Shown: positions 1 through 24,000 of the stretch, one piece after another
Layout of the letters: every line of letters starts with the position of its first letter
Numbering within the stretch: the stretch's first letter is position 1
Assembly: GCA_016211195.1 (NCBI GenBank)
Contig: JACQSS010000016.1
Coordinates: 3,475-27,474, forward strand
Reading direction: 5' to 3'
DNA from: Candidatus Woesearchaeota archaeon
GTDB taxonomy: Archaea; Nanobdellota; Nanobdellia; Woesearchaeales; JAGVYF01
DNA: 24,000 nt
Notes under the pieces: model-generated
Databases searched by the model: none
What the model was told of the DNA's origin: nothing
Seen by the model: only the letters and a program-made list of their open reading frames with translations
Made by a program: the position numbers and the translations under genes

Positions 1-1
1 T

Positions 2-502
2 GATTTCACGGCAAACCCGGGCTGGCGTCAAAACCAAAATCCTTGGTGGTCACTAGCTGCATTAGGCACCCATTGCATTGACTTGGCTGGGTGGCTGCTT
101 GGGTATGATGATGTCAAAAACATTGTCTGCTCAACAAGCAATACACGATTTGGCAGCAATGATGAGGAAGCATTGCTCGCATTCAGACTCGGGCATACGT
201 CGGTGGAAATCTATACCTCTGTGCTCTACAAAGCACCATACCAATTAGACATCTATGGCACCAAAGGAAGTGCACACGCGACATGGACATTGGGCCCGCG
301 CGGAGGGGGAACCATTACCATTAATGGAAACCCGCTTGCATTTGAGCAGCGTAACCCCTACGCAGAGCAATTGCGTGCGTTACAGCGACAGATACAAGGA
401 GAGAAAACAGCATTGGCAACACTGGGCCAAGGTATCTGGAATGTCCGGCTGATGGAAGCTGCTTACAGAAACAATTTTCTAAATCGCCCAATGGCATCCT
501 GA
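2..502 (+). CDS. Gfo/Idh/MocA-family oxidoreductase, C-terminal part (5' end lies outside the window)
   Basis: The frame is open from nt 2 with no stop. The translation DFTANPGWRQNQNPWWSLAALGTHCIDLAGWLLGYDD... matches the conserved GxHxIDxxxWLLG region of the C-terminal domain of this family. The ORF-track start at 83 is only a TTG inside the longer frame. Confidence 0.7.
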   Translation, partial: DFTANPGWRQNQNPWWSLAALGTHCIDLAGWLLGYDDVKNIVCSTSNTRFGSNDEEALLAFRLGHTSVEIYTSVLYKAPYQLDIYGTKGSAHATWTLGPRGGGTITINGNPLAFEQRNPYAEQLRALQRQIQGEKTALATLGQGIWNVRLMEAAYRNNFLNRPMAS

Positions 503-1659
503 ATCACAGGGACTGGGGTCGTTGAGAAAGATAACCGGATATTGTCGCCAAAGCCTTTTCCAAAGCAAGAACCATAGACTGTGGCGATGCCATGTTCCAT
601 CAGCAGGTTGAAGATGTACTTATCATGCTCGACGCCCTTTGGGATGTGTCGCCCGAAATTGGGGAACATATAGAACGCGCCTTCCGGTTTCTGAACATCT
701 ATTCCTGACGCACGAAGGCCATCATAGAGTACGTCTCTGCGTGCCTTGAACTCAGTGACCATTGCAGTGACAGCCTTTGCCTCCTCTTCCCTATTGTCTA
801 ATGCTTCCTTCCCTGCATATTGAAGGAAGGTTGCAACCCCCGCGGTCTGGCTGTAGTTGCCCAGTTTCACCAATTGGGAAATCCTCGGATGTCGGGTCAC
901 AAGGTAACCGAGACGCCAACCAGTCATGGCATACGTTTTTGACAAGGTAAAACAGGAGATGATATTTTCAAGATCAATGGCAGATGCGCTGAAATGCTTG
1001 CCTTCATACACAATGCGTTCATATGCTTCGTCTGCAAGCAGATAGACACCATTCCTATAACAGAGATCAGCAATTTTCCTTGTCTCCTCTTCCTTGAAGA
1101 CTTTACCCGTTGGATTATGCGGCGAGTTGTAATAAAAGAACCGGATACCGCTCTTGAGAACAGGCTCAAGTGTTTTCCAGTCTATTGAAAAGTCTTCCCT
1201 GAGCGGAACTTCGGTGAAGTCCACTTCTGTGTAGGGAGCAAAATTTTCCAGAGCACAACTCCAGCACGGGGAGAAGCCAGCACCACGCTCTCCGCGGAAA
1301 AGATTGAACGAGAGTTGCAGTGCCTCCTGCCCTGCATAGGTCACCACAATATCTGATAATGACAGACCATTTGCGCCGTTGATGTCGTGGAGTTTCCGCA
1401 GGATAGCCTCCTTGAACGGGACCTCTCCACCGGATAATGGATACTTTGTCCGGTTGTCATCCAACGCTTTCCGGGCAGCATCTTTGATATATTGCGGAGT
1501 CGGGAAATCCACTTCGCCGCGCTGAAATAGGATGAAATCTTTTCCCGTCCTCATGCGGAACTCATTGGCTTTTGTCTTGACCAGTTCGCTGATGCTCACG
1601 ATGGGAGACATCCCGACGTTTTCCATGGACCGGCTGAAGATATCGTTTGCGAATGTCAT
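463..1659 (-). CDS. Class I/II PLP-dependent aminotransferase (aspartate/aromatic aminotransferase-like)
   Basis: Carries the PLP-lysine signature SKTYAMTGWRLGY and the NSPHNPTGKV motif, at about 400 aa. I set the start to ATG 1659 (MTFAND...) because a minus-strand TATA (TTTAATAAA, plus coordinates 1682-1690) lies 22 nt upstream. The longer ORF to 1707 would start upstream of that TATA. Confidence 0.85.
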   Translation of the reverse strand: MTFANDIFSRSMENVGMSPIVSISELVKTKANEFRMRTGKDFILFQRGEVDFPTPQYIKDAARKALDDNRTKYPLSGGEVPFKEAILRKLHDINGANGLSLSDIVVTYAGQEALQLSFNLFRGERGAGFSPCWSCALENFAPYTEVDFTEVPLREDFSIDWKTLEPVLKSGIRFFYYNSPHNPTGKVFKEEETRKIADLCYRNGVYLLADEAYERIVYEGKHFSASAIDLENIISCFTLSKTYAMTGWRLGYLVTRHPRISQLVKLGNYSQTAGVATFLQYAGKEALDNREEEAKAVTAMVTEFKARRDVLYDGLRASGIDVQKPEGAFYMFPNFGRHIPKGVEHDKYIFNLLMEHGIATVYGSCFGKGFGDNIRLSFSTTPVPVIQDAIGRFRKLFL

Positions 1660-1721
1660 ACAGAGCAACGCTGAATTATTGTTTATTAAAGTGTGGTGCA
1701 GAACCATCTTCTACAGCATCC

Positions 1722-1885
1722 GGCTCCATTGAAAAGTTCCTCCGCTTGCGCTCCGTGGCCATCGATTCGCATTGAGGGTAATTAAGTAATGACAAAAATT
1801 CCTCTTGTAATCCCTTTTTTGCTTGCAAGAGAAGGAAACCAATGCTCACATAATTGATGGCTATCATGAAATTTTCAATGTGACC
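1722..1885 (+). mobile_element. MITE copy 1 (164 bp), flanked by the 8-bp direct repeat CAGCATCC (1714-1721 and 1886-1893)
   Basis: Left end is GGCTCCATTGAAAAGTTCC and right end is GAAATTTTCAATGTGACC, which are inverted repeats. It is near-identical to the copies at 9332-9495 and 23344-23506 except for a central stretch of about 30 nt. A perfect 8-bp duplication sits immediately outside both ends. Confidence 0.85.
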
Positions 1886-1896
1886 CAGCATCCAAA

Positions 1897-1905
1897 AGTA
1901 TTAAG
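1897..1905 (+). promoter_or_regulatory. TATA box (AGTATTAAG) with an A-rich BRE position, promoter of the 1930 gene
   Basis: AT-rich octamer 24 nt upstream of ATG 1930. This geometry recurs at at least 10 other first genes in the window. Confidence 0.45.
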
Positions 1906-1929
1906 AACAGATGAGCCTATCCCAAGCAC

Positions 1930-2763
1930 ATGGCACAATATCTTATCTTTGGCAATGGATGGATAGGAAATAAGTTTACTGCGTCTCTCCCAGATGCAGC
2001 ACTGTCACGCGCAGACATTACCAATAAGCAAGCAGTTCACGAAGCCATCGAAGAACATAATCCCAACATAGTCATCAACTGCGCAGGCAAAACCGGACGC
2101 CCGAATGTCGACTGGTGTGAAGATCATCAACGGGAAACATACCTCGCCAATGTGGTTGGACCGATGACATTAAGGGATGCATGCCTGGAACAGAAAGTGC
2201 ATTTTGTCCATGTTGGGTCTGGCTGTGTCTATGAAGGGGACAACAATGGTCATGGCTTTGCAGAAGACGATCTCCCGAATTATTTTGGCAGTTATTACAG
2301 CAAGACAAAAATCTGGGCAGAGGAAGCGCTTGCACAATATCCAGTACTGCAACTGCGGTTGCGCATGCCTGTTGACAAGGGACCGCACGACCGCAACCTT
2401 ATCACCAAACTCGTCAAATACCAGCGTGTCATCAATGTCCAAAACTCATTGAGCATTATTGACGATTTTCTTTACGCAGGTAAATGTCTTATGGAAAAAG
2501 GCTGCACAGGAATTTATAATATCACGAATCCAGGGGCAATGGGGCATGCACGTCTCCTTACTATTTATCAGGAGATTGTTGACCCGACATTTACATTTAC
2601 AGTAATGCCGCTCACTGAGCTCATGACCAAGGTAAAGACTGGGAGATCAAATTGTGTCCTCAGCACAAAGAAACTGGCGCATCATGTGACGCTGGATCCC
2701 ATAGAAACAGCAATGAGAAAATGTCTTGAGCATTACAAACAGGTCATTGATGCTCGGAAATAG
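1930..2763 (+). CDS. NAD(P)-dependent nucleotide-sugar 3,5-epimerase/4-reductase of the NRS/ER (UER1) / RmlD-like type (rhamnose pathway)
   Basis: A long run of motifs is shared with plant NRS/ER as I recall it: AGKTGRPNVDWCEDH, GSGCVYEGD, PNYFGSYYSKTK, LRLRMP, RNLITKL, TGIYNITNPG, DPTFTF and GRSNCVLSTKKL. The N-terminus has the glycine-rich FGNGWIG. Confidence 0.8.
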   Translation: MAQYLIFGNGWIGNKFTASLPDAALSRADITNKQAVHEAIEEHNPNIVINCAGKTGRPNVDWCEDHQRETYLANVVGPMTLRDACLEQKVHFVHVGSGCVYEGDNNGHGFAEDDLPNYFGSYYSKTKIWAEEALAQYPVLQLRLRMPVDKGPHDRNLITKLVKYQRVINVQNSLSIIDDFLYAGKCLMEKGCTGIYNITNPGAMGHARLLTIYQEIVDPTFTFTVMPLTELMTKVKTGRSNCVLSTKKLAHHVTLDPIETAMRKCLEHYKQVIDARK

Positions 2764-3022
2764 TAACTTCCTGCGGGACTTCTGCTTTCTGCTCTTCATA
2801 CACAGGCACATTGGGCTGGAAGTATTTCCTTTGCTTCATGAAAAAGCCCAGCGTGTTATTGCCTTTGAACACAATGCACGCTTCATAGAATGGATCCTTA
2901 TTGTTGCACATCCGCTGCTGGCGGACACACGCACCATTGCGGTAATGGGGACATGACCGATTAAGCTTTTGCGCTTCAAGCGTTGCGCATGAACTTGCTG
3001 GTTTTCCACTCCGTCCCATCAC
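2744..3022 (-). CDS. Small hypothetical protein (92 aa) with 5 Cys
   Basis: ATG 3022 is preceded by GGGGTGATGTG, a good match to the archaeal anti-SD. The product has no recognisable family. Its 3' end overlaps the 1930..2763 gene convergently by 20 nt. Confidence 0.4.
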   Translation of the reverse strand: MMGRSGKPASSCATLEAQKLNRSCPHYRNGACVRQQRMCNNKDPFYEACIVFKGNNTLGFFMKQRKYFQPNVPVYEEQKAEVPQEVTISEHQ

Positions 3023-3088
3023 ATCACCCCAATTTTCATACTTTTAATGGTAAAATTCTTTTAAATAGATTGTGTTGTACTTCATCAA

Positions 3089-3113
3089 TGAAAAAAATGT
3101 TTCATTTTTTTCA
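3089..3113. terminator. Perfect 11-bp palindrome TGAAAAAAATG-TTT-CATTTTTTTCA, a bidirectional hairpin/oligo-T terminator candidate
   Basis: Read directly from the sequence. On either strand the stem is followed by a 7-T run. It lies in the 247-bp AT-rich spacer downstream of apt. Confidence 0.4.
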
Positions 3114-3269
3114 GTACTTTTTTCTACCGACGACAAAGGATTATTTTCACAGCACAAGTAACTGAAAAAAGATGACAAGAAAATGGAGAGATTGTTTTTA
3201 TGGTGTTGAGAATATATTTTGTGAAAGAATTATCTCGGTGGGGATATTACACAAAAGAATGAAAAAGAA

Positions 3270-3791
3270 TTATTCACCTTCAAAAGCAACCATCGCATAG
3301 CTGGGCGTCGGAAGAATCCGTTCCCGGCCTTTCAAGTCAGGCAAGTCAATGACAAAGGCAGCTTCAATAACGTTACCACCAAGTTGTTCGATGAGCTTGA
3401 TTGCAGCGCCGGCAGTGCCACCAGTTGCAACGAGATCATCAATGAGCAAAACCCTGTCACCCTTTCGGATGGCATCCTCATGGACTTCAATGATGTCCTT
3501 TCCATATTCTAATTCATATTCATACCTGACGACCTTACCCGGCAGCTTGCCTTTTTTCCTAATGGGTACAAATCCTTTTTTCAGGAGTGCAGCAACAGCA
3601 CCACCTAGGATAAAACCACGGGACTCAATGCCAGCAACAACGTCAATATCCATCCTGCTATATCTCTCTGCCAGATGCAGAATAACATGATGAAACCCAT
3701 CCGGATCTTTGAGCAGCGTCGTGATATCCCGGAACATGATACCTTGCTTCGGGAAATGGGGAATCGTTCTGATTTTTTCCTTGATGTCCAT
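3270..3791 (-). CDS. apt: Adenine phosphoribosyltransferase
   Basis: Has the PRPP-binding motif VLLIDDLVATGGTAGAA and an N-terminus (IRTIPHFPKQGIMFRDITTLLKD) typical of APRT, at 173 aa. The SD GAGGTGGA precedes the ATG. The gene lies 9 nt downstream of the MTAP stop. Confidence 0.92.
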   Translation of the reverse strand: MDIKEKIRTIPHFPKQGIMFRDITTLLKDPDGFHHVILHLAERYSRMDIDVVAGIESRGFILGGAVAALLKKGFVPIRKKGKLPGKVVRYEYELEYGKDIIEVHEDAIRKGDRVLLIDDLVATGGTAGAAIKLIEQLGGNVIEAAFVIDLPDLKGRERILPTPSYAMVAFEGE

Positions 3792-3800
3792 TGTTCCACC

Positions 3801-4586
3801 TCACAAGAGTGACGTCTTTATCGCTTCCTTACAGGTACATTGTTCAAAAGCAATCATGGGAATGACCTCCTTAAGCAATAAGCGGACACTATCTGCATTC
3901 TTCTTCATGGTTGCCAGAATCATGTCAAGCGTGACTGACTCTTCAGATTCATGCCAGCAGTCATAATCCGTGCTCATGGCAATTGCTGCATAACAGATCC
4001 CTGCTTCCCGTGCCAGTACGACTTCCGGCACAGTTGTCATATTGATGACGTCGGCTCCCCACATACGGAACATCTTTGATTCTGCCTTTGTCGAGAAGCG
4101 CGGACCCTCAATCGTAATCATTGTCCCGCTGGGATGGAAATCTAGCTTTTGTTCGCGAGCTGACTCATTGAGCAATGCGCGGAGTTGCCCACAGAACGGC
4201 TCTGCCATCGGGATGTGGCAGACTTCATGTCCTTCATAAAATGTCTGATGGCGTCTGGTTGTCCTATCAATAAATTGATCAATGAAAACAAGATGCCCGG
4301 GTTTTATTTCTTCACGCAATGAACCACAGGCAGTAGCCCCTATGATGTGAGTAACACCAAGTTCCTTCAGTGCCCAGATGTTTGCACGGAAGTTGACATT
4401 GGAGGGGTAGATACGGTGTTTGTCCCCGTGTCGTGCGACAGCAACCACATCCCTTCCACCGAGCTTACCGAGTGAAATGACATCAGATGGTGACCCATAC
4501 GGTGTATGTTTCTTTATCTTCTGAACATTTTCCAGTCCAAGCTGATCATCTATCCCCGAGCCACCGATAATGCCGATTTTGATCAT
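3801..4586 (-). CDS. mtnP: S-methyl-5'-thioadenosine phosphorylase (MTAP)
   Basis: Motifs are [20 protein letters not shown] and [30 protein letters not shown], at 261 aa. A GGAG SD lies upstream. Confidence 0.9.
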
Positions 4587-4598
4587 TTTACTCCTCTC

Positions 4599-4916
4599 TT
4601 AAATTCGATAAAACTGTATTGCAACAGGCCGATGATAAACATTGTCCCCTTCTGAATTCTTACCCATGAAAAAAGATCGTCCCTCCTTTGCATAATAGGC
4701 GTTTGCGCCGTTAGGAATCTTCACCTCGGTGCCTATCCTATTCTGGAGGGAATAATCATTTACATGATGACGGCTATCATGTCCAATCCAACATGTAATC
4801 ATTGATAAATCCCTGAGTGCCCGCTCATACACTTTCTCCTTAGTATCTGCTCTTACAAAATAGTCTCTTTTCCACAATAAACGTACTAATCCATCAATCT
4901 CCTTTTCCATATTCAT
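4599..4916 (-). CDS. Hypothetical protein (105 aa), first gene of the MTAP-APRT operon
   Basis: Protein-like translation MNMEKEIDGLVRLLWKRDYF...AIQFYRI. ATG 4916 is preceded by GGTGGGGGG. The long ORF-track version (to 5237) overlaps the divergent 5005 gene and reads as noise. ATG 4976 is an alternative start that would add a hydrophobic N-terminus. Confidence 0.5.
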   Translation of the reverse strand: MNMEKEIDGLVRLLWKRDYFVRADTKEKVYERALRDLSMITCWIGHDSRHHVNDYSLQNRIGTEVKIPNGANAYYAKEGRSFFMGKNSEGDNVYHRPVAIQFYRI

Positions 4917-5004
4917 CCCCCCACCATATCCATGGCTGATAACAGGGGAAATAAATAAAGCTATCGCAGCAACCATTTTAAAGCATCCCTTCCACCTTCC
5001 AGAA

Positions 5005-5805
5005 ATGAACGCAGCAGAGAAGGAGCTTGCAAAAGTGATCGAGCATGACCATGTCGTCCTAATGCCCAGAGGCAATGCTGCCATTTTCACTGCCCTCTTT
5101 GTTGCGAGACAAGCGGGGAAAAAAAGAGCGCTTATCCCTGACCAGGGCGGCTGGTTCACGTTCAAGACATACCCTAAACTGTTGGGAATTGATCTAGTGA
5201 TGATTCCAACGCATGACGGAGTTATAGACCCCCACACGATACCTGTTGCAGATGATGCATGTCTCTTGTATGCACAACCTGCAGGCTACTTTGCTGAGCA
5301 GGATACCCGGACGATTTATGAGCAATGCAAAGGACAGACGCTCGTTATCATGGACGCATCGGGCTCTATTGGCAGCCTCATGTGCTCTGGCCAGCACGCG
5401 GACATGATGGTCGGCAGCTTCAGCGACTGGAAACCAATCAATATAGGCTACGGCGGCTTTATCTCATTCAGAACAAAAGAACTGGCCGACCAGAGCAAAG
5501 ACATCCTCTCCATTAGCAAAGTCCACTCTAGCCTCGAACAGGAATTGCTGGGTAAGCTCAAAACAGTATCGGATCGCTATGAGCAGTTATATCAGCGTGC
5601 AGAAGCCATCAAACGGGATTTAGCTGCATATGACATCATTCACCCCACGAAAAAGGGAATTAATGTTATCGTTGCCTACAACAATGAGGCCGAAAAGAAA
5701 AAGGTTATTGCTTACTGTGACCAGGAAAAGCTTGAGTACACGATCTGCCCACGTTTTATCAGGGTAAACCGGAAGGCAGTCAGCATTGAGGTTAAGCGAT
5801 TATGA
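5005..5805 (+). CDS. PLP-dependent transferase-like protein (fold type I, DegT/DnrJ/EryC1-like pattern)
   Basis: The pattern HVVLMPRGNAAIFTAL...VIMDASGSIGS...ADMMVGSFSDWKPINIGYGGFI resembles the DegT-type core with its PLP lysine. The TATA TTTTAAAG (4976-4983) lies 21 nt before the ATG. Confidence 0.5.
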   Translation: MNAAEKELAKVIEHDHVVLMPRGNAAIFTALFVARQAGKKRALIPDQGGWFTFKTYPKLLGIDLVMIPTHDGVIDPHTIPVADDACLLYAQPAGYFAEQDTRTIYEQCKGQTLVIMDASGSIGSLMCSGQHADMMVGSFSDWKPINIGYGGFISFRTKELADQSKDILSISKVHSSLEQELLGKLKTVSDRYEQLYQRAEAIKRDLAAYDIIHPTKKGINVIVAYNNEAEKKKVIAYCDQEKLEYTICPRFIRVNRKAVSIEVKRL

Positions 5806-6410
5806 AAGATATGCTTGTGCCCTTGAGTGCAGCATTCCTTGTCTTCCTTGTTTTTTCATATACTTTACAGTGGGTGGCATTTGACCGGTCATTCTATGAT
5901 GCACAATACGAAAAAAATGGCATCTACGCACGTTTCATACCGGATGAGGTGAACAATGTCACTGATGAGCTTTTGCAGTATCTGCAAGATGAAAAAAGTG
6001 ATATTGCCACCTTGTTCTTCAATAGCAAAGAAAAAGAGCACCTGCGTGATGTCAAAAGATTGCTGCAACGGGAAAGACTTTTTGGTCTCTGGATGACTGT
6101 CCTGTTCGGTGTGCTGCTCGCCATACGACGACAAGCCATCCAGCGCATCATGACGCTGGCGGGGTTGCTTGGTGGGGGTGTCATTGCCATTCTTGGACTG
6201 CTTATTTCCCTGTCGTTCCCCATTGCATTTACACTGTTTCATTTACTTCTGTTTACTAATGACCTCTGGATGCTAGACCCGGAAACAGACAGACTCGTGA
6301 TGCTTTACCCCGAACCGTTCTGGATTGCTATTGCACTGCGGTGGGCTTTACTGATGGCAATAAGTTACAGTCTCATCTTGACGCTAGGCGTTATGGAACA
6401 ACGACGATGA
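5802..6410 (+). CDS. Integral membrane protein, TIGR01906/DUF1461-like
   Basis: An N-terminal TM segment is followed by a soluble stretch with FNSKEKEHLRDVKRLL, then 3-4 further TM helices. That layout recalls TIGR01906. An ATGA start/stop overlap links it to the upstream gene. Confidence 0.45.
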   Translation: MKDMLVPLSAAFLVFLVFSYTLQWVAFDRSFYDAQYEKNGIYARFIPDEVNNVTDELLQYLQDEKSDIATLFFNSKEKEHLRDVKRLLQRERLFGLWMTVLFGVLLAIRRQAIQRIMTLAGLLGGGVIAILGLLISLSFPIAFTLFHLLLFTNDLWMLDPETDRLVMLYPEPFWIAIALRWALLMAISYSLILTLGVMEQRR

Positions 6411-6957
6411 TTTTGTATTTCGGTGTTTCGCCGTAGGGTTCAAAGCCCGTTCCACGGGGCAATTTTTCTGCCCCCGCCAGCACATCGACCACATAGGTGC
6501 CGGATGCCAATGACTTACCCACTTCCACACCAAGGGCAAAGTTCCTGCTTTTGTCAGGAGAAATTGACTCGATACGTTCCTGCCCTGCTGCTGGCAGCAG
6601 GAACAGCTCATGTCCTTCAGTACCAAATTTCGGATCTATTTGACTGTTGACTGCCCCATTTGGCACGATAGTGACCTTGAATTTTCGTTCTTCAGCAAAA
6701 ATATTGAGAATCCGAACACCATAGGCATCGTACTCCCCCCGTCGTATTGTCTTTGTTTTATCACCGATGCAGACCTGTTCTGTGCCGCAGCGCAACGTCC
6801 CTATTTGACGATCAAGGTCTTCAAAGGTCCGTTGCTGCAAGCCAGTTGCTTTGCCGTAAATATTCATGATGAAATTGATGGAAAACCCGAAAATAACGAG
6901 TGAAAGGACAATAATAACCAGAAAGTTCATCGAAAGCTCAATGGCTTTCCTGTTCAT
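6391..6957 (-). CDS. Archaeal type IV pilin-like protein (class III signal peptide)
   Basis: The N-terminus MNRKA/IELSMNFLVIIVLSLVIFGF has a basic residue plus small residue, then a hydrophobic helix. The C-terminal region parallels the 8023 gene (SGTYVVDV versus SGVYICTV). An ATGA overlap links it to the upstream gene. Confidence 0.65.
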   Translation of the reverse strand: MNRKAIELSMNFLVIIVLSLVIFGFSINFIMNIYGKATGLQQRTFEDLDRQIGTLRCGTEQVCIGDKTKTIRRGEYDAYGVRILNIFAEERKFKVTIVPNGAVNSQIDPKFGTEGHELFLLPAAGQERIESISPDKSRNFALGVEVGKSLASGTYVVDVLAGAEKLPRGTGFEPYGETPKYKIIVVVP

Positions 6958-7754
6958 GACAGTTCCCCGGACTCAATGAATGCGACGCGATCGGGCAAGT
7001 CGTATTCAATTGTTCCTGTCTTTGGCACTTCTCTGAATTCGGTCGCTGAAATTTTATCATGGCGGGTAAAGCCATAATCCACGCGCATGGTGACGCTCGC
7101 CAACAATTCCCGGCCCGGCACTGTCTGTAAGGCTAAAGGAATATCGAAAACGCGGGGCTGACGCAATTCCTTCAAGAAGACATTATTGAGCCGCTTCTCA
7201 GCCAGCCTATCTTTGGAAAAGAAACTGATTTGATAGACCTCCAAGCCTCGGTCTGGAGCAACATCCTGCGCTAACTCGATGAGCTGCAGCGTGACACTGA
7301 ACTTGTCTTTCTTCTTCAAGTCCATGGGTTCGGTGTAATCAACCTTTATCTTCATCTTGCCGAATGCAGTCTCCCGTTCTACTTCCCGTAACTGGCGCGG
7401 TGTTTGGACCTTGACACCGATCGTGCATTTTCTGGTTGTATCATCGCAAAACAAGGTAAGGACTTTTGCATCTTCTGGTTTCTGGCCTGGCTTTTCAACT
7501 TTATACTTCCCTTCGCATTTCGGTGTCTTGCAATCCTCTGGGCAACTGCAGACACTCTCCTCAGCAGTTTTCTCGCACAGACCATTGCCGCATTCCTTGG
7601 GGATGGGTGAATAGGTACATTTCCCGTCAACGCAGGCCGCCTTCTGGTGCTCTTTCTGTGAGCAGTCCGTAACAGATGTACATTCCGGTGCTTCGCAACC
7701 CATGATGAGAAAAGCAAGCGCAACAATCACCAGAAGAATATATCGGCTCACCAT
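6954..7754 (-). CDS. Cysteine-rich secreted or lipoprotein-like surface protein
   Basis: Has an N-terminal signal or anchor ending in the lipobox-like LIMGC. A Cys-dense module follows, including ECGNGLCEKTAEESVCSCPEDC. Start is set to ATG 7754 (GGTGGGAG SD upstream), with ATG 7775 as an alternative. Confidence 0.6.
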   Translation of the reverse strand: MVSRYILLVIVALAFLIMGCEAPECTSVTDCSQKEHQKAACVDGKCTYSPIPKECGNGLCEKTAEESVCSCPEDCKTPKCEGKYKVEKPGQKPEDAKVLTLFCDDTTRKCTIGVKVQTPRQLREVERETAFGKMKIKVDYTEPMDLKKKDKFSVTLQLIELAQDVAPDRGLEVYQISFFSKDRLAEKRLNNVFLKELRQPRVFDIPLALQTVPGRELLASVTMRVDYGFTRHDKISATEFREVPKTGTIEYDLPDRVAFIESGELS

Positions 7755-7796
7755 CTCATCTCCCACCACAGCCATAATTATAAGCCTTTTGGTGAG

Positions 7797-8012
7797 TTAC
7801 TTGAAGACTTCATACTCTTTCACGATGATAATCATGAAGATGAAGAGGACGACTGCACCGGCAATCATGTAATAAAGACCGTCTGCCACATTGTCTCCGC
7901 TCAGCATGAAGTAGAGTCCAAATGCCATGATGCCAAAACCGAGCCAGAGAAATTTGTCCAGCACCAGTTTCATAATCTCAAATTCCTGTTGTTGGGACAT
8001 GCGTCGTTTCAT
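7797..8012 (-). CDS. Small two-TM membrane protein (71 aa)
   Basis: Two hydrophobic helices (FLWLGFGIMAFGLYFML and YYMIAGAVVLFIFMIIIV). ATG 8012 is preceded by GGTGATC. The ORF-track start at 8021 is a GTG. Confidence 0.55.
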   Translation of the reverse strand: MKRRMSQQQEFEIMKLVLDKFLWLGFGIMAFGLYFMLSGDNVADGLYYMIAGAVVLFIFMIIIVKEYEVFK

Positions 8013-8022
8013 TGTGATCACC

Positions 8023-8574
8023 TTATGCCGTCACCTTTAGGAAGAATTGTTTAGTGTCGTACACAGGCTTATCTTCTCCTCGTTCACCGAGCTGATCCAA
8101 GGTCACATCAATATTCGCCTTGTGCACCATCACCGTACAGATATAGACACCGCTTTCAAGCCCGTTTTCAGTGAGAATAATCTTATATCCCTTGGCTTCA
8201 CTTGCTTTAGTTGTCTGTGCTGGAGAAGTTATTATAGGTCTCTTATCGGCATCGATTGTCTCCCCATCCTCATCCTGACAAATAGCCATAGAAAATCTGG
8301 CGTTGACTGCAGGATAATCGTTCTTGTTATAGTAGCCAACGCTTAGCGTCTGCTTGCCATTCCTCGTAATGGAGACTGTGTCAGAAATGGTTATGGGATT
8401 ATCCGGCGTCGGTTTTGCCTCCAATTCCGTCAGTGGAATCACGGACTCTGCCCGCTCACCGGCAAACTTGAAGATGCTTCTCGTGAGTGTCAAAGCAAGA
8501 CCGAGAACAACGAATGAGATGACGACAATGACAATAGCATTGACAGAAAGTGCTAAGTCCCCTTTCTTATTCAT
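8023..8574 (-). CDS. Archaeal type IV pilin-like protein (class III signal peptide)
   Basis: N-terminus is MNKKG/DLALSVNAIVIVVISFVVLGLAL. ATG 8574 has a GAGGTG SD 6 nt upstream. The ORF-track start at 8583 is a GTG. Confidence 0.7.
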   Translation of the reverse strand: MNKKGDLALSVNAIVIVVISFVVLGLALTLTRSIFKFAGERAESVIPLTELEAKPTPDNPITISDTVSITRNGKQTLSVGYYNKNDYPAVNARFSMAICQDEDGETIDADKRPIITSPAQTTKASEAKGYKIILTENGLESGVYICTVMVHKANIDVTLDQLGERGEDKPVYDTKQFFLKVTA

Positions 8575-8617
8575 GCGATACACCTCTTTTGCACTGTGTC
8601 TCTCTACAGCTTCGAGC

Positions 8618-8648
8618 TTTATAAACCTTTTGGTGAATGCTTTTATAG
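8618..8648. promoter_or_regulatory. Divergent promoter pair: TTTATAAA (8618-8625) for the pilin-like operon and TTTTATAG (8641-8648) for the 8671 gene
   Basis: The second TATA lies 22 nt before ATG 8671. The first is palindromic and lies about 44 nt before ATG 8574, leaving room for the SD-containing leader. Confidence 0.45.
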
Positions 8649-8670
8649 GAGGACTGCTGCAGATTCGCGC

Positions 8671-9213
8671 ATGGAATGGCAGGATAGGTGCTTCTCATGG
8701 ATGTATCTCCATACGATCTACCTTGCAGCACCGTCACGCCGCAGACGGCTTGAAGAGGAGCTGATGCGGCTGGAAAAAGACTATGGTGAAGGAGACCGAC
8801 AATTGTCCCTCTGTGAATTATGCAAGCCGGTCATCCCCTGCCTCTTTGTTGACAAGCACACTATCGGCTTCAGCGACAAGCAGTATTATTTCGCATCGTT
8901 CGAGGTACGGCTGACGAACATTCCCGTGATTCTGGAAAAGGCATATCAGCGACTGGCTGACAACATCCGGACAGTGGCACCGCATGAATTGGTCAGTGTC
9001 CGTAATGCAGAAGCTATGCTGCCCCTTAACAAATTTGACCGGGGTATCATGGTCTGCCAGGAGTGCAAGGCGACTCCCTTGGAACCATTCCTTTTTTCCT
9101 ATGTCAAAAAAGCAGTATTTAATCTTTCACCAAATCTGAGCATTACCCGGAAAGATGTTTCTATTGTGCCAATCAGAACAATACCACATTATTCGCCACA
9201 GATGTATCAATGA
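8671..9213 (+). CDS. Hypothetical protein with two CxxC pairs (possible zinc-binding)
   Basis: Contains CELC and CQEC about 95 residues apart. I set the start to the first ATG (8671), 22 nt after a TATA. The ORF-track start at 8596 is a GTG inside the promoter region. Confidence 0.5.
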   Translation: MEWQDRCFSWMYLHTIYLAAPSRRRRLEEELMRLEKDYGEGDRQLSLCELCKPVIPCLFVDKHTIGFSDKQYYFASFEVRLTNIPVILEKAYQRLADNIRTVAPHELVSVRNAEAMLPLNKFDRGIMVCQECKATPLEPFLFSYVKKAVFNLSPNLSITRKDVSIVPIRTIPHYSPQMYQ

Positions 9214-9331
9214 ACCACTTTCTGCGGGACGTGAGGTACTTTTTGATAGATACCGTGTAGAGAACTACGACGAGCGCGAAGCGAGAGTACTGCTCTAACC
9301 CAAGTGAGCGTAGCCTCTTCAAGGGCTGCCC

Positions 9332-9495
9332 GGTCCCATTGAAAAGTTCCTCTGCTTGCGCTCCGTGGCCATCGGTTCGCATGTGCTTTTGCCTGTTAAT
9401 GGCAAAAAATCCTCTTGGAATCCCCTTTTTGCTTGCAAGAGAAGGAAGCCAATACTCACATAATTGATGGTCACCATGAACTTTTCAATGCGACC
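9332..9495 (+). mobile_element. MITE copy 2 (164 bp), flanked by the perfect 8-bp direct repeat GGCTGCCC (9324-9331 and 9496-9503)
   Basis: Left end is GGTCCCATTGAAAAGTTCC. The reverse-complemented right end is GGTCGCATTGAAAAGTTC, matching 17 of 18. It has the same length and orientation as copy 1. Confidence 0.88.
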
Positions 9496-9508
9496 GGCTG
9501 CCCAAAAC

Positions 9509-9516
9509 ATTTATGA
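9509..9516 (+). promoter_or_regulatory. TATA box (ATTTATGA), promoter of the 9539 gene
   Basis: Lies 22 nt upstream of ATG 9539 and is preceded by the purine-rich AAAAC. Confidence 0.4.
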
Positions 9517-9538
9517 ATGGATCATGAACATTGTTCTT

Positions 9539-10747
9539 ATGGCCGATTGGGATCCACGGGATTTAGAAAAAAGGAATTTGGAGGCTTATATTCTGGCGAA
9601 TGGCCCAATGGGGTTAGTACAAGGTTTGTTTTATAGGGATGATGCCATTGCACGAGTACTGGCAGAACAAAGTCATCCTGGACACGAACCTCTCAAGAAA
9701 TCTTTAATGGATGTCCTTATCGGTGAAAACCCTGCTATGTACCTTAAGAAGCAGGCTGTTGCTGCATCGGTGGATGCAATCCCGCCAAAAGCAGAGCATG
9801 GATTTCTACCGGTGGCCGTTAAAGCATCTGCTGGAATGGACCAACAAATAGCAGCGGTTAGATTTTTGGCCCCACTGTCAGCTCATAATGATGCTGTTTA
9901 TCACCGTCTTTGGAAAGTTGCTCGAGGGGATACCTCTCAAATGATAAATGTGCGTAACGCTGCCATGAAGTCATTATCGTATCAGGCATTTCCTGCCAGA
10001 AAACGCGACCTAAAACAAGTTGCGCTTAATCCGACTCGTAAAGATGTGGACAGAATTCTTGCCTATAAGATCATGGCCGGAGCCGCAATGTTTACTGACC
10101 CGGAAGTTTATGGGCTTGTTTGTAAAATTGCTTCAGATGAAAGCATAAGGGAATTATATAAAAAGCGAAGAATTTTAGCACCATCTGCGCGATTCTGGTT
10201 TACCGCTGATATGAAGCTTAGAAGAGAATATCCAGATCAACATCGGGATGGAAAAAGCGAGGCCGAAGTTAAATTCGCTGTCGTTGAAAAAGTGCAGAAG
10301 GAATTTCAGGAAAGTTTGTTTGAGGTCATTAATCATGTTTTGGAAGCAACGTACTGCGTAGATTTACACAATAATGTCGTGGTTATGAACGGACTTCAAA
10401 ATGGCTTTCCCCATACATCTCAAACTTTAACAAAAGAACTTTGTCGCCTAATTGTACAAGATCCATCCTATCACGTACAGAATCTCTGCAAATATGCAGA
10501 AAAGATGAGAGCGATTTCTAAACAAGAGGCGGAACATATTGTAGAGACACTTGAGCAAGTGAAACCACATTTTGAAAGGGTTGACCACGCTAGCCGAAGC
10601 TGGATTGATGTGACTCTTAACGAAGTTACGTATCGATTACGCAAAAAAGAAGATGGTTACATGGATAGACTCTACCTTGATAAGATCTGGAAAGGTGAAT
10701 TAACCCCAGAGCAAATCATTTCTTCAAGACAAATTTACCAGATTTGA
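9539..10747 (+). CDS. Hypothetical protein (402 aa), N-terminal HEAT/ARM-like repeats possible, low-GC gene
   Basis: Long clean ORF. The start at 9539 fits the TATA spacing, whereas the ORF-track ATGs at 9464-9488 lie inside the MITE. The VRNAAMKSLS and QIAAVRFLAPL stretches are HEAT-like. Two 60-nt lines inside the gene give 37% GC by spot count. Confidence 0.6.
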   Translation: MADWDPRDLEKRNLEAYILANGPMGLVQGLFYRDDAIARVLAEQSHPGHEPLKKSLMDVLIGENPAMYLKKQAVAASVDAIPPKAEHGFLPVAVKASAGMDQQIAAVRFLAPLSAHNDAVYHRLWKVARGDTSQMINVRNAAMKSLSYQAFPARKRDLKQVALNPTRKDVDRILAYKIMAGAAMFTDPEVYGLVCKIASDESIRELYKKRRILAPSARFWFTADMKLRREYPDQHRDGKSEAEVKFAVVEKVQKEFQESLFEVINHVLEATYCVDLHNNVVVMNGLQNGFPHTSQTLTKELCRLIVQDPSYHVQNLCKYAEKMRAISKQEAEHIVETLEQVKPHFERVDHASRSWIDVTLNEVTYRLRKKEDGYMDRLYLDKIWKGELTPEQIISSRQIYQI

Positions 10748-10782
10748 TAGCGCGAAGTCATGGTATGGAAAACCCGGAATAA

Positions 10783-11775
10783 TTACTTGAGCAGTTGCTG
10801 CACAGCGCGACACAACTGCTCTTTCCGTTCAAGAGGAAGACGTGACCCATAGAGCTGGACAACTTCTGCCGCAAGATATGACCCGACACGAGCCGCCTTC
10901 TCGAGCAGCGCTCCATGAAGGTAAGCATGCAGGAAGCCGGCAGCATACATGTCTCCTGCGCCCGTTGTATCAACAGCAGCAACACGGTAAGCTGGGACGT
11001 GTACAACAAAGCCTTGATGGGCGACATAGGAGCCGTTTGCTCCATCTTTCACCACAGCGATAGGTGCATATGTACCCAAGATCTTTGCGGCATCAGCAGG
11101 GTTCTCATTATCTGTGTAGGCGACTGCTTCGTCCTTGTTGGCAAAGACGATGGTTGCAAATTCTGTCAGCACCCGTGCAAGCAATGATTTGTTTCGCCGG
11201 ACAAGATGCGCATCGGCGAGGTCGACAGAGACCGGTTTTCCGTGGTTCTTTGCAATGCCCATTGCGTACAACGCCGTGGCTTGCAGCCGTGGCTCTTCGA
11301 GCTGATAGCCTGTCAGGTGCAACAACCGGCTCTGTTCAAGGTTCCCGGTCACTAAATCAGTCTGCTGCAGTGAGAGGCACGCACCGAGGTATGTCAGCAT
11401 GGTACGTTGCGCATCATCTGTGATAATGCTCATGCAGCTACCTGTCATGTCCTCTGCCCGCACAAGGTCAGGGAAAACACCATATGATCGGAGGTCCTGT
11501 TCAAAGAGTGCCCCATCTGCATCGTTGCCTGCCTTGCCCGCATAGACCACCCTGTTTCCCAAAAGACTCAGGCCGACAAGCGTATTTGCCGTCGAGTCAC
11601 CGGCAGACTTCTTGAATGCATGATACTGCAGATGCTGCTTGACCAGCGTTGCTGTATCAAAACCGATGAGCGACATACTGCCTTTCTGGACATTGAACGT
11701 CTCCAAGACTGTTTCATCGGCTGACACGATGACATCAATCAATGGATTCCCTATACCGAAGACATCGTATTTCAT
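10783..11775 (-). CDS. PfkB-family kinase, adenosine-kinase-like
   Basis: Has the N-terminal FGIGNPLIDV and the C-terminal PfkB signature DTTGAGDMYAAGFL, at 330 aa. A TATA (TATATATA, 11799-11806) lies 23 nt upstream of the ATG. Confidence 0.85.
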   Translation of the reverse strand: MKYDVFGIGNPLIDVIVSADETVLETFNVQKGSMSLIGFDTATLVKQHLQYHAFKKSAGDSTANTLVGLSLLGNRVVYAGKAGNDADGALFEQDLRSYGVFPDLVRAEDMTGSCMSIITDDAQRTMLTYLGACLSLQQTDLVTGNLEQSRLLHLTGYQLEEPRLQATALYAMGIAKNHGKPVSVDLADAHLVRRNKSLLARVLTEFATIVFANKDEAVAYTDNENPADAAKILGTYAPIAVVKDGANGSYVAHQGFVVHVPAYRVAAVDTTGAGDMYAAGFLHAYLHGALLEKAARVGSYLAAEVVQLYGSRLPLERKEQLCRAVQQLLK

Positions 11776-11798
11776 TGTTCAGCCCGGGGAAGCGCTGG

Positions 11799-11839
11799 TA
11801 TATATAGATTCGGCCTCCCGGCGAAGTAAAGTTTATAAA
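11799..11839. promoter_or_regulatory. Divergent promoter pair: TATATATA (11799-11806, minus-strand gene) and TTTATAAA (11832-11839, rpl10e)
   Basis: Each TATA lies 23 nt from its ATG (11775 and 11863). Confidence 0.5.
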
Positions 11840-11862
11840 GCAATCCAGAAATCACCTTACAC

Positions 11863-12393
11863 ATGGCAAAAATCCGCAAGGCAGTCGCGTACCGGAAGCT
11901 GGAACGACCATATACACGGATTTCAAAGTTCCGAGAAAAGAATTATGTCCGTGTCCGGCCGCACAGCGTCATTTCACGGTTTGATAATGGGGAGACAAAG
12001 AAGGACGTCTACCTGTATCCGCTCGTCGTGGACCTCATCTCAAAAAAGGCGTTGCAGATCCGCCATAATGCAATTGAAAGTGCCAGACAAACCAGCAACA
12101 GATTGCTGGAGAAGGAAATCGGCAAGACTGGCTGGCATCTTAAAATCCGTGTTTATCCCCACCATGTTCTCCGTGAAAATCCATTGGCATCCGGAGCAGG
12201 TGCAGACCGTATGAGTACGGGAATGCAGGCTAGCTTTGGCAAGCCTATCAGCAGTGCTGCGCAGGTCCATGAGGGACAACCAGTCATGACGCTCGGCATC
12301 ACCAAAGACAAATTTGAAGTCGCGAAAAAGGCATTACGCCGTGCTGCATCAAAGTTGCCATGCACCTGCCAGATTGTTGTTGCACGGTCGTAA
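11863..12393 (+). CDS. rpl10e: 50S ribosomal protein uL16 (L10e)
   Basis: The N-terminus AYRKLERPYTRISKFREKNYVRV and the core GADRMSTGMQASFGKP are typical of archaeal L10e, at 176 aa. Confidence 0.9.
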   Translation: MAKIRKAVAYRKLERPYTRISKFREKNYVRVRPHSVISRFDNGETKKDVYLYPLVVDLISKKALQIRHNAIESARQTSNRLLEKEIGKTGWHLKIRVYPHHVLRENPLASGAGADRMSTGMQASFGKPISSAAQVHEGQPVMTLGITKDKFEVAKKALRRAASKLPCTCQIVVARS

Positions 12394-12436
12394 ACTTCTG
12401 GGAATCTTAATATAGCAAAATGCACTGACAGAGAGC

Positions 12437-12949
12437 ATGCTCACATTATGCACCATCGCGGCGGAGGTCGCTGCATGCAGGAAATGCCCGCTCTATAAGC
12501 ATGCATTGCACGGTGTCCCGGGAGAGGGCCCGGAGACTGCAAGCATTATGCTCGTCGGGCAGGCACCCGGTCGAATGGAAGATAAAACCGGAAAACCATT
12601 CATGGGATTGGCTGGCCAGTTTCTGACAGCGCAGTTACAGCAGCTCGGTATCAAACGGCAGGATGTTTTTATTACATCGGTCGTCAAGCATTACCCGCCG
12701 GAGAACAGGATGCCGACCAAAACAGAAATTGCTGCTTGCCTGCCATACCTTATCGAGCAGGTACATCATATCAATCCAAAGGTTGTTGTCCTCATGGGAA
12801 AAATCGCACAAGCGCTTCGGACACATCCAGCCATGCGTGGACGTGTCATCGTAGAAGTACCCCATCCTGCTGCTGCGCGCCGTTTCCCTGAACAACGAAG
12901 AATATTCCAAAAGAAGATAAAACAGTTAGCCAAGTACTGCCCGCCGTAG
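12437..12949 (+). CDS. udg: Uracil-DNA glycosylase, family 4
   Basis: Carries CRKCPL (Fe-S cysteines), GEGPETASIMLVGQAPGRMEDKTGKPFMGLAGQFL and HPAAARR. The TATA TTAATATA lies 22 nt before the ATG. Confidence 0.85.
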   Translation: MLTLCTIAAEVAACRKCPLYKHALHGVPGEGPETASIMLVGQAPGRMEDKTGKPFMGLAGQFLTAQLQQLGIKRQDVFITSVVKHYPPENRMPTKTEIAACLPYLIEQVHHINPKVVVLMGKIAQALRTHPAMRGRVIVEVPHPAAARRFPEQRRIFQKKIKQLAKYCPP

Positions 12950-13276
12950 CATATACACTCCGCCTGATACAGCAAGATACGGCACGACAAAGGCCGCAAC
13001 ATTTTCAGGCCCTTTTTCCAGATACAGTTTCTTGGTCCTATCAGGCGAATCCTGGCCTGCGTACCGCAGCACCATCCAATCCACTGTTGGGAAAATCGCA
13101 CCAAACCACATGCCAGCCCACAGCGTCGCGTCAACTGGGTCTGGCGGGGCATATGCAGTCAGACCATTGATGCCACCGAACACTGCACCGAAGCAAGCAC
13201 AGAATATGTTACCATTACGACTCAAAAATTCGTTGCCGGACCTTTTTGCGTCATCAAGTAAATCGTCAAGACCCAT
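12926..13276 (-). CDS. Hypothetical membrane protein (116 aa)
   Basis: Hydrophobic segments are IFCACFGAVFGGINGL, WAGMWFGAIFPTV and AAFVVPYLAVSGGVYML. ATG 13276 is preceded by GTGGGTGATC. Its 3' end overlaps udg convergently by 24 nt. Confidence 0.5.
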   Translation of the reverse strand: MGLDDLLDDAKRSGNEFLSRNGNIFCACFGAVFGGINGLTAYAPPDPVDATLWAGMWFGAIFPTVDWMVLRYAGQDSPDRTKKLYLEKGPENVAAFVVPYLAVSGGVYMLRRAVLG

Positions 13277-13361
13277 ATGATCACCCACACTCACCACCCC
13301 CAGGTTTTATTTAAGCCTACCGGTACGAATCTTTATAAATAATTCACTACCACTCGGTTGC

Positions 13362-15035
13362 ATGTCTTTTTATGATGAGCTCTTTTGCACGCTGAAGGAA
13401 AAACCATTGCCCAAGCAACAACTCTCCCTGTTCAAGATGGAGCTTGCAAAGAAATACAAACTGGCAAAAGTGCCCACAGACATTGATATCTATCTCCATG
13501 CACCAGCAGCAGATGCACACTATTTCAAGTCTATCCTGCTGACAAAGCCGGTACGGAGCATTTCTGGTGTGACACCAGTTGCCGTCATGAGCAAGCCATA
13601 TCCATGCCCTCATGGACGATGCACATTCTGCCCGGGAGGACCCGGGAGCGTCTTTGGTGATGTACCTCAAAGTTACACAGGCAAGGAGCCGGCAACGATG
13701 CGTGGCATCCGCGCAGGATATGACCCCTACATGCAGGTCTTCAATCGGCTTGAGCAATACATTGTCACTGGTCACGCCCCGGAGAAGTGTGACGTTATTA
13801 TCATGGGAGGCACTTTCCCTTCCTATCCGCGGGACTATCAAGAAGATTTTGCACTGCATGTTTTCAAGGCAATGAATGACTTTTCAGCTCTTTTTTTTCC
13901 ACAAGGTGTTTTTGATTTCTCGGCATTTAGGGAATTCTTTCTTCTGCCCGGCGATGTACATGATGCATTGCGCACCAAAGCAGTTCAAGAGCGTATCATG
14001 CAATGTAAACGTGGCATAACCACACTGAAAGCAGAACAGGAGAGGAACGAAGAAGCGGCCATCAGATGCATCGGTATGACGATTGAAACAAAGCCGGATT
14101 GGGGATCCGCAGACATAGGTAATTGGCTCCTGCATCTTGGCTGCACACGTGTTGAACTGGGCATCCAGAGTGTTTATGATGAGCCACTTGCGCTCACAAA
14201 CAGGGGACATACGACAACTGATTCTATGCGCGCCATGAAAGAACTCCGTGATCTTGGATTCAAGCTCAATGGACATTACATGCTCGGGCTGCCCGGCGTG
14301 ACAAAGGAGATGGAAGAGAAAGGATTGCATGAGCTTTTTGATAATCCAGCCTACAGGCCGGACATGCTCAAATTGTACCCATGCATGGTTATGCCCGGCA
14401 CAGCACTCTTTGCACAATGGACGGCTGGGAGATATATGCCGCTCTCAACAGAGCAGGCTGCAGAAATGATTGCACATTTCAAACCGTCCATTCCTGAATA
14501 TTGCCGCATCATGCGCGTGCAGCGTGATATCCCGACATACAGGACGACTGCTGGAGTTGACAGGACAAACCTCCGGCAATACATTGAGCACGTCCTTCAG
14601 CGGGAAAGACTCAGGTGCAGATGCATCCGGTGCAGGGAAGTGGGACATCGCAGAGACCTGTCCGGCGCCGAGATAGTCATGCGTTCTTATGAGGCCGGTG
14701 GAGGCATGGAGCATTTCATCTCCGCTGAAGCACAGGACACATTGCTTGGTTTCTGCAGGGTCCGTTTTCCATCGACACAGCTTCGGGATGAGATAACGAC
14801 GGAGACTGCACTCATCAGAGAACTCCATGTGTATGGACACGCGCTTGGACTTGGACAGCAGGGTGACGTGCAGCATAAGGGCTGGGGGAAAGAACTGCTG
14901 AAAAAAGCAGAGGAGCTTGCCCTCAGCAAGGGCAAAAAGAAGATAGTTGTCATCAGCGGCGTCGGGGTCAGGAGATACTATCAAAAGCTCGGCTACAGCA
15001 GGGAAGGCCCCTACATGGTCAAGCAGATGGTATGA
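13362..15035 (+). CDS. elp3: Elp3, a tRNA uridine(34) modification radical-SAM/GNAT enzyme
   Basis: Has the radical-SAM cysteine cluster CPHGRCTFCPGG, the Elp3 core (GGTFPSYP, RVELGIQS) and the C-terminal GNAT motif QHKGWGKELL, at 557 aa. Confidence 0.93.
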   Translation: MSFYDELFCTLKEKPLPKQQLSLFKMELAKKYKLAKVPTDIDIYLHAPAADAHYFKSILLTKPVRSISGVTPVAVMSKPYPCPHGRCTFCPGGPGSVFGDVPQSYTGKEPATMRGIRAGYDPYMQVFNRLEQYIVTGHAPEKCDVIIMGGTFPSYPRDYQEDFALHVFKAMNDFSALFFPQGVFDFSAFREFFLLPGDVHDALRTKAVQERIMQCKRGITTLKAEQERNEEAAIRCIGMTIETKPDWGSADIGNWLLHLGCTRVELGIQSVYDEPLALTNRGHTTTDSMRAMKELRDLGFKLNGHYMLGLPGVTKEMEEKGLHELFDNPAYRPDMLKLYPCMVMPGTALFAQWTAGRYMPLSTEQAAEMIAHFKPSIPEYCRIMRVQRDIPTYRTTAGVDRTNLRQYIEHVLQRERLRCRCIRCREVGHRRDLSGAEIVMRSYEAGGGMEHFISAEAQDTLLGFCRVRFPSTQLRDEITTETALIRELHVYGHALGLGQQGDVQHKGWGKELLKKAEELALSKGKKKIVVISGVGVRRYYQKLGYSREGPYMVKQMV

Positions 15036-15094
15036 AATTATTTTCTGGGAGGACTCAGGCAAAGTATTAAATCCCATTGCACCATCATATTTCC

Positions 15095-16396
15095 ATGGGA
15101 GATGAACTGAGTGAGGATGAGCGGAAAAAACTCCGTGCCGGCATAACCACTTTACAACATTATTACGCACAGGAAAAACGACGCGATGAACTCTCTTTTT
15201 ATGCACAATTGGCGGGCGCAACAACACTTGATGACGTCTGCCGCACGTGGGACCAGAATGCAATCAAACGGTTTGTGGTCCATGGGGCCCATATCCTGTC
15301 TGACAAGGGGGACATCGGTAATGCATATGCGCTCCTTGCCGGGTTTTCTGACATTCTTCATGAAGGGGAACTGGCCTTCAGGGCAGCTCTGTACGCAAAA
15401 GCCGTCGGGAAAAAAGAAAAAGAACAGAAATATCTCATGGCCGCTGCGAGCGACAAATCATACAAAAAGAGTGCACTACTGCGGCTGGGCGAATGTGCCG
15501 TGGAAGACAATCGGTTACGGGATGCCCAACAGATTTATGAACAAGTATTAACGATTGTCACGGAGAAGGATGACCGGATTGATGCTCATCTTGCACTAGC
15601 AAAAACCCTTCTTCTGCAGCAGCAGATTGAGCCGGCACGGCAGCATCTGGTGAAGGCTACCCACATTCACGTCGGGACTGATGACATCGATGCATACAAA
15701 CCTTATGCACAGGCAATCGCATTATGCAAGACCCACGCACCGCCACTTATGGCAGACCTGCTTGAAGAAGCCACGTTCGCCTTTCCCTTGCATGCAGGGC
15801 CGTTTGTGCAGCTCTTTCACTATTACCAGACACAAAAGGCATGGCCAGCACAACGGACACTCCTCTCACGCATGATATCCCATGAGCAATGCAGCAGCAG
15901 GCCGCTTCCGGAACGATACATGTTCCGTGATATCGCCAAAGCATTGGCAACGGATTATTTTGCACGGGCACAGATTAATGCTGTTGACCTTGCAGTGGAT
16001 AAGTGGTCATGGGGATTTGAATGCGAGCACTGGATCAAAGTGGAGAAGCCCATTTTCCCCACAGTATTGCTGACTGCATATAACCATCCAAATACGGTTG
16101 GTGGCTATTATCTGGTGGAGCTGACTGGCATAACACAACTGGGAAAAAACACCTATGCATTCGAGCCAAGCGATGCAATCATCCAAGCAGTCCGGCAAAC
16201 TTATCGCCCGGATAAGCCATATACACGTGCGGAGACTCTAGAGGATTATCTTGAGGAAGGAGTAGATACTTATTATAACGAGCATTTTATAATGAGCCAT
16301 GGAGAGCGACTCAGGGAACTTATCAGCACAGGCATGGATGCACAGTCTTTCGAACAGTTTCTGTCTTCAATCGGACGTGTGGAAAAGTATAATTAG
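15095..16396 (+). CDS. Hypothetical protein, helical/TPR-like N-terminal half
   Basis: Clean 433-aa ORF. The first ATG (15095) is 23 nt after the TATA GTATTAAA, and the ORF-track start at 15077 is a TTG. There are repetitive helical A/L-rich segments. I recognise no family. Confidence 0.55.
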   Translation: MGDELSEDERKKLRAGITTLQHYYAQEKRRDELSFYAQLAGATTLDDVCRTWDQNAIKRFVVHGAHILSDKGDIGNAYALLAGFSDILHEGELAFRAALYAKAVGKKEKEQKYLMAAASDKSYKKSALLRLGECAVEDNRLRDAQQIYEQVLTIVTEKDDRIDAHLALAKTLLLQQQIEPARQHLVKATHIHVGTDDIDAYKPYAQAIALCKTHAPPLMADLLEEATFAFPLHAGPFVQLFHYYQTQKAWPAQRTLLSRMISHEQCSSRPLPERYMFRDIAKALATDYFARAQINAVDLAVDKWSWGFECEHWIKVEKPIFPTVLLTAYNHPNTVGGYYLVELTGITQLGKNTYAFEPSDAIIQAVRQTYRPDKPYTRAETLEDYLEEGVDTYYNEHFIMSHGERLRELISTGMDAQSFEQFLSSIGRVEKYN

Positions 16397-16432
16397 CAAA
16401 GTTTATTAAGCGCATTTTCTCCAGAGGACACT

Positions 16433-17113
16433 ATGAATTTCATCCGCAAACTATTCTTGGGAAAGGGCGACGACCATGTACATAGCCAATTCGTCCGTTA
16501 TAGTCTTGGAGAATATTCACCCAAGGCAGTCGTGACCATCAAAAATGGTACGTCCGCGAAGATAGTCACGAGTTTTGAATATGTCAATGATTTTCTGGCA
16601 ATGATTGGGGAATGCGCAAAGGGCGAGGTGGAGGTCCATGGCAAGATATTCCTGAAAAGGCAGATGGATACGCCATTCTCTTTAAGCAAAAAGAAAGGGT
16701 ATCTCTGTGCCGATATCGACCAGACCATGACCCCGAAGACATTGGCGCAATGGGTAACGAGCTATGGCACCGAAGGATACCTTCTGCTCAATGTCACTGG
16801 AAATGGTATCATATTCAAGACAAAGACAGCACCTCATAACCCCAAAGGGAAGTATGATATGAAATACTGCACCCTTACTGTCTCCAGCCCACTAAAAGAT
16901 GTGTTTTTACAGGACGTGGCATTTGACGCCAAGGGCGCGTTCAAGCAGGCTACCATCACACATACATTTCATATCGCCGACGTCATTATCCCTAAGGAAT
17001 ATGAACATGACATGGCCCTTGCTCGCATCCATGCAAAACGGAAAGGGAAAGTTGTCCGCAGTGCAGTCATTGACGGCAAAGAGATAAAGACAGAAAAAGA
17101 GTTTGTGGCGTGA
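16433..17113 (+). CDS. Hypothetical protein (226 aa)
   Basis: Clean ORF with the TATA TTTATTAA 23 nt upstream. I recognise no family. Confidence 0.55.
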   Translation: MNFIRKLFLGKGDDHVHSQFVRYSLGEYSPKAVVTIKNGTSAKIVTSFEYVNDFLAMIGECAKGEVEVHGKIFLKRQMDTPFSLSKKKGYLCADIDQTMTPKTLAQWVTSYGTEGYLLLNVTGNGIIFKTKTAPHNPKGKYDMKYCTLTVSSPLKDVFLQDVAFDAKGAFKQATITHTFHIADVIIPKEYEHDMALARIHAKRKGKVVRSAVIDGKEIKTEKEFVA

Positions 17114-17180
17114 ATTCTAGCCCTTCACCAAAAACTATAAATAGTGCCGACTGCATGAATAAAACGGGGGTTGAGAGAGC

Positions 17181-17828
17181 ATGGCAGTGAGTGGTTTCAT
17201 CGCACGTTTTTTCCCATTCTTGAATTCTCTATTTCAGAGAAGGACAAACATCAAGCTCGGCCTGTACGGTCCACCCAATGCCGGCAAAACCACAATGGCT
17301 AACAGCATCTGCCAGGAATGCCTTGGCGAGGATATGGGTGTTGTATCCAATATTGCCCATGAAACACGGGAAATACAAGTCAAAGAGCAAATAACAATCA
17401 AGTCTGGAAAAAAGCAGCTTTCCTTTACATTAGTCGACACACCCGGCATTGCAACAAAAATAGACTATGAAGATTTCCTCAAGTATGGGATGAATGAGAG
17501 GGAAGCAAAACGCAGGGCAAAGGAAGCAACCAAAGGTGTCATCGATTCCATCAAGTGGCTGGATGATATGGACACCGTCATCGTCGTGCTTGACTCAACA
17601 AAGGACCCCATGTCGCAGGTAAATATCACCATTATCGGTAATCTTGCTGCCCGGAATATACCGGTACTAATCGTCGCAAACAAGATAGACCTTAAGAAAG
17701 CAGACATCAAGCGTGTGCGAGCCGCCTTCCCGCAATATGAAGTGGTAGGCATCAGCGCAAAATACGGGAATAACCTGACTGAGTTTTACGATGCATTATT
17801 CAAAATCGTGGAAAAAAGAGGTCTGTGA
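17181..17828 (+). CDS. Small P-loop GTPase (archaeal GTP-binding protein)
   Basis: Motifs are G1 GPPNAGKT, G3 DTPG, G4 NKID and G5 SAK. Confidence 0.8.
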   Translation: MAVSGFIARFFPFLNSLFQRRTNIKLGLYGPPNAGKTTMANSICQECLGEDMGVVSNIAHETREIQVKEQITIKSGKKQLSFTLVDTPGIATKIDYEDFLKYGMNEREAKRRAKEATKGVIDSIKWLDDMDTVIVVLDSTKDPMSQVNITIIGNLAARNIPVLIVANKIDLKKADIKRVRAAFPQYEVVGISAKYGNNLTEFYDALFKIVEKRGL

Positions 17829-17831
17829 ACA

Positions 17832-18218
17832 ATGCTAACCCTACAGTTTATTCCGTATGCGGAAATCGAGGATCTCACATCGGAGAAACGGATTTCCAAA
17901 CTGTTGAATGTGGTCAAAGAAAACAAGATTGTCGTGCTTGAAGGACGGCTGCGCAAAGAAGAGGAAGCAGATCTCATCAAGCAGACAATGGAATCCATCG
18001 ATGAGGACTTCAAGGGCATCGAGCTGTCTGTGATTTTCCCGGATATGAGGAACAAAATGGCGCTCGACAACCTCAGGAAACTGTTCATCAACCTCCTACT
18101 GGGTGATAGAACAGGAATTACCATCATCGGTCCGGCATCAGTAGTGAAAGAAATCAAGAAGGATCCGAACAAGATTGAACTCCTGACACAACCACTCAGG
18201 AGGAAGAAGAAACGATAA
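17832..18218 (+). CDS. Conserved archaeal protein, DUF2073-like (recalled family)
   Basis: 128-aa acidic/basic protein starting 4 nt after the GTPase stop. The position and size match the archaeal GTPase-associated gene as I recall it. Confidence 0.55.
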   Translation: MLTLQFIPYAEIEDLTSEKRISKLLNVVKENKIVVLEGRLRKEEEADLIKQTMESIDEDFKGIELSVIFPDMRNKMALDNLRKLFINLLLGDRTGITIIGPASVVKEIKKDPNKIELLTQPLRRKKKR

Positions 18219-18220
18219 CC

Positions 18221-18604
18221 ATGCCACACCAATGCGTCCGTTGCAGCACGTTGTACGATGACGGGGCTAAAGAAATTCTAGCGGGCTGCACCTGTGGTGG
18301 CCGACTCTTTTTTTACATCAAGAAGAGTGCGCTCGAAAAAGCAAAGCAGCTTCTCCCGCCGACACTGTCTGTAGAAGAAAAACAGAAGATAGAGAAAGAT
18401 ATTTATGAAATCATTGGGCAGGACCCCGAAGAGGAGAATCCGATTGTCCTTGACCTTGAATCCATCAACGTGCTACAGGAAGGGAAATTCGAACTCGATC
18501 TCGTTAATCTGTTCTCAAAAGAAAAACCCCTCGTGTACAAACTGGAAGAAGGGAAATATGTCATTGATTTGACGTCGAGCTTTGACAAGCTGCGGAAGGA
18601 ATGA
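18221..18604 (+). CDS. Zn-ribbon-containing protein (DUF2072-like)
   Basis: The N-terminus CVRCSTLYDDGAKEILAGCTCGG is a Cx2C...CxC ribbon. The gene starts 3 nt after the upstream stop. Confidence 0.6.
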   Translation: MPHQCVRCSTLYDDGAKEILAGCTCGGRLFFYIKKSALEKAKQLLPPTLSVEEKQKIEKDIYEIIGQDPEEENPIVLDLESINVLQEGKFELDLVNLFSKEKPLVYKLEEGKYVIDLTSSFDKLRKE

Positions 18605-18696
18605 TTATAGTGAATCTCATCATTTATCGAAAAAAGGTAGGATTCACTAGAATAGTAAATTGCTATGGACAGTTCGAAAATTTTTGCAATTTGCTA

Positions 18697-18969
18697 TTAG
18701 AATTCCCGCCACAAAAATCCAGTCACAGTAAGTATTGTTAATCCAAGGAAGAGGGAAACAAATGGATTCTGGACAACGGGCACAATGTCAGCGATATTCC
18801 ATATCCCTCTCCAGAAGAGCACGGCCCCGCTACCAGCGACGATTAAAAGGAGATATTCCTTGTCACGCCTTGTCACCTTGGCCCATGGGATCATCCCAAA
18901 ATACATCAAGACGGCCACAAACGTCAGAAATGCAATGATAGCCACAAAGATAAGCGCAAGCGGTTCCAT
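18697..18969 (-). CDS. Hypothetical three-TM membrane protein (90 aa)
   Basis: Shows three hydrophobic helices. TTTAAAA lies upstream of the ATG. Confidence 0.5.
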   Translation of the reverse strand: MEPLALIFVAIIAFLTFVAVLMYFGMIPWAKVTRRDKEYLLLIVAGSGAVLFWRGIWNIADIVPVVQNPFVSLFLGLTILTVTGFLWREF

Positions 18970-19039
18970 ACTGATTCCATGGAGTCGTGCCTTTTAAATT
19001 ATTCGCATAGATACCAGCAATGGTTTCATATTAGCCGCA

Positions 19040-20236
19040 TTATTTCGCACTTACAATTTCAATCACATCACAGTGCTGCAGCAGGTGTTCTTTTCCGACC
19101 GTACGGCGCGTTTTCACATCAATCGCGCGGATGAAATTCTTGCCCAAGTCAGTATGCAACCGATAAGCAAAATCCAGCGCTGTGCTCGCTGGCGGCAAAA
19201 GGAAGCAGTCTGGCAACACCCGCCCATCTGAATCAGCAAGCTTATTGATGCCGCCGGGAAAGATGGCCATATATTTCAGGAAATCAAAGACAGCCTTGTC
19301 CAGAACTTCCTGAACACCAGTGCTCCCGAATGGTACAAGCACATTTTTTCTGATAAAGTCGAGTGCACTCTTCTGCTTCATGGAGAGTTTATCCTCATGC
19401 ATAGTAAATGTATTGTCGCCGGGCAGGTAGGAGATGAGCCCGGCCCGTGCAGCTTCACGCAGAGCAGCTTCGGCCTCTGCAGAACAGGGAATAAAGAGGT
19501 ACTGGGGGAACATTCCCTTGAGGTGGGTGAAATTCTTGTCTGCACCAGGCACATCAATTTTGTTACAGGCAATGAGCATTGGCTTTGACACGGCACGCAG
19601 ATATGCTGCAAGCTCAAACAATTGTTTTTCCGTCCATTCATGCGGCTTTTCGGGATTCAAATAGAGTTTCTGGATAGCTTCTTTGACAAGGTCTTCAGAG
19701 ACTTTGAGTCCTGACAGCTGTGCACCCAGCGCCTTGTGGATCTCCTTCTTTTCCTGCACAATCTGGCGGGCAAAGCGCTCCCAGCCTTTCTTAATAAGGC
19801 CGAGGTACCACATGTTCAGCTCCGTCTCCAGAAACCGGATGTCATTTTCCGGATTGTAGCTTAACGGTTGGACTGGTTCCCCTTTCTCATTGACAGAGCC
19901 AGAGATATCAACAACGTGGATAAGTACGTCTGCTTGTCGTAGGTCGTCGAGAAACTGATTACCCATGCCATGGCCGAGATGGGCACCCGGAACAAGACCT
20001 GCAACATCCATCAGGTCAACGGGTACAAAACGGATATCTTTAACGCAGTAGCCAAAACGGGGATTGCATTGCACCCCAAAATGCTTGGCAGCGCACGGAA
20101 CGCGGACATAGCCGACTGCATGGTTGGGCTTTATTGTCGTGAATGGATAGTTTGCTATCTCCACTTCAGCCAGTGTCGCTGCCTTGAAAAAAGTGCTTTT
20201 TCCGCAGCTTGGTTTTCCTACGATGCCGACAAGCAT
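19040..20236 (-). CDS. OBG/YchF-related GTPase, Ygr210-like subfamily, with a C-terminal TGS-like domain
   Basis: Motifs are G1 GKPSCGKST, G2 YPFTT, G3 DVAGLV and G4 NKID, at 398 aa. The TATA TTTTTATAG lies about 25 nt upstream. Confidence 0.85.
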   Translation of the reverse strand: MLVGIVGKPSCGKSTFFKAATLAEVEIANYPFTTIKPNHAVGYVRVPCAAKHFGVQCNPRFGYCVKDIRFVPVDLMDVAGLVPGAHLGHGMGNQFLDDLRQADVLIHVVDISGSVNEKGEPVQPLSYNPENDIRFLETELNMWYLGLIKKGWERFARQIVQEKKEIHKALGAQLSGLKVSEDLVKEAIQKLYLNPEKPHEWTEKQLFELAAYLRAVSKPMLIACNKIDVPGADKNFTHLKGMFPQYLFIPCSAEAEAALREAARAGLISYLPGDNTFTMHEDKLSMKQKSALDFIRKNVLVPFGSTGVQEVLDKAVFDFLKYMAIFPGGINKLADSDGRVLPDCFLLPPASTALDFAYRLHTDLGKNFIRAIDVKTRRTVGKEHLLQHCDVIEIVSAK

Positions 20237-20307
20237 AGTGCCCTAGAAATGGTGCGCTATAAAAAGATTGCTGGACAAAAAGCCAAACGAGTCACCGCTA
20301 TGGAAAA

Positions 20308-20685
20308 CTATGTGACTATCTTTGCCGTCCGGGAAAAGCTGAACTGCAGATAGAGTGAGCAGACAATAAGGTCAGCAATCATGCCGCAGGGCATGTTCGG
20401 TTGCTTTGCCTTTACCCCTGTGTAGAGAGTCACCATTTGCTTAGCTAAAGTCCCATTACTCTCCATAGCCAGCATCTGACGCAGCGTTGGATAGTTCTGC
20501 ACCATCTCAAGGTTATGATACACATCTGATGGTTTTTCGGCAATTGATAATCGGTGAGCATAATATTCCGGGATATTCGACAAGGGGGCAATAGTAAAGA
20601 GGCGCTGCTGATGTCCGCTCATTGCAAAGGCAAGATTCTGCAGACGCTGGAGCCAGATTGTATCTTCAGGAGTTGTTTGCCCCAT
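20308..20685 (-). CDS. Hypothetical protein, or the C-terminal half of a frameshifted gene that continues from 20666..21070
   Basis: Only the last 126 codons of the 236-aa ORF-track frame look protein-like. There is no SD before ATG 20685, and the gene overlaps the upstream frame by 20 nt. Confidence 0.4.
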   Translation of the reverse strand: MGQTTPEDTIWLQRLQNLAFAMSGHQQRLFTIAPLSNIPEYYAHRLSIAEKPSDVYHNLEMVQNYPTLRQMLAMESNGTLAKQMVTLYTGVKAKQPNMPCGMIADLIVCSLYLQFSFSRTAKIVT

Positions 20686-21070
20686 GACTGTTGAGATTCT
20701 GTCGAGCAATACATGGGGTTGTCCCGGGTTTCGTGACGAGTTGTGTAACAACAATCGGGAAAAGGAACTCGATAATTCCCTGGTTTGTGCGACCTCCTCT
20801 CCTGTTCTTCTTGGAATCTGCCTGTGCACGGTAGGCAAGGTCATACGTGGTTTGAGGATAGCCGTGCTGCAGAAGACATGCCAAATCCTCGAATGCATCT
20901 CCAATAATAACTGCTGCCGTGACAAAGTACTCGAGCTTTTGCCTGGGCATGTCTCGCGTGCGGGTTGTGCAACCGGGTTTCTCAGAGAGGGGTTCGAGCA
21001 CACCGGCAAGCTGCACATGCCGACGGATGTCGCGGGGGGTTAATTGGTCGCTGCACTGGGACCAGACCAT
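20666..21070 (-). CDS. Hypothetical protein, or the N-terminal half of a frameshifted gene
   Basis: The stretch MPRQKLEYFVTAAVIIGDAFEDLACLLQHGYPQ... is protein-like. The other four frames that are open in this high-GC stretch read as noise. ATG 21070 lies 20 nt after the upstream stop. Confidence 0.4.
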   Translation of the reverse strand: MVWSQCSDQLTPRDIRRHVQLAGVLEPLSEKPGCTTRTRDMPRQKLEYFVTAAVIIGDAFEDLACLLQHGYPQTTYDLAYRAQADSKKNRRGGRTNQGIIEFLFPIVVTQLVTKPGTTPCIARQNLNSHGANNS

Positions 21071-21090
21071 GCCATGGAACCGTCCCACCG

Positions 21091-21450
21091 TCACTTTGTA
21101 CGCTCTGCAACGCGGGAATAATATCTTGCGATGGCATTCCCTCCATAGGTGCGCGTCCCTGTCCACTCCTTAAAGGAGAACGTCATGACCTCTGTCGCCA
21201 AGGGAGCAAGAGCAAGAAGCTCTTCGGCAATCCTACCAGCAGGGGAGTAATATTCTGCAGTATCGATACATTGTCCGTTATAGCTCTGTTCCTCTGTCTT
21301 CAACAGTGTCCGTCCTTCCAGATCAACGCGCTTTCCGGTTCCTTTGAACCAAGGCATGCCTGAGCCGTCGGGGTCATTGACTAATGTTGCTTCAATATAT
21401 CCCCCTTCACTTTCCAGTGCAAGGACAATGTCATTAATGGTCTGCTTCAT
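21091..21450 (-). CDS. Hypothetical protein (119 aa)
   Basis: Clean ORF with an ATGA overlap to the upstream MaoC-like gene. I recognise no family. Confidence 0.5.
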   Translation of the reverse strand: MKQTINDIVLALESEGGYIEATLVNDPDGSGMPWFKGTGKRVDLEGRTLLKTEEQSYNGQCIDTAEYYSPAGRIAEELLALAPLATEVMTFSFKEWTGTRTYGGNAIARYYSRVAERTK

Positions 21451-21938
21451 AGTCTCACCTGTTTACCGCTATCGTGTGTTATCTGTATAATTCCCATTTC
21501 CTTGACAACATCCTTCCTCTTCACAAGATAGAGAACATGTCGCTCGTACACCAAACAATTATTCTGATTGTAGATTTCCTGCACAACTGCAACATATCCA
21601 TAATTTTTCTGATAATCTTTATGTGGAGTAATTCTAACAATATGATTGTCGGTCCTAATAATATCACCAACCTTCACTGGAGAATAAAATGTACACTCGT
21701 ATGATTTAGCAGCCAGAACATTGAGCCACGCCTTTTTTCCAGCCTGACCGCCGATAAGAGAAATGACAAGATGAGACAGAACAATTCCCTTTTGTGCAAC
21801 CTCATGCCAGATGTCTCCGGCCCAGTCTTCTCCATATAATGCGACATGGTTATCCCTCAGTTCTTTCGTGATAGCAATACGTGGATACCTGTACGTCATT
21901 CCTTCCACAATCTCTTCCAGGCATAAGGGAGATTTCAT
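21447..21938 (-). CDS. MaoC-like / hotdog-fold dehydratase-like protein
   Basis: The size (163 aa) and the pattern ITKELRDNHVALYGEDW...IVLSHLVISLIGG...VKVGDII resemble MaoC hotdog domains. An ATGA overlap links it to the upstream gene. Confidence 0.55.
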   Translation of the reverse strand: MKSPLCLEEIVEGMTYRYPRIAITKELRDNHVALYGEDWAGDIWHEVAQKGIVLSHLVISLIGGQAGKKAWLNVLAAKSYECTFYSPVKVGDIIRTDNHIVRITPHKDYQKNYGYVAVVQEIYNQNNCLVYERHVLYLVKRKDVVKEMGIIQITHDSGKQVRL

Positions 21939-22534
21939 TTTGTGCCTCCTGAATGGTTTTCCTGTTCTGTGCGATACCCCCGACCAGCCCCCTCAAGCCC
22001 CCGTATTGCATCCATCGCCCACCACAGCCATTGTTTTTTGTGCTCGGGATTTTTCCCGATGATGCCCGTAACCTCATCCCACGTGTGCATGCCCCCTTGG
22101 TAGTCCCTCGGTTCACGGAGAGAGCAGATGGCGTCAATGGCCCCATACTTGAGGTCACTTTCTGTTGCCCGGACATTGTGGGCATTCCACATATGGTGAT
22201 GATGTTGGCCTTGACGATGAAGTTCAAGCGCAGTCCGCAACCGTCTTTGGCGCTCAGGGGAACTCTTATCCTTCGGTGCCAAGCCTTGGATCACTGCCCA
22301 CTCTAGCTTGTTGCCCGGTCCAACCAAATCGTGAGGACGCTGACCATCATCAACCTGCACATTGAGTGCATGGAGATAATATTCCACCCGGGAACTGTGA
22401 TTCATTACTGCAGCTACCCATGCAGTGATTTCATCCAAAGAAGGATTTTCGGGATCACCAAAGTGCTGCGTGGCAATGATGATATCATTGAGCAGAAATG
22501 TCATCAGACCTGACGGTGCCATTCTTTGTGTCAT
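21935..22534 (-). CDS. Hypothetical metal-binding protein with an HD-like motif set (DUF5662-like by recall)
   Basis: The ordered motifs H-x3-H...RPHDLVGPGNKLEW...LELHRQGQHHHHMW...AIDAICS parallel the H/HD/HH/D pattern of HD-fold DUF5662 proteins. The TATA (AAAATAAG on the minus strand) lies 24 nt before the ATG. Confidence 0.45.
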   Translation of the reverse strand: MTQRMAPSGLMTFLLNDIIIATQHFGDPENPSLDEITAWVAAVMNHSSRVEYYLHALNVQVDDGQRPHDLVGPGNKLEWAVIQGLAPKDKSSPERQRRLRTALELHRQGQHHHHMWNAHNVRATESDLKYGAIDAICSLREPRDYQGGMHTWDEVTGIIGKNPEHKKQWLWWAMDAIRGLEGAGRGYRTEQENHSGGTK

Positions 22535-22558
22535 AACAGGTAGAAGAGCAAGCTCCTA

Positions 22559-22603
22559 CTTATTTTCTCGTTGTACAATTATGTTCAACAGTAAATTTAT
22601 AAA
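22559..22603. promoter_or_regulatory. Divergent promoter pair: CTTATTTT (22559-22566, minus-strand operon) and TTTATAAA (22596-22603, trmB)
   Basis: The TATAs lie 24 nt and 22 nt from ATG 22534 and ATG 22626 respectively. AAATTTATAAAT is a near-palindrome. Confidence 0.5.
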
Positions 22604-22625
22604 TGGGTGCAGATTTAGTGAAGTA

Positions 22626-23354
22626 ATGACCATCGAGATGGAACTGCGCGGCCTTGATTTTACAGATAATGAAATAAAGGTGTATATTACCCTGCTTCGG
22701 ATTGGGAGCGTACGAGCGGGCAAATTAGCGCAAGAGTGCCGCCTGGAAAGAACAAGTACATATAACGCATTAAAACGGTTGAGCCAGCAGGGATTGGTGT
22801 CAACAGTTACAGAAGCGAACAGGAAAGTATTCACTGCGGCTGAACCAGACAAGCTGATTGACATGTTTAAAGAAAAAGAAGAGCGTGCAGCCCTCCTCAT
22901 CCCCCAACTGGAACAATTGAAGAAATTTGAACGGGAAGTAGAAACAATCCAAAAATTTAGAGGGTTTGCCGGTATCAAAACAGTCTTGAATGATGTCCTC
23001 AGGACATGTTCTGCAGGAGGCGAATACCTTATCATGGGGTCAGAAGGACAACTCTCCGAGCGGATGCCGACCTATGCAAGGATTTTTGTGGCACGAAAGG
23101 ATCAGAAACGCATACGAGCAAGGATACTTATCCGTGAAGGGGTTGTTGCAACAGGAAATATCAGGAGCAAGTTTACAAAAGTCAGACATGTCCCTCAAGA
23201 GGTGATTTCTCCGGCAGTTACAAATATCTATGGAGACAAGATTGCTATCATTATCTGGTCAGAGACGCCTGAGGCCATCATTATCCACAATGCAGATACA
23301 GCCAAGACATACCGTTCTTATTTTGAATTCATGTGGAAACATGGGTCCCATTGA
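22626..23354 (+). CDS. trmB: TrmB-family transcriptional regulator, with its last 3 codons and stop supplied by the MITE
   Basis: The N-terminal winged HTH LDFTDNEIKVYITLLRIGSVRAGKLAQECRLERTSTYNALKRLSQQGLV is typical of TrmB. I set the start at ATG 22626, 22 nt after a TATA. The ORF-track start at 22425 runs through the divergent promoter and the neighbouring gene. Confidence 0.8.
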   Translation: MTIEMELRGLDFTDNEIKVYITLLRIGSVRAGKLAQECRLERTSTYNALKRLSQQGLVSTVTEANRKVFTAAEPDKLIDMFKEKEERAALLIPQLEQLKKFEREVETIQKFRGFAGIKTVLNDVLRTCSAGGEYLIMGSEGQLSERMPTYARIFVARKDQKRIRARILIREGVVATGNIRSKFTKVRHVPQEVISPAVTNIYGDKIAIIIWSETPEAIIIHNADTAKTYRSYFEFMWKHGSH

Positions 23355-23506
23355 AAAGTTCCTCCGCTTGCGCTCCATGGCCATCGGTTCGCATGTAACT
23401 CTTGTGGTAATAGCAAAAATTCCTCTTACAATCTCTTTTTTGCTTGCTCGAGTAACGAGTCAATGCTCATAGAATTGATGGCCATCGTGAACTTTTCAAT
23501 GGCGCT
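23344..23506 (+). mobile_element. MITE copy 3 (163 bp), flanked by the 8-bp repeat GAAACATG (23336-23343) / GAAGCATG (23507-23514), a 7 of 8 match
   Basis: The left end GGTCCCATTGAAAAGTTCC is identical to copy 2. The right end GAACTTTTCAATGGCGCT has a degenerate outermost 4-5 nt. The internal 3' subregion has diverged (CTCGAGTAACGAG hairpin). Confidence 0.8.
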
Positions 23507-23520
23507 GAAGCATGCAAAGG

Positions 23521-23528
23521 CATAAATA
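23521..23528 (+). promoter_or_regulatory. TATA box (CATAAATA), promoter of the PHP gene
   Basis: Lies 22 nt upstream of ATG 23551. It also contains the inferred ancestral TAA stop of trmB. Confidence 0.4.
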
Positions 23529-23550
23529 GCCGGAATTTCTACGGGACCGA

Positions 23551-24000
23551 ATGCTTAAAGCTGATTTCCACATGCACAGCAGTGAGGACCCTCTGGACTG
23601 GCCAGCTGTGAAGCACACTTCATTTCAGCTCGTCGATGAAGCTGCGCGGCTTGGCTATGAAGTGATCTCACTCACGCTTCATGAGACGCTACACTGCCCG
23701 AAGGAACTGCAGGACTATGCAAAGCGTAAGGGTCTTCTCCTCATTCCCGGCATGGAAGCCACTGTCGAAGGGAAGCACGTCCTTGTGCTTAATCCGCCAG
23801 AGGGCACCTGTAATCCCTCTACCTTTGAAAAGGTGGAAAAAGTAAAGGCAGAAGGTGCGTTAATCATTGCCGCGCACCCTTACTACCTCAAGTCATACTG
23901 CTTGGGTGAAAAGCTCCGTGAACACATACATCTTTTTGATGCAATTGAGCATTGCCATTTCTATACCAATTACTTAAACAGAAACAAGCAAGCGCTTTCC
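23551..24000 (+). CDS. PHP-domain metal-dependent phosphoesterase (3' end lies outside the window)
   Basis: I translated it by hand and the frame is open to the window end. It begins MLKADFHMHSSEDP (the PHP DxHxHS motif), then has GMEA and AAHP further on. It is absent from the ORF track because no stop lies in the window. Confidence 0.7.
   Translation, partial: MLKADFHMHSSEDPLDWPAVKHTSFQLVDEAARLGYEVISLTLHETLHCPKELQDYAKRKGLLLIPGMEATVEGKHVLVLNPPEGTCNPSTFEKVEKVKAEGALIIAAHPYYLKSYCLGEKLREHIHLFDAIEHCHFYTNYLNRNKQALS

Follow-up and report, generated by a model that had tools for sequence, protein, structure and literature searches.

Three promoter-adjacent copies of a probable non-autonomous transposable element in a woesearchaeal genome

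A short repeat in a compact archaeal locus

The window, by which we mean the whole stretch of 24,000 nt that was analysed, comes from a Candidatus Woesearchaeota MAG, the Woesearchaeota being placed within the Nanobdellati/DPANN archaea. DPANN genomes rank among the smallest and most compact of any cellular organisms, and about 10% of the window (2,420 nt) is non-coding. Its genes are archaeal in character and include ELP3, a TrmB-like regulator, a YGR210-like GTPase and the origin-associated OapB/OapC. The TrmB-like protein (P0001) is 100% identical to [quoted passage not shown], encoded on a contig of 47.6 kb. Exact-protein matches outside the MAG were confined to two short Logan contigs of SRR12113385 (L002 and L127), and no exact-protein record was found for four other window proteins.

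Three copies of a repeat of 163-164 nt, all in one orientation, are spread over the window (Table 1), giving a density of ~125 per Mb, or about one copy every 8 kb. The positions and common orientation given in the preliminary description proved exact to the base, and an nhmmer profile built from the three copies recovered the same three as its sole matches in the window, each at E ~1e-54. The edges of the repeat are sharp, and its length fits the generic range of prokaryotic MITEs (about 50-800 bp, without a transposase ORF). Pairwise identity between copies is 78-83%, with the divergence clustered in a central hypervariable block whilst the left 51 nt of the three-copy alignment are near-invariant. 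Every copy has also preserved one oligo-T tract per strand (alignment columns 73-77 and 95-99), which could serve to terminate read-through arriving from either direction. One of the two Logan contigs, L127, ends 28 nt inside copy 3; breakage of the assembly induced by the repeat was considered there and not accepted, since the ends of L002 (unmapped) fall in a repeat-free part of the window.

Table 1 Repeat copies, target-site duplications (TSDs) and adjacent promoter-like sites, in window coordinates
Feature	Positions	Strand	Description
Left TSD, copy 1	1714-1721		CAGCATCC; 7-14 nt from the minus-strand aminotransferase ATG (1705-1707)
Repeat copy 1	1722-1885	+	164 nt; left end GGCTCCATTGAAAAGTTC, reverse-complemented right end GGTCACATTGAAAATTTC
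Right TSD, copy 1	1886-1893		CAGCATCC, 8/8
Promoter-like site after copy 1	1893-1932	+	BRE-like CAAAAG and TATA-like TATTAAGA
Left TSD, copy 2	9324-9331		GGCTGCCC
Repeat copy 2	9332-9495	+	164 nt; best-preserved TIR, 17/18
Right TSD, copy 2	9496-9503		GGCTGCCC, 8/8
Promoter-like site after copy 2	9504-9541	+	BRE-like AAAACA and TATA-like TTTATGAA
Left TSD, copy 3	23336-23343		GAAACATG
Repeat copy 3	23344-23506	+	163 nt; right tip degenerate, AGCG for GGTC
Right TSD, copy 3	23507-23514		GAAGCATG, 7/8 against GAAACATG
Promoter-like site after copy 3	23515-23553	+	BRE-like CAAAGG and TATA-like CATAAATA

The repeat is bounded by terminal inverted repeats (TIRs) of ~18 bp, best seen in copy 2, where the left end GGTCCCATTGAAAAGTTC and the reverse-complemented right end GGTCGCATTGAAAAGTTC agree as previously described. 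A 13-nt TIR core, CATTGAAAAGTTC, occurs six times in the window when up to two mismatches are allowed, against 1.4 occurrences expected and with no shuffle reaching six, and it is found at every one of the six repeat ends. The TIR starts with GG at five of these ends, the exception being the degenerate right tip of copy 3, and with GGTC at four. Each copy is flanked at the same offsets by an 8-bp direct repeat whose octamer differs from copy to copy; 23 of the 24 duplicated positions are identical overall, and both duplications are retained at all three copies. Among random 164-nt segments of the window, flanking octamers match at 8/8 with a frequency of ~1e-4 and at 7/8 or better with a frequency of ~8e-4. 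Beyond the TSDs the flanks of the copies are unrelated, a short A-rich, promoter-like motif excepted, and we therefore regard the three insertions as independent events and not as products of segmental duplication. The inverted ends, the 8-bp duplications and the independence of the insertions had all been proposed in the preliminary description, and each is borne out by these comparisons.

The age of the divergence can be read from the same features. Because the copies differ from one another by ~20% while their TSDs remain identical at nearly all positions, most of the divergence is probably older than the insertions, and because it is also focused in the central block, with the left portion near-invariant, most of it probably lies among source elements. 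As judged from the alignment, most between-copy differences would thus have arisen before insertion, which would imply that the family is larger and older and comprises several source lineages.

Coding capacity, RNA folding and the insertion into the TrmB-like gene

No reading frame is open across all three copies, and a scan of 30 window ORFs against Pfam revealed no transposase domain. With the aim of finding gene calls that cross other copies, or the terminus of a parental transposase, a six-frame translation profile of the repeat was compared with 5.8 billion proteins and returned no match at E <= 1e-3. The element is therefore without coding capacity, and the earlier conclusion that it is non-autonomous, drawn from the lack of a conserved frame and of a transposase in the window, is upheld by the frame check and the Pfam scan.

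A non-coding repeat of this length could instead encode a small RNA of conserved structure, or be a regulatory RNA element, and not a relic of transposition. The repeat does fold into a long hairpin (z = -6.0 as RNA and -4.5 as DNA): copy 2 reaches -59.1 kcal/mol as RNA, and, owing to several G-U pairs, folding is more favourable for the + strand than for the - strand. However, a long hairpin is expected from any element with TIRs, not one of the 50 predicted pairs is compensatory, the covariation term is unfavourable (+1.45), and mismatches in the terminal helix, such as the G-A of copy 1, are left uncompensated. The repeat has no Rfam match, whilst the 8-bp flanking duplications and the interruption of a gene end described below mark transposition. 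We consider an RNA gene or regulatory RNA very improbable.

Copy 3 gives direct evidence of insertion. It entered the TrmB-like gene at a point three codons short of the stop, and its TIR supplies a new stop (CAT TGA), so that the actual protein ends ...FEFMWKHGSH*. Removal of copy 3 together with one TSD yields a predicted C-terminus of ...FEFMWKHAKA*, which agrees with the ending ...FEFMWK[HN]AK[K/x..] of ~60 homologues, and the actual protein departs from these homologues precisely at the copy 3 junction. Since excision restores the homologue C-terminus, copy 3 is a real insertion, and it interrupts what was formerly a continuous gene end. A look for empty sites in related genomes had been suggested, and in a between-species comparison with orthologues the reconstructed empty site of copy 3, TGGAAACATGCAAAGG, is colinear with the uninterrupted orthologous junctions TGGAAACACGCATCAG (L128) and TGGAAGCACGCGAAAA (L130); in these two relatives the TrmB gene directly abuts the next gene and the repeat is absent.

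Taken together, the TIRs and the 8-bp duplications identify the repeat, with high confidence, as a non-autonomous MITE that was inserted by a DDE-type transposase acting in trans. Such a transposase would insert the 163-164-bp non-coding element into a target cut in staggered fashion, 8 bp apart, and repair of the staggered cuts would then generate the 8-bp duplication.

Placement of the copies beside promoter-like sites

All three copies occupy the same kind of site, a regularity that the preliminary description did not mention, as it did not identify the host. A + strand ATG lies 35-36 nt past the right TSD of every copy (1930, 9539 and 23551), and between the two stands a promoter-like sequence (Table 1), its A-rich motif (AAAAGTAT, AAAACATT and CAAAGGCA) directly outside the right TSD. 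After copy 1 the TATA-like box begins 13 nt from the tip of the right inverted repeat (IRR), and its end lies 23 nt ahead of the ATG of an NAD-dependent epimerase-like gene; after copy 2 the respective distances are 14 and 21 nt, and after copy 3 they are 14 and 22 nt. An independent gene call of 402 aa (P0121) and the N-termini of homologues both confirm the start at 9539, and the start at 23551 opens a PHP-domain-like ORF (MLKADFHMHS...) which continues past the end of the window. Other first-in-operon genes of the window show the same arrangement, an A-rich BRE-like stretch followed by TTTATAAA and then 21-23 nt to the ATG. A BRE-like element and a TATA box placed 21-23 nt before the start codon is the architecture expected of leaderless archaeal mRNAs.

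These sites were located and scored with a promoter weight matrix trained only on ten other promoters, the repeat-adjacent sites being left out. Sites that score as well as the repeat-adjacent ones occur at 1.1e-3 per position and strand, and the repeat-adjacent sites are weak, at 6.8-7.6 bits against 12-17 bits for canonical promoters of the window. The probability that copies 2 and 3 would match copy 1 in both offset and orientation is ~5.5e-5 under a null of uniform placement in non-coding DNA in either orientation, a figure that concerns three copies and an offset spotted post hoc. We infer from this arrangement that the repeat is guided to, or retained at, a fixed spot just upstream of the BRE/TATA elements of leaderless genes, and that its right end faces the promoter.

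Alternatively, insertion may have been essentially random, with only those copies tolerated that landed just upstream of a core promoter. Intergenic space in this genome is tiny, as the low non-coding fraction of the window indicates: copy 1 sits between divergent genes whose ATGs were formerly 50 nt apart, and at copy 3 the pre-insertion stop codon of the upstream TrmB gene, TAA, fell within the downstream TATA-like box. Survival alone, however, does not predict a single orientation, and the uniform non-coding null already given speaks against it, as does the non-coding sequence that remains in the window, which includes gaps of 506, 435, 412 and 247 nt without any copy. Copy 2 likewise had 118 nt of spare upstream spacer and still took the same offset. 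We regard a survival artefact of this kind as rather unlikely.

A transposase that reads the pre-initiation site, perhaps by contacting promoter DNA that is bent or bound by TBP/TFB, would act differently: it would insert the element always in the same orientation, just outside the BRE of leaderless genes and 13-14 nt ahead of the TATA box. On the strength of three copies, we put this forward as a doubtful but possible explanation. If true, it would explain how ~100 copies per Mb are tolerated in a DPANN genome of roughly 1 Mb that is 90% coding, and it would constitute an archaeal counterpart of the sigma-A targeting of bacterial TnGBS/ISLre2 and of the targeting of yeast Ty3 via TFIIIB. We know of no transposon described as targeting archaeal BRE/TATA promoters.

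At copy 1 the insertion may also have altered the expression signals of the neighbouring genes. The two divergent genes probably once shared one palindromic TATA box, from which the insertion would have moved the aminotransferase gene 172 bp away; the insertion also puts a TIR core, CTTTTCAA, 21 nt before the aminotransferase ATG.

Candidate transposase families and relation to known elements

The preliminary description had assigned the repeat to the IS6/IS26 family by its 8-bp duplication, its GG-initiated ends and a resemblance to a terminus of IS257. The IS257 terminus cited there, GGTTCTGTTGCAAAGTT, is correct (PMC4856351), and its 13/17 match to the left ends of the repeat is real, being reached by none of the 2,649 GG-starting 17-mers of the window (p < 4e-4). 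The repeat ends also match the bacterial IS6 consensus GGTTCTGTTGCAAA, with its cTGTt and caaa motifs, at 10 of 14 positions (PMC6807381), and these similarities are higher than those to every other family tested. IS6 elements generate an 8-bp duplication (PMC7986276), and the family is widespread in archaea and has MITEs listed in ISfinder (PMC7986276, PMC6807381), whilst all 27 IS families have been reported from Nanobdellota (PMC13343696). In TIR length the two also agree, the archaeal consensus measuring at least 18 bp and the TIR of the repeat ~18 bp, although the catalogued derivatives that lack autonomy, at 227 and 336 bp, exceed the 164-bp repeat in size (PMC7986276, PMC6807381).

Other features fit the IS6/IS26 assignment less well. 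G1, G2 and G7 of the IS6 TIR are nearly invariant, with G7 present in all bacterial members but one and in many archaeal ones (PMC6807381), whereas all six repeat ends carry A at position 7. The retention of both TSDs at every copy is easier to obtain by simple insertion than through a replicative cointegrate. In the IS26 mechanism, intramolecular replicative events do not leave a single copy with both TSDs. The constant promoter-adjacent placement is a further difference, promoter targeting being, to our knowledge, no known trait of IS6 elements; no IS6 transposase is found among the window ORFs; and the ends of another family, ISH6, match nearly as well. The assignment is partly supported, by the duplication length, the GG tips and the likeness to IS257, whilst the absent G7, the competing ISH6 ends, the intact TSDs and the missing partner transposase weigh against it. 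That the repeat is a MITE of the IS6/IS26 family in particular, and that an IS6-type transposase moves it by forming a replicative cointegrate that is then resolved, is a reading we take seriously but hold to fall short of an even chance. The mechanistic novelty that had been attached to an IS6-derived MITE is also weakened: such an element is not unprecedented, two IS6-family MITEs, MITEBth2 and MITEHarch3 (the latter archaeal), having already been entered in ISfinder (PMC6807381, PMC7986276).

ISH6 is an archaeal Mutator-like family (p-MULT 2) with 8-bp TSDs and the ends GGTCGTGTCGCAAAGCGG, GGTCGTGTCGCAAAGTCC and GGTCGCGTCGCAAAG (Table S1, PMC3942029). The repeat matches these ends at 11-12 of 17 positions (p 4e-4 to 2e-3), and the GGTC(G)C tips are identical; the ISH6 form, GGTCG[T/C]GTCGCAAAG.., shares with the repeat both the GGTC tips and a ..G.AAAG core. 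The intact TSDs on every copy fit the simple insertion expected if a partner transposase of the ISH6-like or another prokaryotic Mutator-like (p-MULT) type were to insert the element from an excised circular intermediate at a fixed distance upstream of a promoter. Such targeting is known from bacteria, where the IR junctions of TnGBS, ISLre2 and ISKra4 lie 13-17 bp from a sigma-A promoter with the IRR beside it, and the fixed orientation of all three copies, with the IRR 13-14 nt from the TATA-like box, parallels this p-MULT3/4 rule (PMC3942029). For ISH6 itself, the authors of that study suspect a promoter or intergenic preference, merely speculating on archaeal promoters (Guerillot et al. 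2014, PMC3942029).

The parallel is nonetheless incomplete on several counts. ISH6 duplicates an AT-rich target motif, AANATNTT (as in AAAAACTT, AATTGTTT and AAAACGTT), which is unmatched by the repeat, whose duplicated octamers CAGCATCC, GGCTGCCC and GAAACATG are GC-rich, the A-rich motif lying just outside the TSD; its inverted repeats are also longer, at ~27 bp, and it is known mainly from Halobacteria and not from DPANN archaea. The promoter-targeting TnGBS and ISLre2, for their part, recognise sigma-A -35/-10 sequences, produce 9-bp TSDs and have unrelated ends (3-6/17), whereas the target of the repeat would be a BRE/TATA promoter. No Mutator-like transposase was found in the window, and the placement concerns three insertions only. 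An ISH6-like or other p-MULT partner is accordingly a tentative proposal.

These two families are themselves difficult to tell apart, as ISH6-family and IS257 ends are identical to each other at 13 of 17 positions; for that reason, end similarity combined with an 8-bp TSD cannot separate IS6 from ISH6. The ends of the repeat would appear to belong to a 'GGTnnnnTnGnAAAGT' class common to IS6/IS26 and the archaeal, Mutator-like ISH6 family. Four other families with comparable duplications were set aside as partners, their published ends matching the repeat at chance level: ISL3 (3-7/17), IS1595/IS1016 (5-6/14), ISLre2 (3-6/17) and IS256 (5-7/17). The missing partner is most likely an IS6/IS26 or an ISH6 (Mutator-like) transposase; in a rough split we would give the largest share, under one half, to an IS6-like enzyme, about a third to an ISH6/Mutator-like one and the remaining quarter to others. 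The assignment to a family depends on the length of the TSD and on similarity over short ends, as the known copies number only three and the searches yielded no autonomous element bounded by these ends.

Searches beyond the window were made in several collections. The contigs of the closest relatives (L128-L132; 73% and 71% protein identity) carry no copy of the repeat. The lone genome-contig match to the 20-mer CCATTGAAAAGTTCCTCYGC, in a Cytophagales MAG (L001), is coding, is without the anatomy of the repeat and was dismissed as chance. In metagenome contigs, a short 17-mer pattern gave at least 120 matches, and none among those listed extends beyond ~24 nt by BLAST or nhmmer. Viral contigs searched with the 17-mer, a gapped two-TIR pattern, an internal 21-mer and the full 18-nt TIR yielded 0-4 chance matches, one of which (L133) was rejected as GC-rich, coding and lacking a second end, and BLAST of the repeat against plasmid and phage collections gave no match.

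The abundance of the repeat has a close precedent. A 2024 NAR census of NCBI archaeal assemblies reports a Woesearchaeal genome with 105 MITEs per Mb, among the densest in archaea and comparable with the ~125 per Mb found here; this bulk catalogue of 'cMITEs' does not describe the anatomy, partner or insertion sites of individual families, and, drawing as it does on NCBI assemblies, the census may have included the present MAG (PMC11602168). One transposon copy per ~8 kb in a compact DPANN genome is notable, though MITE-dense Woesearchaeal genomes have thus already been flagged. MITEs in general are common elements. The class of element described here is ordinary, and only its promoter-adjacent, oriented placement might be new. 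For the classification of such elements, the likeness of IS6 and ISH6 ends warns against assigning MITEs to IS6 by TIR and TSD alone. For the biology of their hosts, the placement of the three copies hints at promoter-targeted transposition in archaea. If it holds genome-wide, it would represent the first promoter-targeted DDE transposition in archaea, and a route by which mobile DNA could persist harmlessly in ultra-compact genomes and possibly rewire their promoters.

Terminal sequences and an assembly end in the repeat

We compared published termini of two insertion-sequence families considered as a source of the MITE ends. The IS257 end of the IS6 family (GGTTCTGTTGCAAAGTT, from PMC4856351) and the ISH31 end of the ISH6 family (GGTCGTGTCGCAAAGTC, from Table S1 of PMC3942029) share 13 of 17 positions, even though the transposases of these families belong to different DDE groups. 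Because their ends are this alike and both families produce 8-bp duplications, a MITE is not assignable to either from its terminal inverted repeat (TIR) and target-site duplication alone.

The only other assembly found of the locus at 22175-23371 is L127, a Logan contig from run SRR12113385, which stops 28 nt inside copy 3. Breakage caused by the repeat could account for this end, but the end is not diagnostic, since other Logan contigs stop at repeat-free places.

Host promoters and gene order

Promoters in this organism are highly regular, with an A-rich BRE-like stretch followed by TTTATAAA and then 21-23 nt to the ATG, a spacing which implies, as judged from sequence, that mRNAs would be mostly leaderless.

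Promoters of regular architecture and promoter-like sites beside the repeat copies
Feature	Location	Strand
Regular promoter architecture	Upstream of genes starting at 11863, 12437, 13362, 16433 and 22626	+
Regular promoter architecture	Upstream of genes 19040-20236 and 10783-11775	-
Promoter-like site beside copy 1	1893-1932	+
Promoter-like site beside copy 2	9504-9541	+
Promoter-like site beside copy 3	23515-23553	+

A near-identical promoter stretch, CACCAAAAGG(C/T)TTATAA, lies upstream of both 6954-7775 and 8023-8583. The proteins of 6391-6957 and 8023-8583 (minus strand) display weak mutual similarity, and their N-termini resemble class III (type IV pilin-like) signal peptides. At 4599-5805, ORFs on the two strands overlap; one matches the DegT/DnrJ aminotransferase profile only in part, over positions 29-202 of 360, and may be a decayed gene.

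Genes for a GTPase and then two origin-associated proteins, OapB (Pfam PF09846) and OapC (PF09845), follow one another at 17181-18604, directly before a 435-nt non-coding gap (18605-19039), and a replication origin may lie close by. The repeats seen in this gap region are weak only: GATATTCCATATC occurs twice, and a 25-nt imperfect palindrome lies at 18604-18653.

Placement of the copies beside promoter-like sites

All three copies share one orientation relative to a TATA-like box, with the right tip (the outer end of the right TIR) 13-14 nt upstream of it, and each box ends 21-23 nt ahead of a plus-strand ATG. This match in offset and orientation, noticed post hoc with n = 3, has p ~5.5e-5 under a non-coding-uniform null.

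At 1705-1739, the TIR core CTTTTCAA of copy 1 now lies 21 nt upstream of the ATG of a divergent aminotransferase gene (463-1707, minus strand), the position expected of a TATA box. Copy 1 splits this gene from the TATA box that it probably once shared with its neighbour.

Within the repeat, runs of 5-6 A (T on the minus strand; alignment columns 73-77, e.g. 9404-9409) and 5-6 T (columns 95-99, e.g. 9426-9430) are invariant among the three copies, and could act as putative bidirectional oligo-T terminators of archaeal type. The promoter-adjacent placement of the three copies is reminiscent of bacterial TnGBS/ISLre2 elements, which target promoters.

Follow-up and report, generated by a model that had tools for sequence, protein, structure and literature searches.

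MITEs of Woesearchaeota-like archaea lie at a fixed position next to core promoters and probably integrate there

INTRODUCTION

Why do three copies of a small mobile element end within 1 nt of the same position upstream of three different genes? The question was raised by 24,000 nt of DNA from a Candidatus Woesearchaeota archaeon (GCA_016211195.1, contig JACQSS010000016.1, positions 3,475-27,474, forward strand), hereafter called the window. The window contains three homologous MITEs of 163-164 nt, all on the plus strand, with a pairwise identity of 80-84%. Each has GGYYCCATTGAAAAGTTC at its 5' end and the inverted copy of GGYYCCATTGAAAAGTTC at its 3' end. It was proposed in a first-pass annotation that the placement reflects either integration directed by promoter architecture or retention of an element that modulates the promoter. 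To delineate the two possibilities, and others, we compared the window copies with relatives from metagenomes.

RESULTS

Three MITEs abut ordinary leaderless promoters. The elements, their target duplications (TSDs) and the adjoining promoters and genes in the window are as follows.

463-1658, minus strand: class I/II aminotransferase gene, divergent from MITE copy 1; probable start 1658, TATA TTTAATAAA at 1690-1682
1714-1721: left TSD of copy 1, CAGCATCC, the same as 1886-1893
1722-1885, plus strand: MITE copy 1, 164 nt, non-coding, termini GGCTCCATTGAAAAGTTC ... GAAATTTTCAATGTGACC
1886-1893: right TSD of copy 1, CAGCATCC
1892-1906, plus strand: BRE-like CCAAAAG (its first 2 nt belong to the TSD), then TATA TATTAAGA, of the RmlD-like gene; TATA centre 27.5 nt before the ATG
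1930-2763, plus strand: RmlD/epimerase-like gene, leaderless start 45 nt past MITE copy 1
9324-9331: left TSD of copy 2, GGCTGCCC
9332-9495, plus strand: MITE copy 2, 164 nt
9496-9503: right TSD of copy 2, GGCTGCCC
9502-9516, plus strand: BRE-like CCAAAAC, then TATA ATTTATGA; TATA centre 26.5 nt before ATG 9539
9539-10747, plus strand: conserved hypothetical gene (MBI4440869.1, 402 aa), start 44 nt past MITE copy 2
22626-23354, plus strand: TrmB-like regulator gene (MBI4440887.1); the left inverted repeat of copy 3 supplies its last three codons and stop
23336-23343: left TSD of copy 3, GAAACATG, within the TrmB-like coding sequence
23344-23506, plus strand: MITE copy 3, 163 nt
23507-23514: right TSD of copy 3, GAAGCATG, a 7/8 match to GAAACATG
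23514-23528, plus strand: BRE-like GCAAAGG, then TATA CATAAATA, upstream of ATG 23551
23551-24000, plus strand: gene whose product begins with MLKADFHMHS, an N-terminal motif like that of the PHP family; start 45 nt past MITE copy 3; exits the window

The distance from the right MITE end to the ATG was 45 nt (1885 to 1930), 44 nt (9495 to 9539) and 45 nt (23506 to 23551), as first reported. At all three copies, the right TSD was indeed followed by a BRE-like A-tract and a TATA box in a leaderless geometry. The TATA centres of the three MITE-adjacent promoters lie 26.5-27.5 nt before the ATG. Since at least seven other genes in the window show the same TATA-ATG geometry (25.5-27.5 nt), the MITE-adjacent promoters are ordinary leaderless promoters. 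All transcription start positions used here were derived from this geometry.

The choice of start codons also held. ATG 1930 is the earliest start of the RmlD-like open reading frame (N-terminus MAQYLIFGNGWIG), and ATG 23551 is the earliest start downstream of an in-frame stop. The start at 9539 has the support of homologue N-termini and of the NCBI call (402 aa); in an orthologue (L087), a separate TATA stands about 30 nt ahead of the equivalent ATG. A Pfam search with the 149-aa in-window fragment of the PHP-like product gave no match.

An Rfam search of the window found no known RNA family. In two copies, the minus-strand frame of the element is open; a protein-database search with the translated frame of one copy found no homologue. 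Two short Logan contigs from SRR12113385 stop inside the element: L096 breaks within MITE copy 2, and L091 terminates within MITE copy 3.

The promoter is not part of the element. Correia elements, for example, carry promoters of their own, and bacterial MITEs with outward promoters are known (PMC10969869). It could thus be imagined that the BRE/TATA is carried or created by the MITE, and the first-pass annotation had pointed out an A/T-rich stretch within the element, ACATAATTGA, as an outward-facing TATA. We consider this origin most improbable. Because the TSD separates the inverted repeat from the BRE/TATA, the latter is pre-existing target DNA. The window flanks are otherwise unrelated past the TSD, so that the motif alone is common to sequences that differ, which agrees with the original view of the promoter as external to the element. 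An element-borne TATA, on the other hand, was not supported as a general rule: the stretch differs among family members (CATATTGA, CTTTTTGA, CAAGTTGA) and is part of the inner inverted repeat.

A dispersed MITE family in metagenomes. Metagenomes were scanned with a pattern specifying the two inverted repeats alone, so that the flanks of the copies found were unselected. The scan yielded 17 non-redundant copies at distinct sites, which together with the window copies gave a sample of 20, 10 of them from two related samples. All copies have an 18-nt outer inverted repeat (consensus GGCGTTATTGAAAAGTTC), and the family also has an inner inverted box. The 12-nt repeat core, which was required by the metagenome search pattern, pairs in 18/18 sequences. 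Copies are 162-166 nt long, except that L035 has 177 nt, one copy carries an insert and one derivative measures 62 nt. The 8-bp TSD shows no mismatch in 2/3 window copies and 10/17 metagenome copies, and 6-7/8 positions match in most others. TSD sequences vary from copy to copy, and many are GC-rich (CAGCATCC, GGCTGCCC, GTGGGACA). With its inverted repeats, fixed-length TSD, small size and dispersed copies, the element is a non-autonomous DNA transposon (MITE) family of DPANN-type (Woesearchaeota-like) archaea.

A transposase or autonomous partner was found in no locus when approximate inverted-repeat matches, repeated DNA and paralogous long open reading frames were compared across loci. A search of one genome per species (GTDB) with the left-end 20-mer gave 16 matches, all of them bacterial chance matches, and a metagenome scan with the left-end 24-mer gave none. 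Two scans of viral contigs brought up chance matches and an unrelated conserved phage gene, and nothing else. No empty orthologous site was present among the metagenome loci. Among relatives with homologues of the genes beside copies 2 and 3, synteny was not kept and no MITE was present. A literature search for the inverted-repeat sequence retrieved unrelated primer matches only.

The spacing is set by the TATA box. Eight of the 17 metagenome relatives have a gene ATG 36-38 nt past the TSD, one of these on both sides. The ATGs at this position are those at the three window copies and at L018 (right), L023 (left and right), L026 (right), L027 (left), L029 (left), L036 (right), L046 (left) and L049 (left). 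An ATG opening a reading frame at +36 to +38 after the TSD was found in 13/40 flanks, against a rate of 0.68% at the intergenic positions of the same loci (P ~7e-19), and 9 of the matches come from the 34 metagenome flanks. Chance is thus ruled out as the source of the TSD-to-ATG spacing by independent metagenome data. The reading frames are real genes, among them those for GlyRS, a ZIP transporter, PAP2, a MazG-like protein and an HTH protein.

Four copies adjoin leadered genes (L041, L042b, L035 and L032). In these, the TATA position is kept, and a leader of the Shine-Dalgarno type moves the ATG to +46 to +61. Since the TATA holds its position while the ATG shifts, the spacing is set by the TATA rather than by the ATG. 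Across the promoter-side flanks, the sequence logo reads A A/R A A at +1 to +4 and TTTWWAAA at +7 to +14, with A-Y-C/A at the last three TSD positions. The TSD touches the BRE, and 5-6 nt separate it from the first base of the TATA (+6/+7). A rigid BRE/TATA criterion was satisfied by 8/34 independent flanks, compared with 0.94% of intergenic positions (P ~9e-10). L033, L044, L045 and L042a have the motif without a matching reading frame, and L019 has no clear BRE/TATA motif; no tRNA genes were found at motif-only flanks, in the loci or in the window. The opposite flank was TATA-like in 3/14 cases against a background of 20%, and a palindromic two-sided target consensus was rejected, the second flank being at background level.

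Recurrence of the same TSD-to-BRE/TATA spacing among the 17 independent relatives bears out the earlier suggestion that placement is not random and depends on promoter architecture. Tabulated over the metagenome copies, the offsets were not random; the orientations, on the other hand, were mixed.

Insertions within upstream genes keep the same spacing. In MITE copy 3 and L018, the insertion falls within the final 3-6 codons of the upstream gene (242 and 541 aa, respectively), at exactly the same promoter spacing as elsewhere. The reconstructed C-terminus of the TrmB-like protein, ..FMWKHAKA followed by the stop, agrees with the consensus of 23 homologues. Its original stop codon (TAA 23523-23525) falls within the TATA box of the 23551 gene, and the present one (TGA 23352-23354) comes from the left inverted repeat of MITE copy 3. 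The upstream gene of L018 is reconstructed to have ended in ..NPNNQKIFKE and the stop. In L044, the stop codon of the upstream gene is the start of the TSD.

Where room was available, it was left unused. Before insertion, about 110 nt of upstream spacer was free at copy 2, yet the MITE abuts the BRE. Copy 1 lies between two divergent promoters with about 24 nt free between them, yet it abuts the BRE of the right-hand one.

These placements bear on the possibility that insertion is random and that purifying selection leaves the copies which miss coding sequence and core promoters, so that survivors pile up upstream of promoters. The spacers are short (25 nt before insertion at copy 3, and about 99 nt holding two promoters at copy 1), and insertions that break a BRE or TATA must be removed by selection. 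However, such a process would be expected to give a one-sided boundary with an upstream tail, and a peak 3 nt wide was seen instead. The unused spacer of copy 2 also speaks against it. Moreover, copy 3 and L018 lie in coding sequence and alter protein ends, which is the opposite of gene avoidance. Because these two copies occupy the 3' coding ends of upstream genes, intergenic tolerance alone cannot explain the position, and insertion there at exact spacing favours directed integration over mere tolerance. We therefore regard random insertion with purifying selection as very unlikely, and it is strongly disfavoured by the data.

Both orientations occur. The first-pass annotation had stressed that the MITEs share one orientation relative to the promoter. 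This is so for the three window copies; it does not extend to the family. Among strictly scored one-sided cases, the promoter was at the right end in 7 and at the left end in 3, and in the independent metagenome set the ratio was 4 to 3, with one further copy flanked by genes on both sides. The inverted repeats are near-symmetric; trends within subfamilies are visible, the numbers being small. Orientation in subfamilies B-D was assigned from a MAFFT alignment and the layout of the end modules.

Orientation matters for the second possibility named at the outset, in which targeting is loose and copies are kept at this spot by their action on the promoter. The element could block upstream read-through as an insulator or terminator, serve as an upstream activating sequence or, as a spacer, uncouple upstream regulators. 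The common orientation of the window copies is consistent with such a role, and subfamilies A and B mostly present the same end to the promoter. In each copy, T5-T6 and A5-A6 runs flank a central hairpin, so that oligo-T termination signals face both directions, and the upstream genes of copy 3 and L018 read directly into the downstream promoter. The promoter-proximal terminal hexamer is nearer the consensus in 10 copies against 3, a difference that is not significant. However, both orientations are present in the independent set, the adjoining host genes are functionally unrelated, and a cut site is a simpler cause of exact 1-nt spacing across divergent subfamilies and organisms than repeated selection. 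Retention by promoter modulation is not needed to account for the data, and we consider it unlikely, though less so than the alternatives discussed above.

DISCUSSION

The results suggested that the transposase of this MITE family probably integrates non-randomly, with the 8-bp TSD ending at the upstream border of the BRE/TATA core promoter. As the loci yielded neither a transposase nor an autonomous partner, the integration step is read solely from surviving insertions, and we infer from these that the spacing arises at that step. The transposase would act in trans on the MITE copies and would make a staggered 8-bp cut, placed so that the duplication ends at the BRE border. Counted from the transcription start, the TSD would then lie at about -44 to -37, with the TATA 5-6 nt further. 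This spacing puts a leaderless ATG 36-38 nt past the TSD, that is, 44-46 nt past the element. Duplication of the TSD leaves the native promoter complete from -44 downstream; the insertion is therefore tolerated, which would amount to a safe-haven strategy in very compact genomes.

How the site may be recognized is a separate matter. With Ty3-TFIIIB and TnGBS/sigma-A as models, our preferred reading is that promoter DNA is recognized while bound and bent by TBP/TFB; nearly as probable is a transposase that reads the A-tract and TATA sequence directly. It is a tentative proposal, somewhat short of an even case, that the transposase is positioned by the archaeal pre-initiation complex (TBP/TFB on the BRE/TATA, or the induced DNA bend), as an archaeal counterpart of the tethering of Ty3 by TFIIIB.

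Position-specific integration next to promoters has precedents: a few bacterial Mutator-like elements show it, and so do eukaryotic retroelements relying on RNA polymerase III factors. TnGBS-type elements were reportedly studied by Brochet in 2009. The TnGBS integrative and conjugative elements, the ISLre2 family and the ISKra4 group of insertion sequences encode prokaryotic Mutator-like DDE transposases (p-MULT 3/4; Guerillot 2014, PMC3942029), which have a signature motif between domains N1 and N2. In elements of this type, whose repeats are 8-9 bp, insertion takes place 13-17 bp ahead of sigma-A promoters; both orientations are seen when the inverted repeats are near-perfect, and involvement of the initiation machinery was proposed for TnGBS recognition (PMC3942029). 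They resemble the MITE in their cut-and-paste type, in their 8-9-bp direct repeats (8 bp in the MITE), and in a fixed short distance that leaves the promoter intact. Their orientation relative to the promoter follows the asymmetry of the inverted repeats, near-perfect ones giving both orientations, sometimes with promoters on both sides; the small counts for the near-symmetric MITE (7:3 overall, 4:3 in the independent set) may fit such a rule. In contrast to the MITE, whose TSD touches an archaeal BRE/TATA, they are bacterial, and their target is the -35 box of a sigma-A promoter, 13-17 bp away; they are also autonomous elements with a known transposase, whereas the present family is known from the MITE alone.

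Ty3, Ty1 and the Dictyostelium elements TRE5-A and DGLT-A target RNA polymerase III genes. The Ty3 site is fixed to within a nucleotide or two by TFIIIB, which consists of TBP and Brf1 (a homologue of TFB/TFIIB), and coding sequence is spared in what amounts to a safe-haven strategy. Unlike the MITE, Ty3 is a eukaryotic retroelement with an integrase and inserts at the transcription start rather than at about -37/-44, and protein tethering, demonstrated for Ty3, is hypothesized for the MITE. The analogy to polymerase III targeting of the Ty3 type was also drawn for the bacterial elements (PMC3942029).

Among archaeal elements, ISH6 (p-MULT 2) makes an 8-bp duplication, and its AT-rich target was suggested to bias it toward promoters and intergenic DNA (PMC3942029). 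The sequence that ISH6 duplicates is its AT-rich target motif, AANATNTT. A target duplication of that type was rejected for the MITE, whose TSDs are heterogeneous rather than AT-rich (e.g. GGCTGCCC) and whose motif lies outside the TSD, on one side and at a fixed distance. The ISH1 group (IS5 family) also makes 8-bp duplications. IS903 (IS5 family) has a reported extended target preference, and its inverted repeat, which we take to be GGCTTTGTTGAATAAATC, matches the MITE repeat at 13/18 positions; this is a lead only, and IS903, unlike the MITE, is bacterial and makes 9-bp duplications. Correia elements, which are Neisseria MITEs, lie mostly immediately upstream of genes and affect expression (PMC10969869); unlike the present family, they duplicate TA and keep no fixed spacing to a host promoter element. 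In the literature searched, we found no report of position-specific integration next to promoters in archaea or by a MITE, the nearest being the speculation on ISH6 (PMC3942029).

If the pattern is genome-wide, it would provide a testable system for the reading of a TBP/TFB-type promoter by a transposase, this machinery being ancestral to the eukaryotic one. It would also explain how dense mobile DNA is carried in the tiny, gene-dense genomes of DPANN archaea without killing genes; one Woesearchaeal genome is reported to have 105 MITEs per Mb (PMC11602168). The element ends would be natural promoter markers at single-nucleotide resolution, from which true start codons and leaderless or leadered transcripts could be told in organisms without cultures or transcript maps. 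If the pre-initiation complex does position the transposase, these ends would mark the active promoters of uncultivated DPANN archaea, and the system may offer a promoter-seeking insertion tool for archaea.

Three repeats in the window and the adjacent promoters

The window is a portion of a 47.6-kb contig from an NCBI metagenome-assembled genome (MAG) labelled Candidatus Woesearchaeota archaeon, and its gene content is archaeal (ELP3-type radical SAM/GNAT, TrmB, YGR210-like GTPase and ribosomal protein L10e). One 163-164-nt repeat is present in three + strand copies with pairwise identities of 80-84%. GGYYCCATTGAAAAGTTC opens each copy and recurs inverted at the other end, and an 8-bp direct duplication (TSD) borders the copy on both sides. 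The repeats are MITEs, non-autonomous inverted-repeat transposons.

MITE copies in the window
1722-1885, + strand, MITE copy 1, TSD CAGCATCC/CAGCATCC
9332-9495, + strand, MITE copy 2, TSD GGCTGCCC/GGCTGCCC
23344-23506, + strand, MITE copy 3, TSD GAAACATG/GAAGCATG

None of the three window copies matched a known RNA family, the open frame of one copy, translated and searched against a protein database, returned no homologue, and no transposase was found for the MITE family. Two Logan assemblies (run SRR12113385), which are independent of the MAG, break within copies 2 and 3 (L096 1-12; L091 1170-1197) and confirm the copy 2 and copy 3 junctions outside the MAG assembly. Breaks of this kind are usual for repeats and agree with an element present in multiple copies in the source community.

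The first-pass annotation had placed every copy 44-45 nt before a start codon. The distances from the right end (the + strand 3' end) to the ATGs at 1930, 9539 and 23551 were confirmed as 45, 44 and 45 nt, and the start codons hold, including the one at 9539 that had been doubted. The RmlD-like ORF that begins at ATG 1930 has a Rossmann-type N-terminus, and ATG 23551 is the first start following an in-frame stop. For ATG 9539, five of eight homologues start no more than 2 alignment columns away, NCBI annotates the protein at 402 aa (MBI4440869.1, HY639_01760; 100% identical to the window product), and in an orthologue a separate TATA lies ~30 nt ahead of the equivalent ATG.

The BRE-like tract and TATA box described directly past the right TSD, in leaderless geometry, were found at all three copies (CCAAAAG-TATTAAGA, CCAAAAC-ATTTATGA and GCAAAGG-CATAAATA at copies 1, 2 and 3), with the TATA centre 26.5-27.5 nt from the ATG. 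Since unrelated window genes (starting at 11863, 12437, 13362, 16433, 22626, 11775(-) and 20236(-)) also have a TATA centre at -25.5 to -27.5 with BRE-like purines immediately upstream, the MITE-adjacent promoters are ordinary leaderless promoters of this organism.

Near-identical promoters, with CACCAAAAGG[C/T]TTATAA and CACCAAAAACTATAAATA, were also seen at three window genes (7776-7800(-), 8584-8640(-) and 17121-17180(+)). For the ORF listed at 6954-7775, the probable start is an in-frame ATG lying 21 nt further downstream, and the gene that ends at 8583 seems to have a leader with a GAGGTG ribosome-binding site.

Spacing in metagenome relatives

A scan of a one-genome-per-species collection for the element gave chance matches only, and the initial metagenome pattern gave zero matches. 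A second metagenome scan, in which the pattern was only the two inverted-repeat cores 114-144 nt apart, returned 33 loci. Bona fide relatives at distinct sites were found at 16 of these (duplicates removed), with one extra copy within locus L042, giving a total sample of 20 copies (3 window and 17 metagenome). The relatives have GGCGTT outer ends, the inner box and mostly an 8-bp TSD, and they are flanked by archaeal genes (proteasome beta, archaeal-type GlyRS, SecF and a Cbf5-like protein containing an insert). Because the scan pattern held no flank information, the metagenome copies form an unbiased test set. Distances were measured from the TSD outer edge outward to the first ORF-opening start codon (+n); in the window copies, the ATG lies at 36-37.

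Metagenome loci with an ATG at +36, +37 or +38
L018, right side
L023, both sides
L026, right side
L027, left side
L029, left side
L036, right side
L046, left side
L049, left side; the ORF runs off the contig

The 3-nt bin from +36 to +38 was matched by 13 of 40 flanks; within the same loci, 0.68% of intergenic positions matched it (P ~7e-19). Random offsets in other copies would have spoken against the first-pass reading; the offsets proved non-random. In four further copies (L041, L042b, L035 and L032), a ribosome-binding sequence of the GGTGA or GAGG type precedes the ATG, which lies at +46 to +61, and the TATA position is unchanged. Since these leadered copies keep the TATA position, it is BRE/TATA, and not the start codon itself, to which the spacing is tied. 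The motif occurs without a matching ORF in four copies (L033 on both sides, L044, L045 and L042a), and the degenerate copy L019 has no clear motif.

On the promoter side, 15-18 of 21 flanks have A at +1, +3 and +4, and 13-17 of 21 have T at +7 to +9; +10 and +11 are exclusively A or T, +12 to +14 are mostly A, and the last three TSD positions are A, Y and C/A. These counts describe a TATA box preceded by a BRE. A rigid BRE/TATA motif was matched by 8 of 34 independent flanks versus 0.94% of intergenic positions (P ~9e-10). The opposite flank gave no signal (3 of 14 by a relaxed TATA criterion versus 20% background), so the determinant is one-sided.

Individual loci offered further observations. 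At L023 (3790-4100), the MITE lies exactly midway between divergent leaderless genes for GlyRS and a 79-aa zinc-ribbon protein; both ATGs are 36 nt from the TSD, so that the original ATG-to-ATG spacer was only 78 nt, with two back-to-back promoters. The proteasome beta gene at L045 (~9950-10040) is preceded by a leaderless promoter of its own (TATA ~25 nt before the ATG), and the MITE abuts a second BRE/TATA-like motif ~50 nt further upstream, which may be a tandem or cryptic promoter. In the right flank of the L042 copy at 1279-1441, an ORF of 815 aa for a Cbf5/TruB-like pseudouridine synthase starts 153 nt past the TSD; it contains a large internal insert resembling an intein.

Insertions inside upstream genes and the origin of the spacing

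Copy 3 lies within the coding sequence of a TrmB-like gene (22626-23354; product 100% identical to MBI4440887.1, HY639_01850), whose stop is now in the left inverted repeat. The conserved regulator now ends ..FMWKHGSH, its last three residues changed from AKA to GSH. Excising copy 3 and one TSD restores ..FMWKHAKA*, matching the ..FMWK[HN]AK.. consensus of 23 homologues. The original stop codon fell inside the TATA box of the downstream gene (23507-23528 region), and the downstream promoter therefore lies entirely inside the 3' coding end of the upstream gene. At L018, the insertion removed the final six residues of a membrane-anchored protein of 541 aa (..NPNNQKIFKE* to ..NPNNRRY*), with the downstream ATG at +36; at L044, the TSD begins with the upstream gene's stop codon. 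An element simply avoiding genes would not sit in upstream 3' coding ends, as copy 3 and the L018 copy do.

The peak is three nt wide, while the upstream spacer available at copy 2 is ~110 nt; at copy 1, it is ~24 nt between divergent promoters, if 1658 is the aminotransferase start and 1690-1682 its TATA. This narrow peak despite room, together with the insertions of copy 3 and L018 in coding sequence, argues that the position was chosen and not merely tolerated.

In surviving copies, the promoter-proximal TSD edge lies at the 5' border of the BRE, ~-37 relative to the leaderless mRNA start, so that the native promoter from -44 downstream is preserved. Such preservation could be read as the outcome of pure purifying selection after insertion; as an explanation of so narrow a position, we consider this very improbable. 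Adaptive retention, proposed earlier as selection for promoter modulation, could likewise act on surviving copies and is an unlikely main cause of the position. No empty (MITE-free) site was found among the loci examined.

Targeted integration is thus the explanation we consider likely: the spacing would arise at integration, with a trans-acting DDE-type transposase positioned by the core promoter. The transposase could be tethered to, or prefer, TBP/TFB-bound bent DNA. On the other hand, it could read out the A-tract and TATA sequence directly. The two models fit the sequence evidence equally well. Motif-only sites could reflect direct read-out or cryptic promoters, and tethered systems typically have their determinant on one side and at a fixed distance. 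Within targeted integration, we lean slightly towards recognition of the protein-bound state.

Element anatomy and orientation

The family inverted repeat is bipartite: the outer module is invariant, and the inner part is a 5-10-nt box (alignment A3; e.g. 9332-9495). The inner box co-varies between subfamilies (GTTGCCATC/GATGGCAAC, GCTACCAGC/GCTGGTAGC and others), five pairs having 2-7 double changes, and is possibly a second transposase-binding module and not a promoter. The outward TATA-like stretch noted inside the element, ACATAATTGA, proved variable and part of this co-varying repeat. That stretch might suggest a promoter carried by the element itself, an explanation we regard as barely credible. 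T5-T6 and A5-A6 runs surround a central hairpin in each copy, and we infer that they could stop read-through both ways.

Two variants each have a BRE/TATA-like motif beside one end: a MITE copy with a ~90-nt internal insert (L042 7373-7628) and a 62-nt derivative consisting of the two end modules only (L033 8668-8729). Of the two terminal hexamers, the one on the promoter side is nearer to the consensus GGCGTT in 10 copies and further from it in 3, with 2 ties. The difference is not significant (sign test, p ~0.09); it could point to asymmetric ends or to selection acting at the promoter-proximal end.

Orientation was assigned by MAFFT and the asymmetric end modules (spacer before the inner box of 12-15 nt at one end and 0-3 nt at the other). 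Among strictly scored one-sided copies, the promoter is at the "right" end in 7 (the three window copies, L018, L027, L029 and L046) and at the "left" end in 3 (L026, L036 and L049); L023 has promoters on both sides. Minus the window copies, the count is 4 right versus 3 left. Promoter-directed positioning has stood up, whereas fixed orientation and the internal outward TATA have not. No orientation rule holds family-wide, and the agreement of the three window copies may reflect subfamily or chance.

Comparison with known systems

Ty3 and related retroelements, positioned by TFIIIB (TBP and a TFB homologue), are the eukaryotic analogue of the MITE positioning. The closest described behaviour is that of bacterial TnGBS ICEs, ISLre2 and ISKra4-group IS, which are Mutator-like DDE elements with 8-9-bp repeats. 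Their insertion sites lie 13-17 bp upstream of sigma-A promoters, and asymmetry of the inverted repeats determines their orientation, nearly perfect repeats giving both orientations (PMC3942029). The MITE family probably works like these systems and those of the Ty3 type. Since no transposase was found, p-MULT membership cannot be claimed. The MITE repeat matches what we take to be the IS903 inverted repeat at 13 of 18 positions, which is a lead only.

Archaeal ISH6 duplicates an AT-rich 8-mer, and a promoter bias has been speculated for it (PMC3942029). In ISH6, the AT-rich 8-mer is the duplication itself, whereas many MITE TSDs are GC-rich and do not include the motif, which lies beyond them. 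A woesearchaeal genome has among the highest archaeal MITE densities in a survey (PMC11602168). The literature searched held no description of transposon integration beside an archaeal BRE/TATA. Promoter-upstream targeting is already known; what is new is its occurrence at archaeal BRE/TATA promoters and for a MITE.
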